This document shows, in pieces, positions 1-51,253 of a stretch of 51,253 nucleotides of DNA. How positions within the stretch are numbered: position 1 is the first letter of the stretch; every line of letters begins with the position of its first letter. Made by a program: the position numbers and the translations under genes. The notes beneath the pieces were generated by a model, which was not told the DNA's origin, searched no databases, and was given only the letters and a program-made list of their open reading frames with translations. The stretch comes from a phage: the sequence record NC_105436.1. The stretch is one strand, 5' to 3'.

Positions 1-1
1 A

Positions 2-727
2 ATGGCTAAAGATATTTTAGATAAAGACACCCATGACGCATTCGTTAGCTTTGAGCAGTTGGAGAGAGAAACGTTTATAGGGAATGCCCTTGCAACTGGA
101 GGCCATTACCAGGCAGTAAAGCCAAATCAATATTATAAGGTAAGCGGCAACAGATACGCTGGAAGCACCACGCCGGACGTTGTGCGCGATATGTGGAGCA
201 CGCCTCAAGAGATCGTGGAGTGGATGGAATCAGAATTTGGTGAATACGATCTCGACGCGGCAGCAAGCCAGGAAAACGCAGTTTGCGAGAAGTTCTATAG
301 CAAGGAAACAAACTGCTTAAAGCGTTGGTGGGGTAGCAACAAGCACGTATGGCTTAACCCGCCGTACAGCAACCCAACTCCATTTATCAAGAAAGCAATT
401 GAGCAAATGGAGCACAACAACCAAATTGATGTTTTGTTGCCAGCCGACAACTCTACAGCATGGTTTTATGAGGCGCAGAAAAACGCGGCTGAAATCATCT
501 GGATCACTGGCGAGGTTTACGAAGAGGGTGGAGTAGAATACTCCCGCACCGGAAGAATCGCCTTTGTGTCTGGATTGACTGGCGAGCCTGTACAGGGCAA
601 CAACAAGGGGAGCGTGATTTTTGTCATGCGAAAACTTAAAGAAGGCGAGGAGCAGAAAACGCGATACGTTAAGATCAGCGATATTTGCCCTTCTGTAACC
701 GAACGCCGCGCGCGCAAACGGAGCTAA
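2..727 (+). CDS. DNA N6-adenine methyltransferase (phage Dam-like)
   Basis: 241-aa ORF with NPPY motif (motif IV of N6-adenine MTases); RBS and box promoter appear to be supplied by the window end if the genome is circular. Confidence 0.75.
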   Translation: MAKDILDKDTHDAFVSFEQLERETFIGNALATGGHYQAVKPNQYYKVSGNRYAGSTTPDVVRDMWSTPQEIVEWMESEFGEYDLDAAASQENAVCEKFYSKETNCLKRWWGSNKHVWLNPPYSNPTPFIKKAIEQMEHNNQIDVLLPADNSTAWFYEAQKNAAEIIWITGEVYEEGGVEYSRTGRIAFVSGLTGEPVQGNNKGSVIFVMRKLKEGEEQKTRYVKISDICPSVTERRARKRS

Positions 728-731
728 CACG

Positions 732-989
732 ATGAAAAAAGAGAGAAGCGTTTATTTAAATGAAACTGGCGAATGGTTGTTATTTCGCGCTATGGTGTGC
801 GATGCACTTGATAAAAATCCTAACGTGAAAAAGATGATTGATTGCGATCCGTGGGAATTTTCAAGCGCATTAGATATGAGCTTTGAGGAGACAAGAAAAC
901 TCCCGCTTGAAAAATGGCACGAACAAATCAGAAATGACATGCAAGAGTTTGTTGATTCGTGGAATTTTCAGCACGGAATGATCCACTAA
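732..989 (+). CDS. hypothetical protein
   Basis: 85-aa ORF starting 4 nt after the Dam stop; no recognisable motif. Confidence 0.5.
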   Translation: MKKERSVYLNETGEWLLFRAMVCDALDKNPNVKKMIDCDPWEFSSALDMSFEETRKLPLEKWHEQIRNDMQEFVDSWNFQHGMIH

Positions 990-1032
990 TATCATTTTTT
1001 GTTAAAACGCCCGGCATTTTGTCGGGCATAAT
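988..1032 (+). promoter_or_regulatory. box cassette: 21-bp box + hairpin spacer + -10-like CATAAT
   Basis: ATCATTTTTTGTTAAAAC then inverted repeat GCCCGGC...GTCGGGC, then CATAAT 22 nt after TTGTTA. Confidence 0.55.
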
Positions 1033-1058
1033 TATTTCATAGAAACGAACGTGAGGAA

Positions 1059-1244
1059 ATGAAAATGGTAGTATATAGCAAGAAAGCATTTGACCAGGCG
1101 CAACAAACCGCACGCGAGGCGGTAAAAGGTGGAACGAAAAACAATATGCAGCTTGATTGGGGCGCTGCAATGATTCTACTTCGCGTTGCATATGGTCACT
1201 ACCCATTAGAATTTGCGGAGGCATATTATAAGCATGAAGGTTGA
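1059..1244 (+). CDS. hypothetical protein
   Basis: 61-aa ORF preceded by box cassette and conserved leader; alternative ATG at 1065 has better RBS spacing. Confidence 0.5.
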   Translation: MKMVVYSKKAFDQAQQTAREAVKGGTKNNMQLDWGAAMILLRVAYGHYPLEFAEAYYKHEG

Positions 1245-1476
1245 GCAAGGTAGAGATGCGGTATGGAATCACGCTAAAGAATGCGGAATAGCCGACGATA
1301 TAAAGAAGATCGCGCAATACTTTGATATTGCAGATGTGAGCATAATTAGCGGCGATAAGATGACTTTCCTCAAGGAAAGGCCGCGAAAAATGGTAAGAGT
1401 TCCAGCAGTTCCAACAAAAATTGATTTCAAAGAGGCAATGGCTAAAATCCGAGAGCCTCGCAAATATTATAAATGA
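1234..1476 (+). CDS. hypothetical protein
   Basis: ORF starting at internal ATG 1234, overlapping the upstream stop by 11 nt. Confidence 0.45.
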   Translation: MKVEQGRDAVWNHAKECGIADDIKKIAQYFDIADVSIISGDKMTFLKERPRKMVRVPAVPTKIDFKEAMAKIREPRKYYK

Positions 1477-1570
1477 GGATAGTTATCATGTGGCGCTTGT
1501 TTGTTCTACCGTTACCAGTTATCATCGCTGTTACAGTTATGTACCATATAGTAATGAGATAGGTATCAGA

Positions 1571-2686
1571 ATGAAAAATGTAAAAATTACAGATGAGCAA
1601 TTCAAGATCGAACGGGCGGCAGGTAAGACATATAAACAGATCGCTCAAGAGTACGGAATGAATGTGAGAAGCGTCGAGCGTCGCGCGGCGCGCCTTGCAA
1701 AACAAGGACAGCTATCAACCATCGGAGCGCCTGGTTTTGGTGTTCATGGTGAGTCAGTAATGACTGACAAAGAAGGAAATATAATCCTCAAGTGGACCAA
1801 AACCAGCAAGGATAAAGAGCAATTAGAGGCATTGATGCGCGCAGCAATGGAGGCGTTTAGCGAGGAAGTGCCGCGATTAGATCCAGTTCCATTGCAGGAG
1901 CGTAATTATAATGAAACGCTTTCATTGTATCCGATCTTTGACATGCACTTAGGCGCTATGGCCCATAAGCACGAATGCGGCGAAAATTGGGATACTGCGA
2001 CGGCAGAGCGCGTTATGAATAACTTTATCGACTATGCTTTGATGTGCGCGCCGGACAGCGAAAAGGCTGTTATCCTGATTGGTGGAGATATGCTGCATAG
2101 CGACGGCCTGGAGGCGGTGACACCTGCAAGCGGTCACGTACTTGATCAAGATAGCCGATATGCAAAATTGGTTTACGTTGCAATACGTGCAATGCGCCGC
2201 GCAATTAATAAAATGCTGTTAAAGCATAAACATGTTGAGGTCCAGATCGTAGAGGGGAATCACGACCAATCAGGAATGATTTGGCTACGCGCAGCAATGG
2301 CGGCAGCATATGAGAACGATCCGCGCGTTTACGTTGATGTTTCTCCTCGCGTTGTTCACCACACGCAATACGGAAAAACTTTCCTTGCGTACCATCACGG
2401 GCACACAGTGCGTAAACCTGAGACTTTGCTAATGATGTGCGCGTCAGATTGGCGGGAGGACTTCGGAAACTCAAAAACGATGTATGCGCACGTAGGGCAC
2501 TGGCATCACCAGACTGTGACGGAAACGTCGCTTGGCATCGTGGAGGTGCATAGCACCCTGGCGGCAAAAGACGCATACGCCGCGCGCGGTGGCTGGAGAT
2601 CTCGACGCCGTGCAGCGGTTATCATTTACGACAAAGAGCATGGAGAAGTTGGGCGATTTGTTCACTATCCAGAAATGATGAATTGA
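1571..2686 (+). CDS. HTH domain fused to calcineurin-like metallophosphoesterase
   Basis: Start taken at ATG 1571 (MKNVKITDEQ); N-terminal helix-turn-helix-like segment (KTYKQIAQEYGMNVRSVERRAARLAKQ); phosphoesterase motifs D-x-H (FDMHLG), GDxxD (GGDMLHSDG), GNHD (EGNHDQ), and His clusters HHGH and GHWHH. Confidence 0.65.
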   Translation: MKNVKITDEQFKIERAAGKTYKQIAQEYGMNVRSVERRAARLAKQGQLSTIGAPGFGVHGESVMTDKEGNIILKWTKTSKDKEQLEALMRAAMEAFSEEVPRLDPVPLQERNYNETLSLYPIFDMHLGAMAHKHECGENWDTATAERVMNNFIDYALMCAPDSEKAVILIGGDMLHSDGLEAVTPASGHVLDQDSRYAKLVYVAIRAMRRAINKMLLKHKHVEVQIVEGNHDQSGMIWLRAAMAAAYENDPRVYVDVSPRVVHHTQYGKTFLAYHHGHTVRKPETLLMMCASDWREDFGNSKTMYAHVGHWHHQTVTETSLGIVEVHSTLAAKDAYAARGGWRSRRRAAVIIYDKEHGEVGRFVHYPEMMN

Positions 2687-2733
2687 TGAATTTTTATTTA
2701 AATCAATGACAAATTAAATCAAAAACTTGCAAA

Positions 2734-2761
2734 GGGGCGGCGTTTGTCGCCTCTTTTTTTT
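2734..2761 (+). terminator. rho-independent terminator candidate
   Basis: GC-rich stem GGGGCGGC/GTCGCCTC followed by T8. Confidence 0.55.
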
Positions 2762-2833
2762 GTTTAAATTTTTATCATGTGCGTTTATTATGCGGTTAAT
2801 ATATTGACTTTTAATTAATATGGAGCATTAAAA

Positions 2834-3049
2834 ATGAAAGATTTTATTAACGCAGCTACCGCCGGATCTGGCGGTTCATCTATCGCAAGCGCCGCTACAG
2901 GTCAGTTAACCATTGCTATTGCCAGCTTTGTTTTAATGGCTGCATTCGGTGCGTGGGGCGCTTACCTTCGCTGGCGTGATAGTAAAAAATTCCACGAGGC
3001 GATAGAAAAAGGTGATATTCAAAAAGCTATTGAGATCAGGGGCAAGTAA
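2834..3049 (+). CDS. holin
   Basis: 71-aa protein with hydrophobic transmembrane segment and charged C-terminus, immediately upstream of the endolysin with TAATG overlap. Confidence 0.7.
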
Positions 3050-3540
3050 TGAGCATAAAGAACAGGGTAGCGGCTGCGGCATTTGGCGTTGCGGTTGCCT
3101 TGACTTCTCCACTTCTTGAAGAGATCGAAGGGGTAAGATACAAGCCATACAAAGATATTGCTGGAGTATGGACGGTTTGCGCAGGAATCACCGGACCAGA
3201 TGTTATCCTGGGGAAAACGTACACTAAAAAAGAGTGTGATGCTTTGTTGGCTAAACATATCCAGGTTGCTAAAAAAGAAGTTGACAAGCAGGTTAAGGTT
3301 GACATTCCTGATAGTATGCGTGCAGCAATGTACTCATTCACTTATAATGCAGGTGTGGGAGCTTTCAGAAATTCAACAATGCTGAAACTCATCAACCAGG
3401 GGAAATTAAACGAGGCTTGCGATCAGCTTTATCGTTGGACGTATTACCATAACCCCAAAACAGGAAAGCGCGAGAAGTCTAAAGGCTTACTTAACAGGCG
3501 CAAGGTCGAATACAAATATTGCACGATGGATCTGAAATGA
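3049..3540 (+). CDS. SAR endolysin (T4-lysozyme/GH24 family)
   Basis: N-terminal signal-anchor-release-like hydrophobic segment; E-x8-D-x5-T catalytic triad ([19 protein letters not shown]). Confidence 0.8.
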
Positions 3541-3932
3541 TGAAGAAATTTTTACTTACACCAATCGCAATGGCGGTGATCTTGTCTGGATGTTCAACCG
3601 TTACGCCACTGACCGGATTAATCGGCAGTAAGCCGGAAATCACAGCACAGGCTGGCGCGGAGAACGTGAAGCAGACAGTTGGCATTACAGCAAAGCAGGA
3701 CGCCAGCACAAAACAGGAAACCACAATAAAGGAATCTGCGGTTGACAAGGTGGACACGTCCAGCAAGAAGGATTTCACAACATCAACCATTCAGGCCAAT
3801 ACCATCAAGGCAGACAAAATTCAGGTCGTGCAGGGTAATAACGGCAGATGGTACGATCCGGTAATCATATGCGTGGTTGTGTTAATTGTGCTGATTTGTC
3901 TTTACTGGAGAGAAAAGAAAAAGGAGGCTTAA
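3537..3932 (+). CDS. unimolecular spanin (outer-membrane lipoprotein with C-terminal TMD)
   Basis: Lipobox LSGC after signal peptide plus C-terminal transmembrane helix ([16 protein letters not shown]); ATGA overlap with the endolysin stop; matches the T1-type u-spanin architecture. Confidence 0.7.
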
Positions 3933-3946
3933 TGCCTCCTTTATTT

Positions 3947-4171
3947 TTATGCGTCGGGCCACATATGAGTTTCGTTTGTTGGCTTGTTCGATTCGTCGTA
4001 CTGCCTTACTTCAATGCTGCAAGTGTCGCCATACATTTCTGCAATCTTGCGCTCATTTTCAACAGCCGATTGCTCACTCCATCCAAAATCCCTGTCATAA
4101 ATTGTCGGGATTTCAGCAGAAGATCCGTTGTCATGATTATATACGCGAACTACTAAAAACTTGCTGGACAT
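3947..4171 (-). CDS. hypothetical protein
   Basis: 74-aa ORF with box cassette and conserved leader upstream on the minus strand. Confidence 0.5.
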   Translation of the reverse strand: MSSKFLVVRVYNHDNGSSAEIPTIYDRDFGWSEQSAVENERKIAEMYGDTCSIEVRQYDESNKPTNETHMWPDA

Positions 4172-4205
4172 AATTTTACCTTTTGGTTGTTTCGTTTCGA
4201 TGAAA

Positions 4206-4253
4206 CAAATATACCCGACACTAGGCCGGGCGTTTTAACAAAAAATGCTATTC
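4206..4253 (-). promoter_or_regulatory. box cassette (minus strand)
   Basis: Minus strand reads ATAGCATTTTTTGTTAAAAC + hairpin + TATATT at 22-nt spacing, then conserved leader. Confidence 0.55.
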
Positions 4254-4442
4254 CATACGCTTTACCGTAACCAGTAATACACCATCATCATTGCATAAAA
4301 CATGTTCAGTGGTGCTAAAAGCGCGCATATCTGAATAAAGTAGCGTAAGTAAAGCATGAATAAAATCCTCATGTGATATTGAATTTACGGCGCAGTGCTT
4401 CAAGATCTTGTCTATTAGCTTTTGCCTGGAACAATTCATCAT
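4248..4442 (-). CDS. hypothetical small protein (uncertain start)
   Basis: ORF whose TAG stop is embedded in the box at 4232-4253, as for other genes; overlaps upstream gene, so start uncertain. Confidence 0.25.
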   Translation of the reverse strand: MMNCSRQKLIDKILKHCAVNSISHEDFIHALLTLLYSDMRAFSTTEHVLCNDDGVLLVTVKRME

Positions 4443-4764
4443 CGCCCATCTCCCCTATTCTAGCCATATCCCTGATCCAGTCGTTGCGCATACCATCCAG
4501 GCTATACAATTCGAATCCGAAAGGCCGCTTTGACGATCCTTTGGACCAGTATTTACCGCAGACCCCATCTATATAACCAGCCGTCATCATTCTTGCGCAA
4601 AATTCCTTAGATGCAAGGCTGGCGAACATTCGCGGCGTAAGTCCGGCGGCCCGTGCGAGCCGCTCGCATTCTCTATGCTGATAGATAAATTTGGCTATGT
4701 GCTGCCTGTTAAACCAGTCGTATGACTCACACCATTTATACAGATCAAGCAAAAACATAATCAT
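4369..4764 (-). CDS. hypothetical protein
   Basis: 131-aa ORF, ATGA overlap with the upstream ATPase gene stop. Confidence 0.5.
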   Translation of the reverse strand: MIMFLLDLYKWCESYDWFNRQHIAKFIYQHRECERLARAAGLTPRMFASLASKEFCARMMTAGYIDGVCGKYWSKGSSKRPFGFELYSLDGMRNDWIRDMARIGEMGDDELFQAKANRQDLEALRRKFNIT

Positions 4765-6341
4765 CCCAGCAGTATTGGATTGACAAAAATAACACCATTA
4801 ATCACACAAACATAATTTCTTTCTTCCAGCATTGGCAGCAAGTGCCCTTCTATCCTCTTCATTACGCCAGCTTGACCAACGAAAGGTTTTACCTTTCTCG
4901 CTGATTCGTACAGTGCGCGAATATTCAGAATCCCTTTATTAGCCTTGCCGTGTCTAGTGATCAATTCAATCAATTTACCCATTTCAGCATCATCACCAGC
5001 ATAACCAGAAGCATTGGCGGCGCTAATGTATGTTTTGCTCAATTCCTGAAACATGATCAGCGCCTCTTGCATTGTTTCCACGTCGATCTCTTTCGACTTC
5101 TGCGGGTATCCGGCAGGATTAAACCAGTTGCGGATAACATGCAGTACGGAAGCAAGCCTGATCACCTGTTTATCCATTTTACCCAGCGCACCGCGTAACA
5201 TTGTATGAGAATACTTTCCGCCGTCTGCAAGATGCGGTTCCATATCCTGGCGAGCAATGTTGAGCACTCGCATAGCTGAACGGCTTATTTTCAGCGATAC
5301 ATTTGATTCGCTCATGATGTTATGCACCAACTGATAATATTGGGCCTTCAATTCAGAATCCACCGCCTCATAGGTAGAATCACCATTTTCATCAATGAAT
5401 GAGCGACGGCCTAAGAATGATTCCTCGCGGACCAACAAAAAGCGCTCACTCACACCGATACCGCGCGATCCAGCGTCCATGATTCCGCTTATCGTTTCAT
5501 CCTGGGCTATAACGCTCATACATCCAAGCGCGCGAAAACTCATGTTATTGTCAGCATTAGCACGGGCAATTGATACGTGACCATTATCCCACGCCTTAAG
5601 CACTAGCTCACTGTTAGTCTTCCTTTCGCTATTTGCATAGGTCAAGCCTAACAGGCTGTTAATACTTGTTGCTTCGTCAGATATTACGGCAAAGTTACCT
5701 TGCTTGTTGTTGATTTTCGCCAAGCCTTCTGGAGTTGTATCTGAAACAGGGAAAGTTATATCACACATCTTTTCCAGCTTCTCCTCCAGATCCTCTTTTT
5801 CCTGGTATAGAGATTCCATATCAGCGCCTGACCTTTCGCTTTTCATCTCCTTTGAAAGACCTGCCAACTTTGCCTGTATTTTCTTTCTTTCCTTGCGGCG
5901 TTGCTCGTTGATCTTCTCAACTTCCGCAATCATCGGAGCAATAGCCATGCTGTTGATCGCAGATTTACCAGTTGATGGCGGCTGGCTTGTAACGACGTAA
6001 AGCGCAGTCGGCTGATCTGTTCCGTGATAGTCAACCGTAAAGCGTCCAAGCATAGCGGCAGAAATGCAGCCGATAAAGTGCATGTAAGCCGATGATTCAG
6101 GGAATTGAACGGATCGCGCAATGCTGCGTGATAGCTTGCCGACAACATCAATATCATTACCAAGAGAAATTACGGGGTAGCGATCGTGACCGCTATTTAC
6201 ATCCTTCACGTCGCCCCAAAAGCTGGACGACTGGCGATAGCCGTTAGCCTGAATTGATACGCGAACTGGCGAAAGGTTCTGGCTTTCAGCCATAGCGATT
6301 ATTTGCTGTGGAGTTAATTTGTTCGTTTCTAATGAAAACAT
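4761..6341 (-). CDS. putative P-loop NTPase (replication-associated?)
   Basis: 526-aa ORF with Walker A-like PPSTGKS and Walker B-like FAVISDE; coiled-coil K/E-rich stretch; family assignment (DUF3987-like) is a guess from motif pattern. Confidence 0.4.
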   Translation of the reverse strand: MFSLETNKLTPQQIIAMAESQNLSPVRVSIQANGYRQSSSFWGDVKDVNSGHDRYPVISLGNDIDVVGKLSRSIARSVQFPESSAYMHFIGCISAAMLGRFTVDYHGTDQPTALYVVTSQPPSTGKSAINSMAIAPMIAEVEKINEQRRKERKKIQAKLAGLSKEMKSERSGADMESLYQEKEDLEEKLEKMCDITFPVSDTTPEGLAKINNKQGNFAVISDEATSINSLLGLTYANSERKTNSELVLKAWDNGHVSIARANADNNMSFRALGCMSVIAQDETISGIMDAGSRGIGVSERFLLVREESFLGRRSFIDENGDSTYEAVDSELKAQYYQLVHNIMSESNVSLKISRSAMRVLNIARQDMEPHLADGGKYSHTMLRGALGKMDKQVIRLASVLHVIRNWFNPAGYPQKSKEIDVETMQEALIMFQELSKTYISAANASGYAGDDAEMGKLIELITRHGKANKGILNIRALYESARKVKPFVGQAGVMKRIEGHLLPMLEERNYVCVINGVIFVNPILLG

Positions 6342-6371
6342 TCGTTAGCTTCTCCTTTGTGGGCCGTAAAT

Positions 6372-6416
6372 TTTAACGGCCCAATACTACCCCGTTTTGT
6401 CAAAAAGTGCTATTTG
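6372..6416 (-). promoter_or_regulatory. box cassette variant (TTGACA in place of TTGTTA)
   Basis: Minus strand AATAGCACTTTTTGACAAAAC, hairpin GGGCCGT/ACGGCCC with TAAAAT in the loop. Confidence 0.5.
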
Positions 6417-6631
6417 ATCCGCTCTATTGCAACCAGAAGTCGATCAGGCTGGCGGTCGCTGTAGCATTCTCCTGTAATCCCATCCTTAAACGTAAAGTAA
6501 AGCGCCTTATGATATGAAAAACCAATCAGCCAACCTACCGCCGTTTTTTTGATGGGCCTGACTATATCGCCAGGCTTGAAAGTCTTTGTGGTAGAATGCG
6601 TTACTTTGTAACGGTTTTCACTGTTTATCAC
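6410..6631 (-). CDS. hypothetical protein
   Basis: 73-aa ORF, overlapping stop/start with neighbour. Confidence 0.45.
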   Translation of the reverse strand: MINSENRYKVTHSTTKTFKPGDIVRPIKKTAVGWLIGFSYHKALYFTFKDGITGECYSDRQPDRLLVAIERIK

Positions 6632-7014
6632 AGATATTTGCCCTCAAACAGATAACAGCCGCCAGCAGAGAATCCGACCTCTTCACGGTACAGGTTCCAG
6701 CGGTCGCCGCACTCATCAAAAACATAACCCGCAACGCTTCCAAGCGGTCGCCCTTTCTCGATCTGGTATCGCTTGCCCTGCTTAAAGTGCTTTTTGCACG
6801 GCATGTTATGATCTACAAACGTGCAAAGAACGGTTTTTGTGTTAATGGCGCGGTAATCATCTCGGTTTGCTGGAAGCCAGCGGCTACCCTTAACAAGCGT
6901 CTTAACCTGGAACTCTTCCACCTCGATCACATCATCACTTCCTGCAATCTTCTGATAAACCGTTTTAAAACGGCCTTTCATCAATACGTTGGTTTCATTA
7001 CAGATAACATTCAT
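6628..7014 (-). CDS. hypothetical protein
   Basis: 128-aa ORF with box cassette, hairpin, CATAAT and RBS GGAG upstream. Confidence 0.5.
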   Translation of the reverse strand: MNVICNETNVLMKGRFKTVYQKIAGSDDVIEVEEFQVKTLVKGSRWLPANRDDYRAINTKTVLCTFVDHNMPCKKHFKQGKRYQIEKGRPLGSVAGYVFDECGDRWNLYREEVGFSAGGCYLFEGKYL

Positions 7015-7043
7015 GATCAGATCTCCTTTGTTTGTTCGATGTG

Positions 7044-7088
7044 ATTATGCCAGGTTTTTACACCTGGCTTTTAACAAAAAGTGCTATT
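7044..7088 (-). promoter_or_regulatory. box cassette (minus strand)
   Basis: Box + hairpin GCCAGG/CCTGGC + CATAAT at 22-nt spacing. Confidence 0.55.
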
Positions 7089-7794
7089 TTGAGTTTGACT
7101 CAAAGACGGCGCGAGCAAAGCCGCGCGGAGTGAGGGAGCGGATCATCTTTGTGCGCGATGACTTACCGCCAGTTTTGGCCCAGCCTGGATTATCTTTGTC
7201 TTCCTCTTTCGGCAGGATTAAAGCGCGCGGAGGAATAACAAAGCCGTTGCCAGTCCAGAGGCACGTTTTCTTAAAATAGCGATCCCGTGCCGGAATAATA
7301 TCAGGGAAGTCGGGATGTTTATCATCTTCCGGCAGATAGCCAGCGTAATCGCACGGATGGAACGTATAATCAGGCTTTCGCCATAACGTTGACAACTTGC
7401 CAACCGGATTTTCGATCATGTAAGGAACACCGAAATAATCAGCTATATCAGCCGCGATTCTGCAAGTGTCGGCGGCCTCATCCTGGAACGATGGATTCTC
7501 AAGGCGTTTTTTGGCCCAATGGCGAGATCCGCTATTTGCAAGGTCGGTGCACGGCGGAAATGCCATAATAAAGTCAGGAATGCCCCATTCCTCCCAGCGC
7601 GCGCGGTGGTAAAATCTTTCATCAATCCAGACGTTAACGTATTCGATATTCTCATGCTGTATGCGCACTGACTGGTAATCACCGTGATCGCCGCCGTCAG
7701 CATTAAAGCAAATGCACTTATAGCCATTATCAGCCCAATCTTTAACAGCTTTACCAGATCCATCAAATAGGGAGAATATTAAACCTTTATACAT
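7084..7794 (-). CDS. DNA cytosine-C5 methyltransferase-like protein (short)
   Basis: Start taken at ATG 7794 (MYKGLIFSLFDGSG); motif I-like FSLFDGSG, PC catalytic motif (FPPCTDLANSG), ENV-like motif (YMIENPVG); unusually short at about 237 aa. Confidence 0.5.
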   Translation of the reverse strand: MYKGLIFSLFDGSGKAVKDWADNGYKCICFNADGGDHGDYQSVRIQHENIEYVNVWIDERFYHRARWEEWGIPDFIMAFPPCTDLANSGSRHWAKKRLENPSFQDEAADTCRIAADIADYFGVPYMIENPVGKLSTLWRKPDYTFHPCDYAGYLPEDDKHPDFPDIIPARDRYFKKTCLWTGNGFVIPPRALILPKEEDKDNPGWAKTGGKSSRTKMIRSLTPRGFARAVFESNSK

Positions 7795-7804
7795 CGTAAT
7801 TACC

Positions 7805-8029
7805 TCAAAACGGAAAACAGCGCGCACAACCAGGATCGAAATCGCATCCACAATCATTAACAATCATAGTGGGATCTGCAAATATTGCGCTTGATTCAAG
7901 ATCCATATCCATATCACCTAAAGCCTCATCAAGAGTCTTAATTTTATATGCCACTTCAAGCGCCGCCTCTTTATTTAGTCCGGCATCTTCTGCCATTTGA
8001 AGGCGCTCAAAAAAACCGTCCTGACTCAT
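7805..8029 (-). CDS. hypothetical acidic protein
   Basis: 74-aa ORF, strongly acidic (D/E-rich) with a C-terminal Cys cluster. Confidence 0.45.
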   Translation of the reverse strand: MSQDGFFERLQMAEDAGLNKEAALEVAYKIKTLDEALGDMDMDLESSAIFADPTMIVNDCGCDFDPGCARCFPF

Positions 8030-8142
8030 CGCATAATCTCCTTAATAACAACCAAGATAATAGCCAGGCCAGCAGCAGTAACCAAAAAGCCAGCCGCGCC
8101 AATAATCGAATAAAAAAAGAAATCAATAGCTTTATCCATCAT
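8026..8142 (-). CDS. hypothetical small membrane peptide
   Basis: 38-codon ORF (MMDKAIDFFFYSIIGAAGFLVTAAGLAIILVVIKEIMR) with RBS GAGGTGA; below the ORF-track size cutoff. Confidence 0.3.
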   Translation of the reverse strand: MMDKAIDFFFYSIIGAAGFLVTAAGLAIILVVIKEIMR

Positions 8143-8184
8143 TTTTCACCTCATTTAAAAGGCGGCAAAACGCCGCCAGATTAA

Positions 8185-8412
8185 TTAAAGAGCGCGCCAA
8201 CTTTGAATATAGAAAGCGTTTTCTTCCAGTAATTCTTTTAACTGATCTTTATTGTATTTGCGCACCTTACCGCCTGGATGGATGCCAATAAGATAGCCTC
8301 CTTTGCCCTCGGTGATAGTGATTTGGCTAATTCCGCAAGACTTATCAAGTTTTACAGACACGCGGTGATGAGCGTCAATAGTTGCCATAATGTTTAAAAC
8401 TTTTGCTTTCAT
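8185..8412 (-). CDS. hypothetical protein
   Basis: 75-aa ORF. Confidence 0.45.
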   Translation of the reverse strand: MKAKVLNIMATIDAHHRVSVKLDKSCGISQITITEGKGGYLIGIHPGGKVRKYNKDQLKELLEENAFYIQSWRAL

Positions 8413-8520
8413 TTAAATATCCTCAATTGAAATATGAATGACGTGGCGCTCTTTTTCCGTCGCCGCCGTAATGGTCATTTGCAACCGCTACCATCCAGGC
8501 ATTTTTGAAAATAAATAGCC

Positions 8521-8733
8521 TCATTTCTTATTTTTCATCTTAAATTTATGGCCTGGAACACCAGCGCCAATATAGCCATCGTTGTATTCCATTAAATAAA
8601 GGTGAAGACCATTGTCTGAAATTACATGGGGATCTTCTTTGGGATTTCCCATTAGTGGATATTCTTTTCCGCGCGTAAATCTCCAAGCTGAGTTATAAGT
8701 TTCTACGCATTTAAGTTTTAATTGCTTTGCCAT
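8521..8733 (-). CDS. hypothetical protein
   Basis: 70-aa ORF. Confidence 0.45.
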   Translation of the reverse strand: MAKQLKLKCVETYNSAWRFTRGKEYPLMGNPKEDPHVISDNGLHLYLMEYNDGYIGAGVPGHKFKMKNKK

Positions 8734-9014
8734 TATGCGATCCCAGTTACGTTAAAACTTACAGCCCTTGTTGCGCTAAATACATAAGCATCAACAGCGC
8801 CGCCAAATACACGAATTTTACCCTGGCCGTACTGCGCATTCATATTTCGCCAAACCGTTCTATTAGAGCAGAATGCGCTACCAGTCTTAATAAGCGTATC
8901 CATCTCTTTTCTTAGATCGCGATAGTCCAGCCAGAATCTAAAGGCACGCTGTTTAATTCGCGCCGCCTTGATTTTTTCTCTTGCGCTATTGAAATCATTC
9001 TTTTCGTATGCCAT
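8733..9014 (-). CDS. hypothetical protein
   Basis: 93-aa ORF, start/stop overlap with neighbours. Confidence 0.45.
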   Translation of the reverse strand: MAYEKNDFNSAREKIKAARIKQRAFRFWLDYRDLRKEMDTLIKTGSAFCSNRTVWRNMNAQYGQGKIRVFGGAVDAYVFSATRAVSFNVTGIA

Positions 9015-9211
9015 TAAATGATCTCCATGTATGTTTCAAAGCCATTTAACTTGAACAGGCCGTTTTCACATTTGCGCACGTTCCAAGTTAGCCCTGAGTG
9101 GTACGCCTCCATATCATCAAGGTCAATGGTGATTTCAGCACCTTTCTTAAACAAACCTTTTTCGTGAGACTTGTCGCGCTTAACAACTTTAACATCAACC
9201 TGATTTTCCAT
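9014..9211 (-). CDS. hypothetical protein
   Basis: Start at ATG 9211 (MENQVDVK) directly after conserved leader GAGGATTTAAAG. Confidence 0.5.
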   Translation of the reverse strand: MENQVDVKVVKRDKSHEKGLFKKGAEITIDLDDMEAYHSGLTWNVRKCENGLFKLNGFETYMEII

Positions 9212-9241
9212 CTTTAAATCCTCGTTTGTTGTCGATGGGTG

Positions 9242-9288
9242 TAATATACCATTCAGGAGCACATCGTTTTTAACAAAAAGTGCTATTC
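9242..9288 (-). promoter_or_regulatory. box cassette (minus strand)
   Basis: Box + 22-nt spacer + TATATT + leader CCCATCGACAACAAACGAGGA. Confidence 0.55.
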
Positions 9289-9573
9289 AACAACTTTTCC
9301 AGTTAAAGAGATAAGTTGCCTTGTAATCTTGTGGCGTCGATACTTACGCGCAACAACCGGAAGATTTTCACCGCTTTGATGACCAAAACAGATCGGCAAT
9401 TCACCTTCAATGGAGCGGAAGCCACCAAATTCAAGATCCCGCACTGGCTTAGCGCGCCAGGCTTCAATAAATCCGCGCTCGTCACGAGTGATATAGCGGT
9501 ATATATTCGGGAGGGGCAATTGTATCCCCTCAAAATCCACGGTATCGGTATAGCTATAAAACTTAGAACTCAT
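9283..9573 (-). CDS. hypothetical protein
   Basis: Start at ATG 9573 (MSSKFYSY), overlapping the upstream small gene stop. Confidence 0.45.
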   Translation of the reverse strand: MSSKFYSYTDTVDFEGIQLPLPNIYRYITRDERGFIEAWRAKPVRDLEFGGFRSIEGELPICFGHQSGENLPVVARKYRRHKITRQLISLTGKVVE

Positions 9574-9713
9574 AGTCAACAACTCCAAACTCATTGACGA
9601 TTTGCGCCTTATAGAATCCGCCATTTTTCGCCATGTTGTAACAAGCGGCTACGGTTTCAAATTCGCGCGCTTCCGGCTGGCTGTTTTCGTGTTCCCAGGT
9701 AATCAGAGTAACC
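9563..9713 (-). CDS. hypothetical small protein
   Basis: 49-codon ORF (MVTLITWEHENSQ...) preceded by box cassette and conserved leader CATCGACAACGA...GAGGATTTGAAA; not in the ORF track (under 60 aa). Confidence 0.4.
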
Positions 9714-9734
9714 ATTTTCAAATCCTCGCATTCG

Positions 9735-9785
9735 TTGTCGATGCGTGTAATGTACAGGAATACGAGGATTGAGTTTTAACAAAAA
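9735..9785 (-). promoter_or_regulatory. box cassette (minus strand)
   Basis: Box + 22-nt spacer + TACATT + conserved leader. Confidence 0.55.
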
Positions 9786-9792
9786 GTGCTAT

Positions 9793-10056
9793 TTAGTCCA
9801 GGAATTCGATTTCACGCTCTCCAGTTAACGGATCTACAAGCCAGAATCCGAGCGGTTCGCCGTGAACACCGCCATAGAATCCAAGCGCCGTCAGATCTTC
9901 ACCTTTAACGAATACCAGATTCCCGCTACGGCTTACGTGAGACACGTTAACGATAACCGGAAATGTGCGATCCTTAAATGCAGGCCGCAGGGCGTAACAT
10001 CCGTTGTTGAGCAAACGTGCTTTGCGCTTAACTGGAATAGGTGCATTAATTTTCAT
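9793..10056 (-). CDS. hypothetical protein
   Basis: 87-aa ORF with RBS AAGGAG. Confidence 0.5.
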   Translation of the reverse strand: MKINAPIPVKRKARLLNNGCYALRPAFKDRTFPVIVNVSHVSRSGNLVFVKGEDLTALGFYGGVHGEPLGFWLVDPLTGEREIEFLD

Positions 10057-10282
10057 GGTTATTACTCCTTATCGTAAAGATTTAAAGACGTATAGTTTAT
10101 TGCGGTAACTATATATCCGCATTGTTATTTCTCGCAGTACAATATATTCCTTCCTGTTTTCCGGCAGACTGGCGAGCAACAACAGGCAGTATTTATAAGC
10201 GCGGTCAAGATTCCTTTCCGTGCCCCTGCAATATCCCTTGTTGCGCCTGGAGCGGTACAGCAATAACAATTTCTTGAACATT

Positions 10283-10492
10283 TCAGATACGCCCATACAG
10301 ATCACAGACTTCGTTGATAAAACAGCGTTGAGACTCTTTATCCTGCTTCTCAAACATCGCACGGCATTCAAACTTATGATTATGCACGATGACTACAACC
10401 ATGTTTTCAGGCATTGAGCGGTTATAGCGTTGCGCATCACTGATTGAAACGTCCATACCCATCTCATGTGCTTTCTTGATCACATCCAACAT
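10283..10492 (-). CDS. hypothetical protein
   Basis: Start at ATG 10492 (MLDVIKK), 11-nt overlap with upstream gene. Confidence 0.4.
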   Translation of the reverse strand: MLDVIKKAHEMGMDVSISDAQRYNRSMPENMVVVIVHNHKFECRAMFEKQDKESQRCFINEVCDLYGRI

Positions 10493-10746
10493 TTTTTCTT
10501 CTCCTGCAATAAGCAAACATCATTGATAAAATCAGCACGGCCCTTAATGTTGCTGATGTGGAACGTCTTTTCAGCGTACAGGCCATCACCTTCAATCACG
10601 ATCATTACGCGAGTCGGTTTATTCACGGGCGCACACGAAAAGAGTGGTCGCACCGGAAGAAATTTAGTAGCCACATCCAGGTTAGCCCTGGCGGCCCTGC
10701 AAAATGCCTCCGCCAGATCCAAATCATTTTCGGTAATCACCGCCAT
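10480..10746 (-). CDS. hypothetical protein
   Basis: 88-aa ORF, overlapping start with the upstream gene stop. Confidence 0.45.
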   Translation of the reverse strand: MAVITENDLDLAEAFCRAARANLDVATKFLPVRPLFSCAPVNKPTRVMIVIEGDGLYAEKTFHISNIKGRADFINDVCLLQEKKKCWM

Positions 10747-11018
10747 TACTTCTTGATCTCCTCACTGATAAATTTCAGCACCTGACGCAAGAAAACCTCG
10801 TTGTTGATAGTCGCTGGCAATTCTTCTTTCACTTCTTGCGGCAGATAGATATTGCCGTGCCAGGTCAAGCAATCGTAGTTGATACGATAAGAGCAAAGCC
10901 ACTCGCAATCGTTATCTGCTTCCCAAATACAGAGTTGCAGAACATCGCCAAAATCTTCAACAGTCAGATCCAGACCGTGACGCTTAGCGAAATTGAAAGT
11001 GGTTTTGCTGATGTTCAT
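10746..11018 (-). CDS. hypothetical protein
   Basis: 90-aa ORF, first gene of the leftward block, with box cassette and leader upstream. Confidence 0.5.
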   Translation of the reverse strand: MNISKTTFNFAKRHGLDLTVEDFGDVLQLCIWEADNDCEWLCSYRINYDCLTWHGNIYLPQEVKEELPATINNEVFLRQVLKFISEEIKK

Positions 11019-11047
11019 TGCTATCTCCTGAGCGGTTCGTTTCGATG

Positions 11048-11097
11048 TGTGTAATGTACCCGATCAGGCGGCCTGAGTTTTAACAAAAAGTGCTATT
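11048..11097 (-). promoter_or_regulatory. box cassette (minus strand)
   Basis: Box + hairpin TCAGG/CCTGA + TACATT at 22-nt spacing + leader CATCGAAACGA. Confidence 0.55.
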
Positions 11098-11127
11098 TGA
11101 CGGTTAGCGCCAGGATTGTGATCGAAA

Positions 11128-11215
11128 TAATCAGAAGTAATCATTCGTAATCAAATCACGTCAAAATGATGATTGCCTTTGCAAATTTGATGAGAAAAGT
11201 AATCACGTTTAATCA
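11128..11215. repeat. iteron-like array of five TAATCA repeats
   Basis: TAATCA at 11128, 11138, 11148, 11200 and 11210, with 10-bp phasing within each group; in the divergent non-coding region. Confidence 0.5.
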
Positions 11216-11651
11216 TTGGTTGCAGGGGAGATAGTGAAACCTTCCCCTCTTGCCTCACTTTTCCGCCTGGCTGTCAGTGGTTGTTGTCTTTTGTTCACCC
11301 CTGTTACCGATTTCAGGCGGCGTGTTTCCGCGCGGTTTTCCGGTGTAGCGAAAACGGAAAAAACAAAGAAAATCCTCTATAATACATTGAAAATAAAGAT
11401 TATTTATTTATATATATCTATAATGTTTTCTTTTTGTTCTCACTGTTACAGTGCTTTTTGTTGGGTGTGGTGTGGTTGTGTGTTGGTATATATGGATAGT
11501 TGCGCGCGCGGCGGATTGCATATGTATATATACTTTTTCCGGCGGATTGCGTTAACAGCGTGAACAGAAAAATAACAGCCCTGAAATCAATAACTTGCGC
11601 ATGATTTTGTAGTTTTTCGATATTGGTAACGTTTTGAATACAACAAAAACA

Positions 11652-11680
11652 TTGACACGCACCAAATAGCTTTTATAATG
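11652..11680 (+). promoter_or_regulatory. consensus sigma70-type promoter (TTGACA-17-TATAAT)
   Basis: TTGACA at 11652-11657, 17-bp spacer, TATAAT at 11675-11680; 30 nt upstream of the first rightward gene. Confidence 0.7.
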
Positions 11681-11710
11681 CGCCAACAGTCAACAACCGG
11701 AGGAAAGGAA

Positions 11711-12175
11711 ATGGAACAGAAAACCACTAAGGACTATTGCGATTGGCTTCGCGAGCTTGGTCGCCGCCTGGCTAGTGGCGATATTGAAGAGTATAAAATG
11801 TCACTAATTGACCTGGCCGGAATGTTAAGCGGTGACGACTGCTACAAGATCACGCGCAGTTCATCCTACAGCCGGACCATTATCAACCGCGTTCCAGAAG
11901 TAAGGGCCGCAGGTCGGGTAAGTATCAAGGTCGAGGAAACGGAAGATGATAAATTTTACGTTTTCCGCATGGTCCACGAATCGAAAAGGAAAATCATCAC
12001 ACCCGAAGAATTGCCAGCCATCAAGGCAAGGGCGATCAAAAAGTTTGCCGATCGCTTACTGGCAGCAATCCCGAACATCGTGGACCTGGAAGGGGATAAA
12101 CTGGCTGGAGCTTGTGAGGGCGTAAGCCGCTACCAGGATATGATCCGCGAAATCATCAAAGAGGAGGAGCAATAA
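11711..12175 (+). CDS. hypothetical protein (first gene downstream of consensus sigma70 promoter)
   Basis: Start at ATG 11711 with RBS GGAGG; sits 30 nt downstream of the TTGACA-17-TATAAT promoter. Confidence 0.55.
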   Translation: MEQKTTKDYCDWLRELGRRLASGDIEEYKMSLIDLAGMLSGDDCYKITRSSSYSRTIINRVPEVRAAGRVSIKVEETEDDKFYVFRMVHESKRKIITPEELPAIKARAIKKFADRLLAAIPNIVDLEGDKLAGACEGVSRYQDMIREIIKEEEQ

Positions 12176-12435
12176 TGAAAAAGGCATTAATCGGCGTTTT
12201 GGCGGCAATGGCACTCCTGACCGGATGCGAAAAGGCATCAGAATCAACGGTTGTCGTAGGCGTGGAGTCAGATTTCAAAGTCGGTCGCCTGTTCACTGTT
12301 GACGGATGCACAGCATACAGATTCTATGATAACGGTCGCGCGATCTATTACACCAATTGCAAAGGCGCAACGGATAGCACGTACAACAGCGGAAAGAACG
12401 TAATGCACCAGCAAGTCACAACAGATATTAAATAG
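12175..12435 (+). CDS. putative lipoprotein
   Basis: Signal peptide with lipobox LTGC; 86 aa, two further Cys in the mature part. Confidence 0.6.
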   Translation: MKKALIGVLAAMALLTGCEKASESTVVVGVESDFKVGRLFTVDGCTAYRFYDNGRAIYYTNCKGATDSTYNSGKNVMHQQVTTDIK

Positions 12436-12475
12436 CACTTTTTGTTAAAACGCCAGGCGCAAAGCCTGGCATAAT
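12431..12475 (+). promoter_or_regulatory. box cassette
   Basis: AATAGCACTTTTTGTTAAAAC + hairpin GCCAGG/CCTGGC + CATAAT. Confidence 0.55.
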
Positions 12476-12507
12476 AGCCTCATCGAAACGAGATTGAGGA
12501 AACAAAA

Positions 12508-12693
12508 ATGGCACGTCGCATCACCAAAGACCTTAAAGTCCTGAACAAAGAAAACGTAGTTAAAATCCTGGTTATCTGGGGCTACAACGAAGAAACAGCA
12601 AAGCAGAAGGTAGAGGCAGGTTATGATCTTGCTGTAAAAGCAATGCCAAACGACGACGCCAAAGGCATTGCAAACTATGTAGCGTTCTTTTAA
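12508..12693 (+). CDS. hypothetical protein
   Basis: 61-aa ORF after box cassette. Confidence 0.45.
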   Translation: MARRITKDLKVLNKENVVKILVIWGYNEETAKQKVEAGYDLAVKAMPNDDAKGIANYVAFF

Positions 12694-12708
12694 TTAGCAG
12701 GTGAATAA

Positions 12709-12894
12709 ATGAAAACGAAATTAGTCCATAAATCAGAAATCAAGATTGGCGATACCGTGATTCACAACGGCGAGCTTAGAACGGTTGGCAAAGAGTCAAT
12801 AAGCCACGATGAATTTATGGGGATCTTGTTGTTCGGTGACTCTTATCGTCTTGGTTACAAGATGGTTGAGCTTGTGGAAGAGGTAAAATTCTAA
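12709..12894 (+). CDS. hypothetical protein
   Basis: 61-aa ORF. Confidence 0.45.
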   Translation: MKTKLVHKSEIKIGDTVIHNGELRTVGKESISHDEFMGILLFGDSYRLGYKMVELVEEVKF

Positions 12895-12938
12895 ATAGCA
12901 CTTTTTGTTAAAACTCGAAAACGATAACCAGGCATAAT
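12895..12938 (+). promoter_or_regulatory. box cassette
   Basis: Box + 22-nt spacer + CATAAT. Confidence 0.55.
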
Positions 12939-12993
12939 AAATCACATAGGGCGGCACGGCGTCGCCCAGTTAAACAAATCAGGAGAAAGCACC

Positions 12994-13887
12994 ATGTTAA
13001 AACTTGCTGACATTAAATTCCCGATCACCTTCGAATCTCGCGGCATTGGTCATTACACTTTTACCGATGAAAAAACATGCCATAAGGTTGATATGAATAG
13101 CGACAAATTAAGCCCATCAACAATGGAGATTGAACACTTTATTGATGCGCACAATACGCATTACAACGCACTTAAAGACTACGGCTACGCAATGCCAGGC
13201 TACACATGCTTGCACTACAAGCCATATAAGGGCCAGGTGTTACCAGTGCGCTCACCGGAACGCGCAGAGATTCCGATGGTCCATATGAAAACCTGCGACT
13301 ACAAAAAACTGTGGTGCTTAAGTCTGGACAATATCAAGTATCCGATCACGTTCCACACGACTGGTAAGTCAACGATTCGCTACACATCGCGCGACAATGG
13401 CGTTTATAGCGATGGTACGAAATCAGAGTTGAAAGTCGATTTCTTTGTCAATGGTCACAACAAATTCAATCCGCACAACGAAGAGGATAAAGTGTATTAC
13501 GTGGAAGACATTACAAAACACTTGTTTGGAGAAACTCCATTCGGCGGCGGGAAGACGGCAATTCAGAAAATCATTGGCGAGGAGATCCATAAAGCGGCTG
13601 TCGAAATGAAAGCGCCTGGAGGCTGGCGTATTGACAAGAGCGCCTTTGCCTATCAAGAAATCGTAACGCAGGGCGCGATTGAAGATATGCCAGTTACAGC
13701 CACGCTAAAAGGAGTCCGGCTTGATGACGGCAGTTGGTATGAATTAACGGCTACACCAAAGACGATCGAAATTCATGATGATGTTGTTATCCTTCTGCTT
13801 CACTACGGCGGCACTAAAAACCGGACTGTTGCAGGTGAGATCAGCATCAAGCGCGGAACGATGGTTAAGTGGAAGGTGAAGATTTGA
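12994..13887 (+). CDS. hypothetical protein with internal tandem duplication
   Basis: 297 aa; two related segments (DIKFPITFES...HFIDAHNTHYN and NIKYPITFHT...FFVNGHNKFNPHN). Confidence 0.55.
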   Translation: MLKLADIKFPITFESRGIGHYTFTDEKTCHKVDMNSDKLSPSTMEIEHFIDAHNTHYNALKDYGYAMPGYTCLHYKPYKGQVLPVRSPERAEIPMVHMKTCDYKKLWCLSLDNIKYPITFHTTGKSTIRYTSRDNGVYSDGTKSELKVDFFVNGHNKFNPHNEEDKVYYVEDITKHLFGETPFGGGKTAIQKIIGEEIHKAAVEMKAPGGWRIDKSAFAYQEIVTQGAIEDMPVTATLKGVRLDDGSWYELTATPKTIEIHDDVVILLLHYGGTKNRTVAGEISIKRGTMVKWKVKI

Positions 13888-13963
13888 GTTTGTTCACTGC
13901 GGCGCACGTCGCCGCATGGATCGGATTGTTTGCCTACCTGTTTAGCTTTTATTGAGGTGAGAG

Positions 13964-14116
13964 ATGGCTACATGGATTTTGCTGATTCTTATGATTGATG
14001 GCGGCGTTGACCATATCGAAATGAATAGCCAGCAATCTTGCATTGAGGCACGAGAGCAGATCAAGAACAACAACAGGTTTTATGCGTACACTCGCACGCT
14101 ATGTATTAAGAAATAG
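13964..14116 (+). CDS. hypothetical small protein
   Basis: 50-codon ORF with RBS GAGGTGAGAG; its TAG stop is embedded in the next box. Confidence 0.3.
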   Translation: MATWILLILMIDGGVDHIEMNSQQSCIEAREQIKNNNRFYAYTRTLCIKK

Positions 14117-14155
14117 CACTTTTTGTTAAAACTCAAATGTGGGGCCAGGTATAAT
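14112..14155 (+). promoter_or_regulatory. box cassette
   Basis: Box + hairpin GGCC/GGCC with TATAAT in the loop. Confidence 0.55.
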
Positions 14156-14185
14156 GGCCTCACTTTCAACGAAGGAGATAAAACG

Positions 14186-14416
14186 ATGTACATTAAAAAG
14201 AAGATGAAATGCGTTTCCGTTAACTATGCTTGCTCTGGCATGTTCAAGCCTGGCGAAATCTATACGGCGCAAAAACTGAAAACATCAACCGGATCTTTTT
14301 ACGTGAGCAATAGTAAGGGACATCGCATGTTCCTGAACGGCGGCGAAGGCACTAAGGTTATGGCACACGCTATGGTAATGGCTGAATTTGAGGAGGTGAA
14401 AGATGAAAACAAATAA
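14186..14416 (+). CDS. hypothetical protein
   Basis: Start at ATG 14186 after RBS AAGGAG. Confidence 0.5.
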   Translation: MYIKKKMKCVSVNYACSGMFKPGEIYTAQKLKTSTGSFYVSNSKGHRMFLNGGEGTKVMAHAMVMAEFEEVKDENK

Positions 14417-14624
14417 TCGCGTCAAGCACAGGTTTACTGATAACCAAGGAGACGCGATTGATGTATACAAGTTCGGCGATCGCGTGTTTATTGATGGCAC
14501 GTTTGAAGGTGGTCGCAGGCCGGATTTTAGGTCGATACTTACCGTTGACCAAGTGCGCAAGCTGGCAGATAAGTTAAATGATCTGGCAGATGAAATAGAA
14601 TACAGGCAAATCCATTTTAATTGA
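14403..14624 (+). CDS. hypothetical protein
   Basis: 73-aa ORF with RBS GAGGAGG. Confidence 0.45.
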   Translation: MKTNNRVKHRFTDNQGDAIDVYKFGDRVFIDGTFEGGRRPDFRSILTVDQVRKLADKLNDLADEIEYRQIHFN

Positions 14625-14635
14625 TAGGTTTGATA

Positions 14636-15346
14636 ATGAAAAAATACACTTTCGAACTGTGGGGCAAGAAGTACGAATTAATCACCAGCAAGCCGATTGT
14701 TATCGTTGACCTGGACGGAACACTATCGGACGGTTCGCATCGTTTGCATTTGCTGCCAACTGAAAACTTGCACCTTACGGAATCGTGGCGCGAGTTTAAC
14801 AGGGCCGCCGCCGGAGATTCACCGATTAAAAGCACGATCGCGGTTATTAACGGTTTATGGGTGTCGGGATTTGCCATCGTCATCTTGACCGGACGCAGCG
14901 ACGAGGTTCGCTATGAAACCTGCAAATGGTTGAATGAGAACGGCGTGAAGTTTGACGAAATCATCATGCGCCGCCAGGAGGACAACCGAAAGGATACTGT
15001 TATTAAAGAAGAAGCCTTGCGCGCTATTGGCCTGGACAACATTGTTTGCGCCTTTGACGATTCGCCGAACGTGGTTAAGCACTTCCGCAGCTTGGGGATC
15101 ACAACCTATCAGGTCACGGAATACGACAAGCCACACGCTCACATACAATCTCACGGCGTGGAATCAATAAAGATCACGAAGCGCGCCCGATTCGTCGGCA
15201 GCAAAGACAGCCTGGTCAATGCCAGCTTTATCAAAGGCAAGGTTTATGATGTTCATAGCCATGATAAAAACCGATTCTTTTTGTGGGATGAAAAAGGTTT
15301 TGGCTGGTGCTTTGAACACGACGACGGCGATTTTGTTAATGCGTAA
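14636..15346 (+). CDS. HAD-superfamily phosphatase (nucleotidase or polynucleotide 3'-phosphatase-like)
   Basis: DxDGT motif (VIVDLDGTLSDG) near the N-terminus; start taken at ATG 14636. Confidence 0.6.
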   Translation: MKKYTFELWGKKYELITSKPIVIVDLDGTLSDGSHRLHLLPTENLHLTESWREFNRAAAGDSPIKSTIAVINGLWVSGFAIVILTGRSDEVRYETCKWLNENGVKFDEIIMRRQEDNRKDTVIKEEALRAIGLDNIVCAFDDSPNVVKHFRSLGITTYQVTEYDKPHAHIQSHGVESIKITKRARFVGSKDSLVNASFIKGKVYDVHSHDKNRFFLWDEKGFGWCFEHDDGDFVNA

Positions 15347-15388
15347 TAGCACTTTTTGTTAAAACATCTTAACGGGCTTGCGGTATAG
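15345..15388 (+). promoter_or_regulatory. box cassette
   Basis: Box + hairpin GGGCTT/AAGCCC with TATAGT in the loop + leader CCCATCGACAACGAAAGAGGA. Confidence 0.55.
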
Positions 15389-15420
15389 TAAGCCCATCGA
15401 CAACGAAAGAGGAAACAACG

Positions 15421-15720
15421 ATGTTAGTACGCAATGCGATGTATAAAATCAAATCTGATGAGCGTGTCCACCTGTTTCATGTGAACGAGCACGGCGACCT
15501 TTCGATCGCGATGTACCGTAACGACCGAGGCGGTTGCGAGGAATCAACAGGCGGTAAAGTGCATCCAATGTTTTTCATGTTCCGCCACAAGGCCGATCAA
15601 TACAGCCATCACAACCACTGGATCGGTGACTTGCTGCAATATGGGAAATTGGTTGCGTCGCACGTTGTAGATCCTGGCAAGTTAACCAGCCGCCAGCTTC
15701 GCAAAATGGCGCGCAAATAG
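15421..15720 (+). CDS. hypothetical protein
   Basis: 99-aa ORF after box cassette and conserved leader. Confidence 0.5.
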   Translation: MLVRNAMYKIKSDERVHLFHVNEHGDLSIAMYRNDRGGCEESTGGKVHPMFFMFRHKADQYSHHNHWIGDLLQYGKLVASHVVDPGKLTSRQLRKMARK

Positions 15721-15759
15721 CACTTTTGTTAAAATCAACTTTACGGCCTGCGGTATAGT
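15716..15759 (+). promoter_or_regulatory. box cassette (near-duplicate of 15345-15388)
   Basis: Box (one T shorter) + TATAGT + leader CCCATCAACAACAAACGAGGA. Confidence 0.55.
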
Positions 15760-15790
15760 AAGCCCATCAACAACAAACGAGGATTAAATC

Positions 15791-16054
15791 ATGGCTAACA
15801 AGATCGAATTTTTTAAAGCGGTAGACATTATCGACGGCGCGCCTAGCTTCTTCGCTATCCATTCTATTGACGGCAAGGATATTGGGTACAACGTTATCCG
15901 TCGAGATGGAATATCAAAACTTAGTGACCTGGTAGGCCATATTGTGTCAATCGGGAAATGCGCATGGCCCGATTCGCCACGAGAGCCACGCCGCCGCGAC
16001 ATGGTAGAGCCTGTTCTGCTTTACACTCTGGTAGTAGAAGGAGAAAATAAATGA
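15791..16054 (+). CDS. hypothetical protein
   Basis: 87-aa ORF after near-duplicate box cassette and leader. Confidence 0.5.
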   Translation: MANKIEFFKAVDIIDGAPSFFAIHSIDGKDIGYNVIRRDGISKLSDLVGHIVSIGKCAWPDSPREPRRRDMVEPVLLYTLVVEGENK

Positions 16055-16236
16055 TTTGGTTACTTGCTTTTTTGGTTGTTTTTCTTTACATTTCAGGCTT
16101 GTTTACGTTCCGCGCGTTGGTGAAATATTCTGACACGACAGACAAAGACGATAAAATCGTTCTCGCTTTCTGGTTTGTTTGGGTGTGGTTAGCAATTTAC
16201 GAGATCATCAGAGACAAACAGAAATTTGAGTGGTGA
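16051..16236 (+). CDS. hypothetical membrane protein
   Basis: 61 aa with two hydrophobic helices. Confidence 0.45.
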   Translation: MIWLLAFLVVFLYISGLFTFRALVKYSDTTDKDDKIVLAFWFVWVWLAIYEIIRDKQKFEW

Positions 16237-16293
16237 TTCTTGCTATGGCGCATTCATGCAGTGCGCCATGTTGAGAAAACCTAAAGGGGGGAA

Positions 16294-16446
16294 ATGATGC
16301 GTAACTTTGAAAAAATCATTACCAAAAAGAAGCGTCGCGGGTACGATGAGCATGTGGAGCTTGTGAAAAAGCAACGCAAGAAGCGCAACGAAGACAAGAA
16401 GCGCGGGAAAAAATTTAATGCGATTTTTCGCTATGGAGATCATTAA
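16294..16446 (+). CDS. hypothetical small basic protein
   Basis: 50-codon K/R-rich ORF with RBS AAAGGGGGG. Confidence 0.3.
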   Translation: MMRNFEKIITKKKRRGYDEHVELVKKQRKKRNEDKKRGKKFNAIFRYGDH

Positions 16447-16448
16447 TC

Positions 16449-17039
16449 ATGAAACGAGACATTATTATCCTTAATGGGCCGCCTGGCTGTGGAAAGGACA
16501 CTATTGCAGCTTACCTAACGGGCCATCGTTACCCAGCGGTTAAGGCGTCATTCAAGCAGCCGATGTTCGATATTGCGTTTTCCATGCTGGGCGTGTACAG
16601 ATACGATGAATTTATGGACCTGTACAACGACCGAGAACAAAAAGAAAAGCCTCAAGTTATTTTGGGCGGCAAGTCACCGCGACAATTCATGATCTGGATT
16701 AGTGAGGAGGTCATGAAGCCAGTTTTTGGTGATCACTATTTCGGGCGTCGAATGGTTGAAGAAATTCACGAGATGTACCGAGATTTGGCAGTTGTGATCA
16801 GTGATGGCGGATTCCCCGAAGAAATCAAGCCGCTCGTTAAGGCGGGGCATGAGGTGCATATTTGCCGATTGCATCGCGACGGCTTCACGTTTGCTGGCGA
16901 TTCGCGAAACTATATTGACCTGAGCGGTTATCACTATCGAATCCATCACTATGATTTCCACTTGCAGGATGGCAAGCCTGAACTGGCTGTAAACGAGATC
17001 GTCAATGCTGTCAAATGGAAGCACACAAAGATTAAATAG
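16449..17039 (+). CDS. P-loop nucleotide/nucleoside kinase-like protein
   Basis: Walker A at the N-terminus (ILNGPPGCGKDT); size and motif placement resemble phage dNMP kinases or polynucleotide kinase domains. Confidence 0.55.
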   Translation: MKRDIIILNGPPGCGKDTIAAYLTGHRYPAVKASFKQPMFDIAFSMLGVYRYDEFMDLYNDREQKEKPQVILGGKSPRQFMIWISEEVMKPVFGDHYFGRRMVEEIHEMYRDLAVVISDGGFPEEIKPLVKAGHEVHICRLHRDGFTFAGDSRNYIDLSGYHYRIHHYDFHLQDGKPELAVNEIVNAVKWKHTKIK

Positions 17040-17079
17040 CACGAATTGCTAAACGCGGGGCGCAATGCCTCGCTATAAT
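17035..17079 (+). promoter_or_regulatory. box cassette variant
   Basis: AATAGCACGAATTGCTAAAC + 22-nt spacer + TATAAT. Confidence 0.5.
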
Positions 17080-17109
17080 GCAAACACCAATCAACGAGAG
17101 GAAATCACA

Positions 17110-17490
17110 ATGGTTAACATCCGAAAAATCCGCGTCGGCACTAAATTCTTAGTTACTTACGCAATTCCAGAGAGCGGAATGAAGAAGGGCCAGATTGTTA
17201 AGGTTGATAGCAAAAGGTTCGGAATCCCTGGTATCAATGGCTATCTAATCAATAGAGATCTTGGATTCGACGGATTCGCTATCCGTGCGCTTGAGGGTAT
17301 TGTTGCCACTCTTAAACGAATCACTAATCATCGCGGCTGCCCAATCAAGACGATTAAAGCGCCAGTAAATTACGGCAAACTGGATAATCGTCGAATCCGC
17401 CGCCTGGCGCGTAACGCGTTAAAATTCCGTGGCGTAGGCGATGATTTCTACTGTGGATACAAGAGGATTGCGCGCAATGCTGGGAAATAA
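17110..17490 (+). CDS. hypothetical protein
   Basis: Start at ATG 17110 after RBS GAGAGGA. Confidence 0.45.
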   Translation: MVNIRKIRVGTKFLVTYAIPESGMKKGQIVKVDSKRFGIPGINGYLINRDLGFDGFAIRALEGIVATLKRITNHRGCPIKTIKAPVNYGKLDNRRIRRLARNALKFRGVGDDFYCGYKRIARNAGK

Positions 17491-17516
17491 CAATAACGCA
17501 ACGAATCCTAAGCCAC

Positions 17517-17565
17517 CTTTTGATTTTCATTCCGCAATGATTGCGGTATTATCAATGCTACTTTT
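17517..17565 (+). promoter_or_regulatory. degenerate box cassette
   Basis: CACCTTTTGATTTTC + palindrome CCGCAATGATTGCGG + TATTAT. Confidence 0.35.
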
Positions 17566-17589
17566 TCTTTATAGCATGAGGGCGCTACT

Positions 17590-17853
17590 ATGGTTTTTAA
17601 CGCATTGAAACGACTGTTTAAGCCGGAATACCGGATCGTTGCTTGCACAGAATGCAAGATTTATTATCTGCAACGCCGCCGCGTTATTAGTGGGGATTGG
17701 GAATATCTGACGGATGATGCTTTCGGCTTTTGGGCTATGGAGTTCAATAGCTACAGCGAAGCGCGCGAATACGCTAAAAAGTTGCACAAGTTCAGACCTT
17801 ACAAGCTGCGTTTGCTGGTTGTCAAAAAGTGCGACGTATGGGATCACGAATGA
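17590..17853 (+). CDS. hypothetical protein
   Basis: 87-aa ORF. Confidence 0.45.
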   Translation: MVFNALKRLFKPEYRIVACTECKIYYLQRRRVISGDWEYLTDDAFGFWAMEFNSYSEAREYAKKLHKFRPYKLRLLVVKKCDVWDHE

Positions 17854-18026
17854 AAAGAGTAATTATCACCTTTATTGCCATTATCGCTGGTTCCCACTTG
17901 GCATATGGGTATAGCGGCATTGTTGAGTCAATCGGCGGAATGATTATCTTCCTAGCTGGCGCATGTTACGGCTACGGCGATGGATTTAAAAACGGCAAGC
18001 GTTACATCCTGACCGGGAAGAAATAA
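17850..18026 (+). CDS. hypothetical membrane protein
   Basis: ATGA overlap with upstream stop; two hydrophobic segments. Confidence 0.4.
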   Translation: MKRVIITFIAIIAGSHLAYGYSGIVESIGGMIIFLAGACYGYGDGFKNGKRYILTGKK

Positions 18027-18069
18027 TGTTTAATCGCGCCGCTTCGGTGGCGCTAAAAGGAGGAAAAAA

Positions 18070-18357
18070 ATGGCTAAAAGCAATCGTAAGATGTTGATTA
18101 ACGCATTCGAAAAGGCAGCGCTTGAGCGTGGTTGGAATGACTCATTTCACACGGCAAACTGTATCCGCAGTTACGGATTCAAGAATTGCCGCTCATGGGC
18201 ACGTGAAATGGCGTCATGGTATGATTTTGATGCTCATTACCTTGATATGGATTGCGCCCTGGTTGAAATGATTGAACAGGCAGCATTAGAGGATCGACCA
18301 TTAACGCAATCTGATTTTGACGATTTTGTGCGCGATGAGCTTTACTATCTGAGCTAA
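18070..18357 (+). CDS. hypothetical protein
   Basis: 95-aa ORF with RBS AGGAGG. Confidence 0.5.
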   Translation: MAKSNRKMLINAFEKAALERGWNDSFHTANCIRSYGFKNCRSWAREMASWYDFDAHYLDMDCALVEMIEQAALEDRPLTQSDFDDFVRDELYYLS

Positions 18358-18399
18358 TAGCACTTTTTGTTAAAACTTCCGCAAGGGCATTTGGTAAAG
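18356..18399 (+). promoter_or_regulatory. box cassette
   Basis: Box + hairpin AAGGGCA/TGCCCTT with TAAAGT in the loop. Confidence 0.5.
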
Positions 18400-18432
18400 T
18401 GCCCTTATTGAAGCGAAACAGAGGAAAGCGCA

Positions 18433-18645
18433 ATGAAAATCAAAATCACCAAAATCGACACTATCAACGGCGACGGATCAATCACTCTTGAGCAATGCGG
18501 TTTGGTTGTTGGTGATGTGCTGGAAGTTGATGGACATTTCAGTGACGGATCTTATTGTGTTATTGCGCCGCGTAACAGCGAGTTTATCAAGGCTGGCGAC
18601 AATATTAGTGTTAACCATGACGAATGCGAGGTAGTAGAAGAATGA
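18433..18645 (+). CDS. hypothetical protein
   Basis: 70-aa ORF after box cassette. Confidence 0.45.
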   Translation: MKIKITKIDTINGDGSITLEQCGLVVGDVLEVDGHFSDGSYCVIAPRNSEFIKAGDNISVNHDECEVVEE

Positions 18646-18905
18646 TCACGATTAACCTGTCAGAGCAGCAAGCGCGCATTATGTTAGCGGCCTTTGGCTG
18701 GCGAGATGATGACGGCATCCAGGCAACGGTTAAAATTCCTGAGCCAGTTGCGCGTGAAGTTTTCAGCCAGCTAGAACACGCATTTGATCCTGCTGGGACT
18801 GAGCAAGCGGAAACTGCCGCATGGTTCGGAGAGAACGGATACAGAGATCAGCAAATCGAAAACTGGAAGCGCATAAACGAGACTATGGAGGAATCAGGTT
18901 TATGA
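18642..18905 (+). CDS. hypothetical acidic protein
   Basis: ATGA overlap with upstream stop. Confidence 0.45.
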   Translation: MITINLSEQQARIMLAAFGWRDDDGIQATVKIPEPVAREVFSQLEHAFDPAGTEQAETAAWFGENGYRDQQIENWKRINETMEESGL

Positions 18906-19216
18906 TTTACATTCACTACTACCAAATCGGAACTAACGAGAACAAAAAAGAGCATCGTTTCATCCACGATGATTTGGACAAGGCAAAGGCACAGCAACAG
19001 GTTTTAGGCGGCGTCATTCAGGCTTTTGAGCCTGTAGAAGATATTGAGTACCGCGAGCATTTAAAAGATGTTGTTATTGATGAGATCTCTTGCTTGATTG
19101 ATGATATGACAAATCACGGCCCTGGTTCCCCGTGGGAAGATGCAGGATCTGTAACGTGGGACAAGGCCAAAGTTAAGACGCTAAACAACTTTCGAGAGAT
19201 TCTCGACGGTTTTTAA
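18902..19216 (+). CDS. hypothetical protein
   Basis: ATGA overlap with upstream stop. Confidence 0.45.
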   Translation: MIYIHYYQIGTNENKKEHRFIHDDLDKAKAQQQVLGGVIQAFEPVEDIEYREHLKDVVIDEISCLIDDMTNHGPGSPWEDAGSVTWDKAKVKTLNNFREILDGF

Positions 19217-19286
19217 TTAAAAACGCATAGCCGTTAGAGCGCCTCAATCGCATTCTAACGAGCTATTTTTCTGGTAAGGTGATTTA

Positions 19287-19415
19287 ATGGATGAGTACAA
19301 ACAACCTTCGCAGTGGTGCAAAGAGAAGCAAGAAGAGGCACTGGAGCGCGGAGATGTGGAAGAAGCTATGAACTATTTCAAACTTGCGGAAGAATGGAAG
19401 GGGAGAGGATACTGA
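19287..19415 (+). CDS. hypothetical small protein
   Basis: 42-codon ORF (MDEYKQPSQW...) with RBS AAGGTGA. Confidence 0.3.
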   Translation: MDEYKQPSQWCKEKQEEALERGDVEEAMNYFKLAEEWKGRGY

Positions 19416-19645
19416 TGTTCGGCATGAATGAGGCGCAATTCAACGCAGCTAAACGCCAGGCTAAAAAGTGCGGCGAGGCGATGAAAGCGGATGTGGAAAA
19501 GCGCGGGAAGTATGTTGATGAAGTAATGAAGGGCATCATTGCAGAACACTACCAGCCAATCGCGCCAATGTTGACGATCACTCAATTCATTTGGCTATGT
19601 GGTTACTTGCGTGGACGTTGGGGGAACGCTTTCGACAGGGAATGA
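19415..19645 (+). CDS. hypothetical protein
   Basis: Start at ATG 19415 overlapping the upstream TGA. Confidence 0.4.
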   Translation: MFGMNEAQFNAAKRQAKKCGEAMKADVEKRGKYVDEVMKGIIAEHYQPIAPMLTITQFIWLCGYLRGRWGNAFDRE

Positions 19646-19807
19646 TTGACAACTCTTTCCTGATTGGTTAGCATGGCGTCGTTTACATAAGAGCGGCTTA
19701 GTCCGAACGCGTGACGCGATAGTCACACAACAACGGCGATATGCAGGAGGTTTTTGCAATGCAAAATAATCCGTAAGACGTATCGCCTTTTTTAATGGAG
19801 ATCCAAA

Positions 19808-20041
19808 ATGATTAAATACAAATTAACCGTTTCTTTCCGTGATACCGTTATCCATCCTTTTCTCAAGAGCTTTGTTAAATGCTTTACGGTAGAAGCTACA
19901 GAGGATCAGCTAGACGGTGACGAAACTTGCATTTCTATTGGAAATGTTGCTTACCCGATTCACAACATTACCAGCATTAAGCGTGAGGTTGTCGCTGATG
20001 AATTACAAAGTGAAGATGACGATCCGGCGAATGGGGCGTAA
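19808..20041 (+). CDS. hypothetical protein
   Basis: 77-aa ORF. Confidence 0.45.
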   Translation: MIKYKLTVSFRDTVIHPFLKSFVKCFTVEATEDQLDGDETCISIGNVAYPIHNITSIKREVVADELQSEDDDPANGA

Positions 20042-20179
20042 TTGCCAATCATGCAAACAGGAATATGAATGCGTAGTTGATGCTCTTGATGAACTGGAAG
20101 CAGTAGCAAAAGCAAAAGAGCAATCGGGCGCTAATCCTGAAACACATCAATTTTCAATTAATCTTGTGAGGGCTTTACA

Positions 20180-20404
20180 ATGATCGCATTATCTTTCTGC
20201 ATTGGTTTTATCATGGCTATCATTATCTTTTCCGTTGTCATGCGCTTTGCTTATAAGTTCGTGATTAATAAAGGTTGGTACGCTTCTGCAATCTGGAGCG
20301 AAAAACAAAAGAAATGGCTTGTACGTGGTCAATACCTGATGATCGGTAGCAAGATCCTAAATTCCATTCGAGCCAAAGATGGGAAAGTAAAATATACAGC
20401 TTAA
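20180..20404 (+). CDS. hypothetical membrane protein
   Basis: 74 aa with N-terminal transmembrane helix. Confidence 0.45.
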   Translation: MIALSFCIGFIMAIIIFSVVMRFAYKFVINKGWYASAIWSEKQKKWLVRGQYLMIGSKILNSIRAKDGKVKYTA

Positions 20405-20410
20405 AAATCA

Positions 20411-20432
20411 CCCGCCGCACGGCGGGTTTTTT
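20411..20432 (+). terminator. rho-independent terminator candidate
   Basis: CCCGCCGCACGGCGGG hairpin + T6, between early block and terminase. Confidence 0.65.
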
Positions 20433-20482
20433 ATTGCCCGTTGTTTGGTATAATCAGGCATCTAACCAAAGGAGGATTAACA

Positions 20483-21010
20483 ATGGCTAAAAACGTTGAG
20501 CCTGCTGTAAAGGCATTAAATTTCAAAGAGTTATACAATAAAACTTATGGAGATATTGTTACGCTAAACAACCGCCACAAGTACACGCCGGAACAGGTTT
20601 TTGATATGGCGATCCGCTATTTCACTTGGGCCGAAGAGAATCACATCCAGGCGGCTGAAACTGCTTCCTTTCAGGGTGACGTGTACGAGAGCAGAGTTTA
20701 CAAGCCTCGCGTTTTCACGGTTAACGGATTCAGCTTGTATCTCGGCGTGACTGAGGCCGCCGTAAGCAAATGGCGTAAAGAGCCTGGATTCTGCGATGTG
20801 ATGGAGTTTGTTGATAAAGTAATTTACGAGCAAAAATTCCAGCTTGCGGCAAACAACATGATTAATGCTGGATTCATCGGTAAAGAGATCGGCGTAGAGA
20901 AACCAGCAACAGTGAGCGTTGAAGCGAGCGCGGCAGCTAATGCAAGCATTGACGCAGTAACTGCCGATGAGGTGAAAGAGGCTGTGATTGATATTCTGGA
21001 GCAACTTTAA
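20483..21010 (+). CDS. terminase small subunit
   Basis: Start at ATG 20483 with RBS AAAGGAGG; about 175 aa, immediately upstream of and overlapping the large terminase (TAATG). Confidence 0.6.
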   Translation: MAKNVEPAVKALNFKELYNKTYGDIVTLNNRHKYTPEQVFDMAIRYFTWAEENHIQAAETASFQGDVYESRVYKPRVFTVNGFSLYLGVTEAAVSKWRKEPGFCDVMEFVDKVIYEQKFQLAANNMINAGFIGKEIGVEKPATVSVEASAAANASIDAVTADEVKEAVIDILEQL

Positions 21011-22578
21011 TGATCATATGGGAAGATTTGACGGCGGCGCAAAAGCGAGCCATTAAAGAAATCAGTGAGCATTCATTCGAAAAGATGATCAGGATCTGGT
21101 TCCAGTTATTGCAGGGGCAAAAATTCCAGAGCAACTGGCATTTTAGCTTATTGTGCAGTGAGGTAGAGAAGATCATCAATGGAGAGTCGCAGAATGTGAT
21201 TTTCAACATTACGCCAGGTAGCGGCAAGACTGAGATTTTCTCGATCCACATGTCACCCTACGCGTCATTGAAAAGCCGGAAAGTGAGAAACCTTAACCTT
21301 TCGTTTAGTGATGGCCTTGTGCAGCAAAACAGCAACCGGATAAAGGAGATTATTGGTTCTCCTGAGTGGCAAGAGCTATGGCCTGGAAAACTGGCAAAGG
21401 CGAGCGCTAAAGATCTGATAGTCACCGAAGGCGGCAAGGTTAAATTGCAGGTTAACTCACGTTCTATTGGCGGCCAGGTAACAGGTTTGCGTGGCGGCTA
21501 TATGGATGATGGTTTTACTGGTATGCTGGTTCTTGACGATCCAGACAAGCCGGATGATATGCTTTCTAAGGTCAAGCGCGAGGCTATTCACATGCGGTTA
21601 AAAAACACAGTGCGATCGCGTCGAATGAAAGACACAACGCCGATTGTTATGGTGCAACAGCGACTACACGTTAATGATTCCACATGGTTCATGCTTAATG
21701 GCGGAATGGGTGGTATTGAGTTTAAAGTCGTGAGCATTCCTGCGCTGGTTACGAAAGAATACCGCGAAACGCTTCCTGATTGGTTGAAGCCTGAATTTGA
21801 TCGTGATGTGCTGTCAAGTAAGCCAGTGATGATAGATGGCGTTGCTCATTATTCATTTTGGCCTGCGAAGGAAAGCGCGGAGGAGTTGCTTGCATTGCGC
21901 AATGCAGATCCTTACACGTTCGCCAGCCAATACCAACAGCAACCAATCGCGCTTGGCGGGAACGTGTTTAAAACAGAGTGGTTCCAGTATTACGGCAGCG
22001 GAGAAAAGTGCGCACTACCAAAACCGGATCGCTTTGAATACACATTTATTACTGGAGATACCGCGCAGAAGGCCGGAGAGCTTAACGACTATTCAGTTTT
22101 TTGTTATTGGGGGATGTATAAGAATCGCGTTTACTTCATTGATGGCATTCGCGGAAAGTGGGAAGCGCCGGATCTTGAATTAAATTTTATTGCCTTCGTT
22201 AACCAGTGCTGGAAGCGCAATAAGGAGTGTGGCAGCTTGCGACGTATCCACATTGAAGATAAGGCCAGCGGCACGGGTTTGATTCAGGGGGCCAAAAAGA
22301 AGATCCCGATTGATATAAATCCCGTTCAGCGAAGCAATGACAAGGTGACGCGAGCAATGGACGCCGCGCCAGTAATGAGGGCCGGACGTGTGGCGCTGCC
22401 AGAAAATCACCCCATGCTGCCTGAGATACTGGCAGAGGTTGCAGCATTCACTTTTGATGATTCTCATCCCCATGATGATATTGTCGATAATATAGTTGAT
22501 GCTGTTAACGTCGAAATGAACTTGGCAGATGATCCGGTGGCAAGGATGAAAAAGCTGGCTGGTCTACGCAATAAATAG
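21010..22578 (+). CDS. terminase large subunit
   Basis: Walker A (NITPGSGKTEIFS), Walker B-like (LVLDDPDKPDD), 522 aa. Confidence 0.85.
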   Translation: MIIWEDLTAAQKRAIKEISEHSFEKMIRIWFQLLQGQKFQSNWHFSLLCSEVEKIINGESQNVIFNITPGSGKTEIFSIHMSPYASLKSRKVRNLNLSFSDGLVQQNSNRIKEIIGSPEWQELWPGKLAKASAKDLIVTEGGKVKLQVNSRSIGGQVTGLRGGYMDDGFTGMLVLDDPDKPDDMLSKVKREAIHMRLKNTVRSRRMKDTTPIVMVQQRLHVNDSTWFMLNGGMGGIEFKVVSIPALVTKEYRETLPDWLKPEFDRDVLSSKPVMIDGVAHYSFWPAKESAEELLALRNADPYTFASQYQQQPIALGGNVFKTEWFQYYGSGEKCALPKPDRFEYTFITGDTAQKAGELNDYSVFCYWGMYKNRVYFIDGIRGKWEAPDLELNFIAFVNQCWKRNKECGSLRRIHIEDKASGTGLIQGAKKKIPIDINPVQRSNDKVTRAMDAAPVMRAGRVALPENHPMLPEILAEVAAFTFDDSHPHDDIVDNIVDAVNVEMNLADDPVARMKKLAGLRNK

Positions 22579-22603
22579 CACTAATTGCTAAAAAGTTATA
22601 TAA
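22573..22603 (+). promoter_or_regulatory. box variant upstream of portal gene
   Basis: AATAGCACTAATTGCTAAAAAG followed by TATATAAT at shorter spacing, then terminator-like hairpin. Confidence 0.4.
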
Positions 22604-22607
22604 TCAA

Positions 22608-22632
22608 GGCTGGATTTTTCCAGCCTTTTTTA
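22608..22632 (+). terminator. terminator-like hairpin + T-run
   Basis: GGCTGG/CCAGCC stem + T6, immediately followed by ATTATGGAG. Confidence 0.5.
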
Positions 22633-22648
22633 TTATGGAGATTTGACT

Positions 22649-23941
22649 ATGAGCGAAAAAACAAGGCTAGTTAAGGCCGATGGATACAACGAGATTTTCA
22701 AGGGTAGCAAGGGCAATGGGCGTGTGGAGTTGCCTTTCTTTATGCAAGGGTTCGAATACACCACGCACGCTGATTTTTACATTCGCGACGGCCTAGCAAA
22801 ACGAATTATCGACGTTGTTCCAGAAGAAATGGTGACGCCTGGATTTAATATTGATGGCGTGGAAGATGAGGAGGGTTTTAGATCTTTGTGGGATGAGAAG
22901 CGACTAAACGATAAAATCATTGATGCGCTTTGCTGGTCGCGTCTTTTTGGTGGCGCTGCAATCGTGGCAATCGTTCAGGATGGCAGGGCATTAAAGTCAC
23001 CTGTAGCGCCTGGTGCAATCCTTGAAGATGTTCGCGTTTACGATCGCTTTCAGGTTCGCGTAGAGAAGCGAGAAACTAATCCGCGCAAGGTGCGATATGG
23101 TGAGCCATTGATTTACACCATTACACCTGGTGCTGACCTGCCAGAATACCAGGTTCACTATTCGCGAGTCTGTATTATCGACGGTGAGCGGCTACCAAAT
23201 CAGCGACGTCAGTCAAATGATGGTTGGGGTGAGTCGATCCTGAATAAGCGACTTGTTGAGGCCATTTGTGATTATAACTACTGCGAAAACTTAGCAACTC
23301 AATTGTTGCGACGTAAGCAACAGGCGGTATGGAAAGCTAAAGGTCTTGCTGATCTTTGTGATGATGATGATGGTGTTAACGCCGCACGTTTGCGCCTTGC
23401 TCAAGTTGATGATGAGGGTGGCGTGGGCCGTGCGATCGGCATTGATGCGGAAGATGAGGAATATGATGTTTTAAATTCTGATATTTCCGGCGTCGATTCA
23501 TTCCTTGAAAAGAAGATGGATCGAATTGTATCTCTTTCCGGCATCCATGAAATCATCCTCAAAAACAAGAACGTTGGCGGTGTTAGCGCGAGCCAAAACA
23601 CGGCGCTTGAAACCTTCTACAAGCTGATCGATCGAAAGCGAAAGGAAGAATACAAACCAATCCTTGAATTTCTGATCCCGTTCCTGATTCAAGAGGAAGA
23701 ATGGAGTATTCAGTTTGCGCCGTTAAGCGTTCCCAGCGAAAAGGACCAGGCCGAGATCTTGAACAAGAATATTGATTCTTTGAGCAAGGCTATTGACGGT
23801 CAATTCATGGATACAGAGGAGGCGCGCGACACATTGCGAGCCATTGCGCCTAACGTTAAACTAAAGGACGGCAATAACATTAAATTACCTGAGCAGGACG
23901 TAGAGCCGGAGCCAGGAACAACCGAGGGTAGCAATCAATGA
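22649..23941 (+). CDS. portal protein
   Basis: About 430 aa directly downstream of the large terminase; call by size and synteny. Confidence 0.65.
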   Translation: MSEKTRLVKADGYNEIFKGSKGNGRVELPFFMQGFEYTTHADFYIRDGLAKRIIDVVPEEMVTPGFNIDGVEDEEGFRSLWDEKRLNDKIIDALCWSRLFGGAAIVAIVQDGRALKSPVAPGAILEDVRVYDRFQVRVEKRETNPRKVRYGEPLIYTITPGADLPEYQVHYSRVCIIDGERLPNQRRQSNDGWGESILNKRLVEAICDYNYCENLATQLLRRKQQAVWKAKGLADLCDDDDGVNAARLRLAQVDDEGGVGRAIGIDAEDEEYDVLNSDISGVDSFLEKKMDRIVSLSGIHEIILKNKNVGGVSASQNTALETFYKLIDRKRKEEYKPILEFLIPFLIQEEEWSIQFAPLSVPSEKDQAEILNKNIDSLSKAIDGQFMDTEEARDTLRAIAPNVKLKDGNNIKLPEQDVEPEPGTTEGSNQ

Positions 23942-24693
23942 TAGTGAAAGGCGTCGTTAAACAATGGCGCTTTCCTGAAGCAAGCGAGCGGCAATTGCGC
24001 CGCTCAATTCAGGAGGCGATAAGGGATCTTGTTGTGCTGATGCGCAGCAAAACAAAGGAAATGAAATTTGACGCGGACACCGAAGAAATCAACGCCGCAG
24101 AGGATGAGATTAGTAGCTTCGCGTTAAAGCTAATAGCTGGCATCGCAGCATCACTTCCGGTTATCGGCCTTGCTGTTTATAAATTCAACGCAAAGCAATT
24201 TATTAACGTAGCGAAATCAACGGGAGGCAAGTCAAATTCAGCCGTTATCATCCTTATGGCTATTGGGGCCAATGCGAATGAGAGTTGGTATAGGGCGCTA
24301 TACGGTCAATGGCATGACATGACGATCGCATCTCTTCAAAAACTATTTGGAAACATTGTGTCTGACTGGTCAACCAATATCAGATCGGCAAACTTTCGCG
24401 GAATGAGAGATAGTCAGGTTAATGAATTGGCTGGTAAGAGGTTCGCAGTTTATAGCTCTTGGGGTAAGACAAGGGCGGAAAACATCATAGGCGCTTGGAA
24501 TAGTAGACTCATGCGCCAGCGTCTGTATGATGCAAAAGTAACTCATTATTTTTGGCATGGTATGCTTGATGACAGAGAGCGATTGCAGCATGTACAATGG
24601 GAAGGTAAGCGCATTGCGCTAGATTCTGAACATGATTTTCCTGGTGAGCCTTTCGGTTGTCGTTGTTGGGCCATACCAGATTGGAACAGTTAA
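23938..24693 (+). CDS. head morphogenesis protein (SPP1 gp7 / Mu F-like)
   Basis: Position after portal; C-terminal GxxxGCRC-type motif (GEPFGCRCWAIP). Confidence 0.55.
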   Translation: MIVKGVVKQWRFPEASERQLRRSIQEAIRDLVVLMRSKTKEMKFDADTEEINAAEDEISSFALKLIAGIAASLPVIGLAVYKFNAKQFINVAKSTGGKSNSAVIILMAIGANANESWYRALYGQWHDMTIASLQKLFGNIVSDWSTNIRSANFRGMRDSQVNELAGKRFAVYSSWGKTRAENIIGAWNSRLMRQRLYDAKVTHYFWHGMLDDRERLQHVQWEGKRIALDSEHDFPGEPFGCRCWAIPDWNS

Positions 24694-24703
24694 GAGGTAT
24701 TAA

Positions 24704-25819
24704 ATGAAAGCAAAACAAAGATTTGATAGCGCCAAAGTAAAGGCGCACTTTGATGATAACGGGTTTTTAGTTGATCGCCCTATCGTGGCGCGAATTGGTT
24801 TGCAAGTCTATCAGACTCCTTTCGGTGAGCGCAGAGAATTTCGTCCTGCGTCCGAAGTATTCAAGGCCGACTCACTCGCCACCTTCGCAGGGAAGCCAGT
24901 CACGGTTGGTCACGTTACGGTAACTCCAGAAAACGCCGAAAAGGTTGTGGTTGGTTCTTGTGCTGGTGCTGGTGTGCCGAACGGGATCGGCGTAGAGGTT
25001 CCGTTAAGCATTTACTCAAAACGAGCAATCGAAAGCGCGAAGAAGCGAGACACGGCGGAAATTTCAGTTGGTTATACATCGGTTGATATTGATAAACCAG
25101 GCTGGGGCAATAATAAAACTGGTGAGTACGTTTTCGATGAGGATGTTAGCGAAGACTGGAAACCGGATTCTCCTGATTGGGTTAAGTTTGATGCAATCCA
25201 GACTGAAATCAAGGTAAACCACATCGCGTTAGTTTTCCGAGGTCGGGCTGGTATTGCGAAATTAAACCTTGATAGTCAGCAAGATTTTCCGTATAGTGAC
25301 GAAGTTATTAACAACAAAGAGGATCAAATCATGACTGTAAAAATTAAACTGGATGGCGCTGTAGAATTTGATGTTCCGAAAGCAGTTGCGGATCACATTG
25401 AATCACTGAAAGCTGATGCCAAAGCGCAGAAAGAAAAGGCGGACGGCCTGGAGGCTGAGCGCGATGCGCTGCAATCCAAAGTAGATGGCATTCAGGATCA
25501 GATTGATGCCGCAGTCAAGAAAGCCAAAGAAGATGCCGCGCAACATGCTCAATTAGTAGCAGACGCTAAAGAGTTAGGCATCAAGTGCGACGGCCTGGAT
25601 GCGAAAGCAATCAAGGTTGCATACATCAAAGAAGTTATGGGTAATGACGTTTCTGATAAAACTGATGCCTATATCGAAACAGCTTTCGACATCGCCAAAA
25701 ACTCTGATAAAATGGCGGCACAGCGTAAGAGCATTAAAGGTGACTCTTTCGCGAATGAAAAACAGGATGAAGCAGGTTCTAAGCTGAATCCTAACGCTCG
25801 TTTTGAGAAACTGAAATAA
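24704..25819 (+). CDS. putative prohead protease/scaffolding protein
   Basis: Position between morphogenesis and capsid genes; C-terminal coiled-coil-rich region; function by synteny only. Confidence 0.4.
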   Translation: MKAKQRFDSAKVKAHFDDNGFLVDRPIVARIGLQVYQTPFGERREFRPASEVFKADSLATFAGKPVTVGHVTVTPENAEKVVVGSCAGAGVPNGIGVEVPLSIYSKRAIESAKKRDTAEISVGYTSVDIDKPGWGNNKTGEYVFDEDVSEDWKPDSPDWVKFDAIQTEIKVNHIALVFRGRAGIAKLNLDSQQDFPYSDEVINNKEDQIMTVKIKLDGAVEFDVPKAVADHIESLKADAKAQKEKADGLEAERDALQSKVDGIQDQIDAAVKKAKEDAAQHAQLVADAKELGIKCDGLDAKAIKVAYIKEVMGNDVSDKTDAYIETAFDIAKNSDKMAAQRKSIKGDSFANEKQDEAGSKLNPNARFEKLK

Positions 25820-25831
25820 GGAGTAATTAAA

Positions 25832-26341
25832 ATGGCTAAAATTGGAGCAAGTTATTTTGACACTATGGCGCGTGCGCTTCCTGGTCAGGTATCCGACACG
25901 TCAGCATATAACATCGACGGCGCTTGCGTTCTTGACAAGGAAGACGGCATCCCAATCCTGGTTGGCGTGGCTGTTAAGCTAAAAGGCGTTGACTCAATGG
26001 GTAATAAGCTGATCGACGCTATTTCTGGTGGTGGTGATGTTCCTTATGGCGTTGGCGTTCGTTCGCACTTTCAAACTACGGCTGATAATGGTCGAATGGT
26101 TTATGAGGCTGGCGGCGGAATCAACGTTATGACTGAGGGCCGTGTCTGGATGATTGGCGATGATTCAGATAAAAGCAAAAAGCCAGAATATCGTAAGCCT
26201 GTAAAAATTGATGAAAACTCTGGCAAGGTGAAAAGTGCTGGCGCTATCAATACAAACTGGGTTTACACTGGCGATAAAACCACTTTTGGAACTGGCAATA
26301 ATATGTTGACTTTGTTTGAAGTTCAGGTCTTCCCAAGCTAA
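25832..26341 (+). CDS. putative head decoration/structural protein
   Basis: Paralogous to the next ORF (shared YNIDG and GRVW segments); in head module. Confidence 0.4.
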   Translation: MAKIGASYFDTMARALPGQVSDTSAYNIDGACVLDKEDGIPILVGVAVKLKGVDSMGNKLIDAISGGGDVPYGVGVRSHFQTTADNGRMVYEAGGGINVMTEGRVWMIGDDSDKSKKPEYRKPVKIDENSGKVKSAGAINTNWVYTGDKTTFGTGNNMLTLFEVQVFPS

Positions 26342-26347
26342 AATCAA

Positions 26348-26371
26348 GGCGCTCGCTTGAGCGCCTTTTTT
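26348..26371 (+). terminator. terminator-like hairpin + T-run
   Basis: GGCGCTC/GAGCGCC stem + T6 + ATTATG. Confidence 0.55.
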
Positions 26372-26391
26372 ATTATGTAAGGAGAAATGAA

Positions 26392-27180
26392 ATGGCTAAA
26401 GATTATTCATCTGTTATGGGTCTTTCTTGCCCTGGTTGTTTGGTTGATTCTACTCGCTACAATATTGATGGTACTGGCGTTTGTGGTTCTGAATCGATCA
26501 TTGCTGGTAAGGTTGTTTTCTTCAAAGAGAGAGTAGAAGGTTATAACATATTTGTTGATCAAAAAGAGGCTGATGCAGTAGTTGCTGGTATTGCGCTAAG
26601 GAGCAACATAACAACAACAGTTAACGAGGAGGACGGGTACTCTGACTACAAAGAAGGTGATCCTATTAGCGTTGTAACTCGTGGTCGCGTGTGGGTGTTA
26701 ACTGAAAGTATTGACGAAGCTCCTTCACACGGTGAAAAAGTATATGTTAATAACGATGGATTTGTTGGTAAGTCCGGCGACCAGGTTGTTGATGGGTGGA
26801 TTTTTACAGGTGATTTTATGAAATTTGACAGTAGCATTAACATTGTAGGGATTCATATCAAACCTGTAATAGTACATGTTCAAAAGTTAACAGCGGCTAT
26901 TATTGAAGATGTTGATGGTAACAAGCCTGATGGAAACAGACCAAACAATGAGCCTGTTAATCTCAAGGTTACTGTAGAGCCTGAATATGCAACAGATAAA
27001 ACTGGAACATGGGAGATTTCATTAGGAGGAGAATACGCATCAATTTCGCCAAGTGGTGAAACGGCGCAAGTAACGCCATCAAGCAATGGTGATGTATATG
27101 TAAACTGGATGGCAAATGACGGATCTGGTGTATCTGACACATTTATCATCAACTTTGTAGATCCAGATCCTGGTCCTTAA
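26392..27180 (+). CDS. putative head decoration/structural protein with C-terminal Ig-like extension
   Basis: Paralogue of 25832-26341 plus a beta-rich C-terminal domain. Confidence 0.4.
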   Translation: MAKDYSSVMGLSCPGCLVDSTRYNIDGTGVCGSESIIAGKVVFFKERVEGYNIFVDQKEADAVVAGIALRSNITTTVNEEDGYSDYKEGDPISVVTRGRVWVLTESIDEAPSHGEKVYVNNDGFVGKSGDQVVDGWIFTGDFMKFDSSINIVGIHIKPVIVHVQKLTAAIIEDVDGNKPDGNRPNNEPVNLKVTVEPEYATDKTGTWEISLGGEYASISPSGETAQVTPSSNGDVYVNWMANDGSGVSDTFIINFVDPDPGP

Positions 27181-27192
27181 CATAAAAACATC

Positions 27193-27220
27193 TTGCACGT
27201 TTAACAAAAAGTGCTATCAT
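27193..27220 (+). promoter_or_regulatory. sigma70-like promoter (TTGCAC-16-TATCAT) with inverted box as spacer
   Basis: Spacer GTTTAACAAAAAGTGC is the reverse complement of the box core; upstream of the major capsid gene. Confidence 0.5.
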
Positions 27221-27261
27221 CTAGGCCGTTACATTTAACGGCCTTTTATGGAGGAAACAAA

Positions 27262-28233
27262 ATGGCTAAAAAATATGATGAACTAGATGCTACGATTGTA
27301 GCGAATCATTTGCAGATTCAGGGTGTTAAGACCGACGCTTCTGATATGGGTATTTGGACCGCTCAAGAGCTACACAAGATCCGCTCTACCGCATACGAGA
27401 AAGAGTATCCGGCAGGTTCCGCGCTTCGCGTATTCCCTGTAACAAACGAACTTTCTGATACTGACAAGACTTTCGAATATCAGACTTTTGATAAGGTTGG
27501 CTACGCGAAAATTATCGCCGACTACACCGATGATCTGCCGACTGTTGACGCGTTGATGACTTCTGAGTTTGGCAAAGTGTTCCGCCTGGGTAACGCTTAT
27601 CTGATCTCCATTGATGAGATTAAAGCAGGTCAGCGAACTGGCAAGAGCCTGTCAACTCGCAAGGCTAACGCTGCGCAAAATGCGCATGATCAGTTGATTA
27701 ACTTCTTGGTGTTCAAAGGTTCTAAGCCTCATAAGATCGTTTCCGTTTTCGATCATCCTAACCTTACGAAAATTGCATCCAAAGGCTGGATGAGCAATGA
27801 CGGCAATACCAAGTTCCCGCAGGTAGCAAGCGATGAACTGGAGGCCGCAATCGAAACGATCGAGGAAGTAACAAAAGGCCAGCACCGCGCGACTAACATC
27901 CTGATCCCGCCGTCCATGCGCAAAGTCCTGACGGTTCGAATGGAAAATACCACTGAAAGTTATCTGGAATACTTCCAGAAGCAAAACGGCGGTATCACTA
28001 TCGACTCTATCGCAGAGCTTGAGGATATTGACGGCAAAGGTACGAAAGGTTGCTTGGTTTACGAAAAAGATCCAATGAACATGAGCATTGAGATTCCAGA
28101 AGCGTTTAACATGCTTCCGGCGCAGCCAAAAGACCTACATTTCAAGGTTCCTTGCACTTCCAAGTGTACTGGCCTTACGATTTATCGTCCGTTTACGATG
28201 GTGCTAATTACTGGCTTGAAAAAAGCTGAGTAA
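27262..28233 (+). CDS. major capsid protein
   Basis: Start at ATG 27262 (RBS GGAGG); about 323 aa; own promoter TTGCAC-16-TATCAT; call by size and synteny. Confidence 0.6.
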   Translation: MAKKYDELDATIVANHLQIQGVKTDASDMGIWTAQELHKIRSTAYEKEYPAGSALRVFPVTNELSDTDKTFEYQTFDKVGYAKIIADYTDDLPTVDALMTSEFGKVFRLGNAYLISIDEIKAGQRTGKSLSTRKANAAQNAHDQLINFLVFKGSKPHKIVSVFDHPNLTKIASKGWMSNDGNTKFPQVASDELEAAIETIEEVTKGQHRATNILIPPSMRKVLTVRMENTTESYLEYFQKQNGGITIDSIAELEDIDGKGTKGCLVYEKDPMNMSIEIPEAFNMLPAQPKDLHFKVPCTSKCTGLTIYRPFTMVLITGLKKAE

Positions 28234-28244
28234 TTAGATAACAT

Positions 28245-28271
28245 GGGGAGCCTTAAGGGTTCCCCTTTTTT
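28245..28271 (+). terminator. terminator-like hairpin + T-run
   Basis: GGGGAGCC/GGGTTCCCC imperfect stem + T6, after the major capsid gene. Confidence 0.55.
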
Positions 28272-28289
28272 ATTTATGGAGTACGCAAA

Positions 28290-28556
28290 ATGAGCAAAAA
28301 TTTAAAACTTAAAGTAACTGGCGTTTGCATGATCATTATGAACGGTAAGCGTTATCATCCTGGTGATGAAATTGAAATTGAATCCGATCGCATTAATGAT
28401 TCCGCAATTGAATACCTGATCGCTCGCGGTGATGTGGAAGTTAAAGACAATTCCGAAATTAACGAGCAAATCAAGGCGAAAGCGGAGAAGAAGCGCAAAA
28501 AAGATCCTACCGAGGGTAAGAGCCGCAAAGAGCTAGAGGACGGCGGCGAATATTAA
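28290..28556 (+). CDS. hypothetical structural-module protein
   Basis: 88 aa, Lys/Glu-rich C-terminus. Confidence 0.4.
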
Positions 28557-28562
28557 TAATTG

Positions 28563-28583
28563 GGGCGCTTATGCGCCCTTTGT
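28563..28583 (+). terminator. terminator-like hairpin
   Basis: GGGCGC/GCGCCC stem followed by TTTGT. Confidence 0.4.
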
Positions 28584-28602
28584 CACATCTGGAGAAAACA
28601 AA

Positions 28603-29022
28603 ATGGTAGATGAATTTTACACAGACGCTGAAATCATGCAGCAAATCGTAAAGTTAGCGCCGCCAATGCAACAGGTTGATCCCGATTTAATTGTGGCATG
28701 GATTGAGCTTGCTAAAGAGTTTGTTTGCAAAAAACGGTTTAAAAACTCATACCCTAAAGCGGTTGCGCTTTACACTCTTCACCTTATGACCTTAGACGGG
28801 GCAATGAAACAGGAAGGTGAAAGCGTAGAAAGCTATTCCCGCCGCGTTGCTTCGTTCACTCTGACTGGTGAGTTTAGTCAGACGTTTGATCGAATTTCTT
28901 CCGATGCAAGCGGAAAGCAGATCCGACAAACGCCGTGGGGCAAAATGTACGAAGTGTTAAACCGTAAGCACGGTGGCGGCTTTGGCCTTGTAACTGGATT
29001 GCGCCGGAGGTGCTGCCGATGA
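28603..29022 (+). CDS. putative head-tail connector protein
   Basis: Position between capsid and tail genes; synteny only. Confidence 0.35.
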
Positions 29023-29390
29023 ATTACAATGAGATTGCAAGAATGGCTACGGCTGGGATTAACTTTTTCAGTGATGGCAACGGTGAGTTTAAGTGCATAA
29101 CGCAGCGTGGAAGCGTTGAAATCGTCGGTGGCGAAGAAGTAGAAAAGCCAGAGATCAGCGTAATGATCAAGGGTTTAATCCGCTCCCCAAAAGTCCGCGA
29201 GGTTGATGGCGAGACAATACGAGTAACCGATAAGTTGGGGATATTCACCAATGAAACTGAGATCAAAAATGGTTATCAGATTGAAATTGATGGCGAACGT
29301 TATGTTGTCGTTGAAGCAAGGCCAGTCAGGCAGACTAACATCACGGCGGCTTATCGTCCGATATTAAGGAGGATTGCTGTGCATGGCTGA
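29010..29390 (+). CDS. putative head-tail joining protein
   Basis: Synteny only. Confidence 0.35.
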
Positions 29391-29826
29391 TAACTATAAG
29401 ATCAGGGAATTTCACGGTGATATAAGCAGGTGGATTGATTCAGTAAGCAGCGGCCTTGTTGATTGCGTTGAAATGTTCGCGACAAACGTCCACGAGGATC
29501 TTGTAAATCGCTCGCCAGTTGATACGGGCCGATATAAAGCCAACTGGCAGATAACAGCAAACAAGCCGCCGCTATATGCGCTCAACCAATACGATCGCGA
29601 TGGTGGTAAAACCATTGCAGAAGGCAAGCGAGCAATATATGCAATCATGCGTGGCGGTGGCGCGGTGCGGTCAATCTATTTTTCAAACATGCTTATTTAC
29701 GCCAACGCGCTTGAATACGGTCATTCAAAACAAGCGCCGTCCGGCGTACTTGGAATCGTGGCGGTAAAGCTGCGATCCTATATGGCTAAAGCAATAAAGG
29801 ATTCGAGGGCAAAAAATGCACTATGA
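29383..29826 (+). CDS. putative neck/tail-completion protein (HK97 gp10-like)
   Basis: Start at ATG 29383; position and size; sequence resemblance is my recollection only. Confidence 0.35.
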   Translation: MADNYKIREFHGDISRWIDSVSSGLVDCVEMFATNVHEDLVNRSPVDTGRYKANWQITANKPPLYALNQYDRDGGKTIAEGKRAIYAIMRGGGAVRSIYFSNMLIYANALEYGHSKQAPSGVLGIVAVKLRSYMAKAIKDSRAKNAL

Positions 29827-30217
29827 TTTAATGTTGGCGGCAAGAAAGGCGCTGGCGTCGGAATATGAATCACGATTCAGGATCTCCTATGAAAACGTTG
29901 ATTTTGTACCGCCTGGCGACGGTTCTATGTGGTTAAAATTTGACTACATGGAAGCAGACACGGTTCGCATATCTCTTGATAGAAAATGTGTTTCTTATAT
30001 CGGTTTGGTTCAGGTTGGAATTGTCATTCCTCCTGGCGGCGGCACTGATAAAGCGCGTTTGCTGGCTAAAGAGATTGCGAGATTTTTCTATGATGGTAGA
30101 ATGTTTGAAACTGGCTATATTAGCGAGGGAGCAAACGTCCACGCATTACTAAAAAGTGAAACAGGTTGGTTCTTGCCGATCCGTTTCAGTGTTAGGCTTG
30201 ATACAAAGGAGGAATAA
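29816..30217 (+). CDS. putative tail terminator/completion protein
   Basis: Synteny immediately upstream of the tail tube gene. Confidence 0.35.
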   Translation: MHYDLMLAARKALASEYESRFRISYENVDFVPPGDGSMWLKFDYMEADTVRISLDRKCVSYIGLVQVGIVIPPGGGTDKARLLAKEIARFFYDGRMFETGYISEGANVHALLKSETGWFLPIRFSVRLDTKEE

Positions 30218-30219
30218 TC

Positions 30220-30882
30220 ATGCACTTGCCTAATGGTTCTCAAATTTTCATCGGCGTTAATATGGGTGAGCCAATTAGCGCGACTCAAATCAGCAATGCT
30301 GATAATCCTGTTTTTACAACCGAAAACACTCAAAGCATCAAAAAAGGCGCTTATGTTCTTATTGAAACATCTTCTTGGGGCAAACTTGTTAGTCGAGTGC
30401 TTCGAGTTAAGGAAGTATCAGATAATGCAAGTGTTACTCTTGAGGGTGTTAGCACTAAAGATACAAACGTATTTCCAGAAGGACAGAACACAGCAACTTT
30501 CCGAGAAGTGAAATCTTGGGTAGAGGTTCCTTGCGTACAGGATCTTGCGCAGGACGGCGGCGAGCAACAGTATTACACTTATCAGTGTTTGGCTGATGAC
30601 CAGGAACAGCAGTTGCCGACCTACAAGAGCGCCGTTTCTCTTACCTATACTTTCGCGCATGAATATGATAATCCGATTTATCCGATCTTGCGCGAGGCTG
30701 AGGAATCCGGCGACGTAACAGCTTTGCGTATGTACGTGCCGAAAGCTAAAGAGATGCGTTGCTGGGCTGGCGTATTGTCTTTTAATGACATTCCGCAAAC
30801 CACTATGAACGAAATGGAAACTGTTTCCCTTTCCGTATCTCTGAAAGGTCGATTCACGTTCTTACCTTCTGACGTTAAGTAA
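30220..30882 (+). CDS. major tail (tube) protein
   Basis: 220 aa with RBS AGGAGG, followed by terminator and then the tail chaperone pair. Confidence 0.55.
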   Translation: MHLPNGSQIFIGVNMGEPISATQISNADNPVFTTENTQSIKKGAYVLIETSSWGKLVSRVLRVKEVSDNASVTLEGVSTKDTNVFPEGQNTATFREVKSWVEVPCVQDLAQDGGEQQYYTYQCLADDQEQQLPTYKSAVSLTYTFAHEYDNPIYPILREAEESGDVTALRMYVPKAKEMRCWAGVLSFNDIPQTTMNEMETVSLSVSLKGRFTFLPSDVK

Positions 30883-30885
30883 AAC

Positions 30886-30908
30886 AAGGGGCGTTGCGCC
30901 CCTTTTTT
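30886..30908 (+). terminator. rho-independent terminator candidate
   Basis: AAGGGGCG/CGCCCCTT stem + T6, after the tail tube gene. Confidence 0.65.
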
Positions 30909-30942
30909 CATTCCTGTAAAATCAATCTATCAAATAAATTAA

Positions 30943-30968
30943 TTCCACTTTTAACAAAAAGTGCTATA
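30943..30968 (+). promoter_or_regulatory. inverted box copy upstream of tail chaperone gene
   Basis: CACTTTTAACAAAAAGTGCTATAAGGAG: reverse-orientation box abutting the RBS. Confidence 0.4.
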
Positions 30969-30981
30969 AGGAGATCTTGAG

Positions 30982-31299
30982 ATGGCAAAGATGAAACTAA
31001 CGTTAGGCCCACTGCCTGATTTTAAACTGCCTGTTTCTTTCGTGCTTCCAAATGGTGATGAGCAAGTTATTGTTTTCACTGTGCGCCACAAGAAGGCAAG
31101 CGAGATTCACGAACGATACACGGCAGAAAAGCCGATGAGCGACGTAGAAATGATCACCTTCCTTGCTTCCGGTTGGGATCTGGAAGATGAATTTAACGAG
31201 GAAAACGTTGCTAAATTGCTGGATTATTACCCTTCTGCGTCATTATCGCTGACTGGTCATTATATGAAAGCACTTGCGGGGCAGCGGGTAAAAAACTAA
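30982..31299 (+). CDS. tail assembly chaperone (gpG-like)
   Basis: 105-aa ORF ending at slippery A-AAA-AAC directly before its stop; immediately upstream of tape measure. Confidence 0.7.
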   Translation: MAKMKLTLGPLPDFKLPVSFVLPNGDEQVIVFTVRHKKASEIHERYTAEKPMSDVEMITFLASGWDLEDEFNEENVAKLLDYYPSASLSLTGHYMKALAGQRVKN

Positions 31300-31616
31300 A
31301 GCGGGCGGTTTACCTGTTTTACCTCAAGCCGCCAACTGACGCACAATTAGAGGCCGTCGGCCTATCCCGCTCAGACTACGAAGGGGAGGAGCCGCCGGAG
31401 GTAATTTTTGATGAATCAATGTTTCAATCTTGGGATCTGTTTTGCGCCATGCAGACGCAATGGAGATCGACTAGCGGCAGCGTGTATGGGTTCGACTATA
31501 ACGTTTTGCCTATGCTTTTTGACATTTACAAGATTGAGGATCGGGAGATGGCGCTAAATGATTTGCGCATCATGGAACAAAAGGCGCTAGAAATGATTCA
31601 TTCAAACAAAACATAA
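30982..31616 (+). CDS. tail assembly chaperone frameshift product (gpGT-like)
   Basis: -1 shift at AAAAAAC (31290-31296) opens a continuous frame to the TAA at 31614-31616; conserved arrangement in siphoviruses. Confidence 0.65.
31290..31296 (+). promoter_or_regulatory. -1 programmed ribosomal frameshift slippery heptamer (A AAA AAC)
   Basis: Canonical X XXY YYZ heptamer immediately before the chaperone stop codon; the -1 frame is open to 31616. Confidence 0.7.
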
Positions 31617-31636
31617 GCGCCGCGAGGCGCTTTTTT
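31616..31636 (+). terminator. terminator-like hairpin + T-run
   Basis: AGCGCC/GGCGCT stem + T6, between chaperone and tape measure. Confidence 0.5.
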
Positions 31637-31655
31637 AATATCTGGAGGTTTTAAA

Positions 31656-34337
31656 ATGGCTGAAAAATACGCTGGCCTAACGCTAGGCGTTGACGTGTCG
31701 CAGGTCAACAATGCTGTTAAATCATTGCAGCAATTCAAGAAGGCAAACGACGACGCAAAAAAAAGCGTTAATGAATTTGTTGATTCTGAGGTTGTGGCCC
31801 GACAGCAAGCAAAACAGCTTGCCGAAGAACTGGCGCGCCAGAAAGCAGAATTTAAGAAAATCCAGGAGTCAATTGATCCCACTGCATCAAAGATGGATAA
31901 GCTGCGAAAGGCAGCGACACAGCTTGATGCGCTATGGAAAAAGGGCGTTGTTCCTGATCAGACTTTTTTTGAGCTTGGGGCAATTCTTGAGACGCAGCAA
32001 AACAAGCTGATCGCAACCAAAAAAGCGATGACAGAGGAAGGCCGCGCTGCGCTTGAGGAATCAAAGAACAAGGCGCGCGCAGCGGAAGAGGCTAAAAAAT
32101 TCGTCCAGGCTTTGCGTGAGCAGGAAGAAGCAGCAGGAAAAAGCAAGTCTGAATTGCTGGAAATGAAAGCGGCACAGCTTGGAGTTAGCCAGGAGGCAGC
32201 ACCTTACATCGCAAGGCTGAAAGAGCAGGAAAAGCAGATCCAGAAACTTGGTATTTCTACAGGCCAATACAAACAAGCAATGCAGCAATTGCCAATGCAG
32301 ATCACAGACGTGGTGACTTCACTTGCTTCTGGTATGCCCGTTTGGTTGGTCGCAGTCCAGCAGGGTGGACAGATCAAGGATTCTTTTGGTGGTGCATCCA
32401 ATGCTTTAAAAGCGTTGCTATCTTTCCTGAATCCGGTAAACGTGGCGTTTGGTTTGCTTTCCGGCACGCTGGCAATTGCTGCATATAATGCCCACAAAGC
32501 ACAGACAGAGCTTGAGGCAATTAAAAAAACCGTTCAGGAAACAACTGGCTTGAGTGGTGAGTTTGCCGAAAAGATTGCTATAGGAATCCAGGAGCTTTCC
32601 GACAAGACAGGCGAAAGCGCCGAAGATCTGGCAAAGGCTTACATCACCACGAAAGACGGCGCGAGCGAGGCGATTAAAAAACTGGTTGACGTTGGAATGA
32701 CTTATGATGACGCGAAAAAGAAAGTCAACGAGTACAAGGGCGCGTCTAGCTTTGTCAGCTTGAATAACGAAATTGCAAACCACAAAAACAAAGTCCTTGA
32801 GTTGGGAGAGTCGTGGTATGAAGTTTTGAAAGCTAAGCGTGATTACGCTTCCCCGTCCGGCGGCCTGTTAGGTAAAGAGCTTGGCTATGTTAATCCTATG
32901 CTTAAGTTTGCACTTAACACTTATGAAGACATTGGAAAGGTCGTAAAGGATGCGAATAAGGACATGGCGGAGCGAGCGGAGCGAATCGACAAAGAAAACC
33001 TTTCATTAAACAGAGTGAGAGCGGCGCAAGAGGCTTTAAACAAAGCCATTGAGGATCAGAAGGGCGTGGCGCGTTCGGCTGATGAAGAACTGAAAAAGCG
33101 CGCGGCTGAAAACGTGGAGTTCAGACGCAAAGAGCTTGAGGAGATCAAGAAGCAGGAGCAGAAAAAGAAAGAGGCTAAAGGCGGAATAGTTCGCGGCCCA
33201 ACTGAGCAGCTTGATAAAGAGTTGTACGTTTTAAAAGCGCAACTGGAAACTCTTAAAGAGCATCGCACTGTTAATGATGTTATTTCTCGCCAGCGTAAAT
33301 CTTTATGGAGCATCGAAAAGCAGATCGAGATCCTGGAGGATGCGCAGAGCAAGCGTAAATTGACCGGAGCGGAACAGGCGCTACTAAACGAGCAAAAAGC
33401 CGTTTTGGAAATGGCAAGGCAAAAGGCTGAATTAGGGGATCAGATTGTTTTGCAGGAGCGCAAAAACAAGCTGGAGCAAGATAGCATTAAGTTTATCCGT
33501 GAAACGCAGGCGGCTATTGATGTGCTTGGCCTTAAGCAACTTGGCTACACTGAAAAACAGATCGAGCGTGAGCTAGAGTTACGCAAGCTGCGCACCGACT
33601 ACGAGGCACAAGGCGGAAGCGTTAACGATGAAGTTTTTCAGCAAATGGAGGAGAAACTTAAGCTGTATTACCAGGCGCAAGACGATGCGCAAAGCAACTG
33701 GTTAGCAGGAGCAAAGAACGCATGGGAGCTATTCGCGGAAGATGCAAACAATGCCTATGGCAATGTTCAGCAGATCGCAAGCGAGGCGTTAAACGGCATT
33801 ACAAACCAATTAGCGAATTTTATCGCTACTGGCAAGGCAAACTTTAAAGACTTCTCGACGGCTATCATCAAAATGATTATTCAGATGATCACGAAAATGG
33901 TTGTCTTTAATGCGTTATCTGGCCTGATGGGTGGTCAAACCTGGACGATGGGGAGCTTGCTTAAGAACATTGGCGGATTTGCTGGCGGTGGATACACTGG
34001 CGACGGCGGGAAGTATGAGCCAGCCGGAATTGTTCATAAGGGCGAATTTGTCATGACGAAGGAGGCAACGCAGCGTATCGGGGTAGGCAACTTGTACCGC
34101 ATGATGCGAGGCTATGCTAACGGCGGAGTTGTTGGTGGTTCCGGCTATACTGGCGGTGGCGCTGTCACTGGTGGAGCACCTCAATTTAACATCGGTGGGA
34201 TTGATGTTAGCATCACTAACGGCAACGATCCGAAGGGCATCGAAACTGGTGTTAAGATGATCTTTACTGATATGATTAAGCGTTCCTGTATGCAGGGCGG
34301 CGAGGTTTACGAATTTGTTATGAGCAAGCGAGGTTGA
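31656..34337 (+). CDS. tape measure protein
   Basis: 893 aa, long coiled-coil K/E/A/Q-rich region, Gly-rich C-terminal part, immediately upstream of M/L/K/I/J homologues. Confidence 0.85.
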   Translation: MAEKYAGLTLGVDVSQVNNAVKSLQQFKKANDDAKKSVNEFVDSEVVARQQAKQLAEELARQKAEFKKIQESIDPTASKMDKLRKAATQLDALWKKGVVPDQTFFELGAILETQQNKLIATKKAMTEEGRAALEESKNKARAAEEAKKFVQALREQEEAAGKSKSELLEMKAAQLGVSQEAAPYIARLKEQEKQIQKLGISTGQYKQAMQQLPMQITDVVTSLASGMPVWLVAVQQGGQIKDSFGGASNALKALLSFLNPVNVAFGLLSGTLAIAAYNAHKAQTELEAIKKTVQETTGLSGEFAEKIAIGIQELSDKTGESAEDLAKAYITTKDGASEAIKKLVDVGMTYDDAKKKVNEYKGASSFVSLNNEIANHKNKVLELGESWYEVLKAKRDYASPSGGLLGKELGYVNPMLKFALNTYEDIGKVVKDANKDMAERAERIDKENLSLNRVRAAQEALNKAIEDQKGVARSADEELKKRAAENVEFRRKELEEIKKQEQKKKEAKGGIVRGPTEQLDKELYVLKAQLETLKEHRTVNDVISRQRKSLWSIEKQIEILEDAQSKRKLTGAEQALLNEQKAVLEMARQKAELGDQIVLQERKNKLEQDSIKFIRETQAAIDVLGLKQLGYTEKQIERELELRKLRTDYEAQGGSVNDEVFQQMEEKLKLYYQAQDDAQSNWLAGAKNAWELFAEDANNAYGNVQQIASEALNGITNQLANFIATGKANFKDFSTAIIKMIIQMITKMVVFNALSGLMGGQTWTMGSLLKNIGGFAGGGYTGDGGKYEPAGIVHKGEFVMTKEATQRIGVGNLYRMMRGYANGGVVGGSGYTGGGAVTGGAPQFNIGGIDVSITNGNDPKGIETGVKMIFTDMIKRSCMQGGEVYEFVMSKRG

Positions 34338-34690
34338 TAATGAAGCTGGATCAGTTTAAGTGGTGTACGCAGGTTCAGAATGGTGGCGGGGCCATGACGT
34401 CATCGAATAACGATCGAGAGATTGCATTCGGTAACGGATACACACAGGTAGCATCTGGAGGTTTTAACACAATCCGGCGAGAGTTTAGCATTGTTTACGC
34501 TGGGCTTGATTACAGAGATGTTGTCAAGTTCCTGAATGAGCACAGGCTAAAACCTTTCTTGTGGATCATGCCAGATGGAAGCCCTGGATTGTTTAGGGTG
34601 AAAAGCGGTAGCGTCGGCCTTACTCCATTGTCGCCAACCGTTCAGGAAGTAAAAGCCACTTTTACGGAACAATTTACATCAATGCAGTAA
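34334..34690 (+). CDS. minor tail protein (lambda gpM-like)
   Basis: 118 aa, position after tape measure. Confidence 0.65.
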   Translation: MIMKLDQFKWCTQVQNGGGAMTSSNNDREIAFGNGYTQVASGGFNTIRREFSIVYAGLDYRDVVKFLNEHRLKPFLWIMPDGSPGLFRVKSGSVGLTPLSPTVQEVKATFTEQFTSMQ

Positions 34691-34694
34691 TTTA

Positions 34695-34718
34695 AAGCCG
34701 CCTTTGTGCGGCTTTTTT
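34695..34718 (+). terminator. terminator-like hairpin + T-run
   Basis: AAGCCGC/GCGGCTT stem + T6. Confidence 0.55.
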
Positions 34719-34752
34719 CTTGATGTTACAATGAGCAAAAAGGAGGTAGAAA

Positions 34753-35514
34753 ATGACTAATAAAGAATCAGGTAGAGTTGAATTTGAGAACTGCCTACAA
34801 AGTTTGTACCCAGGTGAAATTATAACGCTTGTAGAGATTGACGGGACGAAGTTTGGGGCAAATATTTACCGATTTCACAATGAAAACATCTCTTATACTG
34901 CCGAAGAATTAATGCAAGCGCAGCAAACTGGAATCTTGCCGCCGAAAGATATTATTTTCCAGGGTGAGGTTTACGGAGCGCGGCCTTTCGGTGTGAGCGG
35001 GATTAACTTCACAAGTAACGGCAGGGCAGATAAGCCTCAGCTTATAGTGTCAAACCTTGACAGCAGGGTTAGCGCCATGATCAGAAACTACAATGGCATG
35101 ATGCAAGCAAAGGTGACTTTCTGGATTACGGCAAAGGAATTTATAGGAGAAGGCGGAGCAATCAAAGATGGCGCTTACAGAAAATTGGTTTATTACATTG
35201 AGCGCCCAAGCCAGTATAATAGAGAGGTGGCGAAATTTGATCTGACATCGCCTTACGATATGGATGGATTAATGATCCCGCCGCGCATCACTCAAAGCGT
35301 TTGCTATTGGGCGCAAAGGGGGTGGTACAGGAGCGGAAAGGGTTGCTCTTATAACGGATCGGCAATGTTCGATAAAGACAATAAGCCAGTAACAGATCCA
35401 TCACAAGACTATTGCGCCGGAACTGTAACGGCTTGCAAATTGAGATTCGGTCAGCAAAACGAGTTGGATTTCGGCGGTTGCGCGGTGGCGTCACTGCTAC
35501 GGAGGAATCAATAA
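34753..35514 (+). CDS. minor tail protein (lambda gpL-like)
   Basis: 253 aa, Cys-containing C-terminal part, synteny. Confidence 0.65.
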   Translation: MTNKESGRVEFENCLQSLYPGEIITLVEIDGTKFGANIYRFHNENISYTAEELMQAQQTGILPPKDIIFQGEVYGARPFGVSGINFTSNGRADKPQLIVSNLDSRVSAMIRNYNGMMQAKVTFWITAKEFIGEGGAIKDGAYRKLVYYIERPSQYNREVAKFDLTSPYDMDGLMIPPRITQSVCYWAQRGWYRSGKGCSYNGSAMFDKDNKPVTDPSQDYCAGTVTACKLRFGQQNELDFGGCAVASLLRRNQ

Positions 35515-36245
35515 TGATTAGTGCAAAAATTAAACTTGAAATAATGCAGCACGTTAAAGAGGAATACCCTAAAGAGGCTTGCGGCGTCATAACTCAAAAA
35601 TCACGGGTACAGAAATATCACCGCATAACCAACGTGCATGACGATCCAGAAAATCATTTTGAAATGGAAGCCGTAGAATACGCTGAATCGCTCGACAAAG
35701 GCGAATTAATCGCGGTGGTGCATTCCCATTGCGGGGATGGTGCTAGTACGATACCGAGCGCGCACGACTCATGTATGTGCGATGAAATGGGTGTGTCGTG
35801 GATTATAGTATCATGGCCCGAAGGTGATATGAGAATTGTCGAGCCGCAGGAGAGGCCGCTTATCGGTCGCCCGTGGTCGCTGGGGTCGTTCGATTGCTGG
35901 GGTCTTATCATGGCGTGGCATAAACAGCACGGAGTAGTATTGAATGACTTCCGAAAACCTTACGAGTGGTGGAAGTCAGAATATGGTGAAAATCTTTACC
36001 AGGATAATTATTTGAAAGAGGGATTTGTTGAAACTAACGAGCCTCCAAAACCTGGTGATATGGTGATTATGCAACTATCATCGCCAGTCTGGAATCATGC
36101 GGGGATTTATTTGGGTAACAACCAGCTATTACATCATGCGTTTGGAAAGCTATCTCGCATCGACTTGTATTCTGGATGGTATCAGGAGCACACTGTAAAA
36201 ATTTGCCGACATAAGGATCTGAAATATGACATTGAAAGTAATTAA
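35515..36245 (+). CDS. tail tip assembly protein (lambda gpK-like; JAB/MPN + NlpC/P60)
   Basis: JAMM motif HSHxxxxxxxSxxD (VVHSHCGDGASTIPSAHD); NlpC/P60-like Cys/His (GSFDCWGLIMAWH ... HAGIY). Confidence 0.75.
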
Positions 36246-36822
36246 GCTATCTGGTTCCCTGGGTCGTAGATTTGGCGTCTTTCACAAAATGGCGGTTGAC
36301 TCATACCCCGAAGCAATACGCGCGTTATCTTCCCAGGTTGAAGGGTTCAAGGACTACATGCAAAGCGAAGTAGGATCGCGAATGAAGTATGCTGTATTCG
36401 TTGATGGAAAAAACGTTGGTCAGCATGATGAAAAATCATGGAAGTGCGCGCGAGAGGTTCGAATAGTTCCTGTTCCAACTGGTTCTAAGTCCGGCGGCCT
36501 GTTCAATGTTGTTTTTGGTGCTGTAATTATGGCTACTGCGTTCATTACTGGCGGTGCAAGCCTGGCGGCTATGGGCGCTTTTGCATCTTCCGCATTTATG
36601 ATGGGTGGTGCTATCGCGCTTGGCGGTGTCATGCAAATGATCTCGCCGCAGCAGGGCGGAATGAAACTGCAAAGCCAATCAGCAGAAAATAAGCCTTCTT
36701 ACGCTTTCGGCGGCGCAGTAAATACCACGGCGGCAGGTTATCCGGTTCCTTTGCCATATGGATATAGGACAGTAGGCGGCGCGATCTGGTCGGCTGGCAG
36801 CTACGCAGAAGATAAAGCATAA
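36226..36822 (+). CDS. tail assembly protein (lambda gpI-like)
   Basis: 198 aa with Gly/Ala-rich hydrophobic C-terminal half; overlaps the gpK-like gene end. Confidence 0.6.
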   Translation: MTLKVIKLSGSLGRRFGVFHKMAVDSYPEAIRALSSQVEGFKDYMQSEVGSRMKYAVFVDGKNVGQHDEKSWKCAREVRIVPVPTGSKSGGLFNVVFGAVIMATAFITGGASLAAMGAFASSAFMMGGAIALGGVMQMISPQQGGMKLQSQSAENKPSYAFGGAVNTTAAGYPVPLPYGYRTVGGAIWSAGSYAEDKA

Positions 36823-36828
36823 AAAAAT

Positions 36829-36851
36829 ACCCGCCTTGCGCGGGTTTTTTT
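36829..36851 (+). terminator. terminator-like hairpin + T-run
   Basis: ACCCGC/GCGGGT stem + T7, followed by TTTATAATG upstream of the gpJ-like gene. Confidence 0.55.
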
Positions 36852-36900
36852 GTGCCTTTATAATGTGCAAACCAAGAAACAGCACAAAAGGTTAAAAGTC

Positions 36901-39900
36901 ATGGCTAAATATATGATAAGTGGCAGTAAAGGTGGCGGTCAAAAGCCCTACGTGCCAAAAGAGATGGAAGATAACCTAATCTCGATAAATAAGATTAAAG
37001 TTTTGCTTGCTGTATCTGACGGCGAGTGCGATCCAAATTTCACGTTGCGCGATCTTTATCTTGATGATGTTCCGGTTATTGCCAGCGATGGCACTGTTAA
37101 CTACGAGGGAGTTACGGCTGAATATCGACCAGGTACGCAGACGCAAGATTACATCCAGGGGTTTACTGACACATCAAGCGAGGTGACAGTTTCGCGAGAT
37201 ATTACAGCAGACAATCCTTATGTTATATCTGTGACAAACAAAAATCTTTCTGCAATCAGAATCAAGATTCTGATGCCAGTTGGCATGAAGCAGGAGGATA
37301 ACGGCGATCTTGTTGGCGTAAGGGTTCAATATGCCGTAGATATGGCTGTTGATGGCGGTTCTTATAACGAGGTTATGAGAGATGTAATTGACGGCAAGAC
37401 GAGATCAGGATATGACCGCAGCAGAAGGATTGATCTTCCTAAGTTTGATGAGCGCGTTTTAATCAGGGTCAAGCGACTGACTCCAGACAGCACATCTTCA
37501 AAGGTGACTGATAAAATCAAACTGCAAAGTTACGCTGAGGTTGTGGATGCAAAATTCCGTTATCCTCTGACTGGCCTTGTATTCGTAGAATTTGACAGCG
37601 AATTGTTTCCTACGCAAATCCCTAACATTTCTATAAAAAAGAAATGGAAGATTATTAATGTGCCAAGCAACTATGATCCAATATCAAGAGAATATCACGG
37701 GTCATGGGATGGGACTTTTAAAAAAGCGTGGTCAAATAATCCTGCTTGGGTTCTTTATGATCTGGTAACGAATCAGCGTTATGGGCTTGACCAGCGAGAG
37801 TTAGGAATACAGATCGACAAGTGGAGCTTATACGAGGCAGGCGTTTACTGCGATCAGAAAGTTCCAGACGGTAAGGGCGGTACAGAGCCTCGCTACCTAT
37901 GCGATGTGGTGATTCAGAATCAAGTTGAGGCTTATCAGCTAATCCGTGACATTTGCTCAATCTTTCGCGGAATGAGCTTTTGGAATGGTGAGAGCTTATC
38001 AATCGTGATTGATAAGCCGCGCGATCCATCATACGTGTTTACTAATGAAAACGTCATCAACGGTGATTTTCAGTACACAACCGCAAGCGAAAAAAGCATG
38101 TACACGCAATGTAATGTGACGTTTGACGACGAACAAAACATGTATCAACAGGACGTCGAGGGGGTTTTTGATACTGAGGCTGCATTGCGATTTGGATACA
38201 ATCCAACAAGCATTACAGCGATCGGGTGTACACGCAGGAGCGAAGCGAATCGTCGCGGTCGGTGGGTTTTGAAAACAAACCTTAGAAGCACTACTGTAAA
38301 CTTTGCTACCGGACTAGAGGGGATGATTCCATCCATAGGTGATGTGATTGCTATCGCTGATAATTTTCAGAGCAGCAATCTAACGTTAAATCTTTCGGGC
38401 CGAGTAATGGAAGTTTCAGGCTTGCAAGTTTTCGTTCCGTTTAAAGTTGATGCGCGTCCTGGTGATTTTATTATCATCAATAAGCCGGACGGCAAGCCAG
38501 TTAAGCGAACGATCTCAAAGGTGAGCGCAGACGGAAAAACCATTGAGTTAAATATTGGCTTTGGTTTTGATGTTAAGCCTGATACTGTTTTTGCGATTGA
38601 CCGTACTGACCTTGCGTTGCAGCAATACGTTGTGACAACTATCAGCAAGGGTGATGACGAAAACGAGTTTACCTATTCAATCACGGCTGTAGAGTACGAT
38701 CCGAACAAATACGACGAGATTGATTATGGAGTAAACATTGATGACAGGCCAACTTCAATTGTTCAGCCTGACGTGATGGCAGCGCCTGAGAACGTGCAGA
38801 TCTCTTCTTATTCTCGCGTCGTGCAGGGTGTAAGCGTTGAAACTATGGTTGTGTCGTGGGAAAAAGTTCCTTATGCGTCACTGTATGAAATGCAATGGCG
38901 AAAAGGTGATGGCAACTGGCTGAATACGCCGCAGACAGCTAACAAAGAGATAGAGGTAGAAGGGATTTACTCGGGGAACTATCAAGTAAGGGTTAGATCT
39001 GTTTCTGCAAGTGGGAACACCTCCCCGTGGTCAAAGATTGCAACCGCCACACTGACAGGTAAAGTTGGCGAGCCAGGGGCGCCGATTAATCTTACAGCTT
39101 CTGATAATGAAGTTTTTGGCATTCGTGTCAAATGGGGTATGCCGGAAGGATCAGGCGATACGGCTTACATTGAGCTTCACCAATCGCCAGACGGAACGGT
39201 TGAAAACTCAAGCCTGCTTACGCTGATTCCATATCCTCAATATGAGTATTGGCATAGCACGTTACCAGCGGGTCAAGTTGTATGGTATAGAATCCGTAGC
39301 GTTGACAGGATCGGCAACGTTTCCGGCTGGACTGACTTTGTTCGTGGCATGGCGTCAGATGATGTTGAATCTGTTTTAGGCGACATTCTGGACAAGATTT
39401 TTGATACCGAAGCGGGTCAAGAAATCAAAGAGAACGCCATAGACAGTGCCAACAAAATCAAAGACCAAGCGCAATCAATCATCCAGAACGCATTAGCAAA
39501 CGATGCTGATGTGAAGTGGACGCGAGTACAAAACGGAAAGCGTAAGGCTGAATATGGTCATGCTCTTGAGCTTATCGCCAACGAAACTGAGGCGCGCGTA
39601 ACTCAAATCGAAGAGTTAAGGGCGTCAATTGATGAAGATATAGTTTCAAGTATCAAAACCGTTCAGGAAGCGATTGCCAACGAATCAGAGACGCGAGCTA
39701 CTCAAGTTCAGCAGCTTGATTCTAAATTTACGAAGGAAATAGACGGCGTAAAACGAGATACGGCTGCAAGTATTGGTGAGGTAAGGCAAACCATTACCAA
39801 TGAATCAGAAGCGCGCGCTCAGGCCGTTCAGCAGCTTGACGCTAAGTTCACGAAAGAGATAAACGACCTTGACGGAGTTATCAAAACAGAAGTCGAGGCT

Positions 39901-40479
39901 AACATCTCAGAAGTGAAACAGGCGATCGCCAATGAGACAGAGGCAAGGGTTCAGGCTGACCAGTCTTTAACAGCTAAATTCGGAGACGTTGAATCAGCAC
40001 TAGCAGAAAAACTTGATTCGTGGGCTAACGTTGATTCGGTTGGCGCTAAGTACGCTATGAAATTGGGCCTTACTTACAATGGGCAGAAGTACAGCGCAGG
40101 AATGGTAATGCAGCTATCGCAATCGTCGCAGGGGTTGATCTCACAAATCCTTTTCGATGCTAACCGATTTGCAATTATGACCAGTTCGTCAGGTGGCGTT
40201 TACACATTGCCGTTTGTAGTAGAAAATAACCAGGTTTTTATCAACAGTTTGTTGGTGAAAAACGGGTCCATTACTAACGCAATGATTGGCAACGTTATTC
40301 AGTCAAATAACTTTGTTCAGAATCAGCAAGGATGGAGGCTTGATAAAAATGGTAACTTTGAGAACTACGGAACTAGAGCGGGAGAAGGAGCTACAAAATT
40401 CACTAACGAAGGCTTAAAGGTGAAAGATGCAAATGGACGATTGAGAGTTGAGATAGGGAGAATAACCGGAAGTTGGTAA
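36901..40479 (+). CDS. central tail fibre / host specificity protein (lambda gpJ-like)
   Basis: About 1192 aa, start at ATG 36901; position after K/I; C-terminal coiled-coil repeats. Confidence 0.8.
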   Translation: MAKYMISGSKGGGQKPYVPKEMEDNLISINKIKVLLAVSDGECDPNFTLRDLYLDDVPVIASDGTVNYEGVTAEYRPGTQTQDYIQGFTDTSSEVTVSRDITADNPYVISVTNKNLSAIRIKILMPVGMKQEDNGDLVGVRVQYAVDMAVDGGSYNEVMRDVIDGKTRSGYDRSRRIDLPKFDERVLIRVKRLTPDSTSSKVTDKIKLQSYAEVVDAKFRYPLTGLVFVEFDSELFPTQIPNISIKKKWKIINVPSNYDPISREYHGSWDGTFKKAWSNNPAWVLYDLVTNQRYGLDQRELGIQIDKWSLYEAGVYCDQKVPDGKGGTEPRYLCDVVIQNQVEAYQLIRDICSIFRGMSFWNGESLSIVIDKPRDPSYVFTNENVINGDFQYTTASEKSMYTQCNVTFDDEQNMYQQDVEGVFDTEAALRFGYNPTSITAIGCTRRSEANRRGRWVLKTNLRSTTVNFATGLEGMIPSIGDVIAIADNFQSSNLTLNLSGRVMEVSGLQVFVPFKVDARPGDFIIINKPDGKPVKRTISKVSADGKTIELNIGFGFDVKPDTVFAIDRTDLALQQYVVTTISKGDDENEFTYSITAVEYDPNKYDEIDYGVNIDDRPTSIVQPDVMAAPENVQISSYSRVVQGVSVETMVVSWEKVPYASLYEMQWRKGDGNWLNTPQTANKEIEVEGIYSGNYQVRVRSVSASGNTSPWSKIATATLTGKVGEPGAPINLTASDNEVFGIRVKWGMPEGSGDTAYIELHQSPDGTVENSSLLTLIPYPQYEYWHSTLPAGQVVWYRIRSVDRIGNVSGWTDFVRGMASDDVESVLGDILDKIFDTEAGQEIKENAIDSANKIKDQAQSIIQNALANDADVKWTRVQNGKRKAEYGHALELIANETEARVTQIEELRASIDEDIVSSIKTVQEAIANESETRATQVQQLDSKFTKEIDGVKRDTAASIGEVRQTITNESEARAQAVQQLDAKFTKEINDLDGVIKTEVEANISEVKQAIANETEARVQADQSLTAKFGDVESALAEKLDSWANVDSVGAKYAMKLGLTYNGQKYSAGMVMQLSQSSQGLISQILFDANRFAIMTSSSGGVYTLPFVVENNQVFINSLLVKNGSITNAMIGNVIQSNNFVQNQQGWRLDKNGNFENYGTRAGEGATKFTNEGLKVKDANGRLRVEIGRITGSW

Positions 40480-40480
40480 A

Positions 40481-40505
40481 AAAAAGGGGGCATAGCCCCC
40501 TTTAA
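40481..40505. terminator. bidirectional terminator candidate
   Basis: A-run, GGGGGC/GCCCCC stem, T-run; between convergent gpJ-like gene and minus-strand genes. Confidence 0.7.
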
Positions 40506-40507
40506 TT

Positions 40508-41122
40508 TTAATCATAGTGTGATGAATTTATAACCAAAACAGATGAAGCCGTGTAAATACCAACAGGACCAGAAGTTTGTGCAACCTGCCTAGATAAAGA
40601 ATATACCCCGTTGCCATACGCGGCAGCTTGAGACTCAAATATCATGAATCCACCTAAAGACGGATTACGCACAGAGTTTAAAGCTGTTAGTGATGGCATG
40701 ATGGCGCAAGGGTATCCCAAGTTAACGTCAAAAGTGATCCCGCTTACAGATACAAGTTTTGCATCTAAAGGCTTCATCTTTCCATGATAAACCATCTCAC
40801 CATTAGCATTATAAAAAGCTATTCCGTGACTACCAGGAGGAGTAACAATATTGCTAAAAGCATAAACAAATACCTCACCTTGATTGTCGGACTTTTCTAT
40901 CTTTATTGCGTGCTTACCACCATTATTAAATTGAGTAAATGCTATGTATGATTTTGATGTTAACCTTACAAAAAAGAAGCACGGTCTATTTATTGGTATA
41001 GAAGTATTAAAAACGGTTCCTGTTTTTGCTGATATTTTACCTTTATCTATAAGGTTAACAGGAGTGAAATCTGGACTTAACCACAATGATCCGTCTGGTT
41101 TTTTTATGCTCATCCCGTACAT
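40508..41122 (-). CDS. hypothetical protein (tail/receptor-binding locus)
   Basis: Start at ATG 41122 with RBS GGGGG; convergent with the gpJ-like gene; no motif recognised. Confidence 0.45.
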   Translation of the reverse strand: MYGMSIKKPDGSLWLSPDFTPVNLIDKGKISAKTGTVFNTSIPINRPCFFFVRLTSKSYIAFTQFNNGGKHAIKIEKSDNQGEVFVYAFSNIVTPPGSHGIAFYNANGEMVYHGKMKPLDAKLVSVSGITFDVNLGYPCAIMPSLTALNSVRNPSLGGFMIFESQAAAYGNGVYSLSRQVAQTSGPVGIYTASSVLVINSSHYD

Positions 41123-41124
41123 TA

Positions 41125-41403
41125 TTACCCCCAAAAAGTATATATATATCTTGAGTCAGATCCAGAAAGTCCGCTCCATGTAACGGTATCACCACTTACA
41201 CCTAAACTTGGAGCGCCTGGATCGCCTCCGCGCCACGAACTCATTCCAACATATATTGCTTTCAACGACTTACCTGGCGGCCTGTTTGAGTAGGTCTTAC
41301 TGCCAGATGATTGAGTAAATTTATCCAAGAAAAAAACTGGAGTTAAAAGGCCAGTAACATTTCTACCTTGCTCATCATATATTGCATACCCATATTCAGC
41401 CAT
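41125..41403 (-). CDS. hypothetical protein
   Basis: 92-aa ORF, Gly/Ser-rich. Confidence 0.4.
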   Translation of the reverse strand: MAEYGYAIYDEQGRNVTGLLTPVFFLDKFTQSSGSKTYSNRPPGKSLKAIYVGMSSWRGGDPGAPSLGVSGDTVTWSGLSGSDSRYIYTFWG

Positions 41404-41677
41404 TTTTGCACCTCAAATCAATGAATTTTCTTTCATCTTGCCAACGGTTGATAAATTTAACTTCTTTATTGTCAACGCTCAACCTGTATTGCTTTTGGCT
41501 GAATCTGTTTTCGCGGACCGCATTAATTTTAACTTCATGGAATCCGTTAACAGGGAATGTTTTAACGTTAAATTTTGCCGTGCAATCGATCTCCTTGAAG
41601 TTGCCAGTAGGCGAAGAAGAACATCCGGTCAGAGCGGCTACGGTGGCTATAACTGCGATTAATTTTTTCATCTTCAA
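41396..41677 (-). CDS. putative lipoprotein (candidate superinfection-exclusion factor)
   Basis: Signal peptide with lipobox LTGC; mature part with 3 Cys; RBS AAGGAG; box cassette upstream. Confidence 0.55.
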   Translation of the reverse strand: MKMKKLIAVIATVAALTGCSSSPTGNFKEIDCTAKFNVKTFPVNGFHEVKINAVRENRFSQKQYRLSVDNKEVKFINRWQDERKFIDLRCKNG

Positions 41678-41702
41678 TACTCCTTAGTTGTTGTTGACTG
41701 TA

Positions 41703-41746
41703 ACTATACACGATCCGGCAAGCCGAGTTTAGCAAAAAGTGCTACT
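41703..41746 (-). promoter_or_regulatory. box cassette variant (minus strand)
   Basis: Minus strand AGTAGCACTTTTTGCTAAAC + 21-nt spacer + TATAGT; upstream of the lipoprotein gene. Confidence 0.5.
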
Positions 41747-42114
41747 TGTTATTTTTTGTTTTCCGGTGTTATCTGATTTAAGACGGCGTAAATTTAGCGC
41801 AAATTTTAGCCAACATAAGAACAATAAATAATCAATAAAATAGGTATATACATATAAAATCAATAGTTTATTTATTTATGTATGTGTATTTGTTTTTTCT
41901 TGTTATCTGTGTTTCTTGTGGTTTTGGTTGTTTGTGGTGATTTTTCTTTCTGAGTATCTGTATGTGCCATCATTCATGTGTATGTATATAATCCGGCGTA
42001 TCTGAGAGAACAAGGGAACAAGAAAAATAACATATATTAATCATTAACTTACGCGTCAAATTTGTTTTATTGCCATCTTAGAACGTTTAGAAAACAGAAA
42101 AAACAAAACAACTA

Positions 42115-42142
42115 TTGACTAAATCAACCAAATGGCTACAAT
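42115..42142 (+). promoter_or_regulatory. near-consensus sigma70-type promoter (TTGACT-16-TACAAT)
   Basis: TTGACT at 42115-42120, 16-bp spacer, TACAAT at 42137-42142; upstream of the exonuclease/Erf/SSB operon; shares ACCAAAT.GC spacer core with the 11652 promoter. Confidence 0.65.
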
Positions 42143-42172
42143 GCACACACAAAGCAACGAGGAGCATTAAAG

Positions 42173-43228
42173 ATGAGTGATTTTAACGCCTACACTAGCG
42201 AAGAAATGAGCAACGAGCTTTATCATGATCCTAACGCATGGACGGCTGAATATGTCAGCGGTTCCAGCCTGGCGGAGATTTACAGCACTTGCCCGGCGTA
42301 CTGGAAGTACAAGCCTCGCCAGGAAACCAAAGCACTTGTTTTCGGTACGCAGTCGCATACCAATTTTGAAAGCAAGGAGTTATTCGAAAAAACATATCGC
42401 CGCGCACCGTCGCAGGATGATTTTAAAGATCTGATCACAAGTCAAACGGCGTTGGCCTCAAAGCTGAAATCTTTTGGCCTGAAAGGTACAACGGGTAAGC
42501 AATACCCCGAATTGCTGGAAATGCTGTACAAGTGCGGTGAGGATCTCAATGTATGGTGGCTTATCGAAATGATGGCAGAATGCCAGGCCGCAGCGGACGG
42601 CGTGCAGTTAATCGACGCGAAAGATTATGATGCCTGTGTAGCGATGCGGCGCGTACTTGAGGCAATACCTGAGCATAATGCTTGCATGAATAGCCCAACC
42701 GCGCAGCGTGAAATGTCAATATTCGGGATCATCAATGGCGTAAAAGTTAAAGTGCGCCTTGATCACGTTGACGTAAACAAGGATGTAAAGGCCACAATCA
42801 TTAACGGTTACGACGAAAAAGGCCGACCGATTTATGAAGAAGTCATCTATCCAGAAGCTGTGATTATCACTGACTATAAAACAACGGTTAGCGCAAATCC
42901 GGTTGACTTCCAGCGCCTGGCTTACAATCACGGCTATTATCTCAAAATGGCTTTGCAGCATGATTTATTTAAAAAGGCGTATCCAGACGAGGAAAGGCCA
43001 GTAATTGTGAGATTGCTTGCTCAAGAGAAGAAAGAGCCTTACTTGCCGCTCGCATTCCGCATGAACATTGAGCAATTGAAGATCGGTCGCATCCAGTACA
43101 TGAGCGTGATCAACAAGTTCAACGTTTGCCAACAGTTAGATGAATGGCCTTCGTATGCAAACGGGCAACCAGAAATTGATCTTGATACTCCTGATTGGGT
43201 ACGCGCTCAATTCAGGCAGTATCTATGA
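42173..43228 (+). CDS. PD-(D/E)XK recombination exonuclease
   Basis: D ... (D/E)xK arrangement (RLDHVDV ... ITDYKTT); first gene of the recombination module. Confidence 0.6.
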   Translation: MSDFNAYTSEEMSNELYHDPNAWTAEYVSGSSLAEIYSTCPAYWKYKPRQETKALVFGTQSHTNFESKELFEKTYRRAPSQDDFKDLITSQTALASKLKSFGLKGTTGKQYPELLEMLYKCGEDLNVWWLIEMMAECQAAADGVQLIDAKDYDACVAMRRVLEAIPEHNACMNSPTAQREMSIFGIINGVKVKVRLDHVDVNKDVKATIINGYDEKGRPIYEEVIYPEAVIITDYKTTVSANPVDFQRLAYNHGYYLKMALQHDLFKKAYPDEERPVIVRLLAQEKKEPYLPLAFRMNIEQLKIGRIQYMSVINKFNVCQQLDEWPSYANGQPEIDLDTPDWVRAQFRQYL

Positions 43229-43289
43229 CAAACCAAATAAATAGATAAACTTTTATAATGGTTGGTGATATAATTCGCCAACCAGATAA

Positions 43290-43958
<669 letters not shown>

Positions 43959-43963
43959 TAAAC

Positions 43964-43983
43964 GGGGCGCTTGCGCCCCTTTT
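43964..43983 (+). terminator. terminator-like hairpin
   Basis: GGGGCGC/GCGCCCC stem + TTTT between Erf-like and SSB genes. Confidence 0.45.
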
Positions 43984-44001
43984 GTCATAGGAGAAAACAA
44001 A

Positions 44002-44454
44002 ATGCACGTTATTACAGGTGAGATCCGAAAAGAGCCAAAAGTAAAGCAAATGCCTAACGGCAGCACGCTATATGTTGTTGAGCTTTCCGAGCGATACAAA
44101 GACCGAGAAGGAAATTGGCAGTATACAAACTATGTGTTTTTCTTTAACGCGAAAACAGACGGCCTGAATGGTTGGTATGCTGAGGCTTTCCAAGTAGGAA
44201 AGGTTATTTCTGTTTCCTGCGATACCTTGCGAGTTGAAACGCGAGAATACAACGGAAAGATTTACAGCACCGTGCAGCCTGGCGGATTTGCAAACCTGCT
44301 ATTTAGCCAGCGCGGAGAAAGCCAGCAACAATATCAGCAGCGAACGCAAGGAGGCTGGGGGCAACCACAACAGCAACAGCAACAAAATACTCAACAGCAG
44401 CCACAGCAAAGCAATCAGCCGCCGATTGACTTTGACGATGATATACCATTCTAA
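44002..44454 (+). CDS. ssb: single-stranded DNA-binding protein
   Basis: OB-fold-sized N-terminal domain, Gln/Gly-rich linker, acidic C-terminal tail ending DFDDDIPF. Confidence 0.8.
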   Translation: MHVITGEIRKEPKVKQMPNGSTLYVVELSERYKDREGNWQYTNYVFFFNAKTDGLNGWYAEAFQVGKVISVSCDTLRVETREYNGKIYSTVQPGGFANLLFSQRGESQQQYQQRTQGGWGQPQQQQQQNTQQQPQQSNQPPIDFDDDIPF

Positions 44455-44456
44455 TA

Positions 44457-44485
44457 ACAAAAAGCCCCGCATATGCGGGGCATTT
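44457..44485. terminator. bidirectional terminator candidate
   Basis: A-run, GCCCCGC/GCGGGGC stem, T-run; between convergent SSB and fibre genes. Confidence 0.7.
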
Positions 44486-47104
44486 TTATTTGAGATCAAC
44501 AAGTTTTGCAACCATCGACTTTAATTCGTCAACCTCACTTCTTAGCGATCGCAATTCCTCCTCCTGCTCTTTGCAAACTTGCAATATGTATGCAGTTACC
44601 GCTGAGTAGTCAACTTGTAGAAATCTTTCCTTCCCAATAAGTTCGCTACCGTCTTTTGTTGGGCCATGCAATTGCTGATAATCCTCAAAAGAACTAATAG
44701 CCTCCGGCACAACCTCCATGATCTCTTGAGCTATAACTCCAGCATAAGGCATACCATCTTTCTTTAACGTGTATGTATACCCACTAACTTTCTCAAGACC
44801 TAGCCTTGCATTTTCAATTGGTTTAATGTCAGTTTTCAAATCTCTGTCTGACCCCTGGTTAAATGCTGTTGCGTTCACAGGTCCGTTAACTTGCAGGTGT
44901 TTAGAGTTATTTGAGTTTAACTGAGCATAGAACACCCATCCAGGGCCGTTATCGAAACCCCACTCAATAACCGACTGACGATCTGACCCGTTGCCCCACA
45001 ACTTGAAGGTTGCCGGGTGTGACGAGTTGCCATCGTTCAGCATTTTGAAATACTTACCACTCGGTCGGTCTATCTCCAAACTCGCCGCCTGTACATATGC
45101 TTTCCCCGCGAAATTCTTAGTTCCGAGTACGACGCCGTCGGTGATCAACTCAACCTTAGAAGACGTGATGTCGTTCAGAAACAGCGCGCTCGTTCCGGTG
45201 TCCTTCCCTAAAAACCAAAGACGTGTGCCAGCGGAGTTGTACCCTGTTACGTGCAGTGGTTGGTTGTTTGTTGACGCTGTTCCGTCGATACGAAAACCGC
45301 CATTAGCAGTTGTAACTTTAATGGTTGGTACGGTCATAGCGAATGCGCCACTGGCAGCAAGGCCGTTATACGCGATCAGCTTGTTGTCATACGCAAGCTC
45401 ACCATTGTCGCGCATTTGTAGCACTTTCTGCGACGTCCTGTTGCGAATGCCAACATCCGTGCCGCCTACAAACATTTCGACGATTCGATCACCGCTTTTA
45501 GCTCTCACGTAAGCGTTATATTCCGGCGACGACCCCGCGTTATACAACTCGTACCATTTCGACCAGATGCCAGTAGTCGCGTTACTAAGCCATCGCATAA
45601 AACGACGCCCGCTATTGTATCCTGTAAACGTCTGTATGCAGCTTTTAGGATCGTTAGCGCCAGTGCGCTGAACAAGTAGACAACCTGCTTCCTGAACGGG
45701 ATAATTACGCTCCGGCGTTGCGTTGGCAGATAAGCCAGTATAATAAAATCCAGCCTTATCACCCTGAAGGATGTTAAGGTCTTCGCTAACCAACGTTGCC
45801 CTGCGCTCATGCATGACCTGAAGGTTGGCGCGCGCTCCCTGGTCGTTCGATGCGCCTGTCCCACCGTCCCCGATCGCCACGTCACCGTTAGCACCCAGCT
45901 TCGCCAGTTCAATGGCGCCCACATTTCCAGATGAGCCGTTAATCGCGGCATTGTTTCCAGCGAAAACCTTCACGCGAGAGGTCTGGTAGTCAACGTTAAA
46001 CGCAAAAAATGTGTCACCAGCCCCGCCGCACACCCCTGGACCATACCTGAACGGCGTCATCTCGCCAGAAGGGAACTGCGTAATATCATCGACGCGCCAG
46101 AATCCTCCTTTGACAGTATCGCGCAACCGCTTGAGCATATCCCTTACGCCAGTCGGCGCAGGTAATGTTACACCCGCATACGGCACTCTATTTTGAGCCT
46201 CTGAACTTTCAGCAGCAGCCGCTGCGCGATCAGCCTCTGTTTTAGCCTTGCTTGCACTGTTTGCAGCATTAGTTTCAGATGTTTTGGCGTTTGTCTCAGA
46301 AGTCTTCGCGGCACTAGCCGAGTTAGCAGCATTAGTTTCCGATGTTTTAGCCGCATTCTTACTTGCATTAGCTGCATTTTCAGATGCTTTGGCATTAGTT
46401 TCCGATGTTTTAGCAGCAGATGCAGAATTAGCAGCAGCAGCCTTGTTTGCGCTTGAGTTTGTCTCTGATTCCTTTGCGTTAGCTGCCGCGACTGAAGCCT
46501 CATTCCTGAAATTTTCAGACTCGTATCTATACCTTTGGGCGTCTGTTTTGCTGGTATTTGCTGCATTTTCAGATGCTTTGGCATTAGTTTCCGATGTTTT
46601 AGCCGCATTCTTACTTGCATTAGCTGCATTTTCAGATGCTTTGGCATTAGTTTCCGATGTTTTAGCGTTTGTCTCAGAAGTCTTCGCAGCGCTGGCGCTT
46701 TGTTTTGCTGATTCAGCGCCTTGTTTCACCTGATTTACAAGATCTTTCAACCCATCAAGATCGAAATCTCTAAAAAATTCAAGTGCGTCAGCGATCTCCG
46801 TTTCCTTGCTTTGATAGTAACGCAGTGTTTCCGCTACGTCCTGCGCCAGCCCGTCAACCGTTAACGAGTCATGAAGCAAGATCAGGTAATTTGTCTTTTG
46901 GACTACCGCGCCGCCAGTAGTAATTGCGCGAATGCTTGTATCGCTAATCACCTCTGTAATCACAGCAGCTTGCAAAGGTTGAGTAAGAAAGAAAATAGTT
47001 GCACCTGGGCGAATTAATGTTAATTGCTCACGCCATTTTGTATCGTAACCAGTTACATAACCTTGCGCGTCCATAGACGCTTGGCCTTGTCTGTAAATCG
47101 CCAT
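44486..47104 (-). CDS. lateral tail fibre with C-terminal intramolecular chaperone (peptidase S74-like) domain
   Basis: Start at ATG 47104 (RBS AGGAGG); tandem Ala/Ser/Thr/Asn-rich repeats; C-terminal segment ([30 protein letters not shown] ... [12 protein letters not shown]) typical of the auto-cleaving fibre chaperone domain. Confidence 0.8.
46250..46700. repeat. tandem and dispersed direct repeats inside the tail fibre gene
   Basis: Units such as GCATTAGTTTCCGATGTTTTAGC and GTTTGTCTCAGAAGTCTTCGC recur several times; they encode the A/S/T/N-rich protein repeats. Confidence 0.8.
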
Positions 47105-47120
47105 TTGTAAAATCCTCCTA

Positions 47121-47154
47121 AATAGCACTTTTTGCTAATGACAATGCAGATAAT
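47121..47154 (+). promoter_or_regulatory. box copy facing away from adjacent fibre gene
   Basis: AATAGCACTTTTTGCTAA on the plus strand directly abutting the minus-strand fibre gene RBS; no plus-strand gene downstream. Confidence 0.35.
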
Positions 47155-47170
47155 AGCATTTTCAAGTGTA

Positions 47171-47194
47171 AAAAAAACCCCCGCATAAGCGGGG
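47171..47194 (-). terminator. rho-independent terminator candidate (minus strand)
   Basis: Minus strand CCCCGCTTATGCGGGG + T7, downstream of the primase gene. Confidence 0.6.
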
Positions 47195-47210
47195 CAATAC
47201 TAGCGGAGTT

Positions 47211-48140
47211 TTATAGCAGTGATTCAGGCTTGTAGATTTTTCTTTCTACACCCTGTTTAAAATTATCGTTAACAGGCATCATTATGTCAAGCCCTCTTTC
47301 CTCTGCCGCGATTATCACATCACGATCATCTTTCCGGCATACTACGCGCATTCTTCTTTCTCCTTTATATCTATGCGCAACCATTTCAAGATTTGAAGGT
47401 GTAAAGCAGGCCCACACCTCTTGACCAGTTGATAAATGAACATGTTGGGAGTCAACCCAATCAAGGCACAAATAGATCGTCTTATCCGTGCTACCTGTTT
47501 TAACAACAGATCCGCGCGTGTAGTCGCGAGCTAAAAACCAATCCTTTCCATCCTCATCAATGAAAAGCACGTTACACATTTCATCATCCAGCCCGTCATC
47601 ATGCACCAGGTGACAAGGTAGCGCGTGAATGTATCGACCATTCTTGACGCCGCAATCATAATGACAATCTTCCGGCGGATATATCCCCTCATAAACGCTT
47701 AAGGGTGTGCGATCGAATTTTAATGTTTTTGCCATCACTTTTTCGCAGCATTCATGACTTGCCTGTTTCCCGAACGAGTAGCCAGAAGAACGTGAAGCGC
47801 GCTTGTTTGCTCTGATCCTGTAATCTTGTGGCACTTTGCCGAGAAAGCGGCCCAAAATGTTGATGGCCTCGCTGTAAGGTTCGCCAGTTAATTTCATTAA
47901 CCAACCGATCCCCGTGTCGTTACCGCATACGTTGCAGATAGCGCCGCCGTCGCCCTCTTCATTTAGCTTATCGGTCCATCTAAAACGATCCTTACCGCCG
48001 CAGTGTGGGCAAGGCTGATGCTTTTTGTTGAAAACATCGCTATGCAGTCCGCAAATGCTTTGTAGCGCTTCACGCCATAACCCCTTCATATATGGCAAAA
48101 CGTCTTCTTTCTGATAGGTCATAAAGTTTTCAGTATTCAT
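47211..48140 (-). CDS. DNA primase (zinc-ribbon type)
   Basis: Cys4 zinc ribbon CPHCGGKDRFRW ... CNVCG; start at ATG 48140. Confidence 0.6.
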   Translation of the reverse strand: MNTENFMTYQKEDVLPYMKGLWREALQSICGLHSDVFNKKHQPCPHCGGKDRFRWTDKLNEEGDGGAICNVCGNDTGIGWLMKLTGEPYSEAINILGRFLGKVPQDYRIRANKRASRSSGYSFGKQASHECCEKVMAKTLKFDRTPLSVYEGIYPPEDCHYDCGVKNGRYIHALPCHLVHDDGLDDEMCNVLFIDEDGKDWFLARDYTRGSVVKTGSTDKTIYLCLDWVDSQHVHLSTGQEVWACFTPSNLEMVAHRYKGERRMRVVCRKDDRDVIIAAEERGLDIMMPVNDNFKQGVERKIYKPESLL

Positions 48141-48152
48141 AGCAACCTCAAT

Positions 48153-48187
48153 AAAAAAGCCCAGCAAATATTATCATTTCGCTGGGC
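48153..48187 (-). terminator. terminator-like hairpin (minus strand)
   Basis: Minus strand GCCCAGC...GCTGGGC stem + T6 between the HTH gene and primase. Confidence 0.45.
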
Positions 48188-48194
48188 CTTATCA

Positions 48195-48671
48195 TTAGCT
48201 ATTCGTGCTGTTATCACCTTTGTAGAATCGTCCGCCTGGTTCGTAGTCTGAATTTTTGACTACGCGCAACATTTCGTATTTGTCGCAACGTGTAGTAAGA
48301 GGCTTGCCGTTAGAATCAAACCGCAGATCTGGACGACAAAACGAGGCGCGGTATCCTTTGCATCCATTATATTTGTAGTCGTTATGCACCTTTTGTGCTC
48401 CAGCGGCTGAAATCATACCACGCTTTCGCCACTGGTTAACGACTTGCTGAGATACGCGCAGACGTCGAGCCATAGCAGGAACACCGCCGTAATACTCGAT
48501 CAGAATGTCAAGGCGAGATTTCAGGCTTGCTTTTACCTCATCTCGCAGGATAAGAAATCCGGTTCGGTGTTTTCGTGGCTTTTTGTCTTTACCTCGTCGC
48601 GTTCCGTTGTTACCGTTAATAGTGCGCTTGTCGATCTCACCCGTAGACACTGCAATTCGTGCATCTTTCAT
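48195..48671 (-). CDS. putative HTH DNA-binding protein
   Basis: Helix-turn-helix-like segment (GGVPAMARRLRVSQQVVNQWRKRG); Cys-containing C-terminal region; divergent from the helicase gene. Confidence 0.45.
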   Translation of the reverse strand: MKDARIAVSTGEIDKRTINGNNGTRRGKDKKPRKHRTGFLILRDEVKASLKSRLDILIEYYGGVPAMARRLRVSQQVVNQWRKRGMISAAGAQKVHNDYKYNGCKGYRASFCRPDLRFDSNGKPLTTRCDKYEMLRVVKNSDYEPGGRFYKGDNSTNS

Positions 48672-48680
48672 CTAGTCACC

Positions 48681-48726
48681 TCATAGCATTTTTTGTTAAA
48701 ACAGTTTATTGTAATGAGTCTATTAT
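48681..48726 (+). promoter_or_regulatory. box cassette upstream of helicase
   Basis: CATAGCATTTTTTGTTAAAAC + 22-nt spacer + TATTAT. Confidence 0.55.
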
Positions 48727-48758
48727 ATACTCCAAATGGCATTTTTTAAAGGTTTAAG

Positions 48759-50756
48759 ATGATTCCAAATATCGAAAAACAAATATCAGCGTTAGGCGAG
48801 GCAGTAATAAAAAGCATCCAAGAGCGATTCACGGTTGGCAATATAGTGCCTTATCCTTATCAGTGCGTTGCGTATGCCGAGATCGCAAAGCGCATGAAAA
48901 ACTATGAGCATCCTTTCTTTGTTAAGGCTTCTGTGTCGGCTGGCAAAACATTGATGTTTGCAATGGTTGCGGCGCAATGCCGCAAAATGGGATTGAAAAT
49001 GATGGTCCTTGCTCGCCAGGCTGAAATTGTTGATCAGGATTCGGAAGAGATCAGCAATCTTGGCGTGCCAAACTCAATCTATTGCGCCGGACTGAAAACA
49101 AAAAGCGCATACTTTCCGATCGTAGTCGGTTCTGAGGGCACTGTAGTAAACGGATTGTTTAAGTCGTTAGGTGATTATGTTCCGCACGTTATCGGTATTG
49201 ATGAATGTCACCAGGTGGATTGGGAGGATCTCGCCGACGCGATAGAAAATAATGAATCTTACCAGCAGATGACCACTAAGAAGGATTTGCCTGTACTGAT
49301 TGGAGAAGAACAGCAATTTGATTCCAATGGCGATCCAATGTTCGGAACAGGGCGCACACAGTACACCGTAATAATCATGGAAATGATGCGCAGGTGTCGC
49401 GAGGCATACGGGCACGAATTGCGAATATTCGGTATGACTGGATCTGAGTTTCGCGGCGTTGTTCCAATACTGGTTGAAGATAAGAACAAAAAGGGATTCT
49501 GGCGTGAGCAGGTGACTAACATAGACACAAACTACTTAATCAAATTTGGTTCGGTAGTGCCAACAAATTTCGGCGACGTAGGCGACCTGGGGTATGACCT
49601 TTCAGAGTTCGAAGCCAGTAGCGAGGATGGCGTTTCAGACTTTGACGCTAAAACATTGCGCAAGATGGAAGAAAAAATCCATCAAGACGCAACAATGACA
49701 CAGAAAATCATGGCTAAAGTCCATGAGATATGCAAAGACAGGAACGGAGTTTTAGTTACATGCGCAGGGGAAAGACACTGCAAGGAGGCCGCCGCCGCAC
49801 TGCCGCAAGGCGTTGAATACAGGATCATAACTGGAAAAACTGGAGATAATCAGCGTAAAGAGTGGCTTAGGGAGGCATACGAGGGGAAAGTAAAATACAT
49901 CTTCCAGGTACAGGCGCTTACCACTGGCGTTAACGTTCCGTTTTGGGATACTTCGGTAATACTGAGAAAGATAGGATCTCTAACATTGCTTATCCAGCTT
50001 TTGGGGCGCGGTATGCGACTGCTTAAGCAATGGCACATTGAGCAGGGATTCAAGAAAAAAGATCATCTTGTATTGGATTTTGCAGGTACTATGGATGAGT
50101 TAGGGGATTTGTATTTCGATCCAATACTTGAGCAAGCGCAATTTCAAAAGAGATTTACAAACGGGAAAGAGCCTAAGACTTGCCCGATATGTGGAACGCT
50201 AAACAGCTTTTACGCTCGCCGATGTATGCACGTAGACGATAACGGGAAACGATGTGAGCATTTTTGGACTTACAGAATTTGCGAGGACCAGGTAGATCCG
50301 AGAACGAAAAAGATAATCAAGCGCGGTTGCGGAACAAAAAACGACGTAGTGGCGAGAGTATGCCGTTGTTGCGATATTTCTCTTGTCGATCCTAACGAGA
50401 AGTTAAGCGGCAAGCACTACACAAAAAACGATTGGTGCAACGTTAAATCTTTCCGCGTTGATATGACGAAAAACCAGAAAGGAATTGTTTTTTGCTATGA
50501 GCTTGAGGCAAACGGCGACACGTTCAAGGCATACGAAAGATTTTTCCCTGAGTCAGAAAGCAACATTTGCCGGACGATATGGAGAAAAATAGCATTGCAG
50601 CACATACCGGATCGCAAGATTGCTGGTATGGTGGCGAGCTATAGAAATGCGCGTAAAATAATGTCATACGCTCATCACATCATGCCTCCTGTACGCGTAA
50701 CGCATCGCAAGAACGGCAAAGGTGAGGATAACATTGCAAAACGGGAGTTTGTTTAA
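48759..50756 (+). CDS. SF2 helicase (DEAH-type) with C-terminal zinc ribbon
   Basis: Walker A (SVSAGKT), DEAH-like box (IGIDECHQ), helicase C-domain-like motifs, CxxC...C...C cluster. Confidence 0.75.
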   Translation: MIPNIEKQISALGEAVIKSIQERFTVGNIVPYPYQCVAYAEIAKRMKNYEHPFFVKASVSAGKTLMFAMVAAQCRKMGLKMMVLARQAEIVDQDSEEISNLGVPNSIYCAGLKTKSAYFPIVVGSEGTVVNGLFKSLGDYVPHVIGIDECHQVDWEDLADAIENNESYQQMTTKKDLPVLIGEEQQFDSNGDPMFGTGRTQYTVIIMEMMRRCREAYGHELRIFGMTGSEFRGVVPILVEDKNKKGFWREQVTNIDTNYLIKFGSVVPTNFGDVGDLGYDLSEFEASSEDGVSDFDAKTLRKMEEKIHQDATMTQKIMAKVHEICKDRNGVLVTCAGERHCKEAAAALPQGVEYRIITGKTGDNQRKEWLREAYEGKVKYIFQVQALTTGVNVPFWDTSVILRKIGSLTLLIQLLGRGMRLLKQWHIEQGFKKKDHLVLDFAGTMDELGDLYFDPILEQAQFQKRFTNGKEPKTCPICGTLNSFYARRCMHVDDNGKRCEHFWTYRICEDQVDPRTKKIIKRGCGTKNDVVARVCRCCDISLVDPNEKLSGKHYTKNDWCNVKSFRVDMTKNQKGIVFCYELEANGDTFKAYERFFPESESNICRTIWRKIALQHIPDRKIAGMVASYRNARKIMSYAHHIMPPVRVTHRKNGKGEDNIAKREFV

Positions 50757-51175
50757 TGGCTATAACTGATAAAGGCGATTATCTTGAGTTTTACGAAAGA
50801 GATCCAACCGACACGAGAAGGGAAGTTAATCACCAGATAGATAGTTTTCAGTGGTTGACTTATGCTCATCCTTATTTGCTGGCGTGGCATACGGTAAACG
50901 AGAATGAGAAGTCTAAAGCAACGGCGATGATTGATCAGCAGTCAGGCTTGGTTAAGGGTGTAAGCGATTTCATCATCCTGATTGGTTTAAACGGAAAATA
51001 CCCATTTGCAGCGATTGAGATCAAGCGAGTTAATAAATCAGGCAAGGGGAAAGCATCACCAGTCAGCGATGAACAAAAGGCTTTTTTGCGTCGAGTTCGC
51101 AGCTTAGGAGGATTCGCTGCGGTCGCCTACGGATTTAATCAGTTTAAGTTGGCTATTGAATACATGCTTAAATAG
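50756..51175 (+). CDS. VRR-NUC domain nuclease
   Basis: PD-(D/E)XK-like core (SDFIIL ... AIEIKR) in a 139-aa protein directly after the helicase. Confidence 0.6.
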   Translation: MAITDKGDYLEFYERDPTDTRREVNHQIDSFQWLTYAHPYLLAWHTVNENEKSKATAMIDQQSGLVKGVSDFIILIGLNGKYPFAAIEIKRVNKSGKGKASPVSDEQKAFLRRVRSLGGFAAVAYGFNQFKLAIEYMLK

Positions 51176-51214
51176 CACTTTTTGTTAAAACTGGCGCGAT
51201 GGATTGCGCCATAA
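51171..51214 (+). promoter_or_regulatory. box cassette at window end
   Basis: Box + hairpin GGCGC/GCGCC + CATAAT; followed by GGAGAAATGA at the very end of the window. Confidence 0.55.
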
Positions 51215-51253
51215 TTCAATAACACGAGATGGCTTTTAATAGCGGAGAAATGA

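What the first reader, a model, noticed from the sequence alone, without database searches (positions are those of the whole stretch)
27193..27220. The box also occurs in inverted orientation inside late-gene promoters, and once facing away from its neighbouring gene
Upstream of the major capsid gene the reverse complement of the box forms the 16-bp spacer of a TTGCAC-16-TATCAT promoter. A second inverted copy sits at 30943-30968 upstream of the tail chaperone gene, and a forward copy at 47121-47141 points away from the adjacent fibre gene. Orientation-independent placement in both early and late control regions is more typical of a protein operator than of a core promoter element, so the same factor may activate early cassettes and modulate late promoters.
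Basis: inference. Interest (0 to 1): 0.6.

Follow-up and report, generated by a model that had tools for sequence, protein, structure and literature searches.

The report
Palindromic operator reused in late promoters
The repeated 19-base "box" of this T1-like phage has a palindromic core that looks like the docking site of a phage Cro-like regulator, and three copies upstream of the capsid, tail and fibre genes lie reversed and positioned to block rather than help transcription, which gives a testable answer to what these repeats are for.

Summary
The window is a Warwickvirus (Drexlerviridae, T1-like). All three inverted copies of ATAGCACTTTTTGTTAAAA exist where stated, far beyond chance. The capsid copy does fill the spacer of a TTGCAC-16-TATCAT promoter. 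That whole block is conserved in 37 distinct relatives, including T1 and TLS.

The tail-chaperone copy is not in a conserved late promoter. It is a complete box-type promoter pointing antisense, abutting the real sense promoter. The fibre copy is not an exception. It is inverted relative to the fibre gene, at about +4 to +22 of an extended -10 promoter.

The box core is a dyad, TAGCA-N5-TGYTA, which explains why orientation is free. At about 45 early promoters in three genomes the dyad sits exactly 19 nt upstream of a -10 hexamer, centred near -42, with no -35. That is class II activator geometry. Late copies overlap the -10, the spacer or the start site, which are repressor positions.

The best candidate binder is the family-wide Cro-like protein encoded at 48195-48671, whose own leader carries a box. 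No binding or transcript data exist. The operator reading is well supported. The identity of the binder and the direction of regulation are inferred.

The parts
27193..27198 (+). -35-like hexamer TTGCAC of the major capsid promoter. It is preceded by an A-tract at 27183-27187.
   Evidence: Conserved as TTGCAC, TTGAAC or TTGACG in 37 distinct relatives.
27199..27217 (-). Inverted box (reads ATAGCACTTTTTGTTAAAC on the minus strand). It fills the 16-nt spacer and the first 3 nt of the -10. The dyad centre is at about -18.
   Evidence: Box columns are at least 90% identical across relatives while the flanks drift. Also present in T1 at 15069 and in TLS as DR7.
27215..27220 (+). -10 hexamer TATCAT, with TG at 27212-27213 making it an extended -10.
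27223..27248 (+). GC-rich hairpin plus T-run that starts 2 nt after the -10. A start 7 nt after the -10 would fall inside its 5' arm.
   Evidence: -16 kcal/mol for the full hairpin against -5.3 when truncated. Arm sequences differ between relatives while keeping complementarity, read by eye.
27262..28233 (+). Major capsid protein gene.
30886..30904 (.). Bidirectional terminator after the major tail protein gene. Its loop and 3' arm carry TTGCGC (30894-30899), which is read as a -35.
30917..30922 (+). Sense -10 hexamer TAAAAT, 17 nt after TTGCGC. Conserved as TAnAAT in relatives. This is the likely real promoter of the chaperone and tape-measure unit.
30924..30932 (-). Antisense extended -10, TGA-TAGATT, exactly 19 nt downstream of the box on the minus strand.
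   Evidence: the box-19 nt-TAnnnT arrangement is present in 20 of 20 distinct relatives, with TGn in 16 of 20.
30949..30967 (-). Inverted box (19/19). It is the upstream element of the antisense box-type promoter and lies at about +21 to +39 of the sense leader, abutting the ribosome-binding site.
   Evidence: Absent from TLS-like phages and from Webervirus.
30982..31299 (+). Tail assembly chaperone gene.
47122..47140 (+). Box reading forward on the plus strand, and therefore inverted relative to the minus-strand fibre gene. It lies at about +4 to +22 of the fibre promoter and abuts the ribosome-binding site AGGAGG.
   Evidence: Present in T1 at 34902.
47150..47158 (-). Extended -10 promoter TGCTATTAT of the fibre gene, directly after the primase terminator.
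   Evidence: Conserved as TGCTAnnAT or TGATAAAAT in relatives with or without the box.
47179..47194 (-). Terminator of the primase unit.
44486..47104 (-). Tail fibre gene, with its ATG at 47104-47102.
22575..22604 (+). Co-directional box, 5 nt, then TATAAT upstream of the portal gene. The dyad centre is at about -28. A terminator hairpin follows at 22606-22627.
   Evidence: Conserved in relatives.
48683..48701 (+). Box that sits 19 nt upstream of the helicase -10, with its dyad at -42. The same box lies at about +15 to +33 of the divergent regulator transcript.
   Evidence: T1 (36444) and KpS4 (36360) have the same layout.
48721..48727 (.). Overlapping -10 hexamers. The helicase TATTAT is on the plus strand at 48721-48726. 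The regulator TATAAT is on the minus strand at 48727-48722, with its -35 TTTAAA at 48750-48745.
48195..48671 (-). Gene for a 158-aa Cro-like HTH protein, the candidate box-binding regulator.
12432..12507 (+). Representative early cassette: box, 19 nt with a hairpin, CATAAT, then the leader ATCGAAACGA starting at the predicted +1, then the ribosome-binding site. Other co-directional boxes are at 989, 12895, 14113, 15346, 15717, 17036, 18357 and 51172 (plus strand) and at 4233, 6395, 7069, 9268, 9774, 11078 and 41727 (minus strand). Weak copies are at 36879-36897 (plus) and 48192-48213 (minus).

Best explanation
The box is a DNA operator for a dimeric helix-turn-helix regulator. Its recognised core is the dyad TAGCA-N5-TGYTA, so the binder can sit on it in either orientation.

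At the many early and middle promoters the dyad lies at a fixed distance, centred near -42. These promoters have a good -10 but no -35. From that position the bound protein recruits host sigma-70 RNA polymerase, in the manner of a class II activator.

In the late region the same site is placed where a bound protein hinders the late promoter.
- At the capsid promoter it spans the spacer and the -10 (centre about -18).
- At the portal promoter it spans the -35 and the spacer (centre about -28).
- At the fibre promoter it covers the start site (centre about +14).
- At the tail-chaperone unit it drives a box-type antisense promoter whose -10 abuts the sense -10, so the two promoters should exclude each other.

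The most likely binder is the family-wide 158-aa Cro-like protein encoded at 48195-48671. Its own sigma-70 promoter is wired to a box in the same mutually exclusive way with the helicase promoter.

What is shown: the sequence anatomy, its conservation, the dyad and the spacings. What is inferred: that a protein binds, that it is this protein, and that it activates early units and holds back late ones.
For: 1. Dyad symmetry. At box position 9 as centre, 73% of arm pairs are complementary in 76 boxes from four phages, against 5-52% at other centres. The right arm is TGCTA in 35 boxes and TGTTA in 34.

2. Information content sits in two blocks about 10 bp apart with a free centre. Late copies vary at the same positions as early ones.

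3. The gap from the box to the -10 is 19 nt in 45 of 50 cassettes. The hexamer at the canonical -35 place is AAAACN. The conserved leader ATCGA begins at the 7th nt after the -10.

4. The capsid promoter block, spacer included, is conserved in 37 distinct relatives, while the adjacent coding sequence and hairpin drift. T1 has the same three inverted copies.

5. The late copies lie at -28, -18, about +14 and about +31. Variable placement that overlaps the promoter is what repression sites show.

6. At the chaperone site, box-19 nt-TAnnnT on the antisense strand is found in 20 of 20 relatives.

7. The regulator has a Cro-type HTH. The PDB sequence hits are Xylella Cro proteins (E = 6e-4). The AlphaFold model has pLDDT 86. 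The best Foldseek matches are Xfaso1 Cro and N15 Cro. It matches PHROG 2856, 'transcriptional regulator'.

8. Homologues of the regulator are found in 849 phage records, and in the protein database all but a few of the longer contigs carrying them are about 50 kb or shorter. The helix residues S-x-Q-x-x-N/Q-x-W are conserved in the window, T1 and KpS4, which share the box.

9. The regulator gene has its own sigma-70 promoter, whose -10 overlaps the box-dependent helicase -10.
Against: There are no binding, footprint or transcript-start data for any T1-like phage.

The link between regulator and box rests on position and co-occurrence only.

Several residues of the putative recognition helix vary across the family although the box is constant.

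If an early-made activator also represses the capsid promoter, something must later relieve it, and I have no evidence for what that is. The late sites are not clearly weaker than the early ones (27.7-31.4 bits against 25-36).

The flanks of the box (A at position 1, AAAA at positions 16-19) are asymmetric and strictly oriented in the early cassettes. A symmetric dimer alone does not explain that.

The C/T alternation at position 14 would also preserve a G-C or G-U pair in forward-strand RNA.
Confidence: 0.45

Rival explanations
1. RNA-level antisense control. Forward boxes lie at the 3' ends of early transcripts, and inverted boxes lie in late 5' leaders next to the ribosome-binding site. The two are complementary over 19 nt. 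Pairing could block translation of late messages, or trigger cleavage, while early RNA is abundant.
For: The chaperone, fibre and regulator copies lie in predicted leaders that abut the ribosome-binding site. Early boxes sit just before hairpins, some of which T1 annotates as terminators. Position 14 alternates C/T opposite a G.
Against: The most conserved inverted copy, at the capsid gene, lies upstream of its predicted start and would not be in the capsid mRNA. Conserved arms with a free centre, and a fixed 19-nt spacing to a -10, are DNA and protein signatures rather than pairing signatures. The chaperone copy comes with a conserved antisense -10, which makes sense only at the DNA level.
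Confidence: 0.1
2. Q-like antitermination. The capsid promoter is constitutive, and the factor binds the box between -35 and -10 once the polymerase has moved into a promoter-proximal pause. It then makes the polymerase resistant to the many terminators of the late region.
For: The site lies between -35 and -10 of a strong-looking promoter, with a hairpin and T-run immediately downstream. AT-rich, often -10-like hexamers occur in the hairpin loop of many relatives. The late region has a terminator after nearly every unit.
Against: About 20 other copies per genome sit at -42 of early promoters, which no Q protein does. No Q-family protein is annotated in SECphi27, T1 or KpS4. In Webervirus there is no hairpin downstream of the capsid promoter. 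A start 7 nt after the -10 would already disable the hairpin.
Confidence: 0.1
3. No dedicated factor. The box is an UP-like or -35-substitute element read by host RNA polymerase alone, and the late copies are relics of duplicated promoter modules whose sequence is kept for promoter strength.
For: The box is A/T-rich and contains TTGYTA. UP-element similarity was suggested for TLS (PMC11447400). The inverted GTGCTAT supplies a TGn-TAT extended -10 at the capsid promoter.
Against: TTGYTA lies 22 nt from the -10, which is too far for a -35. The central A/T tract is replaceable by GAA. RNA polymerase recognition predicts neither the dyad symmetry nor copies at +4 to +22 and +21 to +39.
Confidence: 0.1
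4. It is an operator, but for a different protein: a host factor or another phage protein such as the 371-aa nuclease with an N-terminal HTH-like segment.
For: The dyad and geometry arguments do not identify the binder. The 1571-2686 product has weak HTH matches (Sigma70_r4_2 at E = 0.0018, below the Pfam cut-off).
Against: The relatives carrying the box and the regulator infect several enterobacterial genera. The box does not match any E. coli factor site I could recall, which is memory and not a test. The Cro-like gene is the only annotated regulator in relatives, and it is wired to a box.
Confidence: 0.15

Closest known systems
21-nt intergenic direct repeats of phage TLS, also noted in T1, Rtp and Rogue1 (PMC11447400)
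   Same: It is the same element. The published consensus is aaATAGCACnnnTTGnTAAAA, with many intergenic copies upstream of genes. Its function was left as an explicit open question.
   Different: The paper states that all copies lie in the direction of transcription, about 76 nt from the start codon. Here three copies are inverted and 14-45 nt from the start codon. TLS's own DR7 is the inverted capsid copy. The dyad core, the fixed 19-nt spacing and the late-promoter placements were not described.
Lambda OR with cI and Cro (PRM activated from OR2 at about -42, PR repressed)
   Same: A dyad operator for an HTH dimer. One bound protein activates a promoter from about -42 and represses promoters that it overlaps. 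The divergent promoters are mutually exclusive, and the regulator controls its own gene. The candidate protein has a Cro-type fold.
   Different: This is a virulent phage with no lysogeny. There are about 20 operators spread over the genome instead of two clusters. The arms are spaced N5, not N7. The protein is 158 aa, with an invariant basic N-terminal arm and an extra C-terminal domain. The comparison rests on recalled lambda facts plus geometry. It is not a membership test.
Phage phi29 protein p4
   Same: In a virulent phage that uses host polymerase, one small DNA-binding protein activates one temporal class and represses another by where its sites lie relative to promoters.
   Different: p4 activates the late promoter and represses early ones, which is the reverse of what is inferred here. 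It is unrelated in fold and acts at one control region.
Mycobacteriophage L5 stoperators (gp71)
   Same: Many copies of one short site lie in intergenic regions across the genome, mostly in one orientation relative to transcription. TLS authors suggested this comparison.
   Different: As I recall, stoperators are asymmetric 13-bp sites that silence elongation in a lysogen. Here the site is a dyad, the phage is virulent, and most copies sit at a fixed activating distance from a -10.
T4 MotA box and middle promoters
   Same: Promoters with a good -10 and no -35 that depend on a phage-specified upstream box at fixed spacing.
   Different: As I recall, the MotA box is asymmetric, centred at -30, and needs AsiA. 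No MotA or AsiA homologue was seen in the annotations of relatives.

Membership tests
T1/TLS 21-nt intergenic repeat | Matches the consensus aaATAGCACnnnTTGnTAAAA. | tested here: met
   The three copies match 18/19, 19/19 and 16/19 positions of the window's 19-mer consensus. PWM scores are 29.6, 30.6 and 27.7 bits.
T1/TLS 21-nt intergenic repeat | Lies in the direction of transcription, about 76 nt upstream of the start codon. | tested here: not met
   The three copies are inverted relative to the downstream gene and end 44, 14 and 17 nt from the ATG. The 20 other copies in the window meet this feature.
Sigma-70 promoter with extended -10 (capsid copy) | A -35-like hexamer, a 16-18 nt spacer, a -10 with A at position 2 and T at position 6, and TG at -15/-14, all conserved in relatives. 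| tested here: met
   TTGCAC-16-TGC-TATCAT. Relatives have TTGNAC or TTGACG with TATCAT or TATATT. TTGCAC matches only 3 of 6 consensus positions, so the simple scan did not list it.
Sigma-70 promoter (chaperone copy, TTCCAC-16-TATAAG) | Both hexamers are conserved in relatives, and the start site leaves the ribosome-binding site in the transcript. | tested here: not met
   The -35 position is unconserved. The -10 position keeps only TAT. A start 7 nt after it would fall past AAGGAG.
Dyad operator of an HTH dimer | Inverted-repeat arms about one helical turn apart, with a less constrained centre. | tested here: met
   TAGCA-N5-TGYTA. Arm complementarity is 73% at one centre only. Information content is low at positions 8-10.
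Dyad operator of an HTH dimer | Specific binding by a cognate protein. | not testable with these tools
   Needs EMSA, footprinting or ChIP. Only a candidate is identified.
Class II activator-dependent promoter | Activator site centred near -41.5, overlapping the place of an absent or poor -35, at fixed spacing. | tested here: met
   The gap is 19 nt in 45 of 50 cassettes, which puts the dyad centre at -42 if the start is 7 nt after the -10. AAACN-type sequence occupies the -35 place. The start site is inferred, not measured.
Lambda-type Q antitermination | A Q-family protein, and a sigma-dependent promoter-proximal pause element. | not tested
   No Q protein is annotated in relatives, but I did not scan every ORF. 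The -10-like loops downstream are only suggestive.
Cro/YdaS HTH family (candidate regulator) | Passes the Pfam family threshold. | tested here: not met
   YdaS_toxin scores 28.7 bits against a cut-off of 30. P22_Cro scores 19.9 against 30.2. The fold match to Cro proteins has TM 0.72-0.75 over the Cro chain, so the protein is Cro-like and not a curated family member.

The most novel reading that the evidence does not exclude
One Cro-like protein runs the temporal programme of a whole family of virulent phages through about 20 copies of a single dyad operator. It switches on early units from -42. It holds back the capsid, portal and fibre promoters by occupying them. At two places (regulator/helicase and the tail-chaperone unit) it works through pairs of mutually exclusive, -10-overlapping promoters, one of which makes a short antisense RNA ending in the tail-gene terminator. 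All promoters are fused to terminators, so that each unit's own transcripts start inside, and so escape, the hairpin that stops read-through from upstream.
Probability: 0.25. Interest if true: 0.7.

Novelty: new variant of a known kind. Interest (0 to 1): 0.55.

Why it matters
T1-like phages (Drexlerviridae) are classical and widespread laboratory and therapy-candidate phages, yet how their genes are timed is essentially unknown. They encode no polymerase or sigma factor. A 2024 reannotation of TLS found only three ordinary promoters and named the function of the 21-nt repeats as an open question.

The dyad core, the class II spacing and the repressor-type late placements turn that question into a few direct experiments with one candidate protein. 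They would also give a compact, portable activator/repressor module. The terminator-fused promoters are useful in their own right as insulated expression units.

Tried and rejected
- Extended -10 promoters at every site. I first read the inverted box as one at all sites (TGC-TATnnn). I rejected this for the chaperone and fibre copies, because the hexamers lack a T at position 6 and the start would fall after the ribosome-binding site.
- TTGYTA as the -35 of early cassettes. Rejected, because the spacer would be 22 nt.
- Sigma-54 similarity (TGGCAC-N5-TTGC). Rejected on spacing and on the AG in place of the essential GG, by reading the sequence.
- Antisense promoters at the capsid and fibre copies. 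I looked for a -10 at 19 nt. At the capsid copy only 2 of 31 relatives have a TAnnnT hexamer 19 nt away, and no fibre copy has one. Only the chaperone copy has one.
- Webervirus 'boxes' about 3.1-3.8 kb downstream of the capsid gene start. They proved to be coding sequence at the start of the major tail gene.
- Distant regulator homologues outside the family, sought for a co-variation test. The weakest tblastn hit (PV296009) is an unrelated small Cro in a different phage and was uninformative.
- Literature searches for transcript-start or RNA-seq data on T1-like phages. They found nothing.
- Titration of the regulator by replicating genomes as the late switch. I considered it and kept it only as speculation, because the late sites are not clearly weaker than the early ones.

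Full report
**Identity of the window.** The late region is 96-98% identical to Escherichia phages brachmannus, orkinos and SECphi27. SECphi27 is classified as Drexlerviridae, Tempevirinae, Warwickvirus, and its gene map is nearly collinear with the window. These are T1-like virulent siphophages. None of the annotations I read (SECphi27, T1, KpS4) lists an RNA polymerase or sigma factor.

**The observation.** The box, written in the orientation it has upstream of early genes, is ATAGCACTTTTTGTTAAAA. With up to 3 mismatches it occurs 19 times, against 0.04 expected. A position-weight matrix finds 23 sites.

Twenty sites are co-directional with the gene downstream. Three are inverted.
- 27199-27217, before the major capsid gene (18/19).
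- 30949-30967, before the tail chaperone gene (19/19).
- 47122-47140, before the fibre gene (16/19).

The fibre gene lies on the minus strand and its ATG is at 47104-47102. All three inverted copies precede virion genes, against 2 of 20 co-directional copies (p = 0.0056).

TTGCAC (27193-27198), a 16-nt spacer and TATCAT (27215-27220) are as stated. The box provides the whole spacer, the TG of an extended -10 and the TAT of the -10.

**What was already known.** A 2024 paper on phage TLS describes the same element (aaATAGCACnnnTTGnTAAAA). It reports 18 intergenic copies, said to lie 'in the direction of transcription' about 76 nt upstream of start codons, and also present in T1, Rtp and Rogue1. 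The authors suggest stoperators, enhancer sites or UP elements, and list its function among open questions (PMC11447400). Their own table has DR7 on the opposite strand, next to terminator T35 in the late region. That is the capsid copy. I found no transcript-start, RNA-seq or binding data for any T1-like phage.

**The early cassettes.** This context is needed to interpret the box. In the window, T1 and Klebsiella phage KpS4, the 19-mer is followed by exactly 19 nt and then a -10-like hexamer in 45 of 50 cases. The other gaps are 18 nt (3 cases) and 20 nt (2 cases). Two of the 50 are the chaperone-site copies of the window and T1, described below. Typical hexamers are TATAGT, TATTAT and CATAAT. 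TGn precedes the hexamer in 19 cases.

The place where a -35 should be reads AAAACN. A conserved leader, ATCGA(A/C)AACGAA, begins at the seventh base after the hexamer, where a start site is expected.

The 19-nt gap usually holds a hairpin (mean z = -2.7; 33 of 50 below -1.64). T1's record annotates some of these hairpins as terminators. These are therefore promoters fused to the terminator of the preceding unit. They have a good -10, no -35 and an upstream box at fixed distance.

**The box is a dyad.** In 76 boxes from four phages, positions 2-6 (TAGCA) are complementary to positions 12-16 (TGCTA in 35, TGTTA in 34). Complementarity is 73% at that centre and 5-52% at every other centre. Information content sits in two blocks about one helical turn apart, around a free centre that reads TTT, GAA, TAA and other triplets.

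This is the anatomy of an operator for an HTH dimer, and it explains why the element can work in either orientation. With the start 7 nt after the -10, the dyad centre in early cassettes is at -42. From established knowledge of class II activators (CRP, FNR, and lambda cI at PRM), that is where they sit.

**The capsid copy.** I collected 79 loci around capsid homologues (53-99% protein identity), plus T1. Thirty-seven distinct upstream sequences share one block: an A-tract, TTGNAC, GTTTAACAAAAA(G/A)TGC and TAT(C/A)(A/T)T. Box columns are at least 90% identical, while the end of the scaffold gene and the downstream hairpin drift.

An ordinary promoter spacer would not be held constant like this. 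In Webervirus (capsid about 55% identical) the site is degenerate (ATATCACGAATCGTTAAGC) and the terminator lies upstream instead. In this promoter the dyad spans about -11 to -25, over the extended -10 and the base that must flip out on melting. A protein bound there should exclude polymerase.

**The chaperone copy.** The region between the tail-protein terminator and the chaperone gene comes in two forms. TLS-like phages and Webervirus have a short leader and no box. The window, T1 and others carry an extra segment with the box.

A conserved TAnAAT hexamer (30917-30922) lies 17 nt after TTGCGC in the terminator loop, and is the likelier sense promoter. That places the box at about +21 to +39.

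Read on the other strand, every one of 20 distinct sequences shows the box, exactly 19 nt of unconserved sequence, and then TAnnnT. TGn precedes that hexamer in 16. This is the full early-cassette architecture, pointing antisense toward the bidirectional terminator. Its -10 (30929-30924) abuts the sense -10, so the two open complexes should exclude each other. The capsid and fibre copies have no such antisense -10.

**The fibre copy.** In 80 loci the layout is a terminator, then an extended -10 (TGCTAnnAT), then 4-9 nt, then the inverted box, then the ribosome-binding site. In Webervirus and TLS-like phages the same promoter is present without the box. In the window the box covers about +4 to +22, which is a start-site-blocking position.

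**Other late copies.** A co-directional box sits 5 nt upstream of a perfect TATAAT before the portal gene (dyad centre about -28) and is conserved in relatives. A weak co-directional copy lies in the leader of the J-like tail gene. T1 has forward copies just before its small terminase and tail genes. Late copies therefore occur in both orientations and at several positions, whereas early copies are locked in register. Fixed geometry suggests activation, and variable promoter-overlapping positions suggest hindrance.

**The candidate protein.** The 158-aa product of 48195-48671 matches PHROG 2856 'transcriptional regulator'. Its Pfam matches to YdaS and P22 Cro are just below threshold. By sequence it hits Xylella Cro proteins in the PDB.

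An AlphaFold model (pLDDT 86) has a folded core from residue 40. Its best structural matches are Xfaso1 Cro and N15 Cro. Residues 14-33 (DKRxxNGNNGTxRGxDxxxR) are nearly invariant but predicted disordered, as a DNA-contacting arm might be.

Homologues occur in 849 phage records, essentially all Drexlerviridae. In the protein database all but a few of the longer contigs carrying them are about 50 kb or shorter. Helix residues S, Q, N/Q and W are shared by the window, T1 and KpS4, which share the box.

The gene has its own sigma-70 promoter, TTTAAA-17-TATAAT. TLS has TTGACT-N17-TATCAT. That -10 overlaps, on the other strand, the -10 of the box-dependent helicase promoter, and the box lies in the regulator's leader. 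This is the same mutually exclusive pair as at the chaperone site. It suggests autoregulation and a switch from an immediate-early to a box-dependent phase.

**Limits.** Binding, the identity of the binder and the direction of regulation are all inferred. A regulator that activates early units and represses the capsid promoter needs a mechanism of later relief. I have none beyond speculation, and the late sites are not clearly weaker than the early ones. The asymmetric A-rich flank and the strict orientation in early cassettes are not explained by a symmetric dimer. They may relate to the adjoining terminator or to stop codons, since TAG or TAA of the upstream gene often lies in the box. The rival explanations are weighed in their own section.

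**Verdict.** The operator interpretation is strengthened and refined. Two details, the chaperone 'promoter' and the 'facing away' copy, are corrected. The element is published, but its inverted late copies, dyad core and geometry are not. I rate the finding as a new variant of a known kind of system, of moderate interest.

Noticed in passing
window 27215-27248 and 22599-22633: At the capsid and portal promoters a strong terminator hairpin begins 2 nt after the -10. A start 7 nt after the -10 would fall inside the 5' arm. Read-through RNA would then carry the full hairpin (-16 and -16.8 kcal/mol), while the promoter's own RNA would not (-5.3 and -3.7). This looks like a way to insulate units.
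   Followed up: partly
window early cassettes, for example 12451-12480, 15365-15395 and 18376-18405; T1 and KpS4 likewise: The 19 nt between the box and the -10, or the sequence flanking the -10, almost always forms a hairpin whose sequence differs from cassette to cassette (mean z = -2.7; 33 of 50 significant). T1's record annotates some as terminators, so the -10 doubles as the U-rich tail.
   Followed up: partly
window, for example 12476-12487, 15389-15401 and 11029-11040: A conserved leader, ATCGA(A/C)AACGAA, starts exactly at the predicted +1 of many early cassettes in the window, T1 and KpS4. Its function is unknown.
   Followed up: no
window 30880-30932, minus strand: The antisense box-type promoter would make an RNA of roughly 40 nt that consists mostly of the tail-protein terminator hairpin read backwards. 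If it is not terminated, it would be antisense to the 3' end of the major tail gene.
   Followed up: partly
window 48721-48727: The helicase -10 (TATTAT, plus strand) and the regulator -10 (TATAAT, minus strand) overlap by 5 bp. T1 has the same arrangement.
   Followed up: partly
window 36836-36903: The terminator loop TTGCGC is followed after 17 nt by a perfect TATAAT before the J-like tail gene. A weak box-like sequence (ACAGCACAAAAGGTTAAAA, 11.6 bits) overlaps that gene's ribosome-binding site. T1 and TLS have a similar copy.
   Followed up: partly
protein of window 48195-48671, residues 14-33: The most conserved part of the regulator is not the HTH. It is a basic, Gly/Asn-rich N-terminal segment (DKRTINGNNGTRRGKDKKPR) that is predicted to be disordered.
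   Followed up: no
TLS supplementary table S1 (PMC11447400), DR7 at 15044..15024: The published table lists this repeat on the negative strand within the positive-strand late region, next to terminator T35. This contradicts the text's statement that all repeats lie in the direction of transcription.
   Followed up: yes
window 1571-2686: This 371-aa protein matches PHROG 704, 'DNA repair exonuclease', with a sub-threshold Pfam Metallophos match. It also has a weak N-terminal HTH-like match (Sigma70_r4_2 at E = 0.0018, HTH_28 at E = 0.0097), which is unusual for such an enzyme.
   Followed up: no
window 12433-12435, 14114-16, 15718-20 and 22576-78: The TAG inside the box (ATAGCAC), or a TAA ending on its first A, is often the stop codon of the upstream gene. 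Coding sequence therefore runs right up to the operator.
   Followed up: no

What the first reader, a model, noticed from the sequence alone, without database searches (positions are those of the whole stretch)
40508..41677. Convergent three-gene locus after the gpJ-like gene ending in a lipoprotein: candidate receptor-binding and superinfection-exclusion module
Three minus-strand genes (208, 92 and 93 aa) lie between the gpJ-like gene and the right-hand regulatory island. The last is a lipobox lipoprotein with its own box cassette. In T5-like and T1-like phages a small lipoprotein next to receptor-binding genes blocks the receptor from superinfection. A second small lipoprotein (12175-12435) in the early region could be another exclusion factor.
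Basis: partly seen in the sequence, partly recalled or inferred. Interest (0 to 1): 0.5.

Follow-up and report, generated by a model that had tools for sequence, protein, structure and literature searches.

The report
Phage receptor-binding and exclusion gene cassette
The three genes are a known, swappable cassette of T1-like coliphages: two tail-tip proteins that recognise the host receptor (very probably the vitamin B12 transporter BtuB) and a small lipoprotein that most likely blocks that receptor in infected cells. It is a correct call but an ordinary feature.

Summary
Three tightly packed minus-strand genes lie between gpJ and the divergent early region: a lipoprotein (41396-41671, 91 aa), a small protein (41125-41403, 92 aa) and a large protein (40508-41122, 204 aa). 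A bidirectional terminator shared with gpJ ends them.

The window is a Warwickvirus (Drexlerviridae). This locus is 100% identical to phage JLBYU07.

It is the published "RBP locus / cor cassette" downstream of gpJ. FritzSarasin (cassette proteins 86-94% identical) and KarlJaspers (56-73%) both use BtuB. PeterMerian has a 94%-identical gpJ but a different cassette and uses FhuA.

The lipoprotein is at best a distant Cor relative. Database "Cor" hits come from its signal peptide, but the mature part aligns Cys-to-Cys with Cor (P 7.5e-4).

The exchanged block is 40491-41621, with one boundary inside the signal-peptide codons.

The second lipoprotein (12175-12435) does not co-vary with the cassette.

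Verdict: interpretation supported, feature already known, low interest.

The parts
36901..40479 (+). gpJ-like central tail fibre / tail tip protein (1192 aa from the annotated ATG). It ends in the conserved tip domain ...LRVEIGRITGSW and has no extra receptor-binding domain.
   Evidence: Pfam FNIII-A_GpJ, Phage-tail_3 and Phage_Tail_Tip. The C-terminal 200 aa align with T1, ES18 and Oekolampad J up to the last residue. It is 94.4% identical to J of the FhuA-dependent PeterMerian.
40483..40503 (.). Bidirectional intrinsic terminator shared by gpJ and the convergent cassette operon.
   Evidence: 9-bp stem with 6 GC pairs and T-runs on both strands.
40508..41122 (-). Large subunit (204 aa, 22.0 kDa): the probable receptor-binding protein proper, an all-beta 'hand-like' fold.
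41125..41403 (-). Small subunit (92 aa, 9.9 kDa): probable adaptor or second subunit of the tail-tip receptor-binding complex.
   Evidence: phrog_557, E 6.6e-21. No TM segment. Detected in vB_EcoS-95 virions as _0085 with 55% coverage. Naturally fused to the N-terminus of the large protein in P0073 and P0116. In T1, ES18 and 933W its gene lies between the tail-fibre gene and the large gene.
41396..41671 (-). Outer-membrane lipoprotein (91-aa precursor; mature form about 8.9 kDa with two further invariant Cys). Probable superinfection-exclusion factor and a distant Cor relative. First gene of the operon.
40491..41621 (.). The exchangeable block: large gene, small gene and the mature part of the lipoprotein gene. 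Flanking homology runs through the gpJ stop and terminator on one side and starts inside the signal-peptide codons on the other.
   Evidence: blastn against FhuA-type PeterMerian: homology 36000-40490 and 41622-44462, none between. The same boundaries appear in the independent Hanrivervirus pair Bas06 vs Bas07.
41672..42172 (.). Divergent intergenic region between the cassette operon and the exoVIII/Erf/SSB operon. The cassette's promoter is presumed to lie here but was not identified.
   Evidence: The only sigma-70-like matches are on the + strand, at 41964-41992 and 42115-42142. Imperfect 47-nt inverted repeat 41747-41793 / 41986-42032. The region is conserved with FhuA-type relatives.

Best explanation
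This is the BtuB-type allele of the modular host-recognition and superinfection-exclusion cassette that small siphoviruses carry just downstream of gpJ.

One minus-strand operon encodes, in order, three products:
1. A lipoprotein. It would be exported, lipidated at Cys17 and sorted to the inner leaflet of the outer membrane. There it most likely binds the periplasmic side of the receptor and makes it unusable for incoming phage. This would parallel Llp on FhuA and Rtp45 on LptDE.
2. A 92-aa soluble protein.
3. A 204-aa soluble all-beta protein.

The last two are built into the virion at the conserved C-terminal tip of the gpJ trimer. The small protein would act as adaptor or second subunit. 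The large one would be the receptor-binding protein that engages the extracellular face of BtuB.

The mature lipoprotein, small protein and large protein are exchanged between phages as one 1.1-kb block, and this switches receptor specificity.

Shown here or in cited work: gene structure, homology, fold match, virion presence, correlation of cassette with receptor, and block boundaries.

Inferred: BtuB binding by this particular protein, the docking geometry on gpJ, and the exclusion activity of the lipoprotein and its site of action.
For: Identity of the locus. It is 100% identical to Warwickvirus JLBYU07 and 99% to vB_EcoS-95. The literature describes the RBP locus with a cognate exclusion protein downstream of gpJ, the three-gene cor cassette, and receptor-specific RBP families at this locus.

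Receptor.
- FritzSarasin/Bas04 and KarlJaspers/Bas06 are experimentally BtuB-dependent. Their cassette proteins are 86/92/94% and 63/73/56% identical to the window's, in the order large/small/lipoprotein.
- PeterMerian/Bas05 has a 94.4%-identical J but only 24% (large) and 33% (small) identity in the two tail proteins, and its lipoprotein is similar only over residues 1-34. It uses FhuA.
- The JLBYU warwickviruses are not FhuA-dependent.

RBP role of the large protein.
- High-confidence model.

Virion location. Mass spectrometry of vB_EcoS-95 virions detected the 22.0- and 10.0-kDa products along with J, but not the lipoprotein. Locus tags and near-identity were verified.

The two proteins work together.
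- Natural small+large fusions occupy the same genomic slot.
- The pair sits in the late tail operon of T1 and ES18, and after the tail fibre gene in the podovirus 933W, which has no lipoprotein.

J has no receptor domain of its own. Its C-terminus is conserved across BtuB, FhuA and LptD phages.

Lipoprotein.
- Lipobox and invariant Cys residues.
- Cys-to-Cys alignment with Cor.
- Same operon layout as the Oekolampad SE-lipoprotein/RBP pair. The homologous Rtp45 was solved on the periplasmic side of LptDE.
Against: - No experiment exists on this phage. The JLBYU authors list its receptor as unknown.
- The virion mass-spectrometry signal is thin: 2 and 3 peptides.
- Sequence-level links to the solved RBP are weak (hhalign P 0.018 and 0.009). 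No PDB sequence hit was found.
- The lipoprotein fails curated Cor thresholds.
- The lipoprotein's PHROG Cor hit vanishes when the signal peptide is removed.
- No minus-strand promoter was found, so timing of expression is unknown.
- Co-transcription of virion proteins with an exclusion factor from a region shared with early recombination genes is unusual compared with T1.
Confidence: 0.8

Rival explanations
1. The 92-aa and 204-aa proteins are host-membrane proteins that assist the lipoprotein in superinfection exclusion. This follows their database names ('outer membrane protein', 'membrane associated protein') and was suggested for the T1 cor cassette.
For: - PHROG names and categories.
- The KanT1 paper assumes a Sie-related role because of predicted membrane localisation and linkage to cor.
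- In this window they are co-transcribed with the lipoprotein.
Against: - Neither protein has a signal peptide or a hydrophobic segment.
- Both were found in virions, while the lipoprotein was not.
- The large protein has the fold of a solved RBP.
- In T1, ES18 and PeterMerian the pair sits in the tail operon on the opposite strand to cor.
- Stx podoviruses carry the pair with no lipoprotein.
Confidence: 0.05
2. gpJ itself binds the receptor, as in lambda. The two small proteins are assembly chaperones or accessory tip proteins that do not determine specificity.
For: - Lewis et al. treat gpJ as the RBP of these phages.
- The 2026 preprint finds receptor-associated k-mers in the gpJ C-terminal tip.
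- TolC- and LamB-type relatives use gpJ extensions.
Against: - J is 94.4% identical between a BtuB-type and a FhuA-type phage of the same genus, while the cassette is replaced.
- J ends at the same conserved residue in BtuB, FhuA and LptD phages.
- The Oekolampad protein with the same fold binds its receptor alone in vitro.
- Chaperones are not normally retained in virions.
Confidence: 0.08
3. The lipoprotein is not an exclusion factor. It might be a lysis, envelope or RBP-maturation factor, or a generic moron that merely happens to sit there.
For: - It fails curated Cor thresholds.
- The mature domain has no family hit.
- Fold matches are generic small beta-barrels.
- No experiment exists for any BtuB-type Drexlerviridae lipoprotein in the papers read.
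Against: - Its mature part is exchanged together with the RBP genes, with identical boundaries in two genera. That is the expected pattern for a receptor-cognate partner.
- It occupies the slot of Cor in FhuA cassettes and of Rtp45/SE-Oeko in LptD cassettes. Rtp45 was shown structurally to bind the receptor.
- The Cys pattern and profile similarity match Cor.
Confidence: 0.2

Closest known systems
BtuB-type 'bona fide RBP locus' of Drexlerviridae: FritzSarasin/Bas04 bas04_0023-0025 and KarlJaspers/Bas06 bas06_0024-0026 (Maffei et al. 2021, PMC8594841; bioRxiv 10.64898/2026.04.02.716166)
   Same: Same three genes, same order and strand, and same position between gpJ and exoVIII. Proteins are 86-94% (Bas04) and 56-73% (Bas06) identical. 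Both phages depend on BtuB.
   Different: Nothing of substance. This phage's own receptor has not been reported.
T1 / phi80 / N15 / HK022 / ES18 'cor cassette' (FhuA type): Cor plus two upstream genes
   Same: The small and large proteins are homologous: phrog_557 and phrog_425, with 24-33% identity to PeterMerian's. A lipoprotein with the same Cys pattern is present. The position after gpJ is the same.
   Different: There the pair is on the gpJ strand in the tail operon and cor stands alone on the other strand. Here all three are one convergent operon. The receptor is FhuA rather than BtuB. The mature lipoprotein is too diverged to pass Cor models.
Oekolampad RBP (bas18_0025; PDB 9RPT/9RQI) with SE lipoprotein (bas18_0026), and Rtp44/Rtp45 (PDB 9RPS), LptD type (Dunbar et al. 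2025, PMC12685063)
   Different: That RBP is a single 321-aa chain of another PHROG family (phrog_1265). Sequence similarity is marginal. The SE lipoprotein is unrelated in sequence (phrog_4281). The receptor is LptDE.
T5 pb5 / Llp on FhuA (PDB 8A8C, 8A60), and the BF23 receptor-blocking lipoprotein on BtuB (the latter from my own knowledge: Mondigler et al. 2006)
   Different: pb5 is a large unrelated protein. No significant sequence relation to Llp was found. tblastn of the lipoprotein hit no T5-like phage.
'Ig-like' 11-kDa plus 'hand-like' 21-kDa proteins downstream of the tail spike in Dhillonvirus JLBYU60, Stx phage tv24B and Pseudomonas Littlefixvirus (Matusiak et al. 2025, PMC12309495)
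   Same: The same two protein families, proposed there as undetected RBPs docking on the spike tip. Relatives of the window's large protein in Stx phages are 46-47% identical.
   Different: Those are FhuA or BamA systems, studied by modelling only. The Stx phages have no adjacent lipoprotein.

Membership tests
RBP locus of small siphoviruses downstream of gpJ, BtuB allele (Maffei et al. 2021) | Lies immediately downstream of the gpJ homologue, before the recombination genes | tested here: met
   gpJ stop at 40479, cassette at 40508-41671, exoVIII from 42173.
RBP locus of small siphoviruses downstream of gpJ, BtuB allele (Maffei et al. 2021) | Putative RBP more than 30% identical at full coverage to that of phages with experimentally shown BtuB dependence (criterion of the 2026 preprint) | tested here: met
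   Large protein 86% identical to Bas04 and 63% to Bas06 over 204/204 residues. Receptors from S5 Table. Criterion quoted.
RBP locus of small siphoviruses downstream of gpJ, BtuB allele (Maffei et al. 2021) | The allele, not the phage backbone, correlates with the receptor | tested here: met
   Same-genus PeterMerian (FhuA) has J 94% identical with the cassette replaced. A second pair, Bas06/Bas07, shows the same.
RBP locus of small siphoviruses downstream of gpJ, BtuB allele (Maffei et al. 2021) | This phage needs BtuB to infect | not testable with these tools
   Published only: it is not FhuA-dependent and its receptor is listed as unknown.
phrog_425 'hand-like' receptor-binding protein | Profile match over the full length | tested here: met
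   E 1.5e-50, residues 4-208 against profile positions 2-224 of 224.
phrog_425 'hand-like' receptor-binding protein | Fold shared with an experimentally verified RBP | tested here: met
phrog_425 'hand-like' receptor-binding protein | Virion component without an export signal | tested here: met
   No TM or signal peptide. Published virion mass spectrometry of a protein differing by one residue.
phrog_425 'hand-like' receptor-binding protein | Binds the receptor directly | not testable with these tools
   Only AF3 models for Bas06 are reported in the preprint.
phrog_557 small tail-tip protein | Profile match, and gene directly upstream of the large gene | tested here: met
   E 6.6e-21. Adjacent in 63 of 76 loci that carry the large gene.
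Cor / Llp superinfection-exclusion lipoproteins | Signal peptide with lipobox and no Asp at +2 (outer-membrane sorting) | tested here: met
   MKKLIAVIATVAALTG|CSSS. Weak Pfam LPAM_1 hit.
Cor / Llp superinfection-exclusion lipoproteins | Passes the curated Cor sequence model | tested here: not met
   NCBIfam NF047972 scores 18.6 bits against a cut-off of 31. The PHROG 1119 hit disappears when the signal peptide is removed. tblastn similarity to T1 cor covers residues 1-34 only.
Cor / Llp superinfection-exclusion lipoproteins | Mature domain homologous to Cor, with two conserved Cys | tested here: inconclusive
   hhalign P 7.5e-4 over 50 columns from Cys to Cys, 32% identity. The score of 21.9 exceeds all 200 column shuffles, whose maximum was 19.6. 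C30 and C88 are invariant.
Cor / Llp superinfection-exclusion lipoproteins | Llp-like fold | tested here: inconclusive
Cor / Llp superinfection-exclusion lipoproteins | Expression protects cells against phages using the cognate receptor | not testable with these tools
   Needs the plating experiment.

The most novel reading that the evidence does not exclude
Three linked readings are not excluded.

1. The BtuB, FhuA and LptD cassettes are treated in the 2026 preprint as unrelated protein families. They may instead be one ancient system. The receptor-binding unit would be built from repeats of one roughly 100-residue beta module that opens with a YGxxIxxxxG...P motif. That unit can be encoded as small plus large chains or as a single fused chain.

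2. The lipoprotein would be a Cor derivative re-targeted from FhuA to BtuB.

3. Cassettes would be swapped by recombination between two fixed anchors: the gpJ 3' end with its terminator, and the lipoprotein signal-peptide codons.
Probability: 0.4. Interest if true: 0.4.

Novelty: already known. Interest (0 to 1): 0.22.

Why it matters
This cassette decides which outer-membrane protein the phage uses. It probably also protects infected cells and progeny from wasteful re-adsorption. It therefore matters for predicting host range, for phage-resistance routes (loss of BtuB) and for engineering receptor specificity by swapping cassettes. All of this has been worked out for close relatives.

The window adds only modest detail:
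- a receptor prediction (BtuB) for a phage group whose authors listed the receptor as unknown;
- fold-level evidence linking the BtuB-type RBP to the solved LptD-type RBP;
- natural fused forms of the two subunits;
- precise exchange boundaries that could guide engineering.

Tried and rejected
Searches that found nothing useful:
- Sequence searches of all three proteins and of two family profiles against PDB gave no meaningful hit.
- Pfam and NCBIfam gave nothing for the two tail proteins.
- Foldseek of the lipoprotein model against PDB gave nothing with E below 0.001.

Ideas tested and not supported:
- A BLASTP link between the N-termini of the small and large proteins was not significant. 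Profile comparison later gave P 2e-4 to 6e-6 for a short shared motif. I report this only as a lead.
- The Oekolampad RBP as a fused small+large protein: hhalign of the small family against it gave E 0.66.
- The roughly 320-aa relatives (P0071) as the LptD RBP family: no PDB hit. They are fusions within phrog_425/557 instead.

Technical failures:
- The search for related loci with the 62-sequence alignment failed for lack of a conserved stretch. The 16-sequence alignment worked.
- The promoter scan found no minus-strand site upstream of the operon. A manual reading found only 8/12 candidates.
- The motif TGTTATCTG is mildly enriched in the window (22 matches against 11 expected), but it does not define a clear 'box cassette' at this gene.

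Records and papers not held:
- The JLBYU26 record, whose listed length equals the window's, is not in the phage collection. The window's identity with it is unverified.
- The T1 proteome paper and the Rtp genome paper are not held.
Full report
WHAT IS THERE

Reading the sequence and the GenBank annotations of identical phages refines two starts. The large protein starts at ATG 41122 (204 aa) behind a GGGGG Shine-Dalgarno. The lipoprotein starts at ATG 41671 (91 aa) behind AAGGAG.

The lipoprotein stop overlaps the small-gene start by 8 nt, and the small-gene stop is 2 nt from the large-gene start. The three genes therefore form one operon transcribed lipoprotein, then small, then large. It ends at a hairpin (40483-40503) that scores as a terminator on both strands and also serves the convergent gpJ.

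No convincing sigma-70 promoter was found on the minus strand in the 500-bp divergent region shared with the exoVIII/Erf/SSB operon. That region holds an imperfect 47-nt inverted repeat.

WHERE IT COMES FROM

The region is 100% identical to Escherichia phage JLBYU07 and 99% to vB_EcoS-95, both Warwickvirus (Drexlerviridae, Tempevirinae). The window length equals that listed for JLBYU26, but that record is not in the collection.

WHAT THE LITERATURE ALREADY SAYS

- Maffei et al. [quoted passage not shown] Each allele matches one terminal receptor.
- Their S5 Table gives BtuB for FritzSarasin (Bas04, Warwickvirus) and KarlJaspers (Bas06), and FhuA for PeterMerian (Bas05, Warwickvirus).
- A 2026 paper on phage KanT1 describes the three-gene 'cor cassette' in T1, HK022, N15, ES18 and phi80. 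It notes a BtuB-using Tempevirinae variant.
- A 2026 preprint confirms the locus-receptor correlation on 255 phages, with AF3 models for a BtuB-type RBP.
- Dunbar et al. 2025 solved the Oekolampad RBP on the outside of LptDE and the lipoprotein Rtp45 on its periplasmic side.
- Matusiak et al. 2025 proposed from modelling that a small 'Ig-like' protein and a 'hand-like' 21-kDa protein encoded after the tail spike are undetected RBPs in Dhillonvirus, Stx phages and a Pseudomonas phage.

RECEPTOR ASSIGNMENT

I compared the window's proteins with those of phages of known receptor.

| Phage (receptor) | J | Large | Small | Lipoprotein | ExoVIII |
|---|---|---|---|---|---|
| Bas04 (BtuB) | 88% | 86% | 92% | 94% | 99.7% |
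| Bas06 (BtuB, other genus) | 90% | 63% | 73% | 56% | 81% |
| Bas05 (FhuA, same genus) | 94.4% | 24% | 33% | residues 1-34 only | 78% |

The cassette, not gpJ, goes with the receptor. gpJ also ends at the same conserved residues (...LRVxIGRITGSW) in BtuB, FhuA and LptD phages, with no added domain. The JLBYU authors report that their warwickviruses are not FhuA-dependent and list the receptor as unknown. BtuB is the clear prediction.

THE LARGE PROTEIN

It belongs to phrog_425 (E 1.5e-50). It has no signal peptide or hydrophobic segment, so the label 'membrane associated protein' is unfounded.

A profile search of 1.8 billion representatives found 128 relatives. With a 62-sequence alignment AlphaFold2 gave an all-beta model at pLDDT 93.3 and pTM 0.88.

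Sequence-level support for that link is marginal: hhalign P 0.018 and 0.009, with a shared FxN..P.P..GI..N..G.v....kP motif. So the BtuB-type and LptD-type RBPs, called unrelated in the preprint, share a fold. The FhuA type (ES18 gp31, T1 orf31) is detectably homologous in sequence.

THE SMALL PROTEIN

It belongs to phrog_557 (E 6.6e-21) and is likewise soluble.

Some relatives of the large protein are about 310-320 aa. P0073 and P0116 carry a phrog_557 domain at residues 1-80 and a phrog_425 domain from about residue 99. The P0073 gene starts at the stop of a gpJ-type gene. It is followed by an opposite-strand Cor-like lipoprotein and then a tail fibre gene with its assembly protein. These natural fusions argue that the two chains act as one unit.

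Profile comparisons suggest a short shared N-terminal motif, YGxxIxxxxG...P, in the small protein and in both halves of the large one (P 2e-4, 2.4e-5 and 5.9e-6). This is a lead, not a result.

VIRION LOCATION

Topka et al. 2019 identified 16 proteins in vB_EcoS-95 virions by mass spectrometry. All were structural or of unknown function. They included _0083 (gpJ), _0084 (22.0 kDa, 2 peptides) and _0085 (10.0 kDa, 3 peptides, 55% coverage), but not _0086.

I verified that _84, _85 and _86 are the 204-aa, 92-aa and lipoprotein genes. They differ from the window's by 1, 1 and 0 residues.

This fits the gene context elsewhere. In T1, ES18 and PeterMerian the pair follows gpJ on the same strand, with cor alone on the other strand. 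In the podovirus 933W the pair follows a tail fibre gene with no lipoprotein. Forty-seven of 76 loci carrying the large gene had the small gene with no lipoprotein or J-sized ORF detected nearby; these are mostly Stx-phage relatives. The window's layout, with all three genes convergent to gpJ, is that of Bas04, Bas06 and Oekolampad.

THE LIPOPROTEIN

It has a canonical signal peptide and lipobox, with Ser at +2. Cys17, Cys30 and Cys88 are invariant in 13 homologues.

The database 'Cor' label is misleading as it stands:
- The PHROG 1119 hit (E 6.4e-8) vanishes when the signal peptide is removed, whereas mature ES18 Cor scores 5.5e-24.
- tblastn similarity to T1 cor covers residues 1-34 only.
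- NCBIfam Cor scores 18.6 bits against a cut-off of 31.

However, the mature family does align with eight mature Cor sequences. The alignment runs from the second Cys (the C-T-A motif) to the last Cys, over 50 columns at 32% identity and P 7.5e-4. The score of 21.9 exceeds the maximum of 19.6 in 200 column shuffles.

I conclude it is probably a diverged Cor relative. Its exclusion function is inferred from position, co-exchange and analogy, not shown.

THE EXCHANGE UNIT

blastn against PeterMerian shows homology through the gpJ stop and terminator (to 40490). There is none from 40491 to 41621. Homology resumes at 41622, which lies inside the signal-peptide codons of the lipoprotein gene.

The Hanrivervirus pair Bas06 (BtuB) and Bas07 (FhuA) breaks at the equivalent points. 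The swapped unit is therefore the mature lipoprotein plus both tail-tip proteins. This explains the signal-peptide-only 'Cor' hits and is what a receptor-cognate exclusion partner would predict.

THE SECOND LIPOPROTEIN

The ORF at 12175-12435 is real and has a lipobox. It has weak similarity to DUF4884, with a score of 24.7 bits that falls below the cut-off of 30. It belongs to phrog_6360, of unknown function.

Relatives occur in phages of Serratia, Pseudomonas and Xanthomonas, and in the LptD phage Rtp. The window's allele is 98.8% identical to FritzSarasin's. It is only 48-50% identical to those of JLBYU10 and BEK12A, whose RBP cassettes are 98-99% identical to the window's. It does not travel with the receptor module, so a receptor-specific exclusion role is unlikely.

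VERDICT

The feature is a documented cassette in sequenced, published phages. Novelty is 'already known' and interest is low.

The small additions here are the fold link to the solved LptD RBP, the fused forms, the Cys-to-Cys Cor alignment and the exact exchange boundaries.

Noticed in passing
P0073 / L159:276-1226; P0116 / L160-L162: Natural single-chain fusions of the small (phrog_557) and large (phrog_425) proteins. In L159 (P0073) the fusion sits directly after a gpJ-type gene and next to an opposite-strand Cor-like lipoprotein.
   Followed up: yes
window 41622-41671 (signal-peptide codons of the lipoprotein gene): Homology with FhuA-type relatives resumes inside the signal-peptide codons. 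The signal peptide and upstream region appear to act as a fixed recombination anchor for cassette exchange. The same boundary is seen in a second genus (L163 vs L166).
   Followed up: yes
window 41125-41403 and 40508-41122: A short motif, YGxxIxxxxG...P, recurs at the N-terminus of the small protein, at the N-terminus of the large protein and at residue ~99 of the large protein (hhalign P 2e-4 to 6e-6). This hints at a repeated ~100-residue module.
   Followed up: partly
L003 (933W) 5768-6618; L010-L064: Stx-converting podoviruses carry the same small/large pair after a tail fibre gene, with the large protein 46-47% identical to the window's. They have no lipoprotein, and lom lies downstream. 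This is closer to the window's protein than the FhuA-type siphovirus proteins are.
   Followed up: partly
window 12175-12435 (+): A second lipoprotein with weak, sub-threshold DUF4884 similarity. Its alleles (about 99% vs about 49% identity) are distributed independently of the RBP cassette among otherwise close warwickviruses. Function unknown.
   Followed up: partly
window 41747-41793 and 41986-42032: An imperfect 47-nt inverted repeat (70% complementary) in the divergent intergenic region. The right arm starts at the -10 element (41987-41992) of the best sigma-70-like site on the + strand. It may be a shared regulatory element of the two divergent operons.
   Followed up: no
window 41729-41863 (-) and neighbouring small ORFs: JLBYU07 annotates two tiny ORFs (44 and 32 aa) in the intergenic region. 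The 44-aa one has no PHROG hit and lies in AT-rich regulatory DNA, so it is probably not a gene.
   Followed up: partly
phage records MG0656xx ('Campylobacter phage' C4, E6, A139 etc.): Records labelled as Campylobacter jejuni phages carry this E. coli-type cassette (large protein 62% identical, lipoprotein 53%) and have T1-like genome sizes. They look like mislabelled or contaminant coliphages.
   Followed up: no
window 39701-39967 (inside gpJ): A stretch of the gpJ coiled-coil repeat region lacks DNA homology with FritzSarasin, which has a 51-aa shorter J. The equivalent stretch also differs between Bas06 and Bas07. It is a second variable spot in gpJ, unrelated to receptor type.
   Followed up: no
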